A stretch of 64,000 nucleotides of DNA from Albugo candida. Lineage: Eukaryota. Made by a program: the position numbers and the translations under genes. Of the stretch, positions 1 through 64,000 are shown in pieces. The notes under the pieces are model-generated. The model was not told the DNA's origin. It saw nothing but the letters and a program-made list of their open reading frames with translations, and made no database searches. Within the stretch, counting starts at the first letter, position 1, and every line of letters begins with the position of its first letter. Where the stretch lies: assembly GCA_040437565.1 (NCBI GenBank), contig JBDOQK010000047.1, forward strand, positions 124,001-188,000, written 5' to 3'.

Positions 1-671
1 GTTGAGTACATGCAAAACGGAATAGAGGTCAGACGTGTCTGATAACACAGTGAGTGTACAAGCTTTTTATAAATTTGAAAAATTTGATGAAAAGAAAACG
101 TTCGTATACAAGACTAAGATTCAGTTACGTTTTGTAGATTTACTTGGTCCTCCAATGCGGTGCAAAATCAGAGTTACTTGCACTCAATTGGTTCGTGAGG
201 CAACTAATAATAAACTTAATGCACTTTATCAGTACGGATCTAATTGCAAAATACCGTGGTTAGCAGTAGTTGTTTTATACAGAAGCGATATTAGTTATCG
301 TACGAAAAGAGAGCGTTCATCAACATGGCTGGAAACGTGAGAAAGAATGCAGCAATGTACCTATATAATAGTGAGACTGATATATCCATATTTGACAGCC
401 GGACAAAGTTGAGTAGCTAATTTTCCTATTTGCACTTGATTTTATAAAGCCGTGATTAGAAGTATTGCACAACGTGGACGTATACGTAGGGTTGATTTAA
501 ACACAAGGCCATCACGGTTATGATGTGTTCGACCTTGTAAAATGTAACTGATATATAAAAAATAGAAGTGAAAAAAGCAGTAGTTATTACGCACTCCTCT
601 GACGGATACTTGATTGCATACTGAATCTCCTATATCCGGTAACTATACACTAGTCCCTCAAAATCAGCGTT

Positions 672-1804
672 ATGATCGCAAGGAACGTGTCACCCGATGC
701 AAATGAACCAAATGATTCCGAGTTCACAAAATCCCTCGTGATTGGCGTAATTTTTCCAAACAAGAAAATCGACCATCTTCGAAACATACTGAATGAAGAC
801 CACCACAATATCCGTTTTCAATTAATCGACCTCACAGACGACATTCGAGAACCACGAGATCTCATCCAAAAGTATGGTCAATTGGATGCCATTCTCCACA
901 AATTAGCGCATGATATGGTTTACGCTCAAAACGGTGACACAAATGCACAACGAAGAGTGGATTTGATTGAACTATACTCGCAAACGATTGGAAAAAAGAT
1001 TCCCATTATCGATGCACTACAAAACGTCCAGGTACTGACAGATCGTCAGCGCGTGTGTCAGATACTACAAGAGCATGCCTTGGATAAAACGAATGATGCT
1101 GCTTATCGCGTGTCAAAGTATTACGTAGTGAGCTCGGAAGAAGATTTTAGTGCATTGAAGGAAGCCATCCAAAATCAGTCACTGCGACTTCCCCTGATCG
1201 CAAAATCCATTGAAGCTTGTGGTAAGAAATATGCATCTCTTTTTTTTTGGAGGGTATGCTGAACGTGAATGATAGCTTCGGAACGATCGCATTTTATGAG
1301 TGTCATCACGCAGGTTTCCCAGCTGAAAATATCACAACACACGCTACTTTATCAGGTACTCACAGATACCTTAGTTATCAGTATACTTATACACTTTCCT
1401 CGTAGGAATTCATTAATCATAGTGGTCGATTATTCAAGGGTTACGTTTTAGGGGATCGTATACAAGTGGCGGAGCGCACATCACTCCCGAACATGACGAA
1501 AGACTGCGACATCATTGATTTTGATACACAGAAACCGTACCCAACAGCTTCTCAAACGAGCAATTTGGCTAGTGCACCTTCACCAAATCCGGAAGTCATA
1601 ACACAACGTATTCGAGCCATTGGCAGATCCATTCAAAAACGATTTGATGTATCGTTGTTTGGATTCGATGTTATCATTTCCGATACAGACGGTGAATTTT
1701 ACGTGATTGACGTGAATTACTTTCCATCGTATAAAGAAATGGATGATTTTGATTCCGCTTTACGTCAACATATTCACGCGGTTATCAGACAGTATACGTC
1801 TTAA
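672..1804 (+). CDS. ITPK1: Inositol-tetrakisphosphate 1-kinase / inositol 1,3,4-trisphosphate 5/6-kinase (ATP-grasp); 3 exons, introns about 1222-1275 and 1356-1405
   Basis: Spliced product contains LDAILHKL, LPLIAKS..ACA..SHFM, QEFINHSGRLFKGYVLGD and LFGFDVII...YVIDVNYFPSY; GT-AG splices keep the frame. Confidence 0.9.
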
Positions 1805-1971
1805 AATTAGTATACAATATTTCTCGAATAGTTTTGTCAATATACATAACTTGCTTATCCAGTCCGAAACGTTCATTCTCATAAAAAAATCTGGAAGTGA
1901 AGTTAATATACTTTAAATCGTTTTTTTAGTTTACATTTTACATGATAAATGCATTATAGCCAATCGTAGAG

Positions 1972-3151
1972 ATGGAAACATCCTCATCGAGCGACACACC
2001 CGAAGTCATCAATTCCTGCAAAAAGCGCCGTACAATTGGAGAAATAGAACTTCAGTTGAAGCTAGCTCAAAACAACACTCGAGAAGCGAAGTTCAAGCTT
2101 ATACAGACAGTACGTGCCGTACGGTCTGCACTGCACAACTGAGATGATTTTAGGCCCGGGAAAATGCAAAACTTAAAGTGCTTTTATCAAAATATATGGA
2201 GGCTGATGAGATGCTTATAAGCTCGAGCCAACTGAGTACATCGAATGAAACACCATCTGCATCACAGACTGCAGTCAGTATATCTGTTAAGGAATCGGCG
2301 GATAGTAACACAACATTTGACGCAACCAAGTCGACAAATGAATCGTTAAGTTCGCAATCTAAAGAAAAAGCGATAGACCTTTTCGATTGTGGACGTGATC
2401 AATCTAGTCAACAGAGTCAGTGGAGTGATATCAACAACACGTCACATCTGGAGGACATTATAAATTTTCTCGAGAAACAAGATATTGAAGATTCAATACG
2501 GTGCACTTACTTATATTCCGGGCGCTAAACACGAATTAACAATGTGATCATAAGATCCAACCACGAGCCCACACCATACTCGCAAAATGCTTGTGTACGT
2601 GTTGGTGTGGCAATTCTACTCACGAGTCCTCAACACTCTGGATGTGTTTTGATTGGAAGACGTTTGGGATCTCATGGTGAAGGCAAGCTCGCTCTTCCAG
2701 GTAAACAGCTCCTACTCTACTTTCTAGTTTTTGACAATTCAATAAGGTGGTCATCTGGAAATGTACGAGTCCTGGGAAGAATGTGCGATTCGCGAGGTCA
2801 AAGAAGAAACCGGTATGTAAAGTCCGAGTGCAATTTTTCCACATTGAGTATCCTCATGGATGATGGAGCGCAGATGTGACTCTAGAAAGAGCTGAATTTC
2901 TATTCGTGACGAATGACTCTATGGAGCCTGAAGGTCGACATTACGTTACCATTTTCATGCATGCTTCTATCAATTGCGATTCGCAAGCAATCCGAAATAT
3001 GGAACCTCACAAATGTGAGAGCTGGTATTGGGAATCGTGGTCGAAACTAGAGGATTCTGAGAATTTATTTACACCTCTTTATCATCTGATACGCGATCCC
3101 GCGTGTAAAAAACAAGTTCAAAAGCGTCTTCATCTCCTGATTGGCCACTAA
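1972..3151 (+). CDS. NUDT15/MTH2-like Nudix hydrolase with a long N-terminal coiled-coil and Ser-rich extension; 5 exons
   Basis: Nudix box GGHLEMYESWEECAIREVKEET, plus VRVGVAIL, HYVTIFM and NMEPHKCESWYW; introns 2110-2153 and 2501-2554 join the upstream ORFs in frame. Confidence 0.8.
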
Positions 3152-4188
3152 TAAGCACTGCATCCATGTAGTTTCATCATAAATTCCTCACGCTCTTTTT
3201 TGTGTTTTTCTTTTCGTGTCAAGACAGTGATACACACGACACACAGTCTCGATCCGGCAACGTCATTAAACGCGTTTGTTTGAGTCAAAAGAAGCATTTC
3301 AATAGCCTTCTCTTCTTTTGTTTTCCAATCATTCTCTCCCATTGAGCACGACGTACAAACGGGCCGACCGCATAGATAACAATCATGCAATGCGCATTCA
3401 TCCAGCTCATTCCTACATACTTTACAATGCGTACGACTGGCATGGCTCTGTGGTGTTTGTTGTCCCTCTTTCATTACGCTTATAAGCTTGATGAGTTGCT
3501 TCTTGGACACTATATCGCTCACCATCAGCGATTTTCCATCGGGAATGTTGACACATGCTCCATTTGCCACAAGAAAGGAAGCGATTTCCATTCGATCACG
3601 CTCAATCGCTAAATGTAAATAAGTGGTATCCGTACTTCCAACGAGTCGATTCAACGAAGAGGGATCTGATTCTGAATTTAGTTGGTACACATATTCTCGC
3701 ACGAGTGAGATATCGTCAACTTTCACGGTCAACAAATGGGTGGCCAAGGGCGTCAGGTTGTGGATGTTATGGGCATTTGGATCAGCACCTAATTTTGATA
3801 GTATTTGAATCATTTTGATCGCTCGACTCAGTTTTTGACAGGAGGCTGCAAAATGCAGAGCTGTATTTCCGCGACGATCGCCTTGATTCACATACGCGGA
3901 AGCCTCAGGAAGTTCCACCAAACATCGCAATATATCAGAATGACCTTTTTTACAGGCGAGATGAAGAACAGTCTGCTCATTGTTGCTGTCGCGAAGAGCA
4001 AACAAGTCACACGAAGTTAGTGTTATGTCATCAAATGTATCCACCGTATCCGGGTCAGAAATTCGTTCGCCGGTGTACCCACTGTCACTGTCGCGTGTGA
4101 TTATTTGCTCAAAATCTATGTCATAATCACGTTGTCTGAGTACTTGAATTAATTTTACCACTTGTTGTTCGTTCTGATTGGGCTTCAT
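3148..4188 (-). CDS. Ankyrin-repeat protein with a C-terminal FYVE-like Cys zinc finger
   Basis: QTVLHLACKKG, GNTALHFAA, TYLHLAIE; CKVC...HDCYLCGRPVCTSCS...RLCVVC. Confidence 0.85.
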   Translation of the reverse strand: MKPNQNEQQVVKLIQVLRQRDYDIDFEQIITRDSDSGYTGERISDPDTVDTFDDITLTSCDLFALRDSNNEQTVLHLACKKGHSDILRCLVELPEASAYVNQGDRRGNTALHFAASCQKLSRAIKMIQILSKLGADPNAHNIHNLTPLATHLLTVKVDDISLVREYVYQLNSESDPSSLNRLVGSTDTTYLHLAIERDRMEIASFLVANGACVNIPDGKSLMVSDIVSKKQLIKLISVMKEGQQTPQSHASRTHCKVCRNELDECALHDCYLCGRPVCTSCSMGENDWKTKEEKAIEMLLLTQTNAFNDVAGSRLCVVCITVLTRKEKHKKEREEFMMKLHGCSAY

Positions 4189-4779
4189 ACGATTCGGAAA
4201 TGATAGCTCTGTTTTTTATAAAAAGTTGTGTGAATTGGTATGTTTATAGAGAGGCATTCTATGCATTGCCTTTGTGTATGTTGGTGCGCGGAGTATACAG
4301 TCGCACGAATTAGTCGAAAATTTCATATTCAGTCAAGTGGCTAGGGTGGTACGTATCGCTTTGAATCCGCACTTACATATCGTGCTTTATCCATCTGATT
4401 CCGAACTTTTAACACTCTGGAATGTATTGTGCGTGCGTGCAGCTGGTGATGGGCTTTTCTACATGTACTCGATGGCGATCCGAGAGCCAAGCTAATGATG
4501 CTCTGTTCATCCCATTGTTCTTCTAGCTGTTGAACAATTTATTTCCCATCATTATATCCATTTCTAACGCCTTGCAAAACTGTTCTGCTGTTCAACATTT
4601 AATTCGATAAGCTCGGAACGTGATCCTTTGCAAGCTGTCCAACTTTTACGTGTTCATAGTGGTATTCTTCTTATCAGATGCACCTGTCCAAACTCATTTC
4701 TTCATAATCAAGAAACTTTATTTTGGTAGCTCGGGTGTGGCGCCATTTATTAAAGGGTGACACAGGACTCAAGAGTGCA

Positions 4780-5490
4780 ATGCGAGCAGTGCTCCTATTA
4801 CTTTTTGCAACAATACAAACTTTACGAGCACAACGAGCCAAAACTAGTGATCAGGACCTTACTTGTGGTTTCCGTAACCTATATGAGGTCACTGTTGAAG
4901 GAGAAAATGGAATTTATTGCCTGATCACAGAGCCTTGCTCGGGGACGGTGTTCAGTAACCGATACGCTTGCCCGACACTTGGACAAAAGGATGTGACTGG
5001 AATGTACACATTGTCACAAGAAAGTTGTTGTGCGGAGCTTTACCCCTCTCAAATCATCGCTTGTGTCGTTCCTAACACTTCAACGCAATGCATACTGTCC
5101 GCCCCTCTCTCCAATTCAACAGAAGCTTTTGTACAGTCCGAGTCTGAAGAACCATTAGCAATTCCAAAGTCGACAGAAGTCCATTCAAATCAAAATCATG
5201 TGGTCCACAGTAATGGACCACAAGTCATTACTCCTATCGAAGACGACAATAAACCAACGGTAACTATAGAGGGTTTGAAGACAGAGGGAAATGCATTCGA
5301 TGTAGACATCATCGTGTATATGTGTATCGGTACAGGAGTTTTACTTGCGATTTTCCTCGGCGTATATTTCCTACGGAAAGATTATTCTACAGACACAGGG
5401 AATTCGCCATCGCCACCTACGTGGGACGAATCGACGTCTTACAGTAGTGTGCCGATTACGCCGAAAGACAAAATCGAATTAACGAGTTAA
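4780..5490 (+). CDS. Type I membrane protein: signal peptide, Cys-rich extracellular domain, single TM helix
   Basis: MRAVLLLLFATIQTLRA signal-like start; 8-Cys domain; TM IIVYMCIGTGVLLAIFLGVYFL followed by RK. Confidence 0.7.
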   Translation: MRAVLLLLFATIQTLRAQRAKTSDQDLTCGFRNLYEVTVEGENGIYCLITEPCSGTVFSNRYACPTLGQKDVTGMYTLSQESCCAELYPSQIIACVVPNTSTQCILSAPLSNSTEAFVQSESEEPLAIPKSTEVHSNQNHVVHSNGPQVITPIEDDNKPTVTIEGLKTEGNAFDVDIIVYMCIGTGVLLAIFLGVYFLRKDYSTDTGNSPSPPTWDESTSYSSVPITPKDKIELTS

Positions 5491-5535
5491 ATACAGATTT
5501 TTTTAATCTAGAACTAGAGTTGCCAGCTACTGATC

Positions 5536-7270
5536 TCACGCAACGCTTTGCTCCATATAAGTTACCAATGAGTGATCCTCCATTATGGTCATATACCCTA
5601 CACAAAACGTCGACCGAATTAGATTCATCATCATAGAACATGCAAAACTTACGCTGCTTGAAAAAAGTGTAGATCGCGGTAGCATCAGAAGCAGATTCAA
5701 ATTTCACAGAATCGGACTCCATCCGCGCGACTTGATCGAAAAGTTCTTGGAAATCATACGACGATGACGCTTTGCCTTCACACTTTCGGGACGAAACAAG
5801 CGACATATTATGTTCGGCTAATGGACACGCCACTTGCCCAATTATAACTGAAGTCGCGTTGATTTGGTCAAATTGCAATAAAACCTCACGGCAAACTTCG
5901 ACATCTTCGTCTAAAGCTTGCCTCAAATGGTGTGGTGAATGGAATATCGACGTACTGCCATCCGTGTCAATCATGTTTTCTTCGTCCCCAAGGCCATCCA
6001 GCGTTGCAGGATGCGGAACGGACATCTCCCTTAAACAAGCTTGCTCTGTTTTAGTAGTGTGGTATTTCACTCCCTTTTCGTATGACATTACAGGAACTGG
6101 TGGCCGGATTTCTTGTAGCCTATTTGGCAACATTCCTCCAACATCTTTCGTGACGTGATCAACAATCTCGATAGTCCCCTTTGTGTGGTACACAGAACAC
6201 TCAATATCCACACGACCAACTTTACCAAACCGCCACGCAACAAATTCGGAAGCTCGAAGGACCGGGGAGCTAGCACGAACAATTTGTGACGTATCTCTTG
6301 CTGTAAAAGTGACATCAAGACAATGTTCAACCATCCCCATGGTATCTGAGCTGACTTTTAACACGACAATGTGGCCGGGTCGAACCCTTAAACAATTCGG
6401 TTGACACTCAAATCCGACTATAGATATCTGTCCAATCGCATCGGAGGAACATGTGGCCAGTTTTTCCATTGGAAACGTATTTGGGAAGAAATCATGAGAG
6501 CCCCTCTCAGATATTTGTTCCGATTTTCTTTGGTTCCCTTCCATCAGCGGAACGAAGGAAGCTTCATCATCCGAAGCAGATTGCGTGTCTTGACTCGAAG
6601 TTCCCGTTGGCCATTCTCGTGGGGGTTTGCCTTTAGCATCACCACATTGCAACTCAAATTGAGCGCTCATACTTTTCCGAAGGCGTCGCTGCTCTACAGT
6701 GTACGCCAGTTCTTCATAGTTGACAGCAGATTCCGGACCCGGAGGCGAGATCGGTCGGTCTGAATATGTAGTCTGACTGCAAAGTTCTTCTGTTTCGGTC
6801 ACCAGCTGATCGATAATGTCTTTCTTCGTTTGGCCTGTCGATTCTGGATTTTGAACCACGTTGATTGGCTTGTACCGAGTCTCGTTTGTTAGGGATTTTT
6901 TTCGAATTTGTCCTTTTTTTCGTGCGTGCGATTTGTGCCCATCGTGTTGATTCGAATAGTGGACGCAGGGGTCCACTGTATCCTTCAAAAGTTCTGTTTG
7001 AATCGATTTATCTTGTTGATTATCGTCAGCGGATGGAACATACACTTTACGTCGTCTTCTTTTCCGTGAATTCGATTTCTGCTGTTGTGGAGTGTTTCCA
7101 GCCCGTTTTCCTTCTGAAGCTTGATTATTGGGCGAGGTTGGGAAAGATATCTCGCACTCGGGTTGCTTTGTTAGAATTTTATTCATGCTTTCGGTAGACG
7201 TACTACTGCCTTTACGGCGGTACCGTACGTGTGTATGTTGTGAATGTAACAATGCATTGTTTTTTCCCAT
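5536..7270 (-). CDS. Large low-complexity protein with a central cupredoxin-like domain; start unresolved; likely short 3' intron
   Basis: 604-aa ORF; segment FECQPNCLRVRPGHIV..EH..SPVL..EFVAWRFGKVGRVDIECSVYHTKGTIEIV; GTAAGT donor after FFKQR gives a stop at about 5536. Confidence 0.6.
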
Positions 7271-7804
7271 TGAATGACGTTTTCTCGGACGAGTCGGCGA
7301 ACGATACGATTTACTTTCGGTTGATTCTTCTCTAGAAAAGTCGCATTCGGTTATACCGGTTACATTACCGTCATTACTCGCTTATGTCCGTTGCGATCCA
7401 TGCATGAACTCGAGGTAATTTCGAAACGATATCGCGGAAAGCCACAATGTTTCATAAGATACGTTCTGCTCATTAGCACAAGGTGCAACTCAAGCGCATT
7501 CTTATTTCAGAAACTCTGCCAGGACAATACATTGAGTGCGGAAAGGCAAGCGTGAACCCCACATACTGGAATGGAAAGGCCACTCAAAAAAAGTATCGTA
7601 CGGTATCTATCCGAAAGTCGAAATTAAGCGCGATGTGCGCTTCGAGGTTATTAGGTTTAAAAGGTTTGCTGCACCCACACAAAAAACCTCAGTGCTTTAT
7701 AGGTGAAGATTGTAGCGATCAGCTCAAAACTTAATTGTTGATCAAGCGAGAACTCACCCCTTTGGCTACATTTGTGTCCCCTCCGATCTATACGACACAA
7801 AAAG

Positions 7805-8860
7805 ATGACAATGCTTGTTGCGCCATTGAACCACATGAACTTTTACGGATTGCAAAAGGGTGGTTGCATGGATCTTGGTGCAACACTAACAAAGTCCAAC
7901 TCACATCGTCCGTTCTTGCTACAACATCCTGTATCACCCTCTGTATCCAGCTATCAGAATCCTGAGGATGATAATGGTTATGCTTATCTCGGTATCGATA
8001 ATGATAATATGCAAAATGTGACCAAGTCAGCTTTGTATAAGACGGAACTATGCAAACGCTTTTCTGAATTCGGTGTATGTCGTTATGGAGGTAAGATTTT
8101 ACTTTACTGCCCTTTTGTGTCAAGTCTGAACGTTGATTATGTAGTGAAATGTCAATTTGCGCACGGTCAATCAGAATTGCGTCAAATTATCCGTCATCCT
8201 AAATATAAAACTACAAAATGTAAATCATACTGGGGATCAGGGCATTGTCCCTATGGGAATCGCTGTCGATTCATCCATGAAGATGATGAACCGTATTCCA
8301 AGCCAATGTATGATTCGGCTCAAGACAGCATTGCACGGACATCAACAAGACCATCAGAGGAGCAACCTGCAGTGTCCAACGTCGTGAACAGTATATTGTA
8401 TCTTCACGAAAGTAGAAGCCTTCATGATGTGATTTATCGCGAGCCAAGTGTCATGATCAGCACCTCATTCCCGAACACGATATGGCGCTCAAGCTCTTCG
8501 CCATCAGCTTTCACAGCCACAATACCTATGTCGGACTCAGAATCAGATGTAGAATCATGTTCTGACTCAGAGATTGATGATCCTCTATTTCCGGACCTCA
8601 AGGCAGCGATTGACGCACTGGTCCAAACAACTGCATCGGAGGAAAAGGCATCGGAATCTACGAACCAATTAATTGCGTCACAAAAGGAAACACCGGTTTT
8701 GCCCGAATCAGAAGAGTTGTGGGGAGACTTTGTGAAAACCACGAAAGAGAAACTCAATTGGTCAGTAGAGCCTTTAAAGCTTGTTCCAGACCTTGAGCCA
8801 TTATCAGAGGAAAATAAACAGGCGAGTCCCCGTCTCCGCATATTTGAGAGTTTTCACTGA
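7805..8860 (+). CDS. Tandem CCCH zinc-finger mRNA-decay factor of the TIS11/tristetraprolin (ZFP36) family; intron 8091-8144
   Basis: LYKTELC..C..C..H and [13 protein letters not shown] fingers with correct spacing after splicing; C-terminal [10 protein letters not shown] resembles the NOT1-binding RLPIF motif. Confidence 0.9.
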
Positions 8861-8903
8861 AAAACAATCGGACGAGTCTACCCTCAACCTATCATCCATA
8901 GGA

Positions 8904-8912
8904 TTATTTATT
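8904..8912 (+). promoter_or_regulatory. AU-rich element nonamer UUAUUUAUU in the probable 3' UTR of the TIS11-family gene
   Basis: Exact TTATTTATT starting 44 nt after the stop codon. Confidence 0.55.
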
Positions 8913-9146
8913 TGGAGTATGCGTCCGAATTAGACTAAAGCGTCTTATATTTGTTTTCAGAGTGTTGCTAATATGAATGTAACAAATGTCAATCATACTC
9001 GTGGAAGATATTAGAGGACAATAGTTGAAAGGTCACTTTCCGTTTGTCGATGTTGTTCTACCCATATAAAAAGCTGGATCGTTGCACTGTGGTGTAACGA
9101 ACACGTTCAACCATCCAGCTGCTGTGAGTCACAATTATACTCAAAA

Positions 9147-12100
9147 ATGCAGAATTGGTCCTCACAGACTCCAATTGTGTCTCGCACGCATGACAAACAC
9201 AGCGCAGTATCGTCACCGCCGCATAGTCCTTACACATTCCCACGATTGACGAAAAAGTACATCCTCACTAGAGAATTGAACGTTCGAGTGCGCACGACTC
9301 GGAACGATGTCGCACCAGTGTATTTGTTGCCAGATGGATCTCTTGTATGCCGCAAGTTGCTTGCCAGAGACGATTGGATCCAAGATCATGAAAGGAAACA
9401 CTGTACTGTTTGTATGCAGCACTTTTTGCCATTTCGCCGACGTCATCACTGTCGAACGGTTGTTTTCTTTTTACTCTTCATACCTTAAGCACGGTCTGAT
9501 ACGTTTCCATTCCTAGTGTGGCGAAGTTGTTTGTAACGCGTGTTCGTATCATCGTCGTATCCACATAACTGATCTCAATGTCGGGTTTGTAACACGTTTG
9601 TGCACCTTTTGCATCATTCACGCTGGAAACGCATCTGTCCGAGTAAGCAAACCTAATTCGCATTCGGATGAGAATCAGGTTGATGAGCAAACAATCGTTC
9701 GTTCACCAATCCAGCGACTTTCGTCGAAACGCACCGAATCCGTTATGACTGACGGTAGCGTCGTGCAATTATGGCCTTTACCAGGTCACCAATCATTGGC
9801 TACATTTCAACCAGAAAAGTCCATTCCATTGGATCAAAATGAAACAAGGTCTCGCGCGCAATCAGCAGTTGAACTTCGTGTAACGAAGTTCAATCAAAAG
9901 AATTTATTTTCTCGTGTGCAACCCAAGCTTCCAGTAACGTCCAATCTTACTAATCCAATCTCACAATCACAGCGATTGGCTATGATCCACACCAAAATGT
10001 TATTAAACCCCAATCATGACCCGACGATGGAAACGCTCCTTTCCATCGTCGCGAAGACGTTAGCCTGTCCAGCGGCCCTTATTGGAAGCGTCGATGAAAA
10101 ATACCTATGGATCCATGCAAGCATTGGAATGGAATCGATTAGCAAGATGCCACGTGAAGATTTTGTATGCATACATCAGCTACGAAAGAGTGAAACGGTC
10201 TGGATTGTTCAGGACGCAACATGGGACAAACATTTCCATGCGGCCACTATAATGATCAAAGGTGCTCCCATTCGATTTTACGCAGGCGCTACATTAGCCG
10301 TTAAGGCACAGAGAATTGGAGTTGTCAGTGTGATGGATGATGAACCACACAAAGATATATCGAACACCATGAAAAGCACTTTGGAAGCTGTAGGGAAAAT
10401 CGCTTCTGAAGTGTTGGAGCAGCGTTTGCAATCTGCTTCATCCGAGAATGGAGGTAGTAGCACCAGAAATTCAATTGATGATTTTGACAGCTTGTTTGAT
10501 GAGAATCTTGAACACGCAGTAGCGAGTTCATTCGGATGTAATGACAGCAAAGCTGGACCCGGTCGCCCTTCCTGCATGACTATGTTTTTCAATCTCACTT
10601 CAGAAATGCAAGATGCCATTCACGAGTGTATGCGATTCATGAATGAATCGTTACGTCCACAGCCAGATTTAGTATGGAAACAGCGTCGAGATGCGGAAGA
10701 TGGAATCTGTGCTTCTTTTGAAGGTATCATCAGAACGGACAGCCACACTCAAATAAAGCTCTATAGAAATTCCTTTCGTGTGCTTGTTGGACCAGAAACG
10801 TTCACATTGCTAGAAATGATACAAAAATGTATGGATCCACGAGTGACTTTATCGAGTGACGATTGGTTTAGGCAGTTTTTCCGGGCCGAAGGGTATATTG
10901 ATGCAACATTACAAAATCGACACTACTTCTCACCACACACTTGGATGGATCATTTTTTATTAAAGCAAGATGTCAGCTCCGAAGAAGAAAAGTGCTGTAT
11001 TCTTACATACAAACGAGAATATCCGGACGGAAGTGCTATGATTGTGACTCTAGTCTATGACGAAGATGCAATGGAGAGTCCCATTCTCACATTCCTATTT
11101 GGCTGGCTTATCACATCACAGCAAAAGAAGAATATAAATGTAACGTGCCTCGTAGCTCAACAGTGTTCACAAAACGAAACTCATGATAAAAGAAGCGTCA
11201 ATGTCTCTGCCGCATGGTGTCTACATCTCCTTCAAATGTATAAAAGTTGCACTCATGTATCAATGCCTAATAAGAGCCTCCAACTTTCGAAATTAACGAG
11301 AGAGTCAAGACTCGCAACTGAAAGAGTGAGCGAGTCTAGTCGAGAAAGCGATATCGAGGAAGTTGTTTTCACTCGAAGTCGCCAAAGGGAAAGGAATGCC
11401 GGTGAAAATAAACGACAGCTTTTGCGCTGTTTGATAGATCAATCAATTTTCACGCAACAAATGCTGAAGGAACAGCGCAGGCNNNNNNNNNNNNNNNNNN
11501 NNNNNNNNNNNNNNNNNNNNNNNNNNNNNNNNNNNNNNNNNNNNNNNNNNNNNNNNNNNNNNNNNNNNNNNNNNNNNNNNNNGGACAGCCACACTCAAAT
11601 AAAGCTCTATAGAAATTCCTTTCGTGTGCTTGTTGGACCAGAAACGTTCACATTGCTAGAAATGATACAAAAATGTATGGATCCACGAGTGACTTTATCG
11701 AGTGACGATTGGTTTAGGCAGTTTTTCCGGGCCGAAGGGTATATTGATGCAACATTACAAAATCGACACTACTTCTCACCACACACTTGGATGGATCATT
11801 TTTTATTAAAGCAAGATGTCAGCTCCGAAGAAGAAAAGTGCTGTATTCTTACATACAAACGAGAATATCCGGACGGAAGTGCTATGATTGTGACTCTAGT
11901 CTATGACGAAGATGCAATGGAGAGTCCCATTCTCACATTCCTATTTGGCTGGCTTATCACATCACAGCAAAAGAAGAATATAAATGTAACGTGCCTCGTA
12001 GCTCAACAGTGTTCACAAAACGAAACTCATGATAAAAGAAGCGTCAATGTCTCTGCCGCATGGTGTCTACATCTCCTTCAAATGTATAAAAGTTGCACTC

Positions 12101-12465
12101 ATGTATCAATGCCTAATAAGAGCCTCCAACTTTCGAAATTAACGAGAGAGTCAAGACTCGCAACTGAAAGAGTGAGCGAGTCTAGTCGAGAAAGCGATAT
12201 CGAGGAAGTTGTTTTCACTCGAAGTCGCCAAAGGGAAAGGAATGCCGGTGAAAATAAACGACAGCTTTTGCGCTGTTTGATAGATCAATCAATTTTCACG
12301 CAACAAATGCTGAAGGAACAGCGCAGGCTAATTGAATACGCCTCGTCCAGAGGCAGTGTGAAAGATTTTGGAAAAACACACAATTCAAATGATCAATTCA
12401 AAGAATTCCGAGCAGACGCAATCGACTTTCATACAGATTCCGTTCGATGTAACAACCAATCATAG
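9147..12465 (+). CDS. FYVE zinc finger plus GAF domain protein; intron 9459-9516; 746-nt artefactual duplication across the N-gap
   Basis: WIQD..CTVCMQHF..RRRHHCRTCGEVVCNACS; GAF motifs IRFYAGATL..IGVVSVMDDEP. Confidence 0.85.
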
Positions 12466-13697
12466 CTCGCTCTCCTTCAGTGAATGCATTTCGCGCATGC
12501 AGAACACGATGATTATCGACCAATATCATGCTTCCAACACTTAACCGTATCACTTTTTCAAAGAAAGTATCACGCAGTAAGCTCAGTAAAGTACGATGAT
12601 GACGATAAAATTCTCGCATTTGTGCCAGTGAAAGATGCGTTTGAGGCGCGCGGTCGTAATCATTGAATCGAAATGCTTCGATTTTTCCAGCAAAGTCGAC
12701 TTCGATAATTGGCTTCACAGCTTCTTGATGCCATGCTGAGTCCAAATAATGAAAACGAATGGGAACATTTGAAAGAAAATCGAAAGCTTGCGGATCGATG
12801 GCTTTCAGAACCGCTGCTACATGGAAAGCATCCACATAGATCGACTCGCCTCCTCTGCGTGCTTGTGCAACACAATTGAAAATCTGTAAGCCGGGTGGAT
12901 CTCGCATGTAGCTTCCATCAGTGTGATGTAACAGCGCTTTATTGGTGGATGCTGTGTCGTTATACTCTTGTTCTTTGGTTTCCGGTCGTGTAGTCCACAT
13001 TGTACCATATATCGTTTCCATCACCAAACCGATCTTACGTGCGAATTTTTCGGTTTCATCCATTGATGAAGGCGTATCTGTTATCATAACAAGACCGTAA
13101 CGATGTAAATCCATCATTGCTGGTTTCATATCGCTCATGGAAGACGAGAAGGAATGTCTTCGAATTTGAAATGTGTGGTCCCACAACGCTTTATCGTTTT
13201 GTTTGTCGGTTTTGGTAGCCGAGATCACATTGGATGCATGTTGACGCAACCAAGACGTCTCAAACTGGCTTTGCATGCACGGAGCACGGTCCTACGCAAC
13301 ACAAGACCTTTAAACATGAAAGTTGTGTGGACTACACATCACCAACCACTGAGTGTTGCCATTGTATTTGCAAGACTTTTGGATCGTCTTTCATTATTGA
13401 GCTAGCCACCATCGGAGAATCGTCACTGACGGATGCGGTGTCTATGAATCGCTGTTTCGTTACAGCATGAAGACACATTTCGCAGGTGCAATTCTCACGG
13501 AGCCACTTCTTTAGAAACAAAGCTCTGAACCCGTCGGTCCACTCGACCTCAATTGCATCGCTTTGTGCGAAATGTTTTACAGTTTTGAAGTTTATTGGCG
13601 GATGTTGTGCATGAGTAACCCAACGACAAGCCAATGCGAAACGAGTTGGCGCTCGTCTTGGAAGTGTGCGGCGGAATTTGCTTATAATGAAAGCCAT
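12398..13697 (-). CDS. TMLHE: Mitochondrial trimethyllysine dioxygenase-like enzyme (TauD/BBOX family, carnitine synthesis); one intron near 13292-13346
   Basis: WLRENCTCEMC Zn domain; DTASTNKALLHHTD (HxD); RFNDYDR; DNHRVLHAR; Arg-rich presequence. Confidence 0.8.
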
Positions 13698-13740
13698 CAC
13701 AGACTGTGTTCACAAATCGACGCGCCAAATGAAAATACTT

Positions 13741-15297
13741 TCATAATTTTGTAATATTTAAAATTATGGAGAACAGTATTGNNNNNNNNNNNNNNNNNNN
13801 NNNNNNNNNNNNNNNNNNNNNNNNNNNNNNNNNNNNNNNNNNNNNNNNNNNNNNNNNNNNNNNNNNNNNNNNNNNNNNNNNGTACCACATACGCCAAATG
13901 AAAAACACTGATCCAAGAAAGAAGACGGTAAAATGGGGACTTTTAACTCCGTGCAGCAATAAGTCATACAATGATAGTGTATGAGCGTATTTTGAGTGCT
14001 CGGAAGCGACAGAATCCATGTGATTCCCCCTAGTTTCTTTATCGTCCACCGCATCCAGTGTGTTGGCATCGTTATCGCAGTTATCGGCCGAAAGTGTTTG
14101 GATACCGAGAGTCAAGTAAAGATGAACAGTATTCGATGTATCGCTGTCTATCAAATCCACAACGACAGCTATACTGAAGCTCATTCCATTTGGCTGTTCT
14201 TCCTGTTGTCTCCAAACATCAAGAAGCGATATCACAGCTGAATCCACCTTATTCGGAACTAAAAGCCCGCCGCCCATCAAAGTAATCACTAATGTATCGT
14301 CATGCTGTGGAATGTCTACATCCAAATCCTTCCATCTCGGGTCTGAAACACCTTGGACAGTTGGAGTTTTATATGTGAATCCGCTAGGCAGAAAACGGAG
14401 TGTGACGTAGAATAGCAAACCTTTCTTTTTCTTGGAGATTGGAAGTTGACTCAGAGCAAGACTTTGTAGTGAAAGTGGGGGAAGCGAATACTGAGTGTCG
14501 TACGATCGACTTCGCGATTCAACTTCCGAAGTACTGTTTGCACGCGCACGAGAAAAGCGATGGCTGAGTGCATTCCATGTTGTGAGGTTGAATGAATGTG
14601 ACGCAGAACGAGTGAATGTGTCGCTTTCCAACAAGTTTTGAGGGATTTTACATGGTCGAGTGAAAGGGACGTACGCGTGTCGAATTTCCTGTATAAGATG
14701 TGATGATTTCCAATGTATGATCTCGGTATATATCGGAGTGTGGAATAGAAGCCCATGTTTGTATTGAAGTGATGTTTTGTTGTAAGCAATCTGATGCGCT
14801 TTCACACCTTTCAAACGTAATTGTTTGCACAATTTTTCGCGCTCTGGTGCTACGAGGTAAGCAAGTACAGCCGAATATCCATTGAGAACAGCACCGTTCA
14901 CAGTTGTGAGTTGTACATCACGATCCAGAAACTCAACAATTTTGGCTGCGTCATTTTCACGAAATGATTCGGCAAATGCAGTGTGGTCTTCGACGTGATA
15001 GTCAGAATCACTTGGAGTCGATGAGGTTCGTTGTATTGAATCCTGTGCTTTCATTGGTAACTTGCGCTTATGTTTCGTGATTGTGATTCCGAAAAACGAA
15101 TTCGGCTCTTTCTCATCACACGAGTTTGATTCAACTCGCTTTTCTTTTGTGATCTCAAAAAGCTCCTTTTCGCCGGTTTGTTGGGTCTGATTATGTGAAA
15201 TAACTCGGTCTTCTTGAAGAGAGTGTCTGGTGTCGCGAAAGGATACAGCTAGACTGCACTTTTTGTCCCGAAAACGTGGCTTTACAGATCCTACCAT
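13741..15297 (-). CDS. C2-domain protein with a possible NTF2/SnoaL-like N-terminal domain and a C-terminal TM; 3' end uncertain because of the gap
   Basis: FYVTLR...YKTPTVQGVSDPRW C2 motif; hydrophobic FTVFFLGSVFFIW. Confidence 0.65.
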   Translation of the reverse strand: MVGSVKPRFRDKKCSLAVSFRDTRHSLQEDRVISHNQTQQTGEKELFEITKEKRVESNSCDEKEPNSFFGITITKHKRKLPMKAQDSIQRTSSTPSDSDYHVEDHTAFAESFRENDAAKIVEFLDRDVQLTTVNGAVLNGYSAVLAYLVAPEREKLCKQLRLKGVKAHQIAYNKTSLQYKHGLLFHTPIYTEIIHWKSSHLIQEIRHAYVPFTRPCKIPQNLLESDTFTRSASHSFNLTTWNALSHRFSRARANSTSEVESRSRSYDTQYSLPPLSLQSLALSQLPISKKKKGLLFYVTLRFLPSGFTYKTPTVQGVSDPRWKDLDVDIPQHDDTLVITLMGGGLLVPNKVDSAVISLLDVWRQQEEQPNGMSFSIAVVVDLIDSDTSNTVHLYLTLGIQTLSADNCDNDANTLDAVDDKETRGNHMDSVASEHSKYAHTLSLYDLLLHGVKSPHFTVFFLGSVFFIWRMWYXXXXXXXXXXXXXXXXXXXXXXXXXXXXXXXXXXILFSIILNITKL

Positions 15298-15670
15298 TGG
15301 TGTCCACTCACAATGCTTTTTTTGGTGTCACGTGTATTTTAGTGGCACTAAAAACTGCGCTCCTATCCAGAGTCGCCGGGTGGGAGAAATTGACAATGTA
15401 GCCTAAACCTGTCACTGGGACCAACATTCTAATGTATTTAATATGGCAGTAATATACATCAAGTGGTACTAAAGTCGTGCTGATAGGTTTGTAGGGTTAC
15501 TATATGTTTCGAAGATATAAACGTATATGATTCGCTAACCGCTATTCCGTAATAAAGTTCAGTTTGTGTTTACTAAGTTTGTGCCGGAGCGTAATCGAAT
15601 GCGCTAGGACGTTAACATCAGCCAATAGAAATGGAGCTATTTAACATATTGTTGCTATCAGCCCTCTCGT

Positions 15671-17248
15671 ATGGCTCAAGAGGCTAAACATTTGCCTGCT
15701 GGCTGGCACATTGCAACTTCCAAGTCAAAAAAGTTAGACTATTACTACAACTCTGGATTACGAAAACAGTATTGGGTCGACAAGGATCTTCCACTCGGCT
15801 GGTCACATCAATTTGATGCAACGACAGGGCGCAAGTATTACTTCTTTATAGGGGACAAAGACAAAACTATCACATACGATCCACCAGTTGTTACTGAGAC
15901 ATCTCACAAACGAGAAAGAAGTGAAGAGTTCGCACTCCATCCATCGAAAAAGACCTCTACAAATGAATACACGTCTGCAACCACTTTCCCCTCACCCCCT
16001 CGTTTCGATAAACAGCATAGAAAAGATGGTGCTGATGAAGAGCATCATCAAAAGACCACCGCGGAAGGCTCCATTGCATCTTCAAGTACGGTGAAGAGCC
16101 GACCCGAAAGAAGGAATTCGTTGATGAACCTACTTTCTCCTGCTCCCAATCCACCCAATCCAGAACTTTCTTTCAAAGGAACTGTGAATGAGGATCACAC
16201 GCAAGCTGCACAGTTTTACAACCAGTTACAACGAAATGCCACTAGCGATCGTGCCGATAGTTTGTTGTTCCATCTGAGAGCAGAAAATAATTGGGTTAAA
16301 TCGATTTTAATACAAGAATATGCGAAACGGAATGACATCGTTCTGGATTTAGCTTGTGGTAAGGGGGGAGACCTGTTAAAATGGATACGACGAGGTGTGA
16401 AAAAGTACGTTGGCGTGGATATCGCAGCACAATCGTTACACGACGCAGTAGAACGTTACAGTGGTTACAAACAACGCAGCGTATCGACCGAAGTTGTTTT
16501 AGTTCAAGGGGATCTCGGAGTTACGTCACTGTTAACCGATAATGCTGAATGTTGGGATAGTAGCAAAGGTTGGCATAACGACGTACCGATCGCAAAAAGA
16601 GAGTTATTTGATGTTGCATCTATGCAATTCGCCTTACATTACATGTTCGGAACGGAACAACGTGCCTTCAAATGCTTTCAGACTCTTCGTGACATGTTGC
16701 ATGAAGGTGGGATATTCATTGCCACAACCGTGGACCCCAACAGTGTATTGCATCAGTATTATCAGAATTTGACGCATTCTACGAAAGATAATCATTCAGA
16801 CAACGTCATCTTGATCCAGGATGAGAAGAACCGAGCGTTTTGCACGATACGCCTGGATGAATCTACCAAAGCGATATTACTAGGCCAAGGCGAATCGGAT
16901 GCGAGCAAGTTGCAAGAAAGTCGAGGACCTCTTGGTGGCTCGTTCGGGCTACGCTACCATTTCACATTACGTGATGAGGAAGACAAGGACGATCAAAAAG
17001 GAGGAAAGGAAGCAGTTGACGCGCCTGAATATTTGATTCCCGATGATTTATTGGAACACGTTGCCAAAAGTCATGGTTTTGAGATAATTTTAAAGCAAAA
17101 CTTTCACAATTTTATCAACATGAACATTGCCAAAAATCGTTCGTTACTCGAGCGCATGCACGTGCTCAATGTCGAAGGAACGCTTTCAGATGCTGAATGG
17201 ACAATAGCTGGATTGTATCAAGTTCTTGTTCTTAAAAAAGTATTTTAA
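15671..17248 (+). CDS. RNMT: mRNA cap guanine-N7 methyltransferase with two N-terminal WW domains
   Basis: LRAENNWVKSILI, VLDLACGKGGDLLKW, FDVASMQFALHY, VDAPEYLI, LYQV; LPAGW..YYYN..W and LPLGW..YYF..YDPP. Confidence 0.93.
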   Translation: MAQEAKHLPAGWHIATSKSKKLDYYYNSGLRKQYWVDKDLPLGWSHQFDATTGRKYYFFIGDKDKTITYDPPVVTETSHKRERSEEFALHPSKKTSTNEYTSATTFPSPPRFDKQHRKDGADEEHHQKTTAEGSIASSSTVKSRPERRNSLMNLLSPAPNPPNPELSFKGTVNEDHTQAAQFYNQLQRNATSDRADSLLFHLRAENNWVKSILIQEYAKRNDIVLDLACGKGGDLLKWIRRGVKKYVGVDIAAQSLHDAVERYSGYKQRSVSTEVVLVQGDLGVTSLLTDNAECWDSSKGWHNDVPIAKRELFDVASMQFALHYMFGTEQRAFKCFQTLRDMLHEGGIFIATTVDPNSVLHQYYQNLTHSTKDNHSDNVILIQDEKNRAFCTIRLDESTKAILLGQGESDASKLQESRGPLGGSFGLRYHFTLRDEEDKDDQKGGKEAVDAPEYLIPDDLLEHVAKSHGFEIILKQNFHNFINMNIAKNRSLLERMHVLNVEGTLSDAEWTIAGLYQVLVLKKVF

Positions 17249-17406
17249 ACGCAACGAAATCGGCTTGAACGGATAGGAACACCAAGATCGTTTGAATATT
17301 GCAATCGAACATAGTAATACGTTCGGTTGTCGTCAGTCAAGTAGTTTCAGAATTCCACCGAACGTAAAGAAAACGTATTTAAGTGACTCTTCTCACGACA
17401 TATAAA

Positions 17407-17994
17407 ATGTTCCATCGCATGCTCTTGTCATCACGCTCTTTGCGGTCCATTCCCACCTGCAAATCCACTCGCAGCTTCCAATCAAGTAAACAATCATCTT
17501 TCATCCCATCCAATCACCCCACTCTCCATACATAGGCGCCGCATCCAAATACGTCGAAAACAAAGAAGCCACTGGACTGGCCGGAATCGTCCAAGGTCCG
17601 TGTTATTTACAACGCTATTCTGCGACATAACTGATACAAAACGTTCACAGCTGATAATGCCGTGGGATTCACCAAGCTATATCATTTCACCAGCATCGGG
17701 CTCCTTGCTTTGATGCCTTGCGCCTTTGCGTTGAGTCCATCCGCCCTTTCAATGCCGATAGATTGGGCAATGGGTGTTTTGATCCCTATGCATACTCACA
17801 TTGGAATGAACAATGTCATATCGGATTACATTCCAAAGCCGCAACAGCCAATAATGCGTTTGGCCTGGCTTGCAGCCACAGGAATCATGTGCTTTGGACT
17901 TGTCCGGCTCAATGCGGAAGGACCAGGAATCACAGAAACGATCAAGACGTTCTGGAGACAGCCGAAGAAAACGCACTTAGAAAAAGTGGCGTAA
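17407..17994 (+). CDS. SDH4: Succinate dehydrogenase cytochrome b small subunit; introns 17486-17535 and 17596-17650
   Basis: PIDWAMGVLIPMHTHIGMNNVISDYIPK and GPGITETIKTFW; presequence-like exon 1; splices keep the frame. Confidence 0.88.
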
Positions 17995-18042
17995 CCGAAT
18001 GGTTACTAGGAAAATGTATTTGAGTTATCTTCCTACTTTTTT

Positions 18043-19623
18043 CTAAAGCTCATCGTGATCGACTCCGAAATTTTCGCCTTCCAATTGGAACTTTTTAGCG
18101 TGCTCTTTCAAGTATTCGGCCATGCTGTCCGTGTCACGACCGCCTTCGTATAGCACAGGGTTCGCCTTGTCGTTGGCAGGGAAGAAGAAGATGGTTGGGA
18201 ATCCAGAGACCTCAGCTTTCTCGTAATCGATTTCGTTTGCGGTCGCGTCGATTTTAGCAATCATGATGCTGTCAACATCGGCGAAAATATCAGCAAGAGC
18301 TTCATACTTGGGAGCAAGCTCTTTGCAGTGTCCACACCACGGCGCATAGAATTCGAGGAGGACATCCTTGTCGGATTCAACAACACGTTCCATGAACTGC
18401 TTGGCAACAATCACCTTCACGTTTAGTTCACTATCGTCGACAGGATCGGCTGATTTTAACCACGGCTTTGCTTCGCCTTTCAAAAACGACTGTACGAATT
18501 TGATGAAGTCTGATGACAAAGTGCTACTGATCTTCTCGATCATTTCATCTCCGCCATAATCGAAACGGTACTTCTTCAGACCGGATGACATTTCAACCAC
18601 AATAGCACTGGGTAAGTCATCTTTAGTAAACCCAAAGTATTCCATAATGCGGTTTTCGCTCATGGGAACCATAATGTGCAACACTTCTCCTCGGAATTTG
18701 ATTGCGCTTTCTTCGAGTACTTTCTTCAAATTCTGGTGGTAATCAGCTTCAGGATCCACAAAAACCATCAAATGCTGCGTAATTCCACCACTGAAAATTG
18801 AGGCCGCCGATTCAGATGTGAAGGTAACGACCAGAGGAAGTTTGTACTTGCCGACGAAAGATTGAATTTCTTCGGATGTGAATTCTCCATCAAAGGTGAC
18901 ATACGGTTCATCGAATTTGCGTAAAATTACGATAGATTTTGGCGCAGTTGCGTGCTCTGAGATGTCCGTCGCAATTGAGGCCACATAGACCGCGTCATCA
19001 CTCGAAACAGCGAGTTTTTCCAGAATCTCCCGTTGAGCTCCGTTCTCTTCGTCGATGACTGCAAATACAACAACGTCGTTAGCTTGTTGTACTTCTTCCA
19101 GTTCTTCCTTGGAGCTGATTATCTTAACGGCAGGCCCCATTCGTTTCTTTATCCATTTTACGATTTCATCGGTTTGACGTCCTCCATCGTAATCTACAGG
19201 TTCTTGATCCTTTTTGAAAAATTTGAGAGTTGGAAATCCGGTCACTTTCAATCGTTCTGCAATATTCTTGTGAACTGTGGCATCCAATTTTGCCAAATAG
19301 ACTTCTTGTTCCTCTTCCTCTTCGGCCAGGAGTTTGGCAGCCTCAGCATACGCTGGTGCCATACGAATGCAGTGGCCACAATTCTAGGACTAGAATTAGC
19401 ATGTATGAGATAGAACTAGGATATGAGTGCGTACCGGTGAGTACACTTTGACAAGCAAGGCGTCTACTTCGTTAATAACTTGGTCGAAATTTTCATCGGT
19501 AAGTATCATAACGTTATCATCGTAATCAACCTCTTCGAGAATGAGGGAGCTGTCTGCAGTCACGGAAGATAAAGAGACTGCCGCGAAAGCAGTCAATAAT
19601 TTGACAGATTTTGAGATAAACAT
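18043..19623 (-). CDS. PDI: Protein disulfide isomerase (a-b-b'-a'); intron 19384-19434
   Basis: Signal peptide; YSP-NCGHC and FYAPWCGHC; two GFPT cis-Pro loops; C-terminal HDEL. Confidence 0.95.
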
Positions 19624-19823
19624 CGTTTTGTCCCGATATTTGCGTTGGGAGAAGGAAACGAAACGAAAAGTGATTCAAAAACGATGAGAGCAGCTGTAAA
19701 AATCGCAATGTGTTTTTTGGCGAGTTTTTGTGGAAATATTATGTATTAGTATTAAATATGGAAAATGGTGCGAAAGGTCGGCTGCATATAAACCGCCCCT
19801 TTGAGCTTGTATTCGTTTATGTA

Positions 19824-19969
19824 TCGGACACGTGGATCTTGGAAACGCGTATGGACCCACGATTCGGACACGTGGAAACAGGTAAAGTCACACTAATTTA
19901 CACAGTAGTATGCCAGAAAGGCAATGGTGCCACCTATACTATCTGTTAGGAATACTTTATTCCACGTCA
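19824..19969 (-). promoter_or_regulatory. bZIP-type elements in the PDI/PWI divergent promoter: TCGGACACGTGGA twice and TGACGTGG (UPRE consensus)
   Basis: 13-bp direct repeat at 19824-19836 and 19864-19876; CCACGTCA at 19962-19969. Confidence 0.5.
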
Positions 19970-19990
19970 CGTAACTGAAATGTGGGCCAC

Positions 19991-21161
19991 ATGGAATTTA
20001 TCATTTATGCGAACGCTTTACGCAATCGAGTCAATGCGTTTCTTGATCAAACAAATCTAAAGCTACCTCCCGCAAAATCAAACAAGGTGCGAACTTACGG
20101 TGGAGGGATTTAGTTACCATCTCATCTTGATCTTAGTTTTTTTACGAACATCATTCCCCAATAGAAAATGCTTCTTCGAATTCCGTGCACTTCGACGCCA
20201 AATATAAGGCTCCAAAGAGTGAAGATGTGCTGAAAATTATTCATGCTATTCAAAATCAGCTTATAGAGAAGCCTATTTCTTCCTTGGAAGCTTTTAAGAG
20301 GATTGTTTCAAATTGGACAGCTATTCCACCCGATTTTGTTGGCGCTTGTTGGAATGCAGAAATGACCTCGCGAGATGGTCTAGTGCAGTGGATTTTCGAG
20401 AGATTGAAACTGTTCTCATTGGATTCAGAAACGGAAGAATTGGTGGACTGGATTATTGGATTATTAAGTCATCCAGATTTCAGTCGTCCTGACGCGCTTG
20501 CTGCGGAATTAGAAGAATTTCTTCTGACACATACTGCAGTACGCATTGGCCTTCACTCACTAGCTTCAATGTCAAAAACCTCAACCTTGCCTCTAGGATT
20601 TCATTTTATCTCTCTGGAAATATATTATCACGGAGGTTGCAAAGCAGTATGTTTTTCATGTACGTTTAATCATTCTATAAAGACATCTGTGAAGCGTGCT
20701 CTTTTGCATAGCCCAAGACCAGTACGAAGGCAAAAGTAAGGATAGTCAACAATCTCGATCAGAGGGCTCGTCAGAAGGAACAAAGTAGCGAGAAGCAGGC
20801 ACGAAGAATTCATCGAGGCAAATCAGGCAGGTTGGAACCAGTTGCGGGATTCCGTGATATCATTGCGTCTCAAATGTCAGCAATTCATCATTCTGGGGGA
20901 TGGCATGTTGCTCAGGCACCACAACCTGTTCCTGATGATCGTGATGAAGAGACTGACCGGTCAATGACAGCTCACTGGCGCCAGCTCGGATCCCTTTTAG
21001 ATGCTCGTGATTATTCCATGCGTCAACAAGAAGAGAAAAAAGCTCATCCTAGCAGGCGGCGATCATGTTCAAGGCACACAAGACGTTCAAGGCACAAGCA
21101 AAGATCGCGGCGGTCACGGTCACGGTCACGGTCACGGCGCCCTGGTAGATACAAACGATAA
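19991..21161 (+). CDS. PWI-domain protein with an RS-rich C-terminus (RNA processing); multi-exon
   Basis: LVQWIFERLK...LVDWIIGLL...ELEEFLLTHTA|DFILSLWKYI; RSRSRSRSRR tail; intron 20087-20136 keeps the frame. Confidence 0.75.
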
Positions 21162-21337
21162 TCATTCGTTCGATGGCTTATGATATTAATGTAAATAAAT
21201 GATTTTCACCTAAATAATCAACACGACAACACCTAATAACAGACACTCAGATAGCTGTTCATGTCTGTTTTCTGATAAGTGGTCGTATCCGCAAGTTCAA
21301 CTCGCAAGTTCAACTCAGAATGATGATACCGCGCGAT

Positions 21338-24300
21338 TCATGTCGATTCAAAGTGCGGTTCAACGGCTTCAGAGCTGGAGAACGAGTCGAATGATTTGGC
21401 TAATATCTCTTCTCGCTTCTCTGCTACTCGTTTCTGTCGAATGCGCTTCATTATTTCCTCCACGTCACCTTCTTTAAGTGAGACCAGATGTTGTTCTTCG
21501 TCGTCCTTCAAATGCGCCACAACGTCAGCCTCATCAATCCTCGCTTGTTTGCGACGATGAAGCTCCTCCATACGCTTTCGTGTCGCCTCCTCCCTTCGTA
21601 CTCGTCGTTCTTCGGCAATTCGTTTCCGTTCGTTATCGCGATCAGCACTTTGCAATAATTTCGCAAATGAAGTAATCACAGAAAAGAAGGAATTCGGACC
21701 ACAATCCGAACTTGTTGGATCTTCGCCAAAGAATCGAACTGTTTCTTCAAACATTTGCTTCATTTCGTCGAGACTTTGTCGTAACTCCTGCGAAATCCTG
21801 TCGGCATGTTCGGCAAATGGACCAATGATAGCTTGGAAACCATCATTTTCAGATATATCTGGTAATTTTGCATGCTGTTGTAGCTCAGAGACAATCAATT
21901 TGGCAGCTTTATGGATAACAGCATCACCTGCGTTCAGCATTTGCATGGTCAATCGGCTGGCTGCCTCCACAGACTTTAATTTCTCATCAAAATGGATGAT
22001 ACTTGGATCCTTAAGTCGAAGGATACTTGCAGTGTAGTTCAAGAGCGTGATGGAGTTATCACTTGCTTTCACTTGGCCTAATTTGAGGAGAGTGTCCAAA
22101 CGAAATGCTTTGGCACCACCACGAGCCGTCCCATCATTCAGCCGATTTCCAAGGGAGAGTATGATTTCAAAAATCTGGCCCAGATCGGCGCATGCTTTGA
22201 CTTCCTGACAAGCGGTACATACCGTTTCCATCAACTTCCTTTGATCTTCAGTGTACGAGTCGAATTGCCAGGTGGCGTGGATGGCTTGAAGTCGTGTTTT
22301 CAACCTTGGAACGTTTTGCATCTCGAAAAAGTATTGTTCTGCATCACCCAACAGCTTTGGATCGCCTTTGTAAGCTTTGATAGCGGTCAATTCGGTCTCA
22401 TTCGGGGCAAATTGCAATAAAGCCGCCACTCGTTCCGCGTAGAGTACCTCTTTATCAACTTGGAGAACTGCCTCACGAATACGATCGTACGGAAGCCGAA
22501 AACGTGCCAGCATGATTCCAATATTATTGGCTCTTTTGACATCAATTAGTGCAATCCGGGTGGGTGCTCTACGGCGACTGGTGGTTTTCCGAACCGCCTT
22601 CTTTGGTGGTGGTTCATTCACGAAAAGAGTTGTCAGTTTATCAATGTAATGAGCAATATTTTCGCTTTGAGACGACTTGTCTGACGGAGAAGGAGTCTTT
22701 TTCATATCACCATTTTTGGACGATATTGGTTGCAGTTTGTCCCAAATTGTGCCAGCGGTACATTCATTCGACAAAGTCTCCCAATAGAGGTTACGAAGCT
22801 TTGGTTTCGTTTTTATCGGAGTTTTTGTGGGTGATGGTGACTTTTTACGCAATGCGGGCGCCTTGGTGGTAACTATCTCATCAGGCAAGTCGAGATATTT
22901 GGCATCCAAACCTTCCGCAGCCATTCGAAGTTCCAATTGTTGACGAGGCATGCCCATTTTCTGCAGCTTGAAGTATTTGGCATATTCTGGATGGTCCCGT
23001 GCTCGATGCGCTGTCGTATCCGGCACAATCGCTCCGATAATGTTCCCATCGGCATCTACTGGCGCTTCAGGACTTGTCAAGATCTCCGCATCGAAACCTT
23101 CAGCCGACATCTTCAATTTGACTTGTTCCATTGGCATGCCCATACGAAGAAGCTTGAAGAATTTCGCATATTTTACGTGGCCTTTCACAGTCAGGTTGCT
23201 GGATGGGGGTACNNNNNNNNNNNNNNNNNNNNNNNNNNNNNNNNNNNNNNNNNNNNNNNNNNNNNNNNNNNNNNNNNNNNNNNNNNNNNNNNNNNNNNNN
23301 NNNNNNNNNNNNATATTCTGGATGGTCCCGTGCTCGATGCGCTGTCGTATCCGGCACAATCGCTCCGATAATGTTCCCATCGGCATCTACTGGCGCTTCA
23401 GGACTTGTCAAGATCTCCGCATCGAAACCTTCAGCCGACATCTTCAATTTGACTTGTTCCATTGGCATGCCCATACGAAGAAGCTTGAAGAATTTCGCAT
23501 ATTTTACGTGGCCTTTCACAGTCAGGTTGCTGGATGGGGGTACAGAGGAAGAAGTATCACGATTATGTTTGATCTCGTCTACCGGATTCCCAGTCTCATC
23601 CAATCGTGTCTCGGGAGAGTCCAAAAAGTCTCCGTTGACGCCATCAGCAAACGCTTTCATTTTGATCTGCTCTTTGGGCATACCAAGTTTCAGCAATTTG
23701 AAATATTTGGCGTACTTTTCATGCTCACAAACTTGGATTCCTTTCTTGTTGCCGTCAACACGATTCCCTTTTACATCCACACACGCATTTGGACACGTCA
23801 GAATGTTGGGGTCCAAGTCGTTACGCTTCATCTCTGCCACAATCTCGTCCATTGGTGTTCCATTTTGTAACATGTCAAAGTACTTTGCGTAATGTTCATG
23901 GTGTTTAGCTAGACGGAAAGCATTCTTACTGGAATCACTCGAGACATCAGGCTGTTCGATATCTGGGCTGTTCAGAAAAGCTGGATTCAAACCTTTCGCT
24001 TCGGCAGTTGCACGAGCTTGGTCCAAAGGCATTCCTGTCTTCAGCAATTTGGCATATTTGGCAATTTCAGGAACCTCCTTCATGAACGCGTTATCGCTTC
24101 CAGCTTTATCTATAACGACAATCTTTCCGTCCGAATCCACCATTGCATCAGGCGTTTGCAATATTGTGGAATCGACACCTTCCGCTTCAGCTTTCTGAGC
24201 TACGTGTTCTTGTGGCATACCCAACGCTAGCAACTTGAGATATTTAGCATACTTTGGATGATCTTTGGCTTTCACGTGATTGCCACAGGCAATACTTTCC

Positions 24301-26885
24301 ATCGACACGTGCGTTTTGGCCATTTCATTTTGAGTCTCTGTAGTCTTGAACGACACAAGACGATCTGGTGTCTCCAAAATTTCAGATTCAAAAGACTGGA
24401 CACCATCGACGCGCATCTGCATCTCAACATGTGACCGAGCCATTCCCAATTTCAGTAATTTGAAGTATTTGGCCAAATCCGGGTGATCTTCGGCAGCAAC
24501 CTGCATATTCTCATCTCGCTGCTGCGAAGAAGAGTGGTCTGAGTCAGTTTCTCCTTCCTCTCCATCGATCAAAGACTCTTCCTCGTAATCATGGTACAAT
24601 TCTTTATTTGAGAGGAGAATGATGGGTCCAGGATGATATTCAATCGATGGATTCTCACTCGTATATTTTTCGAGAAATTCGGTGTACCGATCACGCAATT
24701 GTAGTACGAGTTTACGGTCGTCGTATGACATTTTGAATTCCCGAACCTCTTCCACCGGAGCGAGAAGACTCACTTGCCGAATCAAACGCTCAGAAAGCGC
24801 CCACATCTCCTTACCAATGATGCGATCAGCTGGATAAAACAACAATTGCTGCAAGATCGATAGAAAATACTCTTGCAACTCGTTATCCGATGCTGCACTC
24901 TGCATCAACCGATCAAAAATACTCTGATGAGAAGACAAATCTGTGGTCTCGTATATGGTATCTTTACGATCGTCTTCCATGAATGCTTCAAACACTTCAA
25001 TCTGTTTCTCCATATTATCCAATTGGGAGCGTAATTGCTCAACACTGTTGTCGGAATTTGTCGTCTCGCCGTTGGAATCACTCACAATGGATCCTCGTGC
25101 TCCATTGCTATGGTTTTCTTCGCGTGGAGTACCGACTCCGTGTCCGACACTCTGACTGGATCCTCCTGTCGTCACTGGAGTCACATGTCCCGGAGAAACA
25201 ACGACATCCTTTGCAACAGGTCCGAAACCACTTTCTACTTTGATGGCTGGTGGAGTCATGATTGCTGGTGTTCTGGGCACAGAAGCGGAATGCAGATGCT
25301 CTTGTGGGGTACGACATCCTTCCATGACACTCTCACACGAGTTTCGACGGTGATTCGTTTGTCGCTGAACAGCAACTGATTTCGCTCGAACTTGTTCAAA
25401 GTATCCCGCCATTTTCAGCGCCATGAAATCGCCTCGAATCGCCAGACGATCTTCCAGCCGAATTGCTTTATTGACAATGATATTGATAAAGCTCAAGACA
25501 TCTTCTTTGAATGCCAATGAATACCGCGCCGATTTGAGTGCATCACGCAAACAACTGAATCGAATGGCTTCGCCTTTGGCTTCCTGGTAGTGATCGAATG
25601 CTTCAATTACAGCTCCGTGACCAGCGGCGCTATTATAACAAATAATTCCCAAGAATTGCAATGTCTGCTTCTTCAATTCAACATCATCCGTATGAAAACA
25701 CAACGCGACTTTCTTGACAAGACCAGGTATACTTATTAAGGCCTCGATTCCAGTTGTGAAATGAGTCAATGATCGTAAGACGCGAAGCAATACTTTGCAG
25801 AAGTTGACTGCTTTATCGAATTTATTCATTTCGATGGAATACGGAGAAGGGTCAGGCAATTTCATCGTCAAGTAATCCAATCCAAAATGATCTAGAAATG
25901 AACCAGCCCATTCGATTGAGTTGGTTGATATCTTGATGACCAGCTGTTCCAACTCTTTCACTCCTTTGGAGTCCCATTTCAACTCGACCAAGCTTTCTGC
26001 CATTCGTGCGGCTTCAGCGATATTCAATTGTGGTTTATCTTCATCATTTTCATGTTGTTGAGCGCTACAGCAAGAGAATGCAATCAATATTCAGTCTCAT
26101 CTTTCAGCAAGGCGAACGTACCACCACACGATGTTCCATTTATTATCGATGGGCTCAATGCGTACAAGTTCGTCCATTACGTCGTCTGGAACGCGGCGTT
26201 TGATCAGCAAATCTCGATACATTTCATTCACCGTTTCTTCTTTTGGCATTGGCGGTCTTTCTTTGATTTTAGCGGAATTGCTCGTTGGAATTCGATTCGC
26301 AAAGAATCCTCGAAAATATTGCAATTTCTCATTGAAATTCGAATCTTGCGCTGGATTTAATGAGAAAAAATCGGATATCCTAGATTTTGAGTGGCTTTCC
26401 TGATTGGCTGAAAAATTTGGTGGGTTTCTTCGAAATTCTAACCGTAGCGGCCAAACGCTCGGATCCTTTTGCATCTGCATTGCATAATTGATAATTTGCT
26501 CGAAAGGAAGGTCGTCTAAATGTAACTCGTGCATCATTTGTAGTATGTCCCCAATTTTTACTCGACCACTTGATTCAACGTACCCTTTAGTGGTTCCATC
26601 TAAAAGGCGAAAACCACGAACAATTGCACCGCGTTGTGGTTTGCCCTTTTCAACGTGTCGAGCCTGTAGATCAATTCCTAATGGACCGGATGTTGGGACA
26701 TCGATTGTGAAGATTAATGGACGCTCTTTTGTGACTCGTGGATCATTGGAATAGATGGATCGACGTCTCGAAGAAGTGTGGAGGCCAAACGATAAACTAC
26801 TGGGCAATGCGCTCAGTGACGAACGTGTTGATTCTTTCTCTCTGGGATTGGGATTCGTGTTTAAAGAGCTTCGTCGTCTCCACAT
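21338..26885 (-). CDS. Formin: PDZ, GBD/FH3, seven CCDC53-like repeats, FH2; intron 26065-26121; 231-nt artefactual duplication at the gap
   Basis: FH2 motifs KLRNLYW..GTIW, KRANNIGIML, LGNRLNDGTARGGAKAFRLDTLLKL, FFGED; PDZ GPLGIDL..GRVKIGDIL. Confidence 0.92.
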
Positions 26886-27217
26886 ATTAATGTATACAAA
26901 TAAAGTAATTGTGATCGAATGCGGACCTGTTTTTGTTCTTGTATCGGTTTTGTGCTAGATTTGTAATGTTTCTATCTCCTTTTTGGAAGCAAGTGTAGAA
27001 ACATGGACAAAAGTGAGAGTGCACCGAAGAAAGCTTGAGTAGGACAGAGTACCGGCGATACGGTACAGGCAATGTCAAAAGCTTTGGGGTTAAGGTTCAT
27101 TTCGAGAAACCCTAACCACGAAAGAGAGTGCATGTGAACCCATATCCTACCCAAAATGTTCAGTACAGTTCGGAAAATGACTTTCGCGTAACATTACAAA
27201 AATTGATCTGCACCAAA

Positions 27218-28044
27218 ATGTGTATTCTCTGCTCAGGTTCTCCCGTCGATGGAGACATCCGCGGTCAAAATTCCAACGAGTTTATGGTCGGTATGATGTC
27301 GGCTCCTTGCACTTCACCTTGCTGTACGTAATTACATCACCTTCCTTCTCATTCTGTCAAGCATGACATTCCATTCGATCTAGGTTGTCTCGCATCTTGC
27401 TTTTGTCCTTGCTGCGCACAATACATCATCCGGCGGAAGGCATTAGACAATGATATGTCAAAATATGTTTGTTTCCAGGGATACTTAGACGGAGTTATTC
27501 CATGCCTTCGCTCCGGTCAATGCGGCGAGCGTTCTTGCCCTCATTGTTGCTTGTGCTTAGAGGTACATTTCTTGCAATCTACTTTATCTGACAATCCTCA
27601 CTTTCTATCTTACCGCAGTCTTGGCTATGTAACGGATGTGCTGTATCTGCCACCAGAATGCTGGTCATGGATCGGTACAATTTGCGTCCCGACAAGTGGG
27701 ACAATCGTATCATTGTAAGTTGATTACAACAAGTGAAGGAATCGAATCAACTTATAAAGATGTTCAATGTAGCGGTGTAATAATTGCATCCAATTATTGA
27801 GTTGTGTTTGCTCTTGCCTTGCGATTTGTATATCCGAGTTGGGTAATTGTGCAGATCTTTTGAATTGCTTTGCGCAGTGTACGTATATGACGACCCAAGG
27901 TTGCATGACGGTACGATTCGTATTCTCGAATCATTTCAACTCTCATGATTCTATAAATTATATATATAGGCGCAAGTCAATGTGGAATTGAAACGTCGAA
28001 AAAATTATCGAGCTGCCGTGGATGAGGTCATGGACCGTGTATAG
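27218..28044 (+). CDS. PLAC8-family Cys-rich protein; multi-exon
   Basis: Exons read MCILC..APCTSPC, CLASCFCPCCAQY..RRKAL..YVCFQGY, CGERSCPHCCLCLE, PDKWDNRII, GCMT|AQVNVEL. Confidence 0.8.
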
Positions 28045-28128
28045 CTAGTCACGAACCGTATGTAGAATGTATATGTGGTAGTACCGTAATAGTTCACGTA
28101 AATCACAAACATTCTATCAAGTCATTTC

Positions 28129-30345
28129 ATGGGTCCCGTGGAGCGACAGGAAGAAAATGAGATTCCTGAGCCAGATCATATAACTGTGCAAGGGAAAGTG
28201 ACTGGTATAATCTATCCGCCACCAGATATACGTGCTGTGGTTGATAAAACTGCGCAGTTTGTTGCTCGAAATGGCCGCAATTTCGAACGGCGTCTTGCAG
28301 GCGAAACTAGCTCCACAAAATTCTCTTTTCTTAAGCCATCCGACCCATACCACACGTACTATGAGTTCAAAGTGAATGAATTTACAGAGAAAGATTTTGT
28401 TATAGAGGAGAATAAAAAGTCACAAGAAAATGAAACAACGGATGAGCACTCAACAGAACACTCGGCAAGCGCAAAACCATTGGAGAAAAGTACGAATGCT
28501 GAGAGTGGATCGAATGCAGGGAGCAAAAATGAGGTGATTTTCGAGAAAAAAGCGGTGGAAACATTAACTGCAAAAGTATCGCGCAAGCTGAATGAAAAGA
28601 CAGTGGAGCCTCCGCCGCCAGAGCTGTACAAGATACAGCACCCCACATTGAGCGCTTTAGATCAAGAAATCATGTATCTGACTGCACAATACACCGCGCA
28701 TAGTGGCAAATCTTTTTTGGCTGGTTTGGCAACAAGAGAGCAGCGAAATCCGCAATTTGATTTTTTAAAACCCACACACGCCTTATTTGCATACTTTACG
28801 GCTTTAGTGGAGAGTTATGCTCAAGTTTTATCGAAATCCAAGGAACAAATGCACAGGTGAGAAAAGCATTGTATTGGCCGATGCCGTCACGAAATGATAC
28901 CAACATTTCTGTGAGGGACGGTACTGGTACATGATATCAATATTTTTATTATATCCGCAACATCACTCAATATTACCATTATGATCACGTAGAATCGAAG
29001 AAGGAATGAGTCGAATGAAAGTGCTGGATCGATGCGTCCATAGGATGGAATGGATGCGAATGGAGCACGAAAAACAGGCAAAAGAAGTTGCTGAAAGCGA
29101 CGCTGAAAGGCTGGCGCTGGCACAAATCGATTGGCACGATTTCGTTGTGGTCGAAACAATTCGCTTCAATGACGAAGAAGACGCTCAAGATGAGAAAGCT
29201 GACGATGCAAAAGATGAACTTCCGGCTTCAGATGACGACATGGATATGGAGGATGACAGCGACGACGAAGCTGAGAAACCCAACATCAAAGTCGTGGACG
29301 ATTACGTACCGCTTGTCGGAAAGCATGCTGCCAAATCCGTACCACAATCGATGATGACTGTCGACGGAAAAACGATATCCTCTGCAGATGCGAATGAACA
29401 CATGCGAATTCTTTTGATGAATCCGAAATGGAGAGAGGAATCTCAAAGACATTTGGAAAAACAGAAAGACACCTCTTTTGCCGCAGGATCCGCTATTGCC
29501 GACTCACTTCGTCGGTTTGCCACTAAACGAGCCGATATTTTCTCTTCTTCTGCGGAAGAGGAAGCAAAACTTTTAGAGAATGAAAGGAAAAGAGAAGAGA
29601 AATGGAATCAAAGTCTGGAGAATCTACAAGAGGCTGATGAGGTGCACGATGCAAATCAGCAGTCTTTCGGACATTCGGACGCTGTGCCTTACATGCAAAC
29701 TGGATTTCCGCCACATATGCCTCACAGTGCTTCCAATGTGTGGCCTCCAAACATGCCGCCAGGTGGAATGTACCCGCCCTCTATGTCCCATCAGGCGCCA
29801 CCGGGAATGGAAGCTAGACCGATGCAGCTACCTCCTGGTCTCGGGCAACCTCTCAACATGATGAATGGTCCTCCAGGATCCATGCCAATGCCTCAACCTT
29901 GTGCTCCAGGTGATATGCCCTCATTATTTGATGAGAATCCGAACGCAAAACGTTTGAAGACAGATACTGGCTCCATGCTTCTACCAGAGGATGAATTTGC
30001 TGCCCTCCATCCTGTAAGTCTTTCTTCATTCTTCTCAATCCTACGCCATTGTTTACGATTTTGCTTCATTAGGGCTCATTGCTGATGTCTGTAAAAGTGC
30101 CCAATGATCCAAGTTGTGATCTATGGAAGCTCGAAGGTCAATCACTCAATGTAGAAGTCGATATCAAAGACTCCATCCGCACACTGAAGGAAAAGTTGAT
30201 GGAGCAATTGGGAATGCCAGTCAATAAACAACAGCTTAAAACCGCTGTTGGGTTTCTGAAGGATACGCTGAGTTGCGCCCATTACAATTTTGTCAATGGC
30301 ACAAGTGTCGAGTTGAGTGTTCGCCAGCGCGGAGGCAGGCGATAA
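28129..30345 (+). CDS. SF3A1: Splicing factor 3A subunit 1 (two SURP domains, PRP21-like region, C-terminal ubiquitin-like domain)
   Basis: GIIYPPPDIRAVVDKTAQFVARNG, NPQFDFLKPTH, IDWHDFVVVETI, terminal RQRGGRR; introns 28857-28992 and about 30014-30071. Confidence 0.95.
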
Positions 30346-30365
30346 ACTCTATTATTATTACAGAA

Positions 30366-31341
30366 TTAACCATGGGATTGTTCTTCTCTCTTTTCCATTT
30401 CGATCATACTTTTCTTCAGATATTGCAATCTCAACATGAGCGTTTGTGTCGCTTTTAAATCTCTTTCGACATCATATGTTTGTTGCAACTTTTGTAGGAT
30501 GATACTGATATCATTTCCGACTTGAGTTTTGAGAGCTTGTAGGTTGGAGAGTGAAGCAGATGCGATGTTTTCTCTACGTTGTGATGAGCGTTATACGCGA
30601 TGTATGTCACTAAAACGGGTTGGATACCGAATTTCCATGGTTTCCATAAGCAAAGCGGGATCGATAGTGGCGTTTGATGTCTCGTCGAGCGCATTGATTC
30701 CATGCAGCTTCAGCTATTTGACACGTGTTAGGCTATACAGACATAAAGAAGGAACAGATTACCAGCATATCGATACGTCGAATGGGGTCTTTTAGCGTCC
30801 GATAAGCGTCATTAACAAGTGCGGAATTGGTTGCGGATAGTTGCTGTTCATACTTCAACACGGTGAACTGATTCATGCACTGATAGTGTGACTTACCTGA
30901 GATTTGGATCCAAACAAGNNNNNNNNNNNNNNNNNNNNNNNNNNNNNNNNNNNNNNNNNNNNNNNNNNNNNNNNNNNNNNNNNNNNNNNNNNNNNNNNNN
31001 NNNNNNNNNNNNNNNNNNTTTTAAATCGATATGATACTTGCGGGGTCTAAGAATCGAACTGCGATGATACGTTGCAAAAGTAATTATCATAGGCGTACAA
31101 GCTAAATATCTTGAATGTGTCGCACTGTTTCCTGTTCTCTACCGGAAGGATTGCGTCGCATTTCGTGCAGAAAAATACGCACAGTTCATTCGTTTCTTGG
31201 CACTTCCAACACGCTTCTACATAGTAGCTCTTTCAATCGACTGATCACTCGGAAACGCATTTATGTACTCAGCGATATAGCGCTACAGAACAATCTTTTT
31301 TGCAATAAAGTGCGCGCACCACGCGATCGCAAAGAAAACAT
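30366..31341 (-). CDS. HSC20: Mitochondrial Fe-S co-chaperone HscB/HSC20/Jac1; multi-exon, J-domain core partly in the N-gap; missed by the ORF track
   Basis: Exons: MFSLRSRGARTLL presequence, CWKC..FFCTKCDAILP Zn motif, SALVNDAYRTLKDPIRR, DPALLMETMEIRE, LRLQYLKK. Confidence 0.85.
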
Positions 31342-31505
31342 TTTTAGTCCCAAATCGAGACCAAGCTTGCACTAAATTCATGTACATTTATGTATCAGNN
31401 NNNNNNNNNNNNNNNNNNNNNNNNNNNNNNNNNNNNNNNNNNNNNNNNNNNNNNNNNNNNNNNNNNNNNNNNNNNNNNNNNNNNNNNNNNNNNNNNNNTG
31501 TACAT

Positions 31506-33036
31506 TTATGTATCAGTCATGCCTTGAAATACTGACGAATGTGACTGCTCTTTTGGCGGCGGGAAACTCAGAACCACCTTTTCTCCTTTCAATGTATTCC
31601 GCAAAATAAGATTGGCTGCACGGTAAACATCTGTCTTGCCGCCTTTGCTCCGAAAACCTCTTTGTTCGGCATACGCTTCCGCAATTGTCCATGGACTCCA
31701 TTCTACATTCAGTATCATTTAGATTAGAAGCGGCCAGTTGCAGACATACCGTCCTCCTCCTCAATTGACTTGAGCTTGTAGACGTCCATCAGCGTTGGAC
31801 GACAGTTTTCGGCGATCATTCGGATGCAGCTGTATGGTTCGCGGACTTGAGCAATTGGAAAGCTTCCAAAGAGAATTTGCAAGGAAGGTGGTACATTAAA
31901 GCGTGGAAATACGATGCCAGGACAATCGAAAACTTGCAGCTTCTCGACCTTTACATTGATACCATCGAGCGCTGATGATACGTCGGGATAGTAATGTGAT
32001 TGTAGGTGCTTAGTGTGACCTGGTGTCTGCGAACTACTGACCAATTTCTTTTCAAACAGGGTATTCAATAATGTGCTTTTGCCAACATTTGGCTCACCCA
32101 CAAAACCCAGATTCCATGTTGGACTTGAATGTGATGTATCATTAGCTATGATATCTTTGATCACTTGAAAAAAAGTGTTGTTACAAACTTTGGATTCCGG
32201 AACGCTGTACGTCATAACTGGTAGTCTAGATGCAAACGTGTTCCTGATGTATTGGATCCAGCTATCTACGCGATCTAAACTCACCAAATCGGTTTTTGTG
32301 AGAATAACCACCACACTTTTCTTCATTTCCAAAAGGTACTGAATGAGCTGATCGCTGAGATGAAGTAGTGGACACCGAGAATCAACTAAATGGACCAATA
32401 TCTGCGTTTGCTCTATCACACGCCATAGTTCCCGCCACGTGTTCAAATTTCTTTCGAATAAGTTGATGCATGCACTATCGTTCCGAGATGACTGAATTGC
32501 CTTGATCTCATTTATCCAGCAGTTGTAAGATTGTTCTTCGACATCGTGCCATTCGTCCGGAGTCATATTCTTTGGATTCAATTTGGGTTTACACAGAATC
32601 GGAGCCTGATTGCTCAGATGATGCAATTTGTAGGTTGCATAAAGCGAATACTGAAAATCGGATTCAGCACCTTCCACCAGCGGTCGTGTAGCATCACGTT
32701 TGCGTGCATTGATAACGGATTTGGACTCCAGTTCAAAAATGCTTCTTAAATCTTTTTCAAGTCCTCGCTAATTGGAAAATTGAGATTAATTAATCTGTGT
32801 ATAGTATACATCATGTACGGTAGTGGTCGGAATGGGCTCTGAAATGGGTGCTACTTTGTCGCATTCTTCCTCTTCAGAAGAGTTCTTGTGCAGTCGCGCT
32901 CTATTCTTTTCGCGTTTCAGCTGTAGCTGCAATGAGAGATACAGTAGTTTCGTAGCACAGAGATTGAATAGGAAGACTAAACCTGCTTTTTCTTTGCTTT
33001 GTTGCCAAATGGTATGCGACGATTCCGTTCCGACAT
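31506..33036 (-). CDS. GNL1: Circularly permuted YlqF/YawG-family GTPase, GNL1-like; multi-exon
   Basis: N-terminus RIPFGNKAKKKQLQLKREK; FERNLNTWRELWRVIE; motif order TKTD, GEPNVGKS, TPGHTKH, DCPG; IAQVREPY. Confidence 0.88.
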
Positions 33037-33085
33037 TAGCACATGTGAGTACAGTAAGTGTTTTTATTGAAGAACTTTTTGTGCG

Positions 33086-33820
33086 TCATATTTGTAGACG
33101 GTTGCTGGAAGTGGAACGAACTGAAGGAGCAAACGTGCATCCTCGTAATTCTTGCTCTTCCTTCATACGTTGTAGTCGGATGCTCCTCTTTTTCATATAC
33201 TCAGGATCATAGAGTCGCGAAGAAATAAGACCTGTGCAGTCAGTCTTGGAAGATATCCCAGATGCGCCGGAATGGAACGATGTTGAAGACACACTTGACA
33301 GCACAGACTTCCGTCTGGCTGGCTTCATAACCGCATTTGCGCTATGGAATCGTTCATTTCGACTCCGCAGTGACTGGAGCTTTTCCTCTCGTCTCTGGTG
33401 AAAGTCGGGCTGATATAATCTGGAAAAGACTGTCCCGCCATCTGTGCGAATCGATAAATGTGATTGTATAGAATCCGACACGGAGCCAGCTTGACTATAT
33501 TTTCTGACATTGTGATCATGAGGGGGACGAAGTCGCGATACGTTTTCTTTTGTGAGTGCTGCAACCTTGCTTTTTGGGCGAGGCACATGTGGTCGTTCGC
33601 TATAATCTGCGTTATAAGGTGTGAATGTTATGTAAATGATGCACCACCATTGGCTTTTACCGTTTTTACGACGATTTTGCGCGTGCTCAAGCTTCATTAG
33701 AGCTTTGTTTCCTTTGTCTGAATCATCTAGTGACCGTAGCATTGAATGCAACTTATCAACATCTCTCAAAAGCTGCTGCACGGTCGGAATCGACATTCTA
33801 TCTTGATGAATCGGGTTCAT
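33086..33820 (-). CDS. Hypothetical basic protein with two SRLY-helix repeats and a CTFxP motif; probable intron
   Basis: VFSRLYQPDF.. and ISSRLYDPEY..ELRGCTFAP within a 264-aa ORF. Confidence 0.6.
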   Translation of the reverse strand: MNPIHQDRMSIPTVQQLLRDVDKLHSMLRSLDDSDKGNKALMKLEHAQNRRKNGKSQWWCIIYITFTPYNADYSERPHVPRPKSKVAALTKENVSRLRPPHDHNVRKYSQAGSVSDSIQSHLSIRTDGGTVFSRLYQPDFHQRREEKLQSLRSRNERFHSANAVMKPARRKSVLSSVSSTSFHSGASGISSKTDCTGLISSRLYDPEYMKKRSIRLQRMKEEQELRGCTFAPSVRSTSSNRLQI

Positions 33821-33988
33821 TTTTGGTGCATTAATAAATTCGCTTGTAGAAAGCAATATAATTGGACATAAATGGCACACTATCGAATCGGTGCATATGA
33901 TTGACGTTCATTTCGACAATTCCAGCGTCTATTCTATCGCTGTTCTTCTACAATAACAAAAAAAATTGCATGTAACCTAGTTCTCTTT

Positions 33989-35119
33989 CTATTGAAGAAA
34001 TAGCTTTATTGCTAATTCTCCACTAGAATCTTGGAACTCTCCATTTGCATTGGCCTCGAATAAAATGGTGACAATCCCCGCGTTTTGCTTCTGAGAAGCC
34101 AAATGCAGCGCTGTTTCATCAAAAGTGTTGGTTTTCATGCTCAACAGTAACGATAGTTTGATTGGCTCTAGACTTTCAATGATTCTTTGACAGATGGTTG
34201 GTAAATTATAAAGAGAAGCATAATGAATAGCTGTGTATCCTTGAACATTGCACTTCAATAATACTGTTTCCGCGCAGTTTCTTTGTTTTGCGTGCTCAAT
34301 CAAAACGATAGCACAGTCTTCATCAATGGCGCTACATGCAAGCATTAATGCATTATTTCCATCTTCATCACACAATGTGATGTCAGCAGCGTATCGTAAC
34401 AGTATCCGAGTAACAGCCGAATGCCGATACTTAACACTCAGCAACAAAGCGCTCTGTTGATAAATTGTCCCGTCAGGCGCGACAGAATTGACAGTTTGAT
34501 TACATTCCGCTCCATTGCATAATAGTAATTCCACTATATCGACATGACCATTCGCACTTGCGGCCAGCAATGGACTAAGACGCATGTTCCGATCAATGGC
34601 TGCGTTATACACTATACCGACCCGAGAATCCATTTCCAATTGATGTGACAGTTTGCCATCGCTGATCAGCTTACTAATAACTGTCGTCATTCCTTCCAGC
34701 GCGGCCAATAAGATTGGCGTCACACCTCTCTCATTACATAGGTCTTTATCAGCATCATGATCGAGAAGCCAAATCGCAACGTCCGTTTGACCATACAAAC
34801 AAGCACTTAAGAGCGGCGTGCAACCCCACATGCCTCGATAATTGATCAGATTGCTTCTTTCTTCGTCTCTGATGCTTTTGTAGATTGCTTCTAATTCATT
34901 AACTTTTCCTCCTTTCACAACTTGAATAAATTGAATTGCATTTTCGTCAAAGCTTGCATACTGGCTTCGTTTTTTGGCATTGAATTTTGTATCTTGAAGT
35001 GTGGATGGCTCGGGAAATAACGAGTTCAATTTAGTGTGCTCCTTATTCTTTGCTGTTCCTGACAGTTGAGAAATTACATTTTGCGGCACCACCGAATTCT
35101 TTGATAGTTTGGAACCCAT
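33989..35119 (-). CDS. Ankyrin-repeat protein with a predicted N-myristoylation site
   Basis: MGSKLSK start; multiple ankyrin motifs (TPLLSAC, TPILLAA, SPLLAAS, TAIHYA, TALHLA). Confidence 0.85.
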   Translation of the reverse strand: MGSKLSKNSVVPQNVISQLSGTAKNKEHTKLNSLFPEPSTLQDTKFNAKKRSQYASFDENAIQFIQVVKGGKVNELEAIYKSIRDEERSNLINYRGMWGCTPLLSACLYGQTDVAIWLLDHDADKDLCNERGVTPILLAALEGMTTVISKLISDGKLSHQLEMDSRVGIVYNAAIDRNMRLSPLLAASANGHVDIVELLLCNGAECNQTVNSVAPDGTIYQQSALLLSVKYRHSAVTRILLRYAADITLCDEDGNNALMLACSAIDEDCAIVLIEHAKQRNCAETVLLKCNVQGYTAIHYASLYNLPTICQRIIESLEPIKLSLLLSMKTNTFDETALHLASQKQNAGIVTILFEANANGEFQDSSGELAIKLFLQ

Positions 35120-35294
35120 GGGAAACTCGTTTATAAATAGCTTTAATAGGATTGTGATGGAGTTTTCGTTGTCATAAGTGATCTATGACTGAAACAGCTG
35201 GCTCGATATTCTATAGAGACAGTAAGGTCTTCTGTGCTGATCACTTAGCATCGCGTGATGGTCACCTGAATTTTTATTGGACGAATGCTGGAAC

Positions 35295-35384
35295 CTTCAA
35301 CTTCAACTTCAACTACACAAGTGCAGAGTGTTGATCACTTCAACTTCAACTTTGCGATGTGCGTAGTGTTTGTTTAACTTCAAC
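35295..35384 (+). promoter_or_regulatory. Cluster of six CTTCAAC motifs in a divergent promoter
   Basis: Copies start at 35295, 35301, 35307, 35338, 35344 and 35378. Confidence 0.6.
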
Positions 35385-35405
35385 ATCTTGCAGCTACTTG
35401 GCGGG

Positions 35406-37295
35406 ATGACAAGTTCCAATAATGAAGAGCGCTTGCACGAACTGGAGAAAGTATTGAAGGAAATCAGCAGTCATGAGGAGCGAAAGAATTTGGAAAGCGT
35501 GCAGCAGAGCTTTGTAGAAACGCGGCAACTTGTCCTCCAACAACAGCTCGAGTCAAGTAAGAGATGAAAATACGTTTATCAAAAATCTCACTTTCTCACC
35601 ATCAATGCTTCTTCACTATCAGCGAAAACCGAGCTGGAAGCATGTGTCAAGAGCAAAGCGGTATTATGTGAGAAGATTGGCGAATTGGAGCAGGTTTTTG
35701 GTGCTTTATTGAATAGCTCTTTCACAGCCTAGAAGGCCACATTTAGGATCGAGANNNNNNNNNNNNNNNNNNNNNNNNNNNNNNNNNNNNNNNNNNNNNN
35801 NNNNNNNNNNNNNNNNNNNNNNNNNNNNNNNNNNNNNNNNNNNNNNNNNNNNNNTGCACGAACTGGAGAAAGTATTGAAGGAAATCAGCAGTCATGAGGA
35901 GCGAAAGAATTTGGAAAGCGTGCAGCAGAGCTTTGTAGAAACGCGGCAACTTGTCCTCCAACAACAGCTCGAGTCAAGTAAGAGATGAAAATACGTTTAT
36001 CAAAAATCTCACTTTCTCACCATCAATGCTTCTTCACTATCAGCGAAAACCGAGCTGGAAGCATGTGTCAAGAGCAAAGCGGTATTATGTGAGAAGATTG
36101 GCGAATTGGAGCAGGTTTTTGGTGCTTTATTGAATAGCTCTTTCACAGCCTAGAAGGCCACATTTAGGATCGAGAGCAACACACAAAAATTCAATCAGCT
36201 TTGAAAGAGGAGTTGGAAGCGACAAAAGAGTCGCAACATCTCTCGTCCATGCGTGTTTCCGCATTGGAAAGAAGCAAAGCCGCTTTGAAGCGTCAATACA
36301 TAATGTATTGATTCTGATTTCCTTACAAAGCTCGGTTTTGATTCAAAAGAGTTGTAGAGCTCTGACAGAGAGATTCGAGAAAATGACTCACATGATAGAG
36401 CAAATGGGGCCAGAGTACTGCTGCTTCATACAAGATCTTGGCAATACATTACGCTTTAGAACAAAGCGCCATTGTCTCACTGTGCCATTGTAGATTTTGC
36501 AAAGGTGTTTTCTACCGATGGGGAGAAACGACGACGAGGTCAAGTGGAGAAGCAGAAGGCAAAACATCAAGCAACGCAATGCTACTTGAATCATGGTGAT
36601 TTTGACACAACATCACCTACCAGTGTTTCCAGCTCAAAAGCAGCATTTATCGATCCTATCGAGACAGACACTGGTGTTGATAAAGTCAATGTCGATTTGA
36701 GATCTGACGACCACGAAGTCGTACGACTGAAAAAGGCGAATGATACACTTGCATGTGAAAAGTCTAGTTTGGCACAAGATCTTGATACAGCGAGCAAGGC
36801 GCTAATTCTTATGGAAGGTAGTGAATGAGGGCGATTTGCCAATTGTGAAGGTAGCTGACTACGCTCATAAGAGAAATATGCTTCCATGGAATCGCAGTAT
36901 CTTCTGGAGCAAGAAAACACCAGTAAAAGCTCGGAAATGATCGCGCGATTAGAGCTGGATTTGCATACTACAAAGGAAACGCTCGCAAAGGTTTGATTAC
37001 AGTGTTTGTGTGTTTGCATCTTGTACTGAGCAAGGCTGTGTCTGTAGCAACAACAATCAATAATAAAGCCAGAGGAAGATATGAAAGCTTTGGATACATG
37101 CGAACGCATCAAAATGCTAGAGGTTCTGATCATTATGTCGAGTCAGAAGATGGAGTGATCACGTCTTTTTCTGTACAACATTAGGAGAACCTGGATCAAC
37201 TCAACTCGTATGCGGATCATCTCGAGCTAGTCATATCGGATTGCGATGTATGCACCAAGAAACTCCGGAATGACAATATAAATGACACGAAATGA
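35406..37295 (+). CDS. Multi-exon coiled-coil protein of unknown function; first exons duplicated across the N-gap
   Basis: Series of E/K/L-rich heptad exons bounded by GT-AG; last exon ENLDQLNSYADHLELVISDCDVC. Confidence 0.6.
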
Positions 37296-37309
37296 GTTCG
37301 AATAAGTTG

Positions 37310-39177
37310 TTATGAGTATGCACGACTATGGACCAATTCAAAGAATCTCCTTCCCTCGACATTTAGCTCTCCATACTTCCCCGTCTCGACAATTTCACCT
37401 TTATCGAGGACAATGATACGGCTTGCCTGTTTGATGGTGTGCATGCGATGAGCGATGATGAGCACACTCCTATCTTGAGCAGCGGTCTGGAGGGCTTCAC
37501 GCACAACATTCTCGCTTTGATTATCGAGAAAGCTAGTGGCTTCATCAAAAATCAGAATCTTTGCTTGTTTGTACAATGCTCGAGCGATCGCTATTCGCTG
37601 CTTTTGTCCTCCAGAAAAAGTGGACCCTTTCGCACCCACAAATGTGTCATATTGCTGAACCAATTCTGAGGCGAACTCATGTACGTGTGCCGCTTTTGAT
37701 ACTTCCACAATCCGTTCCATATCGATCTCATCGCTTCCATACGTTATGTTGTCAGCAATGCTGCCTGCGAACAACGATGCGTCCTACAAAGCAGGCATTA
37801 GACTTACAAGACGAGATATATGGAAACTACCTGGATAACGACCCCAATTTGCCGTCGAAGCCAAATGGTATCCAGAGAAGCGATATTTTTCCCGTCCAAA
37901 TACACTTCACCATCAACAGGTTCAATCAGTTTGGTGATAAGTGACGCCAATGTGCTTTTCCCGCTTCCACTTTTTCCCACTACGGCAACGATCTCTCCTG
38001 GAGTTATCTCAAGACTTATATTCTTCAAAACCATTATTTCTGGTCGTGATGGGTAATAGAAGCAAACGTTTCGGAATTCAACGCTACCTTGGACAGGTGT
38101 CAACGTCTCGTTACTTTGCACTTCTTTAGAACTTGGAGAAAATTTTAGCAGGTTCAGTAGCGATTGTGAAGACCGACGCATTCGCTTGAAATCTCCCACG
38201 CACGAAGCAAGCTTTGAGAAACCAAGTCCCATGAACCCGCTGTATAATGCAAAAGACGTCAAAGATCCAATTGTCATCTCATTCTTTGCCACCAACGAGC
38301 CCCCAAAATACAATACCGAATACAACGACAAGTTCACCGACATAGACAAGCCGCCCATGAAGAGCCCTTGCGCAGCTTTCGCTTTCATTGCTGTTACCAG
38401 AACTTGCTGATTCTTTTTACTGAAAATTTTCTCCTCATACGTCTCAGCAGTGTACAATTTGACCGTGAGAATATTGTTGAGCTTTTCTTCAGCGATCCCA
38501 GTCATACGTGCAAGTTCATCTTGATGTTTCTTGGCCAATTTGCTGGAAAACTTGCTAAAGATCATTGCAGTCGACCCAACAAGAGGGAGAATCGACAATG
38601 AAACTAGCGTCAATTTGGGTGAGATAGTCAGAAGCATGGCAGAGCCACCGATCGCAGAATTTAGACTTCGGAATCCACTCGCTAGGACGTCCACCAGCGC
38701 ATTGGCTGTAACCTGACAATCATCGCTCAAGCGTGTGACGAGCTCTCCAACTTTTCTTTGCTGGTAAAACGCGTAATTCTGGTACAAGAGGCTTCGGTAA
38801 AGATTCTGTCGAAGTCGTAAAGCAACTCGTTCGGCCACAAGTCCCAGCGAATAAACACGCACAAAGGATGCAATCGCACCGGTCACAAACGATGACACCA
38901 CAATGGCAAAAAAACCTTTACAGCTTAGCCCAAGTGGTGGAGGTCGTCCAGTTGCCACATCGATCGCCTTACCCATCATCCGCGGAAATAGTAAATTCAT
39001 GGCGGACGCAACGCTCATTCCAAAAATCCCGCAGCTCAATGGGAACCACTGACCCGACATCAAATCGAGCATCCAAACTGAATTACCATCCTTTCCATCA
39101 TTATTATCCGACTTATCCTGCACTTTCAACTTTGCAATCGATTTGTCAGATGCTCGTTTACGACTGAAAAAATTCAT
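37310..39177 (-). CDS. ABCB-type half transporter (ABCB10/Mdl1-like); intron 37784-37830
   Basis: TM domain with GELVTRLSDD; Walker A GKSGSGKS; signature FSGGQKQRIAIARAL; ILIFDEATS; IAHR. Confidence 0.92.
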
Positions 39178-39217
39178 TTGTGCTGGCCAATAAGATCAAC
39201 CGGATTCAACAATTATT

Positions 39218-41636
39218 ATGACCACGAATGGCTGGCTCATTGGTCTTCAATTGGCATCCAAAGCGTCTCGAACATTGTCACGTTCCAACTTTCCATCTTT
39301 ATGCAGTGCAAAGAATCATCGAGTAGGAAGCATGCTGCCAAGCATTCTGCAATATTCGCCTTTAACGTCATATCACGGAGATCGATTGTACTCAAACGAG
39401 ACGAAAACGGATACACACTCTCATACTCAAATTGCACATGAGATCAGTGAATCAATTCGATTGGTATCGACAACGGCTTTGCTCCCAAAGACCATGAATG
39501 ATATCCGAATACTACTACGAACCTGTCAAGAAGCACATTTGCAACAGAGCGCAATACCACTTTGCAAGCTTATTGTTCAAAAAAAGATACTAGATGACCG
39601 TGGATTGATTCTGCAGACGATGCGAATAGCACGAGGCGTTGGTTCCAAGGAATTGATTCTCGAATTGATTGCATTATTACAAAAGCATCCCACGGATGAA
39701 ATATGGAAAGAACGAGGTGTTGTTGCAGGACTCATCCACTCTTGCATACGTCTAGAACTGTTTGAAGCTGGTTTACAAGCACATGAGATCTTGAAGAAAC
39801 ATGGAATCGAAATTGACAAAAGTGTAAAAGCCGAAATGCTCTGTTTATACGTAATAAAGAATCCAACTGCAAACATGAGTAGAATCCTCGAATCTGACCA
39901 AGTTTCCGACTTTTCCTCCAAGCAGCTGCAAATGATTGTGAGAGAGCTTCTGCGATACGAAAACAGCGATGGAGCCATTCGCCTTATCGAGCACTGCAAT
40001 GTGGATCTCAATGTGGCGCGATACACAAAGCTCATTGACGTTTGCTATCGAAAAGGAGATATTGAAAACGCGACAAAGTATGCAAAAGCTTTCTACCACT
40101 CCAATGCTTTTGATTCGAGTCTCAAATCTTACAATGCAGTGATACAAGTACATGGAAGAACGGGGCAACTTGCAAAAGCGTTTCAACTCTACGAGAAAAT
40201 GAAGAAACTCGGAGTCGCACCCAATGTGATCACACTCAAACGCATGTTGCACGCCGTTTACTTCGGAAGATATCCGTCANNNNNNNNNNNNNNNNNNNNN
40301 NNNNNNNNNNNNNNNNNNNNNNNNNNNNNNNNNNNNNNNNNNNNNNNNNNNNNNNNNNNNNNNNNNNNNNNNNNNNNNNTCCTCCAAGCAGCTGCAAATG
40401 ATTGTGAGAGAGCTTCTGCGATACGAAAACAGCGATGGAGCCATTCGCCTTATCGAGCACTGCAATGTGGATCTCAATGTGGCGCGATACACAAAGCTCA
40501 TTGACGTTTGCTATCGAAAAGGAGATATTGAAAACGCGACAAAGTATGCAAAAGCTTTCTACCACTCCAATGCTTTTGATTCGAGTCTCAAATCTTACAA
40601 TGCAGTGATACAAGTACATGGAAGAACGGGGCAACTTGCAAAAGCGTTTCAACTCTACGAGAAAATGAAGAAACTCGGAGTCGCACCCAATGTGATCACA
40701 CTCAAACGCATGTTGCACGCCGTTTACTTCGGAAGATATCCGTCATTTGACGTAAAAATAACCAAATATACGCTGTTGGGATTAGGAGCAATGGGTGCGG
40801 GTTTGGTGCCTTTCATGCAGCTACAGGAACATTATCTGACGACGCTGTTCATTGCTAGCGTTTTGGGATCTATGAGTCTGGCGATTTACATGGTACCAAA
40901 TGGTGTCATGCGTTCTCTCTATCCGGATGTCACAAAGCCTCGAAAAGGAGACATCATCAATGCGTTCTTTCGTCGTTTAAGTGAGGAAGGTCATGCTGGA
41001 CGTGCAATGTATCTTTGGCGAGAAATGATAAAATGGAATGTTGCTCCCGACGCTTCCATCACTGATATTTTCGTCCGCGTCTGTATCCGTAAACGACACC
41101 CGGAATACGCATACAACACGCTCTACAGCGCTTTGGCAGAAACATCATTGGAGAAACAGACATTTCGATTATCAGCTTCTACCACCACTCACCTCATCCA
41201 TTCTTTGATCTCACAATCGCGAACTCAAATGGCGTCCGAGGTGTTTCGTACAGCGAGAGAACAAAAGACATTTACGAAGATATTTCATGAGGAACACACA
41301 ACACATTGGTACGAATTAAGCAAGATTCCGTCCGTCTGCGCGACAAGCTTTTTCATCTCACAAATACTCGCAACAATTCGCGAGAAATTCGCTTCTGATG
41401 CTTCAGTGATTCCACGCGTAGAGTTTACCGTCTGGAATGCAATACAAGTGTTGGATCATTTGGATGAGCATGAACCCGCAATTCGCGCACTCTTCTCAAT
41501 CGATCAACTCACTCTAAAACGACAAAATGCGAGACCGTCTCACCTGTTGGAATCCAGCAATATGGACTCTGTGAAATTGACGGCATCTCCTCAGCAGCTC
41601 CGTTGCTTTATTTCAGCACATCCAAACACGCAATGA
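39218..41636 (+). CDS. Pentatricopeptide-repeat protein, probably mitochondrial, with an internal hydrophobic hairpin; artefactual duplication at the gap
   Basis: SYNAVIQVHGRTGQLAKAFQLYEKMKKLGVAPNVIT and AMYLWREMIKWNVAPD PPR motifs. Confidence 0.85.
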
Positions 41637-41690
41637 CAAACAAAGGAGAACACATTCCTGTGACCAGGTACAAGGCGATTTTAGGTTGAA

Positions 41691-43907
41691 TTAGATAGTC
41701 AGCGATGTCGAACTCGCGTTATCAAATCGCAAGCTCAACTGCTTTTTCTTTAGAAATTCGATCACGCTCATGAGTTGTGGATCTCTTGGATCATTCATTC
41801 CACTTCGTTCCAGGTATCGTATGACGTCTCGGAATGACTTTAGCTGCTCTTTTGCAGTGAGCAACGGAATTGCTTCTTCCTCACCCAATTCTCCGACACC
41901 GTTATGTTCCATTCCAAGCGCATCGGGGATCTTGAATTCTTCATCATTCACTTGTGGATCCTCAATGATGTCTTCATTCAGTCGTTTATGTATATCGTTC
42001 TCCCATCGCGAGTTTACAAGGACTTTGGTATTTACAATTCCGCTCAACTGGAGACAATACAACAAATTCCACAATTCTTCTTCAACGNNNNNNNNNNNNN
42101 NNNNNNNNNNNNNNNNNNNNNNNNNNNNNNNNNNNNNNNNNNNNNNNNNNNNNNNNNNNNNNNNNNNNNNNNNNNNNNNNNNNNNNNTTGCTTCTTCCTC
42201 ACCCAATTCTCCGACACCGTTATGTTCCATTCCAAGCGCATCGGGGATCTTAAATTCTTCATCATTCACTTGTGGATCCTCAATGATGTCTTCATTCAGT
42301 CGTTTATGTATATCGTTCTCCCATCGCGAGTTTACAAGGACTTTGGTATTTACAATTCCGCTCAACTGGAGACAATACAACAAATTCCACAATTCTTCTT
42401 CAACGTTTTTCTCGTCCGTTGGCTCCAATTTACCGTCAAATTCAAATGGATAATTAAGTCCAAGCGGTTTCCACGCATTCAAAATGACTTCTCGAGGCAC
42501 TTGATGCCACGATTCTGTGATCCATCGCATCGCTTGCAATTGTGTGACACGATATATATCCGACATTCCATCTTCCAAGTGATCAATCGCCAATGTCAAA
42601 TGCTTCAAACGATACTTTCCCTTGAACGCTGCCATGATACCACCACGCATTGGCTGAACTTTCATTCCAAGCTGAGGAGACACCATAATCACACGAACAT
42701 TTGTCAATTGAACGCAACCAAGTACATGTGATGGAGCATTATCCATCAACAACAAGACATTCCTATGCGCACTGGCCATCCTTGCGTTAAAGTCACGAAG
42801 CCATTGTTGGAAAATGAACACAGTCATACGAGATTTACTACTGCACATATACTGATACCCGGCTTGTGCTGCCGGCATATTGCGCATGGTTCGAGGTGGA
42901 AGAATATTGCCAATGATATAAGGATCCATCAAGTCACTTGCATCCGCATTCACCGCAAGTAATACTGTCAGTCGTGCTTCATCCACCAACATTGCTTGTG
43001 CGTCATCTCCATGGACCAATTTACTCGGAGGCGCTCGATAGAAAAGCCCGCTTTCATCGACAGTATACAAATCATTGGAAGCATAATTTCGCAATATCAT
43101 TTGTATCTGTTCCAATGGAAGATCAGCAGACACAGGAGGCAATGCATACGCCGGAGAATCATCAACACCACTCAGAATCATACTTGGACCTTCCACGAAA
43201 CTCGGCGGGCCTTCATGATTACTCAATCCAACATGAGGGGAACTACTTTGTGTGGAAATGCTCGTTGATACCGGTAATCGGTCTGTCAAATTGGGTCCTC
43301 GACGTATGAGACCGTGACGCGTCTTGAATGACGCCAACCAGCCATTCGAAAACCCCAACTTTCCATCTAAACCCATTTGTTTTGCTAATTCACGTCCTTT
43401 ATTCTTGATCATATCGCCTGTGATATTGCCTTTTGCTTGTCGTTCCATCACCCAATTCGCTAACACTTGGTCAAAATGAGCGTGGCGTGTGGGTCGTATG
43501 GTCTTGCGATCTGCACCCAACGCGCCACCCAAACTATCGCGAAATAGATGTGCGTTTTTCAGGATATTTGACATTGTTGGCTGTGTCGGCGCTTTTTTCA
43601 GATTGAATTCCAATTTCGCCCAACGACATAAATCTTTTTGTGTGATTTTTGGTGTTGCACGATGTTTCTCACAAATTCTCCGCTTTTGTTCGATTGTCAA
43701 GTTTCCATTTCCGTCGCTTTTGCGCTTACGAGAAATCCCGTTTTTGTATTCGGTTGGGTCCAAAGAGAGGTCAGTGGGGCCCGAAACGGGTGATGACCCT
43801 AACACCGCATCTTGAGTCAGCGATTCCAATCCCAACGTCACATTTTCAGCTGTTAATGAAGGACCTAGTGGCACGGAAGTATTAGGACTTGAAGGTTTCT
43901 GCATCAT
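41691..43907 (-). CDS. pogo/Tigger transposase-derived CENP-B-like protein (two HTH domains plus DDE_1), probably domesticated
   Basis: LTIEQKRRIC..QKDL..WAK..F..P.QPTMSNILK; FSNGWLASFKTRHG; VDESGLFY; LLLMDNAPSH; QPMRGGI in place of QPxD; acidic tail. Confidence 0.85.
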   Translation of the reverse strand: MMQKPSSPNTSVPLGPSLTAENVTLGLESLTQDAVLGSSPVSGPTDLSLDPTEYKNGISRKRKSDGNGNLTIEQKRRICEKHRATPKITQKDLCRWAKLEFNLKKAPTQPTMSNILKNAHLFRDSLGGALGADRKTIRPTRHAHFDQVLANWVMERQAKGNITGDMIKNKGRELAKQMGLDGKLGFSNGWLASFKTRHGLIRRGPNLTDRLPVSTSISTQSSSPHVGLSNHEGPPSFVEGPSMILSGVDDSPAYALPPVSADLPLEQIQMILRNYASNDLYTVDESGLFYRAPPSKLVHGDDAQAMLVDEARLTVLLAVNADASDLMDPYIIGNILPPRTMRNMPAAQAGYQYMCSSKSRMTVFIFQQWLRDFNARMASAHRNVLLLMDNAPSHVLGCVQLTNVRVIMVSPQLGMKVQPMRGGIMAAFKGKYRLKHLTLAIDHLEDGMSDIYRVTQLQAMRWITESWHQVPREVILNAWKPLGLNYPFEFDGKLEPTDEKNVEEELWNLLYCLQLSGIVNTKVLVNSRWENDIHKRLNEDIIEDPQVNDEEFKIPDALGMEHNGVGELGEEEAXXXXXXXXXXXXXXXXXXXXXXXXXXXXXXXXXXVEEELWNLLYCLQLSGIVNTKVLVNSRWENDIHKRLNEDIIEDPQVNDEEFKIPDALGMEHNGVGELGEEEAIPLLTAKEQLKSFRDVIRYLERSGMNDPRDPQLMSVIEFLKKKQLSLRFDNASSTSLTI

Positions 43908-45095
43908 CGCGATGCGTAATAAACTTTGACGAGGTACAAGATTTCGCAACAGCGCCGTCGCGCAATTTTCAGTTTGATTTTGGCTATCACAAAAGGGGGA
44001 GGGGGAGGAAGAATGGAGGTGCGCGCGCCACATTTAATTTTATATTCCACCAATCAGCGGGTGGCAAAACAATTCTCAACCAGTCAAATGATAGCATGCT
44101 CATCATCGTTGATTGTTTGAAGTGATATCACCCTTCCTGTTGACCGATTCTAAATCCTTCTATAACAAGAGTAGTGTCACGCACATTAAATTATCTCTTG
44201 TTGACTATGATCCAATTTCGCGTTGAAGGATCACGGAATACGAGAGGAAGAAAAGATGGACGCTTCTATCGATCCTTCTCATTCATTCGAAATCAAACGT
44301 TCCACCGACGAGGTTTTCGTCAAAAGCTTCACGGGCATCCTCAACAAACGCGGATACAATCTAGAAGACGCGAATGCTTCAGACTCCAACTCGGTATCGA
44401 TCTTGAGCACGACCAGCCTAAATTCCAATTTTTCTTCAATCATCGCAAGCTTGCGTGAACCAATTCACGGACAGACCTCACTCCATCTCGCTTGTCGTAA
44501 AGGGGATCATCAAGTAGTTGACGCATTGATACGAAATGAATGTATTACGCAACTCATCGATCTGACGGACAATAATGGCAACACAGCATTGCATTTCGCT
44601 GTTTCGGCTCTCCGTTATCGGAAAAGCGAAGAAATCGTACAAAAGCTTTTGGATGCCGGTGCTTCGGTTCATGCTCGAAATTCCAAGTCACTTACACCAA
44701 TTGCGGTACACNNNNNNNNNNNNNNNNNNNNNNNNNNNNNNNNNNNNNNNNNNNNNNNNNNNNNNNNNNNNNNNNNNNNNNNNNNNNNNNNNNNNNNNNN
44801 NNNNNNNNNNNGTTTGATTTTGGCTATCACAAAAGGGGGAGGGGGAGGAAGAATGGAGGTGCGCGCGCCACATTTAATTTTATATTCCACCAATCAGCGG
44901 GTGGCAAAACAATTCTCAACCAGTCAAATGATAGCATGCTCATCATCGTTGATTGTTTGAAGTGATATCACCCTTCCTGTTGACCGATTCTAAATCCTTC
45001 TATAACAAGAGTAGTGTCACGCACATTAAATTATCTCTTGTTGACTATGATCCAATTTCGCGTTGAAGGATCACGGAATACGAGAGGAAGAAAAG

Positions 45096-46115
45096 ATGGA
45101 CGCTTCTATCGATCCTTCTCATTCATTCGAAATCAAACGTTCCACCGACGAGGTTTTCGTCAAAAGCTTCACGGGCATCCTCAACAAACGCGGATACAAT
45201 CTAGAAGACGCGAATGCTTCAGACTCCAACTCGGTATCGATCTTGAGCACGACCAGCCTAAATTCCAATTTTTCTTCAATCATCGCAAGCTTGCGTGAAC
45301 CAATTCACGGACAGACCTCACTCCATCTCGCTTGTCGTAAAGGGGATCATCAAGTAGTTGACGCATTGATACGAAATGAATGTATTACGCAACTCATCGA
45401 TCTGACGGACAATAATGGCAACACAGCATTGCATTTCGCTGTTTCGGCTCTCCGTTATCGGAAAAGCGAAGAAATCGTACAAAAGCTTTTGGATGCCGGT
45501 GCTTCGGTTCATGCTCGAAATTCCAAGTCACTTACACCAATTGCGGTACACGTTCTTACTCTAAAAGTGGATAATGCTGTTATTTTAGTGAAATTGCTGA
45601 AGAAGGGAGCAGCCGTAGAGACCGAAATTGAAGGAGATTCCATATTACACGTAGCTGTACGGCGACAGTTGAAATGTGTGGCTTCCACACTTGTCGAATA
45701 TGGAGCTTCTTTTATCTCTCTGAATCATTTGGGTCTAATGGCCTTTGAAATTGCTTCAGTACCCGTGCGTCAAGCGATGCTCTCTAGTATTGTAAGCATT
45801 CAACCATTTCTTTCAATAAATCAGCGGTTCAAATGTATGCGCTGCAACAGGGAATTGCTGACGCGTATTCGTCGAGTGTCATTGGCTTTAAATCGCTTAC
45901 TTCGACTTCCCGTTCGCGATCACAAGCATAACTGTTATCGATGTGGATTAATATATTGTGGTAAATGTGTCTGGTGTCGCCGCTTAACGCTTGGAATACC
46001 GATATTTTTACAGCGGGCTGAATCGGATGCAAAGTTGTGTAAATTACCAATCTGCTCGTTCTGTGATGCAACCTTATGGGAGCACCGCAATCGAAACAAA
46101 TTGGATCTATCCTGA
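45096..46115 (+). CDS. Ankyrin-repeat plus FYVE-like finger protein, paralog of 3148-4188 (the 5' copy at 44256-44711 is an assembly duplicate)
   Basis: QTSLHLACRKG, GNTALHFAV, LTPIAVHVLTLKVD; CMRC..KHNCYRCGLIYCGKC..ICSFC. Confidence 0.85.
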   Translation: MDASIDPSHSFEIKRSTDEVFVKSFTGILNKRGYNLEDANASDSNSVSILSTTSLNSNFSSIIASLREPIHGQTSLHLACRKGDHQVVDALIRNECITQLIDLTDNNGNTALHFAVSALRYRKSEEIVQKLLDAGASVHARNSKSLTPIAVHVLTLKVDNAVILVKLLKKGAAVETEIEGDSILHVAVRRQLKCVASTLVEYGASFISLNHLGLMAFEIASVPVRQAMLSSIVSIQPFLSINQRFKCMRCNRELLTRIRRVSLALNRLLRLPVRDHKHNCYRCGLIYCGKCVWCRRLTLGIPIFLQRAESDAKLCKLPICSFCDATLWEHRNRNKLDLS

Positions 46116-46420
46116 AAGTATTTGTGAGATCAGAGGCATCCTTTTGTGTGGCACAAAGAAGTGATATCGAGGAAATGATGAAGCATCAAGACGTGACGTT
46201 GAAGCTAAAAAACTGGCTGAATCAATCGAGTGGGTACCTATCATTCTAAAGATGGGAATTTGAATAAAGTTGGACCACCTAGAGGTGCTCCTAGGAGATC
46301 CGTCATAATCGGTCTCTTGCGCGAATATCCCCCTTACATTTACTCAAAGTTTTATTATAAACAAGTGATTGCTTCGTTCCCGCATAACGTACTTAAGCGA
46401 ACACATACGGCGGTGCTAAA

Positions 46421-47622
46421 ATGCATGGAGAAAGTAGACAATCGGTATGTCGATTTGTTCTTCGTATCGGAAGTTTACACTCATCCTCGCGACCATAGCT
46501 TCACGATCGCAGTCCAGATGCCGAAAATGCGCCAGTGAGATTATACACAAATACAAACGATCGACGAAAGTATGAGGATCTAGCCGATTTATACGCTATT
46601 ATAAAGGTATATCCAACACATGCTGTGCTCTACCACGTTTCACTACTATTCACAGAGTCTAGAGCATCTTGAAGCAGCATATGTACGCGATGATGTAACA
46701 CAGGAGCAGGTACATCTCTCATGGGGCTTGCTATAATTCTTTATTGCTNNNNNNNNNNNNNNNNNNNNNNNNNNNNNNNNNNNNNNNNNNNNNNNNNNNN
46801 NNNNNNNNNNNNNNNNNNNNNNNNNNNNNNNNNNNNNNNNNNNNNNNNAGTTTACACTCATCCTCGCGACCATAGCTTCACGATCGCAGTCCAGATGCCG
46901 AAAATGCGCCAGTGAGATTATACACAAATACAAACGATCGACGAAAGTATGAGGATCTAGCCGATTTATACGCTATTATAAAGGTATATCCAACACATGC
47001 TGTGCTCTACCACGTTTCACTACTATTCACAGAGTCTAGAGCATCTTGAAGCAGCATATGTACGCGATGATGTAACACAGGAGCAGGTACATCTCTCATG
47101 GGGCTTGCTATAATTCTTTATTGCTGAAATGAGAATTAGTATACAGAAGCATGCACAAGATTAATTTCTCAATTCAAAACGGCTGAAGTCGCTCTCCGTT
47201 TGGGAGGCCACATCACAGATATCGACTCATTCATTCTAGCCAATTGCAAGAATTGTCAGAGAGCATCGGAACGTTTGCGTGCTGGTGTACCTGCCACACT
47301 AATTCACAACACCACGAATCGAAAAAAGGATTCCGTTTGTGTCGCGCAAACTGTGCAGCATTTCATCACATTAATGGATGTACTGAAACTCAACATGCGA
47401 GCTGTGGATGAGATACAGCCATTATTGACCGATATGATGGCGAGCTTGACTCAAATTAGCGGTCTTCCGCCTGATTTCGAGGGTCGTAAAGAGATTGAAA
47501 GATGGGTACGCACAATGAACACGATGAGAGCCTCCGACGAACTTACGGACGATCAAATACGACAACTGAGCTACATTCTGGAGCGATCTTACGCCTCATT
47601 TATATCATTTCTGAATCAATAA
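46421..47622 (+). CDS. VPS28: ESCRT-I subunit Vps28; multi-exon, exons duplicated across the gap
   Basis: VRLYTNTNDRRKYEDLADLYAIIK|SLEHLEAAYVRD|YTEACTRLISQFK; VAQTVQHFITLMDVLKLN..VDEIQPLL. Confidence 0.93.
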
Positions 47623-47666
47623 ACCAAAAGTATAAGAGTTGGAGTTTTAATAAAGTTGAATGATAA

Positions 47667-48875
47667 TTATTTTTCGGGTCTAGCGTTTTCTTGAGTTGCT
47701 GCGTCAAGCTCTTGTTTATTCTGAAACAAATCATTTTGTTGGATTTCGTCGTTCAGATAGAATTCGTCGGGAGCGTCATGAACGGTGACACTTGCATCGA
47801 AACGTACCCATTGAGGTCTCCGCTTGCGTAGCGTCTGACTCCGATCCGCATCAAATTCATCATCGCCATCGTACATGGTCTCAAACGCTTCACGTCGGCT
47901 CTGAAGATGTCGTTTTTCACCAACAAACAGAGCGTCATCTGTGAGTAAATCGTTGTCCAACAGTAAATTCTTCAACTCCACCATCATCACGTCAGCTTCT
48001 GCTATCATTCGACGTATAGCTGGGGAGAGTTTTGCCGCTTTAAGAGCTAAAGGCTCATAAGAACGAAGTCGCTTCCAAAAACGATTTTTTATCGGCGGAC
48101 ATTTTGCGGTGCCCGGAGTCTCATCGAATGTCTCCAATAAAGGTTCGGTGTCTTGACGTACGAGTGATCCTTCCTGGTCACATTCATCGCCTGTATCGCT
48201 TTCGGTTCTTTCTTCGACATCCGCGCGCGTCGCTTCTATTCCATTCTCTTTTGCCAATTGTACGATACGGTCGTGCCTTTCACTTTGTACTATCGTAAGC
48301 AATTTGCACTTCTCCATCATAATAGAGTGTTGGTCTCGAAAGTCCACTTTCAAAGCTTTTGTACCCACATGGATAAGAGTGATGGTAAATGCAGTGTGCA
48401 TAATATCGAACGTATGTTTTGGAGTAAAGTGTCGTAATGGGAAATCCATAACATCAAACCGCTGAGATGCAATGTTAATCGCTAAGGAAGACGACGCATG
48501 TGCCACTGGCTGCGTACCGGTATCCTGTACCCAAAACGATATCAGGTACAGTAAGGCTCCGTACCACAAAACGGTCATTGTAGTTGGAAAGAGTNNNNNN
48601 NNNNNNNNNNNNNNNNNNNNNNNNNNNNNNNNNNNNNNNNNNNNNNNNNNNNNNNNNNNNNNNNNNNNNNNNNNNNNNNNNNNNNNNNNNNNNNCTCCGT
48701 ACCACAAAACGGTCATTGTAGTTGGAAAGAGTCCATATGAAAGTTGTGCGAAAAGCATCGACCCAAGAAAATACTTTACGATGGACACGTGCAGCCACCT
48801 TTCGGTCATATTCAAAACGAAAAAATAAACGCTCTCAAATTGAAACGCGATGTTCCATTGACTTAGTTTCGGCAT
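47667..48875 (-). CDS. Hypothetical membrane protein (N-terminal TM segments, acidic C-terminal region); start may be 48809
   Basis: Long ORF with hydrophobic N-terminus; short duplicated overlap at the gap. Confidence 0.6.
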   Translation of the reverse strand: MPKLSQWNIAFQFESVYFFVLNMTERWLHVSIVKYFLGSMLFAQLSYGLFPTTMTVLWYGXXXXXXXXXXXXXXXXXXXXXXXXXXXXXXXXXXLFPTTMTVLWYGALLYLISFWVQDTGTQPVAHASSSLAINIASQRFDVMDFPLRHFTPKHTFDIMHTAFTITLIHVGTKALKVDFRDQHSIMMEKCKLLTIVQSERHDRIVQLAKENGIEATRADVEERTESDTGDECDQEGSLVRQDTEPLLETFDETPGTAKCPPIKNRFWKRLRSYEPLALKAAKLSPAIRRMIAEADVMMVELKNLLLDNDLLTDDALFVGEKRHLQSRREAFETMYDGDDEFDADRSQTLRKRRPQWVRFDASVTVHDAPDEFYLNDEIQQNDLFQNKQELDAATQENARPEK

Positions 48876-49085
48876 TCTGATTCTGGACGCAAAAGGCGAT
48901 CGAATTTATCTCACTACACTGTACTTTTTCACAATCACCAACATATGTGATTGCATAGTCGTAGTATAGAGGTATAAAGGGGCCACAAGAGAGTACTTAC
49001 GCTCTATCACAGCTGCCCCACGCAAACCGTTCACGTTAATACTGCTTAATATCAGCAATGTGTTGGGATATATCTGTTAGAAACA

Positions 49086-50336
49086 ATGAACAAAACGGTT
49101 CCACTTCGATTGGGTTACATTCGCACCAGCGTCAAAGACACACGACCACGTGTGATCACTCATACTTGTGAGGACTCCTCTCGAAACAACCGACTCTGCT
49201 CCCTTTGTTTAAAAACTGCTTCTCGTTACACTTGTCCAAAATGCGGTGTGCACTATTGCAGCGTTTCTTGCTACCAACAACATAATAAAACGTGTACAGA
49301 GGTCTTTGCTCGCGATCACATTGTTGAGGAATTACGGGTGCAAGATGACTCACAAAAAACGAGGAAGAGTTTTGAGGCAATTTTAAAGCGAACAAAAGAT
49401 TTTCAAAATAAGCAAAATCGATGGAGTGCGATCGATGAGGAGCTATTGGACAATTTTGAGAATTTACAACTTAAATTACACGAAAATGGTCAAGTAAAGT
49501 ATGAGGATCTCACTGAGGCTCAAAAGGAGGAATTTCTACATGCGGTGCGGAAAGGAGAGATCAGTAAGTGGATTCCCTGCTGGGAGCCTTGGTGGATGAT
49601 GTCCTCAGCGAGTTATCTCCAGAAAACGCAAATGAAGCGAAATCCACAAATCCAAGAGATTGGATGCAAGTCCTCTCAGGTCAATGAGAGTGAGGATAAC
49701 AGTCTCAACGAATTGGTAATGGAGTCACAACGCTTTCCAACTGTTTTATTTACTAGACACGATTCCGAAGAAATGCCCGACCTCATGACTCCCCTCATTC
49801 GCGGTCACAAGGAGCCCTCAAAGTTTCTGAGGTATCATCTCGTCGATATGATATACGCATACTGTCTGATTATGCGGCGATACAACGGCGAATGGCATCC
49901 CACACCTCTGGATGCGGCTGAGGATGTTTATGCCATCTGCACCAGCTTCTCTGATCCGAAGGCGCGCTATTCGAATATGGAGCAGACTCTGAGTACGATA
50001 TACTCCAAAGCGATCGTTATACTCCGAGACACACTCGATACAAGAAGTAGTCAAAGTCTCATTGCGGATGTATGTTCGGTTTTGAGCTGTAAAGTGTTCA
50101 TTTTGGACGCACTTTGTGATCTCAAAACGCTTTTTCACACTGCAAAAAGCGATAATTTCTTCGTTTTATCGAGCGGTACGACTCTGGCCAAACGCTCGAG
50201 CAAAGTGCAGGCAAAACTCATAGCAGCTGCACACAAAGCGAGATTTTTTCTATGTTGGGCATTCCATACAGAGGAACACGAGTTTGAAAACCTCTGCTTC
50301 GAGCTGAAATCGCAGATGGAAGAATTTGATGATTAA
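49086..50336 (+). CDS. ZNHIT2: Zinc finger HIT domain protein, ZNHIT2-like
   Basis: CSLC..YTCPKCGVHYCSVSCYQQH..CTEVF; LTEAQKEEF..WEPWW; YAYC..R.YNGEW. Confidence 0.8.
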   Translation: MNKTVPLRLGYIRTSVKDTRPRVITHTCEDSSRNNRLCSLCLKTASRYTCPKCGVHYCSVSCYQQHNKTCTEVFARDHIVEELRVQDDSQKTRKSFEAILKRTKDFQNKQNRWSAIDEELLDNFENLQLKLHENGQVKYEDLTEAQKEEFLHAVRKGEISKWIPCWEPWWMMSSASYLQKTQMKRNPQIQEIGCKSSQVNESEDNSLNELVMESQRFPTVLFTRHDSEEMPDLMTPLIRGHKEPSKFLRYHLVDMIYAYCLIMRRYNGEWHPTPLDAAEDVYAICTSFSDPKARYSNMEQTLSTIYSKAIVILRDTLDTRSSQSLIADVCSVLSCKVFILDALCDLKTLFHTAKSDNFFVLSSGTTLAKRSSKVQAKLIAAAHKARFFLCWAFHTEEHEFENLCFELKSQMEEFDD

Positions 50337-50424
50337 TGAACCGATAAAACGATTGTATACTTGTATACTTGTTTATTTCTTTGCGCCATTACATTTACAG
50401 TAAGAGAAATGTCGATGACATCAG

Positions 50425-52221
50425 TTATCGAACAAAGTCGTCGTTGGAGCTGCTTTTGGAAATGGAATCGAGCGCTACAATCCATTTATTGAATTCTCTA
50501 CCCGACGGAGCTGTAAAAATAAGCTTTTTTCCCGCCTGTGCGAATTCTGGCGTCGATATCGTGAAAATGAATCCCTTTGGATCAACAATATCCATACAAG
50601 CATCCTTCAAACTAACTGTACTGCTTTTTGCATCCGGAGAATGAATGTGTTGCTCCTTTTTGTACCCTGTCAGTTGTTTTTTTCGAAGGATAAAGTATCG
50701 TCTCTTAGAGCTGAAAAGTCTTCGACTTGTGGACACTTTGAGGTAGCCCTGAGTGCACACAAATGGAAGAATAGCACGGACCCACACCATCACGCCGACA
50801 AAGTTATCCACAAGAGTGTATTCGTGCTTGACCGTCGATATATGCAACTCACACGATCCACTACGAGAACTGACAGTCACAATGTGAGAGCACATAATCT
50901 CATCATCCAGCAAATCGGTCTCTTTATCCACAAGTAACAATCGCTGATGGTCTGTCAATAGCAAATGATACCGTTTCTTCTTCTTTGAATGCACGGGGCC
51001 TGCCAGTAATATACTTTCACGAGTTTTCAATAAATGATCCCATAAACGCATCGTTGGAGATCGAACGATTGCGATTACAGCATTACGATTTCTTCTTCGA
51101 ATCGCACAAAGAAGGTCGGGACGTGTGGACATGACCATTTCTTTAAGTATATTTACTTCATTTGGCGTCACAATATCATCAAACGCTAATGTCTCACAGT
51201 ACTGCAGCATGTCTTCTACCAGCATCGTTTCACCACGAATTGAGCTCATCGCACTGCATCTCGACTCCCGACGACTGAAAAGACTAAGGCGAGATCCTCG
51301 ATGCGGGGATGGAGCTACTGTCGATGCAAATGAGAAGCGAGGTAAGAGTGTATCGCTGGTTCCAGACGGTGTTGATAATCCCTCACAGGCTATATTCAAT
51401 TTCTCTTGTGTGAGCGTCGCAACTCGGGACCGTCGAAAGACCACCACCATGGGACGTTTTGGACGACTAAGGAGACAAACAGCTCGGCTGTATTCCTCAC
51501 TTCCTTTAATAATCTCTCCATCAATTGCGTGTATCACGTCACTGGTTCGAACACCGTGAGCTTCAGCATACCCAATAATGTTCGGATAAGCCATTGGCAA
51601 CTCGGTCACCAAAACATGCTCTTCGTCGGCATTTACGACCAAATTCATATTAGTGCTTTTAAATTCCACAGCAAAAAGACCTTTTCGACAAAATGGTCGA
51701 AAGAATTGTATAGAAAGTGGTCGCTTTTGCGTCTGAAGCATTTGAAGCACATAATTGCATGGTCGTCCAATGGCTCGCTGACCAGAGACTTTGTAAATGA
51801 TATCATTGGATTGAATCTTCCCGCAAGCTTGTGCTTCACCCAGAGATCCGTCTTGATTCCGTTTAAACTGATGAACGCGAACAGTATCGTTTCTCTCATG
51901 AACAGTGATTCCAATGACTTTTTGATGAAAAATTACTTCAAAAACTTCATCGCGTTTCATTGGTGCAAGTAGCTCCGATTTCGATGAAAGACATAAACAA
52001 AGCGAGCTTTTCACATTGAGTAAGTTATCTTTATTAATACTGATCAGACTGGAGTTATTCAAATCAATCAAGTCCACCCAAGCTTCGTCGGACACTGCAA
52101 ATAGCTGACGTAATTGCGACTCGATCAGCGGCTCGAATTCCTCATCCAAGGTCGAGAGATCCCAACATACGTTCCGACTTTTACCATTGTCTAAATCTAT
52201 TACACAGACTTCACAGCTCAT
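50425..52221 (-). CDS. Scaffold protein with two PDZ-like domains and C-terminal PH domains
   Basis: IGITV..GKIQSNDIIYKVSG..RPLSIQF; second PDZ ending RPMVVVFRR; QGYLKV..KRRYFIL..FTAPSGREFNKWIVAL. Confidence 0.8.
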   Translation of the reverse strand: MSCEVCVIDLDNGKSRNVCWDLSTLDEEFEPLIESQLRQLFAVSDEAWVDLIDLNNSSLISINKDNLLNVKSSLCLCLSSKSELLAPMKRDEVFEVIFHQKVIGITVHERNDTVRVHQFKRNQDGSLGEAQACGKIQSNDIIYKVSGQRAIGRPCNYVLQMLQTQKRPLSIQFFRPFCRKGLFAVEFKSTNMNLVVNADEEHVLVTELPMAYPNIIGYAEAHGVRTSDVIHAIDGEIIKGSEEYSRAVCLLSRPKRPMVVVFRRSRVATLTQEKLNIACEGLSTPSGTSDTLLPRFSFASTVAPSPHRGSRLSLFSRRESRCSAMSSIRGETMLVEDMLQYCETLAFDDIVTPNEVNILKEMVMSTRPDLLCAIRRRNRNAVIAIVRSPTMRLWDHLLKTRESILLAGPVHSKKKKRYHLLLTDHQRLLLVDKETDLLDDEIMCSHIVTVSSRSGSCELHISTVKHEYTLVDNFVGVMVWVRAILPFVCTQGYLKVSTSRRLFSSKRRYFILRKKQLTGYKKEQHIHSPDAKSSTVSLKDACMDIVDPKGFIFTISTPEFAQAGKKLIFTAPSGREFNKWIVALDSISKSSSNDDFVR

Positions 52222-52403
52222 TAGCAGTACACTTTAGTAGTGAAGAATCGTGACACTATAAAAACATTCGAAAATAAACAAATTGAGCAGAGCACATAGA
52301 CGGACCACGCAACATTATTCTCCTTAGTTACCATTACTAAAACCGGTATATTTCTTCATGTCGCGACGGATCGTTTGTAATGTTTCTGCGCAGAGGAAAT
52401 GGT

Positions 52404-54075
52404 TTATGTTGAAGCCGCAAGAAGTGCGCTGTGCTGCCCTCCAGCTTCTGCTTGTAGGATAGTGCATCCGTTGCAGCCAAATTTTGAGGAATCGAGCTTT
52501 GTGGGCTTGAGTTCGTCCTGGTCGCGTCCATTACCGAGAGCCATCATGTCGCCGTATCCCCACGAATACACCTCGTTGTCCTTTGATAATGCGATCACGT
52601 GATTGGAACCGCACGATATCGATGTGATAAACGGTTTTTTCGTTTCTGGACCCATCAAAACCTTTTGGGGTCTACAATTTTGAGCGCTTTAGCCAAGAGG
52701 AGAGGATGTAAATCCGAGTCTACCTGTCCTTGTAATTGCCACTCGTGCACTCGTCTAGCATCCCCAGCTGCCCAGAATCACCTCTCCCAAATGTGTAGAC
52801 CTCTCCACTCACTGTCAGCACTGCGGAATGATGTGTGCCTCCTTCCACCTGCACCACATTACAAGCTACCAAATCTTTCACCAGCTGAAGATCCGATGAA
52901 TTGGTGGTACTTCCGATTCCCAGTTGACCGTAATTATTCAGTCCACAGGCGTATAGATATCCGTTCCCACCGATCACAAAAAGGGAATGGTACGCACCAC
53001 AGCCCATCGCCTTGACATCTGAAAGAGATTCTGTGCCCAATGTGACGCGTGCCGGTGTCAAATGTTGATCAAACACTAGCTTGGTGTCGTACTCGTCTTG
53101 ATCATTCTTCATATTGAGATCGGCTTTGCGACCTAATTGGCCCTGCTCACCGAGTCCCCAGGAAAAGACCGAGCCATCACTTGTCCTAGCGAGATTAAAA
53201 CAGCTTCCACAACGCACATCGCTGATATTTTCGAGTCCATGTATCAATAGTGGCTCTATCTGCTTGTTTTTAAACGCTTTTACTGCATTGGGTGCATCAC
53301 ACCATATTTTACCTTCTTTATCTTTATAGCAGCCCCACGTCAATACTTTGCCAGCAGATGTAAGAGCCAATGTGTGGCAGTCTCCAGCCACGACCTGAAT
53401 CGCCTGGTACTCTTCCGATGGACCGAAACCTCTCACCTTTGCTGGGAAGTTTTCTTCACCATCTCGGCCTAAGGCACCATCGTCATTACAGCCCCAAGTG
53501 TACACAGATCCATCGATAGATATCGCGGCTGAATGTAAGCCTCCACAAGAAATGAATGAGATGGGGATCTTGGCCAAGCGCTGAACCACACGGGGGTACT
53601 TGACAATCATATCTTCATCTTCCTCGACGCCATGCGCTAATTGCCCGCAATCTCCGCTTCCAAAGGTCATTATCTGGAAATTACAAAAGTAAGCATAACG
53701 TCTTTCGATAAATATCAAATACACAACCTTTCCATGTTGACTGGCAAATTTGAGTTTGATTTCACGTAAGAAATATAGATATTCTCTCATGTTATCTTCC
53801 CAACATGCAGTAGGATTCTTGTGCAGTTGATCATGCAAAGTGTGGCAGAATGAGTCGTTAAGCGCCAGCACATTTCGACTATAAAGCTGGCTTCTGCTCA
53901 TAGTTGGGCTATGAGCGCTCTTTTTCGCGCCGATAGAGAGTGCATATCGATCGTTTTTACCGGGATATTGACCATTCTCACCTTGGGGATGAGAAAGCTC
54001 CAAGTCCGTACGCATTTCGGCCGCGCTATACTCCTCTCTCGAGATGCCGCCATCCAATCGAGATCGTTTTTTCAT
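52404..54075 (-). CDS. RCC1: RanGEF RCC1 with a Nup2/Nup50-like N-terminal extension; introns 53674-53727 and about 52672-52723
   Basis: TFGSGDCGQL, CGGLHS..VYTWGCNDDGALGR, GLNNYGQLG and terminal AGGQHSALL match bona fide RCC1/Prp20/Pim1. Confidence 0.88.
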
Positions 54076-54349
54076 CGCTATTTACCAGTTAACCGATATT
54101 TGGTAAGTAACCTATTATGGGTTATTCGTTTCTCTGAAGAATCAATCTTATTGTCATCCGCATGCACTTATTTGTATATCAAAAGTCACATATGGATATT
54201 CGACTTGCAAGCACTACAACTTGGTATCTCTATTGATTGTGGAATTTTTGCTGCAACAAAAACTGCTCATTCTACCGGTATTTCCGGTATTATCAATTTC
54301 TCTGCCACACAACGTCACATCGACGCTTGAAGTTGGAGAGTTCTTAGCA

Positions 54350-57103
54350 ATGTCCGCTTACATGACATCTCCGCCTTCTTCACCGCAACAAACTGCGACA
54401 AAGTCGCAAAGTAACAAACTTCTCAATTCCTTTGTTTCCAAATCGTCTCGACGTCGATCGAGCGCGATGAAAGACACGTTCGATCTCGTCCACTCTAAAG
54501 TCGACAAAGTATTCCAGCAATCGTATCACAGGAAAAGCGAGCCCAATGAGTACGTCACACAAAAAAATGGAATCTCAATATTCCTAAAAGATAATCATCA
54601 TGATTCCAGCGATATATATCGAGAAATACTCCGTCTAAATGAACGTGTCAGGGAGCTGGAATCAGAAAACTCCGAATTGAGAAATCGCTGTTCGGCGGCA
54701 GAGAACAGCAACGATCAAAAGTCTACATCCCACAAGACGTATCGACGTCATAGCGTTGCATCATCTTTTAGCCTTTCGGACACACCACCTGATTCATCCA
54801 TTCATACGCAGATTGAATCATCTCACTCAGATGGATCTGCGAAGCTGAAACTACCCACTTTGGCTCCCATCAGCAAAACAAAGACTCATAATGGAATTAT
54901 CAAGTCCAAAAGTTTTGCTGATGGATTTGGGTACACAGGATTGACAGTTCAAGCGGCTGCAGCTGCATCACATCGATCTCGATCACGCAGAACCACCAGA
55001 GAGTCTTTGAACAAATATCGTGCAGGATACTGGAATAAGGCAGCAAACATTAAAAGCAGTTTTAGCTGTAACAACTTGACCGAACTAGCATCATGTAATT
55101 CGTCAACCGTTGCAAAGATATCCGATACCCACGCTACTGCCCGAATTGGTTTTCAAAAGATGCAATCGTTTCGTGAAAATGACGAAGAATTCACTTGCAC
55201 TCATCAGGAAGTGCCAATACGAGAGGAGAAGACAGAAAGTGGTTTATTTTCTGTGGGCGGAAAACACGGGTATCTGGAAGACACGAATAGGATTAGTGAG
55301 CTCGTGGAACAGAGGAGACCGTCTTCACCTTCGATCGAAGCTACAGCATCAGATCAGCGTCTTGGAGGATCCTTACAGCTTGACCCGCGCCTTGTTGATA
55401 CATGCAAAGGCAATATACGAGTGTGGACTGGCACTTGGAATATGGGAGCTGCTGATCCATTCATGGAAAATGGAGTTCTGATGGATGACCGACGGTCTTC
55501 AAAGTATCTAAAAGCCTTCATTCCTCTTGGATATCACTTGTATGTTGTCGGAGTACAGGAAAGTATATCAGAAAATGTATACCACGCCATCGAAGCTCAC
55601 TTGAACAAAAACCAATCGAAAAAACAGTATTTTCGCCTGGAGCTGAAAAACTGTGATTTTATGATAAAAAATCACAATTACACCGGAGAAGCTGTAATCG
55701 ATGCAGTGAGAGGTCGTGGAGATGGGGCATTTGTTGGGACCAAGTTTACTGGAATTGCTGTTTTTTACGCAGTCGAGATACAGGAAAATCTTCGACTTAT
55801 TCGATCTGGGGCTCACAAATTCAACCTGACGAGTGGGTCAAAAGGGGGCGTTGCTGTTGCTTTAATGTTGAATGAGACGACAACGATCGCATTCGTCAAT
55901 TGTCATCTGGATGCCCGGAACGACACGTATCGCCGAGACCAGATTAAGACCCTCAACGCATACTTGGGACGTGTGATGGGCCACCATAACTTTGATCTTA
56001 CCTTCCAATTCCATCATGTTGTTTGGATGGGAGATTTGAATTATCGGATCGTCTCGATTGATTCAAAGCGTGTCCTTCAGCTATTGGGTGATGGCCGCGT
56101 GGAGGAATTGCACAAAAAATATGACGGTCTCCTAAATGATCGACGACGCAATGGTGGCGTCTTTGAAGGCTATACAGAACCAGCAATGTTTCCCGATTTC
56201 TATCCAACATACAAAAAATTCCCCAAACGTGGATTTGTGGATGATTCGCTTCCGTCCTGGCCCACTCTTGTCTACCGGACGATATACAAAGAGCCATTCT
56301 ACAAAGGAGGCAAAATCAAGACTCGTATACCTGGCTGGTGTGACCGTATTTTATCTCATTCTTTGTTGGTGAGTGAGTCAAAGCTGATGCCCGAAAAAGT
56401 CTTGATCGAAAAGGGAAGTGTTCCAGTTGATAATTACCGCTCTGTAAATGACGGAGAAGGTATGGATGTCAGTGACCATAGCCCTGTATACGCTACGTTT
56501 ATTCTCAGCTTTCCACGCGAGAAGTCACAAGATGAGGGATCCATTACGAACTCTATCGACGCGTACGCCACGTCACGAGGACAAAATTTGTGTGCTCCCT
56601 TGCAGAAAGATGATATACGACGAGCTACTATTGGAGAATCGTACTTTGACCAGGCTCATGTCGTGCGCAGAATCAACCGAGTCTTACACTTTCGACCTGT
56701 TTCCACCGTATTGCATGTGCACAATGTCCGATTGATGGTACAAGATATTGTTGTGGTTCCGAAACGAACGCGCCTGGTAGCGCCATTGGTCGGCGAAGAT
56801 CCACAAACTGTAAAGCAGTGTGATATTCTCGGTGAGCGAAGACATCAGCACAATGGATGGGACCTCTCCTTGAACGCTGTTCTGCAGCATCGACGGCCAT
56901 TGAGGCAGCTTCATATGCTTATGTGGGTCAAGCACGACAATATCGTTGGGCACTGCACTTTATCACTCAAACGTATCGCCCGTCAAGAGCACGGCGAAGT
57001 CAAATTCAGAGTTCCACTCCACCACAATTCCACGCGATTGTACCATGACGGACATCCAGTTTTAGTTTTATTCTCTCTCCGCTCCAAAACGTTCGCAAAG
57101 TGA
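54350..57103 (+). CDS. Inositol polyphosphate 5-phosphatase with an N-terminal coiled coil and a C-terminal C2-like region
   Basis: GTWNMG, VGVQE, SKGGVA, FVNCHL, WMGDLNYRI, PTYK, PGWCDRIL, SDHSPV. Confidence 0.93.
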   Translation: MSAYMTSPPSSPQQTATKSQSNKLLNSFVSKSSRRRSSAMKDTFDLVHSKVDKVFQQSYHRKSEPNEYVTQKNGISIFLKDNHHDSSDIYREILRLNERVRELESENSELRNRCSAAENSNDQKSTSHKTYRRHSVASSFSLSDTPPDSSIHTQIESSHSDGSAKLKLPTLAPISKTKTHNGIIKSKSFADGFGYTGLTVQAAAAASHRSRSRRTTRESLNKYRAGYWNKAANIKSSFSCNNLTELASCNSSTVAKISDTHATARIGFQKMQSFRENDEEFTCTHQEVPIREEKTESGLFSVGGKHGYLEDTNRISELVEQRRPSSPSIEATASDQRLGGSLQLDPRLVDTCKGNIRVWTGTWNMGAADPFMENGVLMDDRRSSKYLKAFIPLGYHLYVVGVQESISENVYHAIEAHLNKNQSKKQYFRLELKNCDFMIKNHNYTGEAVIDAVRGRGDGAFVGTKFTGIAVFYAVEIQENLRLIRSGAHKFNLTSGSKGGVAVALMLNETTTIAFVNCHLDARNDTYRRDQIKTLNAYLGRVMGHHNFDLTFQFHHVVWMGDLNYRIVSIDSKRVLQLLGDGRVEELHKKYDGLLNDRRRNGGVFEGYTEPAMFPDFYPTYKKFPKRGFVDDSLPSWPTLVYRTIYKEPFYKGGKIKTRIPGWCDRILSHSLLVSESKLMPEKVLIEKGSVPVDNYRSVNDGEGMDVSDHSPVYATFILSFPREKSQDEGSITNSIDAYATSRGQNLCAPLQKDDIRRATIGESYFDQAHVVRRINRVLHFRPVSTVLHVHNVRLMVQDIVVVPKRTRLVAPLVGEDPQTVKQCDILGERRHQHNGWDLSLNAVLQHRRPLRQLHMLMWVKHDNIVGHCTLSLKRIARQEHGEVKFRVPLHHNSTRLYHDGHPVLVLFSLRSKTFAK

Positions 57104-57273
57104 TTTTGCGAACGGGTGCGTTGATAGACGCAATCATAGAAACATCTTTGAGATCGGCTTTTGTAATGGCGCCCGCTTAAACTTTCCCCCGCGCAAACGT
57201 AGGAGACGACTTGAGACAGACCGAACGATCGTTTGTAGGAGGCTATCATCTTCGTGAGGAGCCCGCTGTCTGA

Positions 57274-59172
57274 ATGGTATTGACGCAAATCAGACGGACG
57301 TGCGCGCTGCTTCCGACAAAACGACAGACTGCAGCTTCCAAGTTGCATTTTCCCGCTTTGTATGTGTTGCAACGGAAGTTTTGGCTCGATACATCATTCT
57401 TGCGGAAGAATGATGGTAAGGATATAACATGATTAAAGCTAATTTAATTGTAGTTGCATTAGCGAGCGCGGAACTCGAAAGTATACAGAAAACTCAAATA
57501 TGCATTGAATTCCAAGCAAAGCAAACGCATCAGAGTATGTTTTGACATGACAGTAGGCTATTTTCAATCACCATAATTCGCTGATACGAAATGGTTAGAA
57601 TGCCTTGAACAGTATCGCGAGTGGTTTAATGATCATCGTGCGAACATCATTCCCGAAGGGCAAGTGATGTCATTGGTACCGAGCTCTTCAGCCTCGAATA
57701 TCTTATAATTTCTCTGAAATTGAAGTTGCAGAAACAATTTCGAACTGCTTCAAAGCGCATCTGTGAGCATATATGTCAACAAGAGACTCAATTCTGGGAT
57801 GAGATGCCGAAAATTGGGTCTTCGGATGTTAATGAAAGCGATGAAGATNNNNNNNNNNNNNNNNNNNNNNNNNNNNNNNNNNNNNNNNNNNNNNNNNNNN
57901 NNNNNNNNNNNNNNNNNNNNNNNNNNNNNNNNNNNNNNNNNNNNNNNNTATACAGAAAACTCAAATATGCATTGAATTCCAAGCAAAGCAAACGCATCAG
58001 AGTATGTTTTGACATGACAGTAGGCTATTTTCAATCACCATAATTCGCTGATACGAAATGGTTAGAATGCCTTGAACAGTATCGCGAGTGGTTTAATGAT
58101 CATCGTGCGAACATCATTCCCGAAGGGCAAGTGATGTCATTGGTACCGAGCTCTTCAGCCTCGAATATCTTATAATTTCTCTGAAATTGAAGTTGCAGAA
58201 ACAATTTCGAACTGCTTCAAAGCGCATCTGTGAGCATATATGTCAACAAGAGACTCAATTCTGGGATGAGATGCCGAAAATTGGGTCTTCGGATGTTAAT
58301 GAAAGCGATGAAGATAGAGATTTGAAGCCGAACCTATACGCTGACGCAATTCATTTGACCATTCTTCGTCATCGCTTGACTCAATTGCTAGAACGCTCCG
58401 AAGGCGTAGAGAGCCTCCAAGGTGTCATTGTTATGTGGGGTTTTGCTGGCGTTACCTGACATCATACTCTCGTGTGTGCAGAAGCGTTTACTGTCAGCGA
58501 TTTTTGTAACATGGTGGAGTCGTTGATCGAGGGAAAGCATGAAACCTGGCTGAAATGTACTGCTTTATCGCTCGTTGCATTCAGGAGAAAGCTGATTTGT
58601 GCAATAGATCAATGTATACTTCGCGATAATGATTGCGACCAAAAGCTCACGAAAGACGAATGTACTCAATTGGTCGACGATATCGTTTCACGACACAAAG
58701 CAATTCTCAAAGATATCATCTCTTTGCATGTGCGACTTTCTATTTGTGCGACCTGGACAATTTTGAATTGCAATCTTAGGTTCAATTACCGAAAGCTGCT
58801 GAGCGAAGCCTCTGTAAAAGCATGATTGAAGAAACGTGGCGATCGAAACTTGGGGAAAAAGGTCGCTCTATTTGGCACTTTGCACAGCCTATAATCGAAA
58901 AGCAGGACAGTGTGAAAGCATTAGACTTTGGGACGTTGCTGGACTCACAGGTGGGCAAATGATGAAATACACAGAGCAGCTTACGTGGGTTTATATATTA
59001 GCGTAAAGAATTCCCTGAACTCACCGATCTCACCAACGTGTTCGCTAAGGGCTTTCATAAAGATCGAGTACTCTATCATGAGGAGCGGAGTGATCGATGG
59101 ATGACTCGCCGTAATGGGCTTATGATCATCATTGGACTTGGAATATTAGATTATGCCTCGGTTTTAGTGTGA
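57274..59172 (+). CDS. Multi-exon hypothetical protein: presequence-like N-terminus, EF-hand-like loop, C-terminal TM; exons duplicated at the gap
   Basis: Manually spliced: MVLTQIRRTCALL..., DNDCDQKLTKDE, GLMIIIGLGILDYASVLV then stop. Confidence 0.6.
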
Positions 59173-60771
59173 CGTAAGTAACATCTACGTACTCTGCTGA
59201 AGTTTCATCAATATAGAATAGGCTCAACGTTCTGTATGAGTACTCGCACAAGTTGTCATGCGCTCTTTCTTTTGCCTCGTAAGGCTCACGACTGATGTGA
59301 CCAACCGATTGTGCATTTTGTCACGAAACACGATCAAGCTTTGGGAGGCATTACCAACTGAATATGGCGCAGTTTTTCTCGCCGTATGTGTTGGCTTGTT
59401 CGTTTGCAATACGATTCTGGTACCTTGGGACGTGTTATCAAAGCAGAACAATTCTCTTATACAAAGCAATAGTCGTCCTTGCTTTTTCAAACCGTTACTT
59501 GCAGAGGGTAAGAGAAATCCGTCGCTCCGCAATCCTACCCATTGCGGAGCGAGAATCACGTGAACGATATCATGAAATTCGATACAATCGACTGATCTGA
59601 GAACTTTCGCTCTTTTTCATGAAGTCTTGTCATGGATTGCCCTGCATCTGTCGGCTTGATATGGTGATTACGAATGTATCGCCATAGAGAGCTTCATTTA
59701 CGTGTCCACTTGAGCGTTGGCTTTCCATGATTTTCGAGTTGGAACCCTCCGAGTCTCAACTCTCAACGTTTGTCAGGCTGCGTGAAACTTTTTTGAGAGG
59801 TAGCCGTCTGATTTTGCCGGCTAAAACGTAGTGGGACCCATATCCTTTTCATGATGCTTCCGAGCGTCAAGTCATTAATTTGAGTACGCGCGTGGTAAGA
59901 GACTACATGCGGAAGCAGACTTGTTCTTCCTTTTTTTAGACCCGGTAATGGTGGGTTCCATATGGCGTTATCGAGGACATAAAGATTTCTCATTGATGGA
60001 CCTCCGATTTATGAAGCTTTATCCACTAAGTTTACATCTGTCAACGATTCATGGATCTCTATAGCATCTAATATGTGCACAATGGTTGTGCGATTGGGAG
60101 GCCAATGATCAATTAAATCGCTTCATTCCCATAAGAATTTTGGAATCAACTTCGTGCAATTTCACATCTCACATATCGAATGGGAGTCTTCTGTATCGAC
60201 CTGTACGGCTAATCTCAAGAATGCTGATATTCAGACCTGTTTTGGTTTATTAGTCTAATGAGTAAATGTCAACACCCTCGGACTTATCCAAACTAAGAAG
60301 TCACATACCAGCATTATGATTATTTGACCAGTTCTATCGGAACGCTTTACTTTTCAAAAGAAAGGAACCACCGCAATTCCGATGTAATGCTGCGGTTGTC
60401 GATGATGTGACTCGACAATGGCACGCTGAGCAGATAGCGAAATACCTTTGCACCCGTATTCTGATCATACACTACACTATTGGCCTTGCCTTTTGTGAAT
60501 TGTCGTATATGTGAATACGCTCATTATATAGCCAAGTATCGATGGGTGGGATATACGAAGCAGAAGGCTTATGCAATTTCCTTTACAGCAATTCGTCTGA
60601 GAACTTGACACATATAAACGTATGGACGCACGAGTGGAGTTTTACCAACGGCTGATATTCTATTCGCCTTGCTACAAGGTGTTAATACGCATGGCATCCC
60701 ATCTATTGCCTGGCCTTATTGAAGTGTCTTACATCGGCCATCTACACAGCTCAGATCTACCCTCCTACAGA

Positions 60772-63664
60772 TTACGCGCCAGAATTGAGCATCGCTGACA
60801 TAATGGCTTCAGCCTCTATTATCATCGTTCCCAAGTCCACTTCTGCTTCCTCATTTTTACTCATTTGCAAGCTGCTTTCAACTCGTCCCAACTCACGCTC
60901 ACTCTCCAAAATTGAATTATCTTGGATTTGAGAAAATGTCATCTGAGTGTTTGGTTCCATATAAAACCCTTCTGGTTTGAGTGGCAGACTCTGCGCCCGC
61001 TCCATAGCAAATAGGAACGAACACATTTCCTTGAGAATCTCATCAAGCATCACGAATCCACACAGAAATAAAGGTTCTGGTTCTTGATTCGTGAGCAAGG
61101 AAGAATCATTGTTCTTGAGAGATTGTCGCACTTCCTCCAAACGAAAAGCTCCATCAGAGATTCCGCTTAGCCGATTGGAAGCATCTCTGTGTACCTTTTC
61201 CAAAATACTGCGTATACTCTGTCCATCTCGTATGTCCTGGAAATCAAACACAGCATCCACAAGATTCGTCTTTTGAGACAAAATAGACACTAGACCCGAC
61301 AGAGACAAGTTTTCTAGAAATGAGTGCTCAAGCAGCCTTTCCAGCTTACTAAAGATGCTTTGGAGCATTGGAGAAACGTTCTTTGTGGATGTTGTGGCAT
61401 CAACTGGAATCGAGTGATTTTCACTTCGCGGGAGATCTTCAGAGGTGTCTTCTTCGGTGGCATGTGATGATGAGTGCATGCGGTCGACTCGCGCACAATC
61501 TGTCTTCTCCTCCTCGCTCATAAATGATGCTTCAAGTATCGTCGGAATTCTACGAGTTGCCATGTACTCGGCATCNNNNNNNNNNNNNNNNNNNNNNNNN
61601 NNNNNNNNNNNNNNNNNNNNNNNNNNNNNNNNNNNNNNNNNNNNNNNNNNNNNNNNNNNNNNNNNNNNNNNNNNNAATAGACACTAGACCCGACAGAGAC
61701 AAGTTTTCTAGAAATGAGTGCTCAAGCAGCCTTTCCAGCTTACTAAAGATGCTTTGGAGCATTGGAGAAACGTTCTTTGTGGATGTTGTGGCATCAACTG
61801 GAATCGAGTGATTTTCACTTCGCGGGAGATCTTCAGAGGTGTCTTCTTCGGTGGTATGTGATGATGAGTGCATGCGGTCGACTCGCGCACAATCTGTCTT
61901 CTTCTCCTCGCTCATAAATGATGCTTCAAGTATCGTCGGAATTCTACGAGTTGCCATGTACTCGGCATCAACAATGTAACTAAGAATTGACACTACTTGA
62001 TGCTTCGAATTCTCGCTCTCACCAGAACTCACTATTTCAGGATTATCGCCAATCTCCATGTGTTTGGAAAACCCTTGAGTCTTCCATAAATGAACATGAG
62101 ACGCAATGCTAGAATTGGGAAAATGTGATGCAAACCAAACTGCTTCATGCTGTCTCGCTTGTTTCATTGACTCACAGGATATCTCATTCGACTCTTCCGC
62201 GACCATTCTTGGATCACCAGGAGGATAATCTAATAGCCAGCTGTCAATGAGAGGATTGTCGAGCTCAAGCATGAAAGCAATAAGATCCATAGTCGCAATG
62301 CTCAAAGACGACGAAAGCGAGTCAATCCTACCAATCAGTTGAAAAAATACTGACCGTGAGCTTTCTTTTGGTACAATAGAGGCATCCATGCTTTGATCCA
62401 GTAAGGCTTGGCAGAATAATAGCAGAAAAGGATTACACTCGACATCTCGTCCAAAAGTACCAAGTTCTTCCATGATGATTCGAGCGTACAGTGTTGTGGC
62501 CAAGACGCTTGGCTCTGACGCACTCAATAACGCAGGCAAGAAAGTTGATTTGAGAAATAGATCGCTAAATAGTTGAGCCATAACTGTTGATATTGATTTT
62601 GGTTCTGTTCCTAAAGTTTTCGTACTCCCAGTCATTACCAAGGAACAGCAGAACCGAAGTCGGCTTATGAAGATATTCAAGTATCTTGATTTTGAGTGCT
62701 GGAGATTCGCTGCGTCCAAACGTTCGTTTGTTTTTCGACCGATGAAATTCCTTGGTAAGGCATCGTAAGCTGCTACAAGTCCACTGATTGCTTCATGACA
62801 AAAGGGTGTCAGATGTAATATAAAGTGGACCAATGATGCTTCAGGTATACCAGCCGCTATAATCATCGTTTCCCGGCACCTGTCGCCGATAACACCATCT
62901 GCGTACATGTGTGGAAGCAGCCCCGAGAAAATAATCAGCTCAGATATGTTGTTTCCCTCATCTCCAATCTTAGAGGCTTCTGCTGTGTTTTTGAGGTCCG
63001 TGTCATACTCGTTTGCTTCTGAGTAAACAAAAAAGAATTCTATTTGGACTGGATTACTACGCAGTTTCTTCCATATACTATACAGTAATCTGATCATACA
63101 TTTTCGAGTCAGAATGTCATCAATCTCATTCACGATCGCGCTTTTGGCCAGTGCAATTATCGCCACATGAATCTCTCTTGTCGGAAGAACGGGATATTCC
63201 AGCTTCTCCAAGATAGCCGATATGAATTGCAGTGAAAGTGGCATGATTCCACGTGGTTGGTTTCGCTTCCCAATGTCGCAAAGATAGGGTACGATCTGAT
63301 TCTCAAGCAGATATTCTAGACATGGTCGATGGGACTGCATGGACTCTTCCGAATTTGTATGTAAAGTGACATCAAAACGTGTTCTCAAGTGTTCCACCGA
63401 CTTCTCTTCAGTGCATAGCATCATCACCATTTTCTGCAGGGATTCGGGCGTGCTAGAATCGTGTAATATACGCTTCTGTTCGACCATATCGGTGATATTT
63501 CGTTCCGAAACTGCATCCATAAAGTGGCGTACAGTGAGCCACCGTTGATGGAATTCTTTCACATCGGAATCATAGAGTGTGGGAACCATTGCATCAATAC
63601 CCTGGATAATGGCATCCTGAGCTTTTGTCGCCACTAGTTTGATCTTATTCTTCAACCAACTCAT
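60772..63664 (-). CDS. FHIP/FAM160 (RAI16-like, FTS- and Hook-interacting) family protein; artefactual duplication at the gap
   Basis: PCLEYLLENQIV..L..QPRGI..LQFI..L..P.L..IH.AI..L; ENLSLSGLVSILSQ; VMLDEILKEM. Confidence 0.8.
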
Positions 63665-64000
63665 TGTCAATTGGCAAAGTGCCCGCGATAGTACCGTATC
63701 CCTTTTGTCAGTAGGCAGCAAGGTCAATGTAATGTGCATCCATTTCTATCTGGGCNNNNNNNNNNNNNNNNNNNNNNNNNNNNNNNNNNNNNNNNNNNNN
63801 NNNNNNNNNNNNNNNNNNNNNNNNNNNNNNNNNNNNNNNNNNNNNNNNNNNNNNNACCGTATCCCTTTTGTCAGTAGGCAGCAAGGTCAATGTAATGTGC
63901 ATCCATCTCTATCTGGGCTGTACATTCTCGTAATTGTGTTCTACGCGTCGATTTCTGACATTCATCGCTACTGATCTTGTACAAATTGAGACGATAAATG

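What the first reader, a model, noticed from the sequence alone, without database searches (positions are those of the whole stretch)
22880..24490. Formin whose polyproline FH1 is replaced by seven WASHC3/CCDC53-like repeats
Seen: between FH3 and FH2 there is no polyproline tract. After removing the gap duplicate there are seven repeats of roughly [D/E]HPxYAKYFKLLKLGMPxxQxxxKMxAEGxDxxxLxxP. Known: this resembles the conserved C-terminal motif of WASH complex subunit CCDC53/WASHC3 (DPRYARYLKMVQVGVP..IRNKMISEGLDPDLL..PD), and FH1 normally delivers profilin-actin to FH2. Inference: the repeats may be an alternative actin-delivery or endosomal/WASH-related module, implying a non-canonical formin mechanism.
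Basis: partly seen in the sequence, partly recalled or inferred. Interest (0 to 1): 0.72.

Follow-up and report, generated by a model that had tools for sequence, protein, structure and literature searches.

The report
Oomycete formin with WASHC3-like repeats
A white-rust (Albugo) formin gene carries seven copies of the small helical end-domain of WASH-complex subunit CCDC53 where formins normally have their proline-rich profilin-binding region; many related stramenopile formins share this layout, and no paper found here explains it.

Summary
A minus-strand gene (ATG 26885, stop 21338-21340, one 57-nt intron) encodes a 1719-aa Diaphanous-type formin: GBD/FH3, seven ~50-aa repeats, FH2, DAD-like tail. 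The 100-N gap is an unmerged contig overlap (231 nt identical on both sides). An independent assembly (P0001) reads straight through with seven repeats.

Each repeat alone passes Pfam's CCDC53 cut-off, but only on the C-terminal third of the profile. The protein shares a domain with WASHC3 and is not a WASHC3 orthologue. There is no polyproline tract.

The layout is common in stramenopiles: 165 of 181 FH2 proteins gathered here carry 2-11 repeats just before FH2. Of those, 156 lack any run of five prolines. All 14 proteins with polyproline but no repeats are non-stramenopile formins.

AlphaFold2 gives confident mini-domains (two helices plus a short third) joined by low-confidence linkers. No solved structure matched.

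What the repeats do is not shown. My best guess (about 0.4) is that they stand in for FH1 and recruit polymerisable actin. Rivals: a partner-docking module shared with WASH, or a spacer.

Databases already annotate the architecture, but my ten paper searches found no description of it. I rate it a new variant of a known kind, interest about 0.6.

The parts
21338..26885 (-). Whole formin gene. ATG at 26885-26883, exon 1 26885-26122, intron 26121-26065, exon 2 26064-21341, stop at 21340-21338. The 331 bases 23213-23543 (gap plus duplicated overlap) must be removed to read it. Product is 1719 aa.
   Evidence: The N-terminus and the junction residues VW[C]AQQ match the Phytophthora palmivora orthologue P0002.
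26065..26121 (-). 57-nt GT..AG intron
   Evidence: for the sequence. The spliced frame is open.
24759..26249 (-). GBD/FH3 (DID-like) region
   Evidence: Drf_FH3 E 2.1e-19. Drf_GBD E 7.4e-7, 29.3 bits, just under the cut-off of 30.1. A weak GBD start lies in exon 1 (E 0.019).
24330..24491 (-). Repeat R1 (has MA in place of MP and a 3-residue insertion)
24105..24266 (-). Repeat R2
23919..24080 (-). Repeat R3
23745..23906 (-). Repeat R4
23568..23729 (-). Repeat R5
   Evidence: folded
23213..23543 (.). Assembly artefact: 100 N (23213-23312) plus a 231-nt exact second copy (23313-23543) of 22982-23212. It carries a duplicate print of R6 at 23355-23516.
23024..23185 (-). Repeat R6
   Evidence: Alone it gives Pfam CCDC53 E 3.2e-10. 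AlphaFold2 model.
22838..22999 (-). Repeat R7, followed by the short linker ...KKSPSPTKTPIKTKPKLRNLYWE, which has no polyproline
21653..22825 (-). FH2 domain
   Evidence: PF02181 E 4.8e-88, profile positions 2-371 of 372
21428..21469 (-). DAD-like motif GDVEEIMKRIRQKR, conserved in oomycete orthologues
   Evidence: The likeness to the DAD consensus is recalled, not tested.

Best explanation
Shown: this is an intact Diaphanous-type formin of an Albugo species. Its order is GBD/FH3, then seven domains, then FH2, then a DAD-like tail. The FH1 position is filled by seven independently folded, ~50-residue domains homologous to the C-terminal domain of WASH-complex subunit CCDC53/WASHC3. The domains are joined by flexible linkers and there is no polyproline.

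Inferred mechanism: the array does the job of FH1. Each domain shows a conserved lysine-rich face. I infer that each reversibly binds polymerisation-competent actin, either directly or through profilin or another monomer carrier. The flexible string would then raise the local monomer concentration at the FH2-capped barbed end.

Inferred history: the array arose upstream of an ordinary FH1 in an early stramenopile. Polyproline then became dispensable and decayed in most lineages, including Albugo.

The confidence given is for the inferred mechanism. For the anatomy and the homology I hold about 0.95.
For: Position:
- In the first tally, repeats lie before FH2 in 101 of 105 FH2 proteins.
- Across the 165 repeat-bearing FH2 proteins of the final set, the median distance from the last repeat to the start of FH2 is 19 aa (quartiles -5, 19, 29).

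Copy number and layout resemble FH1 tracks:
- 2-11 copies, median 6.
- The two-repeat AlphaFold2 model has domains at pLDDT 82-93, linkers below 50 and pTM 0.38, so no fixed mutual orientation.

Near-exclusive with polyproline:
- Among 181 FH2 proteins: repeats without a P5 run 156, repeats with P5 9, no repeats with P5 14, neither 2.
- Between the last repeat and FH2, the longest proline run is 2 or less in 138 of 164 proteins and 5 or more in 7 of 164.

Intermediates exist:
- Pythium orthologues keep one P5-P8 tract flush to KPKLRNLYW.
- P0127 has repeats followed by a Drf_FH1 region.

The array recurs in different formin frames:
- GBD-FH3 type, FYVE...PAH_ZNF598 type, PH type and diatom formins.

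Conserved polar positions:
- In 1039 unique repeat instances from 224 proteins, Lys is 94% at position 8, 89% at position 11, 81% at position 1 and 75% at position 25. This fits a binding face rather than a spacer.

Context of the domain's other home:
- It also sits in an actin-nucleation-promoting complex, WASH. That role is described in passages of PMC8047104.

FH2 looks whole.
Against: - No result here shows binding of the repeats to actin, profilin or anything else.
- The exclusivity table is confounded. Most repeat-bearing proteins were fetched because they have repeats. All 14 proteins with polyproline but no repeats, which serve as the controls, are non-stramenopile formins (plants, a fish, a fungus, a green alga).
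- Some members keep polyproline, so the two modules can coexist and may do different jobs.
- The domain also occurs outside formins, in MYND-finger proteins and in WASHC3 itself. It is therefore not tied to FH2.
- No fold match to any known actin- or profilin-binding domain was found.
Confidence: 0.4

Rival explanations
1. Docking module shared with the WASH complex. The CCDC53-C domain binds some common ligand that is not an actin monomer, for example an endosomal or retromer-linked factor, capping protein, tubulin or acidic membrane. The array gives the formin multivalent attachment to that ligand and so sets where the formin works, not how fast it elongates.
For: - The domain's only named home is a subunit of the endosomal WASH complex.
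- One formin class combines it with a FYVE finger (Pfam family name).
- It also occurs in non-formin MYND proteins.
- It has a conserved lysine-rich surface.
- Polyproline coexists with it in some members.
Against: - This reading does not explain why the array almost always abuts FH2 (median 19 aa).
- It does not explain why polyproline is missing in 156 of 165 repeat-bearing formins.
- No partner is known. The passages I saw in the WASH papers give CCDC53 only a coiled-coil assembly role.
Confidence: 0.3
2. Structured spacer or regulator. The beads-on-a-string array only sets the reach and stiffness between the dimerisation region and FH2, or tunes DID-DAD autoinhibition, and binds nothing specific.
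For: - Variable copy number of 2-11.
- Flexible linkers.
- Nothing here demonstrates a ligand.
Against: - Strong conservation of polar positions that I take, untested, to be exposed, across 1039 repeat instances and across oomycetes, diatoms and a chrysophyte. That is not expected of a spacer.
- The same domain is kept as a single copy in WASHC3-family proteins (Pfam model).
Confidence: 0.15
3. UBA-like or villin-headpiece-like small helical domain that binds ubiquitin or F-actin. This lead came from my own reading of the L-K-M-G-M-P...G-L-D pattern.
For: The only hint is a summed weak UBA score on P0075 (E 2.5e-6 for the whole protein, with no single stretch passing).
Against: - 0 of 51 single repeats hit UBA or any headpiece family at E up to 10 (HMMER filters drop most weak matches).
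- No UBA or headpiece chain appears among the listed Foldseek or VIA-align rows.
- The predicted third helix is only 4 residues long.
Confidence: 0.05
4. Artefact: the repeats or the missing FH1 come from mis-assembly or a wrong gene model.
For: The gene holds an N gap with duplicated flanks, and the assembly is fragmented, with 14 gaps in 64 kb.
Against: - A single open frame runs from 26064 to 21341 once the overlap is merged.
- The independent assembly P0001 is identical in length.
- The Albugo laibachii orthologue and 40-odd other oomycete orthologues share the same architecture.
Confidence: 0.02

Closest known systems
Diaphanous-related formins (mDia/Bni1 type: GBD/FH3-DD-CC-FH1-FH2-DAD)
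   Same: GBD/FH3 lies upstream, a full FH2 downstream (E 4.8e-88) and a DAD-like basic motif at the C-terminus. The order of parts is the same.
   Different: The FH1 slot holds no polyproline. It holds seven folded CCDC53-C-type domains instead.
WASHC3 / CCDC53, small subunit of the WASH complex (Pfam PF10152)
   Same: The ~40-residue C-terminal motif. Every repeat matches the C-terminal third of the profile, between positions 93 and 147 of 147, above the curated cut-off.
   Different: There is no match to profile positions 1-92. According to the passages read in PMC8047104, the coiled coil is how CCDC53 assembles into the complex. Here there are seven copies instead of one, embedded in a formin.
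Other stramenopile formins with CCDC53-type repeats (oomycete DRF-type orthologues, FYVE-formins, diatom and chrysophyte formins)
   Same: The same array directly before FH2. 45 of 61 FH2 relatives and 35 of 43 repeat relatives carry both PF10152 and PF02181. JGI even names one 'Formin Homology 2 Domain/Subunit CCDC53 of WASH complex'.
   Different: Copy number differs: 8 in most Phytophthora and Pythium orthologues, 7 here. Linker motifs differ. Pythium keeps a short polyproline tract that Albugo has lost.
Tandem actin-monomer-binding arrays next to nucleators (WH2 repeats of Spire/Cordon-bleu; WH2-like tails of some formins). Recalled, for analogy only.
   Same: Several small monomer-binding modules on a flexible chain beside a filament-end machine. 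This is what the best explanation proposes.
   Different: No sequence or fold likeness was found or tested here. Actin binding of the CCDC53-C domain is not shown.

Membership tests
Formin (FH2 protein) | Complete FH2 domain | tested here: met
   PF02181 E 4.8e-88, profile positions 2-371 of 372
Formin (canonical FH1-FH2 core) | Proline-rich FH1 with polyproline tracks N-terminal to FH2 | tested here: not met
   No proline run of 3 or more upstream of FH2. The linker reads KKSPSPTKTPIKTKPK.
Diaphanous-related formin | N-terminal GBD/FH3 (DID) region | tested here: met
   Drf_FH3 E 2.1e-19, above cut-off. Drf_GBD 29.3 bits, just under the cut-off of 30.1.
Diaphanous-related formin | C-terminal DAD that binds DID | tested here: inconclusive
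   A conserved GD[VA]xxI[MV]xKIRxKR motif is present in 7 of 7 orthologues inspected. Its likeness to DAD is recalled, and binding was not tested.
WASHC3/CCDC53 (PF10152) | Conserved C-terminal motif | tested here: met
   Seven copies. 51 of 51 single repeats from this and related proteins pass. R6 scores 41.1 bits against a cut-off of 24.6.
WASHC3/CCDC53 (PF10152) | N-terminal coiled coil that builds the WASH/FAM21/CCDC53 trimer | tested here: not met
   The listed best stretches cover profile positions 93-147 only, and no part of the protein matches positions 1-92. It is not a WASHC3 orthologue.
UBA domain | Sequence match to PF00627 / three-helix UBA fold | tested here: inconclusive
   0 of 51 repeats hit UBA at E up to 10. 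No UBA chain appears in the listed fold-search rows. Small domains give weak scores, so absence is not proof.
Villin headpiece / WH2 (known small actin binders) | Sequence or fold match | tested here: inconclusive
   No such family among the Pfam hits and none in the listed fold-search rows. No profile-profile comparison could be made, because I held no alignment of those families.

The most novel reading that the evidence does not exclude
The conserved C-terminal domain of WASHC3/CCDC53, for which I found no described function, is an unrecognised actin-monomer (or profilin-actin) recruiting module. Stramenopiles multiplied it into arrays that took over from polyproline FH1 in most of their formins. 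This would be a second, non-proline way of feeding FH2. It would also imply that the single copy in the WASH complex feeds monomers to WASH/Arp2/3 on endosomes in animals and amoebae.
Probability: 0.3. Interest if true: 0.85.

Novelty: new variant of a known kind. Interest (0 to 1): 0.6.

Why it matters
FH1-profilin delivery is the textbook way formins speed up filament growth. A large group of stramenopile formins from oomycetes, diatoms and a chrysophyte has dropped polyproline and put arrays of a folded domain in its place. That points to a different feeding or targeting mechanism.

It also gives the first handle on what the conserved end of WASHC3 does in WASH complexes, including the human one. 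I found no solved structure of the domain and no paper describing it in formins.

The proposal can be tested directly with recombinant fragments.

Tried and rejected
Complex prediction. I ran one R6 repeat against a canonical actin plus ATP. The actin was an intron-free 376-aa ORF from metagenome locus L069, the medoid of 27 such ORFs. The verdict was 'no answer': score 0.16 against a mark of 0.34, and the controls were not run. This is neither evidence for nor against binding. The actin was a stand-in of unknown organism, and the tool did not use my alignments. Profilin could not be tried because I held no profilin sequence.

Routes to a same-species actin or profilin that failed:
- No whole genome is held for this window.
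- No actin or profilin gene lies in the window.
- The control genomes of the genome search are all prokaryotes.

Fold searches:
- Foldseek against the PDB, single-repeat model: best E 5.4.
- Foldseek against the PDB, two-repeat model: best E 2.6.
- VIA-align wide: best Z 3.0, rmsd 2.5 over 38 residues. The top rows are mixed ribosomal, transposase and recombinase helix-turn-helix pieces, with nothing standing out.

PDB sequence searches with profiles A1 and A2: best E 0.4 and 0.052, both ribosomal uL18 and judged chance.

UBA or headpiece idea: no support.

A real WASHC3 for side-by-side comparison:
- A search limited to 63-203 aa returned 4 short unnamed fragments.
- The ESM Atlas returned only CCDC53-labelled clusters at 0.85-0.88.
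The taxa of the unnamed profile hits therefore remain unknown.

Earlier notes of this scan: none found.

Literature:
- 'ccdc53'+'formin'+'fh2' gave 0 papers.
- 'ccdc53'+'formin' gave 59 papers, 25 listed, all on WASH biology.
- 'pf10152' gave 1 paper, where it is a row in a Pfam enrichment table for Peronospora effusa.
- 'duf2360' gave 1 unrelated paper.
- The formin surveys PMC2386819 and PMC5628938 (passages only) cover Phytophthora and diatom formins. They do not mention these repeats in what I saw. In one search, PMC2386819 cannot contain 'ccdc53'. 'wash' occurs 0 times in PMC5628938.

Correction: my notebook says 19 truncated FH2. A recount of that output gives 16 of 35.
Full report
**What is there**

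The finding lies inside one long minus-strand gene. Two large open frames run stop to stop, 26090-23100 and 23386-21338. They are interrupted only by a run of 100 N at 23213-23312.

The 231 bases right of the gap (23313-23543) are identical to the 231 bases left of it (22982-23212). This is an unmerged contig overlap. Removing 23213-23543 keeps the frame, since 231 nt is 77 codons.

The gene model is as follows:
- ATG at 26885-26883.
- A 57-nt GT..AG intron at 26121-26065.
- One open reading of 1719 codons ending at the stop 21340-21338.

From the residues AQQHEN onward, the merged protein has exactly the length of P0001, a protein from an independent public assembly. They differ by 6 substitutions and no indel over 1464 residues. 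Five of the six substitutions fall in repeats R2-R4 or the linkers beside them.

The same flush duplication occurs at 8 of the 14 gaps in the window. It is a habit of this assembly. Seven repeats, not eight, is therefore the right count.

**Domain order**

Pfam gives, from N to C:

| Part | Pfam result |
|---|---|
| Drf_GBD | E 7.4e-7, 29.3 bits, just under the cut-off of 30.1; a weak start lies in exon 1 |
| Drf_FH3 | E 2.1e-19 |
| CCDC53, upstream piece | E 8.9e-50, six stretches |
| CCDC53, downstream piece | E 9.7e-20, two stretches |
| FH2 | E 4.8e-88, profile positions 2-371 of 372 |

The C-terminal tail holds GDVEEIMKRIRQKR, conserved in all 7 orthologues I looked at. From memory it resembles a DAD core plus basic patch.

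There is no polyproline. The only proline run of 3 or more in the two large ORF pieces is a PPP inside the FH2 part. The stretch between R7 and FH2 reads KKSPSPTKTPIKTKPKLRNLYWE.

**The repeats**

Seven units sit at the coordinates listed under parts. They share [KR][DE]HPxYAKYFKLLKxGMPxxQxxxKMxAEGxDxxxLxxP[DE] and are 25-45% identical to R1. At the DNA level they are 61-74% identical, so the duplications are old.

In this orthologue group, most units also continue into a short P[DE]xx[VL][DN]xxG motif.

AlphaFold2 results:
- R6 with a 51-sequence alignment: helices at 6-16 and 21-31, a short helix at 35-38, mean pLDDT 78.
- R5-R6 with 26 sequences: two such domains at pLDDT 82-93, linkers under 50 at residues 57-67 and 128-136, pTM 0.38. 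This is beads on a flexible string.

No solved structure resembles the domain convincingly. No PDB chain carries it by sequence.

**Is it CCDC53-like?**

Yes, but only in part. Each single repeat passes Pfam's curated cut-off for PF10152. R6 alone gives E 3.2e-10 and 41.1 bits against 24.6. All 51 of 51 repeats from this and related proteims hit the family.

The matches cover only the C-terminal third of the profile. The best stretches fall between positions 93 and 147 of 147. The N-terminal coiled coil is absent. That coiled coil is the part through which CCDC53 enters the WASH complex, according to passages of PMC8047104 and of the 2026 bioRxiv preprint 10.64898/2026.09.18.752629.

The protein therefore shares a domain with WASHC3 and is not a WASHC3.

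I could not see the Pfam seed alignment. The statement 'homologous to bona fide WASHC3' rests on the curated family model, not on a side-by-side alignment with a named WASHC3.

**Organism and relatives**

The FH2 region is 90% identical to a formin of Albugo laibachii Nc14 (P0193) and 47-57% identical to orthologues across oomycetes. These include Phytophthora, Pythium, Lagenidium, Bremia, Peronospora, Plasmopara, Saprolegnia and Aphanomyces. The window therefore comes from an Albugo species other than that strain.

- Of 61 FH2 relatives, 45 carry PF10152 as well. The other 16 are 13 plant formins, one green alga (Mesostigma), one fungus, one fish and one MMETSP transcript. None of these 16 carries PF10152.
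- Of 43 relatives found with the repeat region, 35 carry FH2. They include a diatom (Thalassiosira exigua) and a chrysophyte.

The architectures seen differ:
- GBD-FH3-repeats-FH2, as here.
- FYVE-repeats-FH2-PAH_ZNF598.
- PH-bearing forms.
- MYND-finger proteins with repeats and no FH2.

A profile of the seven repeats found 2065 cluster representatives at E up to 1e-3 among 1.84 billion proteins, and 136 at E up to 1e-30. The best 150 each have 2-11 matched stretches.

Of the 35 longest hits that my first quick scan called FH2-less, 16 in fact end in a truncated FH2 and 3 have FH3/GBD upstream. These look like cut formins.

**The FH1 question**

| | No run of 5 prolines within 500 aa before FH2 | At least one such run |
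|---|---|---|
| Repeats present | 156 | 9 |
| No repeats | 2 | 14 |

Other measures:
- Copy number has a median of 6 (range 2-11), and the last repeat ends a median 19 residues before FH2.
- Between the last repeat and FH2, the longest proline run is 1 in 85 proteins, 2 in 53, 3 in 15, 4 in 4, 5 in 4, and 6 or more in 3, out of 164.
- Seven of the nine proteins with both repeats and a P5 run are oomycete orthologues (P. insidiosum, P. oligandrum and unnamed ones) that keep a single P5-P8 tract flush against KPKLRNLYW.
- P0127 has repeats followed by a Pfam Drf_FH1 region.

These intermediates suggest that the array was added upstream of FH1 and that FH1 then decayed. Albugo is at the far end of that decay.

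Caveats apply. The set is ascertained largely through the repeat. The 14 proteins with polyproline but no repeats are all non-stramenopile. From the passages I saw, Pruyne 2017 (PMC5628938) describes heterokont PTEN-formins as PTP-C2-FH1-FH2. Stramenopiles therefore do have some FH1 formins, which my searches did not sample.

**Mechanism**

Nothing here measures function.

Several features fit a module that does what FH1 does, namely concentrating polymerisable actin at the FH2-bound barbed end:
- The constant position against FH2.
- The FH1-like copy numbers.
- The flexible linkers.
- The loss of polyproline.
- The recurrence in unrelated formin frames.
- The strongly conserved lysines: 94%, 89%, 81% and 75% at profile positions 8, 11, 1 and 25 in 1039 unique repeats from 224 proteins.

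I put this reading at about 0.4.

The main rival, at about 0.3, is a docking domain for a ligand shared with the WASH complex. The FYVE and MYND contexts and the coexistence with polyproline in some members favour it. A pure spacer (0.15) fits poorly with the conserved polar residues. A UBA-like or headpiece-like reading, which I raised from the motif itself, found no support.

**Novelty**

Public annotation already shows the domain pair. Precomputed Pfam lists both families, and one JGI product name spells them out.

I found no paper that describes or explains it:
- 0 papers hold 'ccdc53', 'formin' and 'fh2' together.
- The 25 listed of 59 papers with 'ccdc53' and 'formin' are WASH studies.
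- PF10152 appears in one enrichment table.
- The two broad formin surveys that included Phytophthora and diatoms do not mention it in the passages I read.

Subscription journals and bioRxiv supplements were not searchable, so a description there cannot be excluded. I rate it a new variant of a known kind.

Noticed in passing
window gaps at 11483, 23213, 35755, 40280, 44712, 46749, 48595, 57849: 8 of the 14 100-N gaps are flanked by exact duplicates (38-746 nt) that sit flush on both sides. These are unmerged contig overlaps. ORFs crossing these gaps are printed partly twice.
   Followed up: yes
window 43972-45551: The two ankyrin-repeat ORFs (44211-44711 and 45051-46112), which have the same Pfam coordinates, are at least partly one gene printed twice. 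A 740-nt duplication lies across the gap at 44712-44811.
   Followed up: partly
window 39194-41633: A PPR-repeat gene is split by the gap at 40280-40379, with a 366-nt flush duplicate.
   Followed up: partly
window 42188-44033 (-): An ORF with a DDE_1 endonuclease domain and a Tc5-type HTH, that is, a pogo/Tc5-like transposase. A gap with imperfect flank repeats lies next to it.
   Followed up: no
window 22838-24491 (-), linkers after R2, R4, R5, R6; P0002, P0193-P0225: In oomycete orthologues of this formin, most repeats are followed by a conserved P[DE]xx[VL][DN]xxG[NK]x[VI] motif. It is modelled with moderate confidence as a short turn or strand pair. It lies beyond the Pfam CCDC53 model and gives weak sub-threshold PASTA hits.
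   Followed up: partly
P0035, P0036, P0037, P0039, P0147: Oomycetes, including Albugo candida, also have ~780-aa proteins with three CCDC53-type repeats and no FH2. Four of the five carry an N-terminal MYND finger by Pfam, and the fifth (P0036) is named MYND-type only by its source.
   Followed up: no
window 26122-26885 (-), exon 1: The first ~250 residues (MWRRRSSL...) are conserved with the Phytophthora palmivora orthologue. Apart from a weak GBD start, they match no Pfam family at E up to 1.
   Followed up: no
merged protein residues 869-987 (R2-R4) vs P0001: 5 of the 6 amino-acid differences between this window and the independent assembly P0001 fall in repeats R2-R4 or the linkers beside them.
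   Followed up: no

What the first reader, a model, noticed from the sequence alone, without database searches (positions are those of the whole stretch)
41691..43907. Probably domesticated pogo transposase (CENP-B-like) with a broken catalytic triad
Seen: intact ORF with both HTH domains and DDE_1. The first two acidic residues are present (VDESG, MDNAPSH) but the third motif reads QPMRGGI, with Arg (about 42645-42647) replacing the Asp of QPxD. The gene is packed between host genes (54 nt from the PPR stop), I see no terminal inverted repeats, and it has an acidic region plus a helical C-terminal segment as in CENP-B. Known: pogo transposases were domesticated independently in mammals (CENP-B, TIGD, JRK) and fission yeast (Abp1/Cbh1/Cbh2). 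Inference: a further domestication acting in centromere, silencing or transcription control.
Basis: partly seen in the sequence, partly recalled or inferred. Interest (0 to 1): 0.65.

Follow-up and report, generated by a model that had tools for sequence, protein, structure and literature searches.

The report
Pan-oomycete domesticated pogo transposase gene
This Albugo gene is a former pogo "jumping gene" enzyme that lost a catalytic residue, stopped moving and has been kept as a highly conserved, probably DNA-binding host protein in all major groups of oomycetes, although its cellular job is still unknown.

Summary
The gene at 41691..43907 (-) has two CENP-B-type HTH domains and a DDE_1 domain. 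It reads D..D..R, with the Arg codon at 42645-42647. It lies 54 nt from a PPR gene and has no TIRs. One correction: in the window the ORF runs through a 100-N gap (42088-42187) flanked by a 218-nt duplicate. This is an assembly artefact that doubles the acidic segment. Contigs of four public runs and a 674-aa database protein show the real gene is intact (632 aa from the ATG at 43907).

The domestication reading is strongly supported. Orthologues occur in 21 named oomycete species, and their tree follows the species tree. They are 65-73% identical to Albugo, against 38-47% for both flanking genes. Every clade row that aligns there lacks the third Asp (R, or H in Saprolegniales, Y in one paralogue). 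The PPR-pogo-ankyrin order is kept in A. laibachii, and linkage is kept in Nothophytophthora and Lagenidium. The closest relatives with an intact triad are about 35% identical; one of them (L001) is a TIR-flanked transposon with a C-terminal PCNA-box-like motif. The clade lacks that motif.

The likely role is a non-catalytic, sequence-specific DNA-binding nuclear factor. A centromere role is untested. I found no paper describing this gene.

The parts
41691..43907 (-). Pogo-derived gene as it stands in the window. True CDS = these coordinates minus the 318-nt artefact, giving 1899 nt and 632 aa; single exon.
   Evidence: ORF; collinear with orthologues without gaps; bridging contigs; P0242
42088..42405 (.). 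Assembly artefact inside the ORF: 100 N (42088-42187) plus a redundant 218-nt copy (42188-42405, duplicate of 41870-42087).
   Evidence: D2; joint 41869->42188 in 4 of 4 runs; 1 mismatch, synonymous
43560..43700 (-). First HTH (CENP-B N-terminal / Abp1-N type), preceded by a basic RKRK patch that is a putative NLS.
   Evidence: Pfam HTH_ABP1_N E 1.3e-3, below cut-off; 1hlv E 1.4e-6; Foldseek 1hlv_A TMt 0.71; 86% mean identity to 14 orthologues. The NLS is inference.
43302..43472 (-). Second HTH (HTH_Tnp_Tc5).
   Evidence: Pfam E 1.3e-9, 38.4 bits against a cut-off of 22.2; 82.5% mean identity
42459..43136 (-). RNase H-like DDE/D transposase core (Pfam DDE_1 covers its later part), with D-104-D-31-R in place of D-104-D-31-D.
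   Evidence: Pfam DDE_1 E 1.4e-30; pLDDT above 90; Foldseek Mos1, Metnase and Sleeping Beauty; spacing; 75% mean identity
43056..43058 (-). First catalytic Asp (VDESG), retained.
42741..42743 (-). Second catalytic Asp (MDNAPSH), retained.
42645..42647 (-). Arg (CGT) at the position of the third catalytic Asp (QPMRGGI against QPxDxGI).
42264..42419 (-). Conserved post-DDE helical segment (EEELWxLLYCLQLSG...NSRWENDIHKRLNED).
   Evidence: 77% mean identity; helices in the models
41715..41855 (-). Conserved C-terminal helical hairpin. The protein ends ...TSLTI and lacks the aromatic pair of the PCNA-box-like motif found in transposon-type relatives.
   Evidence: helices 78-98 and 103-124 of P0002, pLDDT about 70-84; 82% mean identity; PIP-like motif in 0 of 43 clade rows against 58 of 157 other rows
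40398..41636 (+). Convergent neighbour: PPR-repeat protein, 3' part (the 5' part is at 39218-40279, before another gap and duplicate). Conserved neighbour of the pogo-derived gene.
   Evidence: Pfam PPR_2 E 7.9e-22; locus-tag adjacency in A. laibachii and Nothophytophthora
45096..46115 (+). Divergent neighbour: ankyrin-repeat ('myosin-like') protein. A truncated duplicate copy lies at 44256-44711, before the gap at 44712.
   Evidence: Pfam Ank E 5e-17; consecutive accession in A. laibachii

Best explanation
The gene is a stationary, single-exon host gene derived from a pogo-superfamily (DD31D-type) transposase. It was domesticated before the split of Saprolegniales and Peronosporomycetes and has been inherited vertically in oomycetes since then.

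Shown: it keeps the bipartite CENP-B-type HTH DNA-binding region, the RNase H-like core and a C-terminal helical module, all under strong constraint. It has lost the third catalytic Asp (Arg in Albugo, Pythiales and Peronosporales; His in Saprolegniales), the TIRs, and the C-terminal PCNA-box-like motif of its transposon relatives.

Inferred mechanism: the protein enters the nucleus through its basic patch. It binds a specific DNA motif with the two HTH domains, whose 82-86% identity across orders suggests a conserved target. It can no longer complete metal-dependent cleavage and strand transfer. The dead catalytic core and the C-terminal helices serve as an oligomerisation or partner-recruiting scaffold. 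On this view it acts as a chromatin or transcription factor rather than a transposase. Which loci it binds is unknown; candidates are TE remnants, promoters or centromeres.
For: Family: DDE_1 E 1.4e-30 and HTH_Tnp_Tc5 E 1.3e-9; CENP-B and Abp1 DNA-binding domains at E 1e-6 to 1e-5. The model has pLDDT above 90 in its folded parts, and its best Foldseek matches are Mos1, CENP-B(1-129), Metnase and Sleeping Beauty.

Triad: of 190 aligned homologues, 102 read DDD. Of 45 clade rows, 41 have R at the third column, 2 have H, 1 has Y and 1 fragment is unaligned. No row outside the clade has R. Spacing is D-104-D-31-R in 41 of 42 clade rows, against D104D31D in the nearest DDD relatives.

Vertical descent: in a tree of 43 chosen rows the clade of 24 has SH-aLRT support of 100 and a stem length of 1.88. 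Its branching order is Saprolegniales, then Albugo, then Lagenidium/Pythium, then Globisporangium, then Phytophthora/Peronospora/Bremia. End branches are 0-0.2 inside the clade (1.29 for the paralogue P0044) and about 0.8-2.4 outside it.

Constraint: identity to A. laibachii is 96%, against 74% for the PPR neighbour and 83% for the ankyrin neighbour. Identity to other orders is 65-73%, against 38-41% and 39-47%. Folded domains are 75-86% identical and linkers 21-32%. All 3 differences from other isolates' contigs, and the single difference between the duplicate copies, are synonymous.

Stationary: no TIRs, whereas 5 of 7 control loci have them. No second copy in the window. Conserved neighbours by locus tag or accession.

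Loss of a transposon feature: a PIP-like C-terminal box occurs in 0 of 43 clade rows and 58 of 157 other rows. The pogo transposase C-terminus binds PCNA (PMC4231638, passages read).

Weak hint of transcription: the 3,997-nt contigs of X4 (labelled 'RNA?') and X8 (kind not on record) stop at 43995, 88 nt upstream of the ATG, where the DNA contigs go on. The run kinds are guesses, and the two runs may be one data set.
Against: No Ka/Ks could be computed because no orthologue DNA was available. Whole-genome copy number in this species could not be checked because no genome is held. DNA binding, nuclear location, oligomerisation and loss of catalysis are all inferred, not shown. His at the third position in Saprolegniales could in principle still bind a metal. 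Microsynteny is not universal: in P. oligandrum and P. ramorum the ankyrin gene is 47 and 24 locus tags away, and in P. insidiosum it is on another contig. Some species carry extra copies (two in P. ramorum, a divergent paralogue in Nothophytophthora). No listed run is on record as RNA.
Confidence: 0.85

Rival explanations
1. It is specifically a CENP-B analogue: it binds a motif in oomycete centromeric repeats or LTR elements and helps CENP-A chromatin or heterochromatin assembly.
For: Same domain plan as CENP-B and Abp1/Cbh. Short acidic segment and C-terminal helical hairpin. Pogo-like transposases have repeatedly become CENP-B-related proteins (PMC4231638, abstract and passages).
Against: No data on its targets. 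In P. infestans the motifs bound by five other CENPB-type HTH proteins are not enriched at centromeres (PMC11267843, passage); the orthologue of this gene was not among the seven proteins cloned. The acidic stretch is only about 28 residues and poorly conserved at 32%. It is not orthologous to CENP-B: its nearest relatives are DD31D transposase-like proteins at about 35%, at least one of them in a TIR-flanked element.
Confidence: 0.1
2. The RNase H-like core is still an enzyme. With two Asp plus Arg/His it would cut or nick DNA in a host process such as recombination, repair or programmed cleavage.
For: The core is as conserved as the DNA-binding domains (75%). The first two Asp are kept in 42 of 45 clade rows. 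Saprolegniales have His, a possible metal ligand.
Against: Arg cannot coordinate Mg2+. Vertebrate domesticated pogo genes likewise replace the third Asp (TIGD2 DD34S, JRKL DD34D/N; PMC7386202 Table 1, passage). The paralogue P0044 has also lost the first Asp.
Confidence: 0.07
3. It is an ordinary pogo transposon copy, active or recently immobilised, that merely landed between host genes.
For: Full-length transposase architecture. Automatic names such as 'Tigger transposable element-derived protein 6'. Supplementary file 2 of PMC11267843 lists 14 CENPB-type proteins in A. laibachii, so real pogo elements may exist in Albugo.
Against: No TIRs (with positive controls). Orthologues beside the same neighbours in other genera. 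The tree follows the species tree with very short branches. The triad is broken in every clade row that aligns at that column.
Confidence: 0.02

Closest known systems
Vertebrate Tigger-derived genes (TIGD2, JRKL, JRK and others)
   Same: Stationary pogo-derived genes with CENP-B_N + HTH_Tnp_Tc5 + DDE_1, high identity across a large clade, and often a substituted third Asp (TIGD2 DD34S, JRKL DD34D/N) (PMC7386202 Table 1, passage). They are full-length proteins with the core retained and mostly unknown function.
   Different: Independent origin: arthropod jerky-like proteins are only 22-24% identical. Spacing is DD31 and the substituting residue is Arg/His. The host range is oomycetes, a group with 0 mentions in that paper's main text.
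Mammalian CENP-B
   Same: Bipartite HTH DNA-binding domain: 1hlv E 1.4e-6; Foldseek TMt 0.71, rmsd 3.1 A, 27% identity. It has a pogo-derived DDE_1 core without transposition, and an acidic region followed by a C-terminal helical module.
   Different: Not an orthologue. The acidic stretch is much shorter. Dimerisation and centromere binding are untested here.
Fission-yeast Abp1/Cbh1/Cbh2
   Same: Pogo-derived, with an Abp1-N-type first HTH (1iuf E 8e-6; Pfam HTH_ABP1_N E 1.3e-3). They are host genes reported to silence retrotransposons and to act at centromeres (PMC10799480, passages).
   Different: Independent domestication in a different eukaryotic supergroup. No functional data exist for the oomycete gene.
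DD31D pogo-like relatives (L001; P0055, P0056, P0058, P0060, P0062)
   Same: About 31-37% identity over HTH + DDE, identical D-104-D-31 spacing, and a collinear C-terminal region.
   Different: These keep DDD and a terminal PIP-like box. L001, the only one whose flanks were examined, has 25-nt TIRs starting TACAGT. The window gene has none of these features.

Membership tests
pogo superfamily transposase (descent) | DDE_1 RNase H-like catalytic core | tested here: met
   Pfam PF03184 E 1.4e-30, 106.6 bits against a cut-off of 22; Foldseek Mos1, Metnase and Sleeping Beauty
pogo superfamily transposase (descent) | Two N-terminal HTH domains (CENP-B_N type + HTH_Tnp_Tc5) | tested here: met
   HTH_Tnp_Tc5 E 1.3e-9. 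The first HTH scores below the Pfam cut-off (18.8 against 22.5 bits), but it matches 1hlv residues 7-130 and Foldseek gives TMt 0.71.
pogo superfamily transposase (active element) | Complete DDxD triad | tested here: not met
   D, D, R with spacing 104/31. DDD occurs in 102 of 190 homologues; R occurs only in the clade.
pogo superfamily transposase (active element) | Terminal inverted repeats (and TA target duplication) | tested here: not met
   No bracketing inverted repeat better than 15-19 nt at 74-87%. 5 of 7 control loci show 25-31-nt TIRs. Terminus pattern: 5 hits against 3.5 expected, none flanking the gene.
pogo superfamily transposase (active element) | Multiple dispersed copies | tested here: inconclusive
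   No second copy in the 64-kb window. No whole genome is held.
pogo superfamily transposase (active element) | C-terminal PCNA-binding (PIP-like) box | tested here: not met
   0 of 43 clade rows against 58 of 157 other rows. PCNA binding of pogo transposase comes from PMC4231638 passages. The motif pattern itself is recalled.
domesticated transposase gene | Orthologues across a wide clade whose tree follows the species tree | tested here: met
   21 named species in 4 orders; clade support 100 and species-like order (43 chosen rows, quick search)
domesticated transposase gene | Conserved genomic position | tested here: met
   A. laibachii: G10299 (PPR), G10300 (CCA25406, pogo-derived) and CCA25407 (ankyrin) are consecutive. 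Nothophytophthora: BBJ28_00002116 and _00002118. Two unnamed pairs list the same longest-contig lengths (21,047 and 21,969 bp). Lagenidium: N0F65_008137 and _008144. This is inferred from tags and contig lengths, not from DNA, and is looser in three other species.
domesticated transposase gene | Purifying selection (Ka/Ks well below 1) | tested here: inconclusive
   Ka/Ks was not computable. Proxies are strong: 65-73% identity against 38-47% for the neighbours; 4 of 4 intraspecific differences synonymous; domains conserved far more than linkers.
domesticated transposase gene | Expression | tested here: inconclusive
   Only a weak hint from contigs of runs whose kind is guessed or not on record. 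No listed holder is on record as RNA.
CENP-B-like centromere protein (function) | Binds a centromeric DNA motif or co-localises with CENP-A | not testable with these tools
   No ChIP or binding data. The orthologue is absent from the P. infestans PBM set.
CENP-B-like centromere protein (function) | C-terminal dimerisation domain | tested here: inconclusive

The most novel reading that the evidence does not exclude
The gene is an essential, pan-oomycete genome-surveillance or centromere factor. Its almost invariant HTH pair would recognise relics of the ancestral pogo TIRs (or LTR/centromeric repeats). The Arg-plugged dead core and the C-terminal hairpin would recruit silencing or kinetochore machinery. 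That would make it a fourth independent, and by far the oldest, CENP-B/Abp1-like invention. It would also be a lineage-specific protein conserved in every major oomycete pathogen.
Probability: 0.15. Interest if true: 0.75.

Novelty: new member of a known kind. Interest (0 to 1): 0.55.

Why it matters
Pogo transposases are the classic example of repeated domestication (CENP-B, TIGD/JRK, Abp1/Cbh). All the cases named in the papers I read are from animals or fission yeast.

This case sits in stramenopiles. It appears to pre-date the split of the two main oomycete lineages, and it is more conserved than both of its flanking host genes. That suggests an important nuclear function that has not been studied.

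Oomycetes include major crop and animal pathogens whose centromere and TE-control biology is only beginning to be described. A conserved, lineage-specific DNA-binding factor is a concrete handle for ChIP and knock-out work.

The case also gives a natural series at the third catalytic position (D in transposons; H, R and Y in the clade), together with loss of the PCNA-box-like tail. This series could help work out what a transposase must lose to become a host gene.

Practical point: this assembly's 100-N gaps carry duplicated flanks, and these corrupt gene models.

Tried and rejected
- Whole-genome copy count: no genome is held for this window.
- Expression: no RNA holder is listed on record. 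Only guessed-kind contigs could be laid.
- Orthologue DNA for Ka/Ks: the metagenome scan with alignment A1 gave 428 relatives, the best at 35% identity, and no orthologue.
- P. infestans protein-binding-microarray study: none of its seven cloned CENPB-type fragments is the orthologue. A conserved 12-residue peptide of the orthologues was absent from its supplementary tables, and I read all seven fragment sequences.
- Synteny through the fused MFS + pogo gene model of Peronospora belbahrii (P0021): no MFS gene among the 8 neighbouring ORFs scanned in the window.
- ESM Atlas on the C-terminal 131 aa: the nearest clusters are unnamed or 'Jerky-like (Fragment)' arthropod clusters (score 0.94, recognition 1808, below the 2300 that 91 in 100 proteins of known families reach). 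This is a lead only, consistent with a tail inherited from the transposase.
- C-terminal structure model: mean pLDDT 62, too weak for a fold search.
- Active-site geometry: model coordinates are not exposed to scripts.
- Earlier findings of this scan: none by place, sequence or words.
- Casola et al. 2008 (PMC2268608) is not held.
- Prior description of an oomycete pogo domestication: not found, nor in passages of PMC7325037, PMC4231638, PMC7386202 and PMC10799480. The last of these explicitly removed oomycete genes. Supplements of those four papers were not read.
- Rejected: the longer ORF from ATG 44033, because orthologues start at the MMQKPSSPNT motif.
- Rejected as probably chance: the 17-nt direct repeat flanking the ORF (D15).
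Full report
**1. What is in the window**

A minus-strand ORF runs from the ATG at 43907 (an in-frame upstream ATG lies at 44033) to a stop at 41691-41693. The window has 14 scaffold gaps of exactly 100 N, and one of them (42088-42187) lies inside this ORF. The gap is flanked by a 218-nt direct duplicate (41870-42087 = 42188-42405, family D2). The two copies differ at one synonymous base. So the 'intact ORF' of the window contains 34 unknown codons and shows the acidic segment twice.

I laid contigs of 4 of the 24 listed public runs on 41300-44400. All four join 41869 directly to 42188, skipping 318 nt, which is 106 codons. A 674-aa Logan protein (P0242, seen on 5 contigs) sits in the same 90% cluster as the A. 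laibachii orthologue. It is 100% identical to both window pieces (P0001, P0002) and carries the duplicated segment once.

The real gene is therefore uninterrupted. It is 674 aa from ATG 44033, or 632 aa from ATG 43907. The gene is collinear with its orthologues and has no sign of introns.

**2.

- Pfam gives DDE_1 (E 1.4e-30), HTH_Tnp_Tc5 (E 1.3e-9) and a sub-threshold HTH_ABP1_N (E 1.3e-3).
- The whole HTH region matches the solved DNA-binding domains of human CENP-B (1hlv, E 1.4e-6) and S. pombe Abp1 (1iuf, E 8e-6).
- An AlphaFold2 model built on 130 sequences has mean pLDDT 76.5, pTM 0.71 and pLDDT above 90 in the folded parts.
- Its best Foldseek matches in the PDB are Mos1 mariner transposase (E 6e-5), CENP-B(1-129) (TMt 0.71, rmsd 3.1 A, 27% identity), and the Metnase/SETMAR and Sleeping Beauty catalytic domains.
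- VDESG, MDNAPSH and QPMRGGI are present, and the Arg codon (CGT) is at 42645-42647, exactly as stated.
- The convergent neighbour is a PPR protein ending at 41636, 54 nt away. The divergent neighbour is an ankyrin-repeat protein. An ABC transporter and zf-HIT, PH, RCC1 and inositol-phosphatase-like genes fill the surroundings. This is gene-dense host DNA with no other pogo-like sequence in the 64 kb.

**3. Is the triad really broken?**

I aligned 190 homologues of at least 330 aa. The three columns read DDD in 102 rows. All 39 DDR rows belong to the orthologue clade. Of the 45 clade rows, 41 have R at the third column, the two Saprolegniales rows have H, one divergent paralogue (P0044) has Y and has also lost the first Asp, and one fragment does not align. 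No sequence outside the clade has R.

Spacing is D-104-D-31-R in 41 of 42 clade rows, and the nearest DDD relatives are D104D31D. This lies within the DD29-42D range reported for the Tigger, pogoR and Lemi families (PMC7386202, passage).

The window codon is CGT. Asp (GAT) to His (CAT) to Arg (CGT), and His (CAT) to Tyr (TAT), are single-base steps. One ancestral loss followed by lineage-specific changes is therefore possible. This is inference.

**4. No transposon ends**

Within 40500-45500 the only inverted pairs that bracket the ORF are 15-19 nt at 74-87% complementarity, and they lie inside coding sequence.

As a positive control I ran the same tool on 7 of the 80 metagenome loci that carry distant pogo-like genes. 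I chose loci with sequence on both sides of the gene. Five of them (L001, L005, L016, L019, L036) show 25-31-nt TIRs, 93-97% complementary, beginning TACAGT and lying 2.0-2.6 kb apart. Two (L013, L031) show none that bracket the gene.

A 12-nt terminus pattern with up to 2 mismatches occurs 5 times in the window against 3.5 expected, and never next to the gene.

**5. Orthologues and descent**

The word-indexed search listed 50 proteins.

- A. laibachii is 96% identical.
- Phytophthora, Peronospora, Bremia, Nothophytophthora, Pythium, Globisporangium and Lagenidium are 61-73% identical (65-73% for most).
- Thraustotheca is 52% and Aphanomyces 48% identical.

In all, 21 named species in four orders are represented.

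The exhaustive search of 1.84 billion representatives found 6,866 relatives. After the clade's own representative, the divergent paralogue P0044 (54%) and three 67-75% fragments, identity falls to 39% or less.

I built a maximum-likelihood tree of 43 chosen rows: 24 clade rows and 19 more distant relatives (quick search, SH-aLRT). The clade has support 100 on a stem of length 1.88. Its internal order matches the accepted oomycete phylogeny. End branches are 0-0.2 inside the clade (P0044 excepted, 1.29) against about 0.8-2.4 for the outside rows.

Domestication therefore pre-dates the Saprolegniales-Peronosporomycetes split. From recalled molecular-clock literature, not checked here, that is several hundred million years.

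**6. Position**

The PPR neighbour is 100% identical to Albugo candida ABG067_005843, which names the organism. The table gives the neighbours' positions in other species.

| Species or assembly | Evidence of linkage |
|---|---|
| A. laibachii | PPR AlNc14C296G10299, pogo-derived AlNc14C296G10300 (CCA25406) and ankyrin CCA25407 are consecutive, in the same order as the window |
| Nothophytophthora | PPR BBJ28_00002116 and pogo-derived BBJ28_00002118; both list a 56,448-bp longest contig |
| Two unnamed assemblies | PPR and pogo-derived proteins list the same longest-contig lengths (21,047 and 21,969 bp) |
| Lagenidium | ankyrin gene 7 locus tags away; both list a 59,268-bp longest contig |
| P. 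ramorum | ankyrin gene 24 tags away, same chromosome-scale contig length |
| P. oligandrum | ankyrin gene 47 tags away, same chromosome-scale contig length |
| P. insidiosum | different longest-contig lengths (58,372 and 85,510 bp) |

This is indirect evidence, from tags and contig lengths rather than DNA. It still argues for a stationary locus at least since the Albugo-Peronosporales split.

**7. Constraint**

Ka/Ks could not be computed because no orthologue DNA was available. The metagenome scan gave none, and no genome is held. The proxies are consistent.

| Comparison | Pogo-derived gene | PPR neighbour | Ankyrin neighbour |
|---|---|---|---|
| A. candida with A. laibachii | 96% | 74% | 83% |
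| Albugo with other orders | 65-73% | 38-41% | 39-47% |

Conservation is modular. Mean identity of the window protein to 14 Peronosporomycete orthologues (15 rows chosen, including Thraustotheca) is as follows:

| Region | Mean identity |
|---|---|
| HTH1 | 86% |
| HTH2 | 82.5% |
| Core | 75% |
| Post-core helices | 77% |
| C-terminal hairpin | 82% |
| N-terminus | 21% |
| Linker | 23% |
| Acidic segment | 32% |

All 3 differences between the window and other isolates' contigs are synonymous, as is the single difference between the duplicate flanks.

**8. A further loss**

A motif of the form Q-x-x-[ILMV]-x-x-[FYHW]-[FYW] in the last 40 residues occurs in 58 of 157 non-clade homologues. Many of those rows are fragments, so this is a lower bound. 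In most hits the motif ends within 6 residues of the C-terminus. It occurs in 0 of 43 clade rows.

Drosophila pogo transposase has a C-terminal PCNA-binding domain (Warbrick et al. 1998, as cited in passages of PMC4231638). The clade proteins end ...KKKQLSLRFDNASxxTLTI. In alignment A1 this tail lies over the start of the box, and the aromatic pair is missing.

L001 is the closest metagenome relative at 35% identity. It encodes a 529-aa DDD protein ending in a related Q-x-x-L-x-x-F-L tail that does not fit the pattern, and it has 25-nt TIRs. So the clade lacks three features seen in its transposon relatives: the ends, one catalytic residue and the PCNA-box-like tail.

**9. How it most likely works**

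Shown:
- The DNA-binding architecture is intact and extremely conserved.
- The core is conserved but mutated at a catalytic position.
- A C-terminal helical hairpin is conserved (helices at residues 78-98 and 103-124 of P0002, pLDDT about 70-84, in a model whose mean pLDDT is only 62).

Inferred:
- The basic patch gives nuclear import.
- The HTH pair binds a specific DNA motif.
- Arg cannot ligate Mg2+, so there is no transposition chemistry.
- The core and hairpin act as a scaffold for oligomerisation or partner recruitment.

The biological process is open: TE or repeat surveillance as for Abp1/Cbh, transcription control, or centromere function.

One relevant data set is the P. infestans protein-binding-microarray study. 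It found that other CENPB-type HTH proteins bind GTTTAAC/GTTAAC-like palindromes that are not enriched at centromeres (PMC11267843, passage). The orthologue of this gene was not among its seven constructs.

**10. Comparison and novelty**

The closest known kind is the set of vertebrate Tigger-derived genes, which often carry a substituted third Asp (TIGD2 DD34S, JRKL DD34D/N; PMC7386202 Table 1, passage). CENP-B and Abp1/Cbh are functional analogies only.

The oomycete clade is an independent event. Its nearest relatives are DD31D transposase-like proteins at about 35% identity, one of which (L001) sits in a TIR-flanked element. Arthropod jerky-like proteins are only 22-24% identical.

Databases label members 'HTH CENPB-type domain-containing protein' or 'Tigger transposable element-derived protein 6'. 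I found no paper describing a conserved domesticated pogo gene in oomycetes. This rests on the searches, and on passages of PMC7325037, PMC4231638, PMC7386202 and PMC10799480. The supplements of those four papers were not read and could list it.

Verdict: a real and well-supported case, a new member of a known kind, of moderate interest.

Noticed in passing
window 40280-40379, 42088-42187, 44712-44811 (and 11 further 100-N gaps): At least three of the 14 gaps of exactly 100 N are flanked by direct duplicates of the adjoining sequence: about 115 codons of the PPR gene, 218 nt of the pogo-derived gene, and at least 300 nt at 43972-44271 = 44812-45111, which includes the start of the ankyrin gene. 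Overlapping contig ends were scaffolded instead of merged, so ORFs in this assembly are artificially extended or duplicated.
   Followed up: partly
window 41658-41674 and 43924-43940: A 17-nt direct repeat (88% identical, CTGTGACCAGGTACAAG / CTTTGACGAGGTACAAG) sits 17 nt beyond the stop codon and 17 nt upstream of the ATG, so it brackets the ORF symmetrically. It is direct, not inverted, and is probably chance.
   Followed up: no
window 43880-43907 (first 9 codons): The N-terminal motif M(M)QKPSSPNT is conserved from Albugo to Pythium, Nothophytophthora and Phytophthora (MPSSPNT), although the rest of the N-terminal 58 residues is only 21% conserved. It may be a short linear motif, such as an S-P phosphosite or a degron.
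   Followed up: no
P0044 (Nothophytophthora BBJ28_00018212): A divergent paralogue (about 50% identity, 533 aa) branches inside the clade after Saprolegniales. It has also lost the first Asp (VGEAG) and has Tyr at the third position. It was seen in only one named species.
   Followed up: partly
P0016 / P0022 (P. ramorum PRNP1_002489 and PRNP1_001924): Two almost identical copies are annotated with the same 12.67-Mb longest-contig length in one P. ramorum assembly, suggesting a recent segmental duplication of the domesticated gene.
   Followed up: no
L001:4372-6707: This is an apparently complete pogo element in a 93.6-kb metagenome contig. It has 25-nt TIRs (96%), a 529-aa DDD transposase and a Q-x-x-L-x-x-F-L tail, and it is the closest metagenome relative of the oomycete gene (35% identity).
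   Followed up: partly
P0021 (Peronospora belbahrii): A 1060-aa gene model fuses an MFS sugar transporter (residues 77-455) to the pogo-derived protein. It is probably an annotation run-on. No MFS gene lies near the gene in the Albugo window.
   Followed up: partly
P0054, P0061: The two nearest non-clade proteins by tree position also have altered triads (DDN and SAE) and come from unnamed Logan assemblies. They may be further independent domestications in unknown organisms.
   Followed up: no
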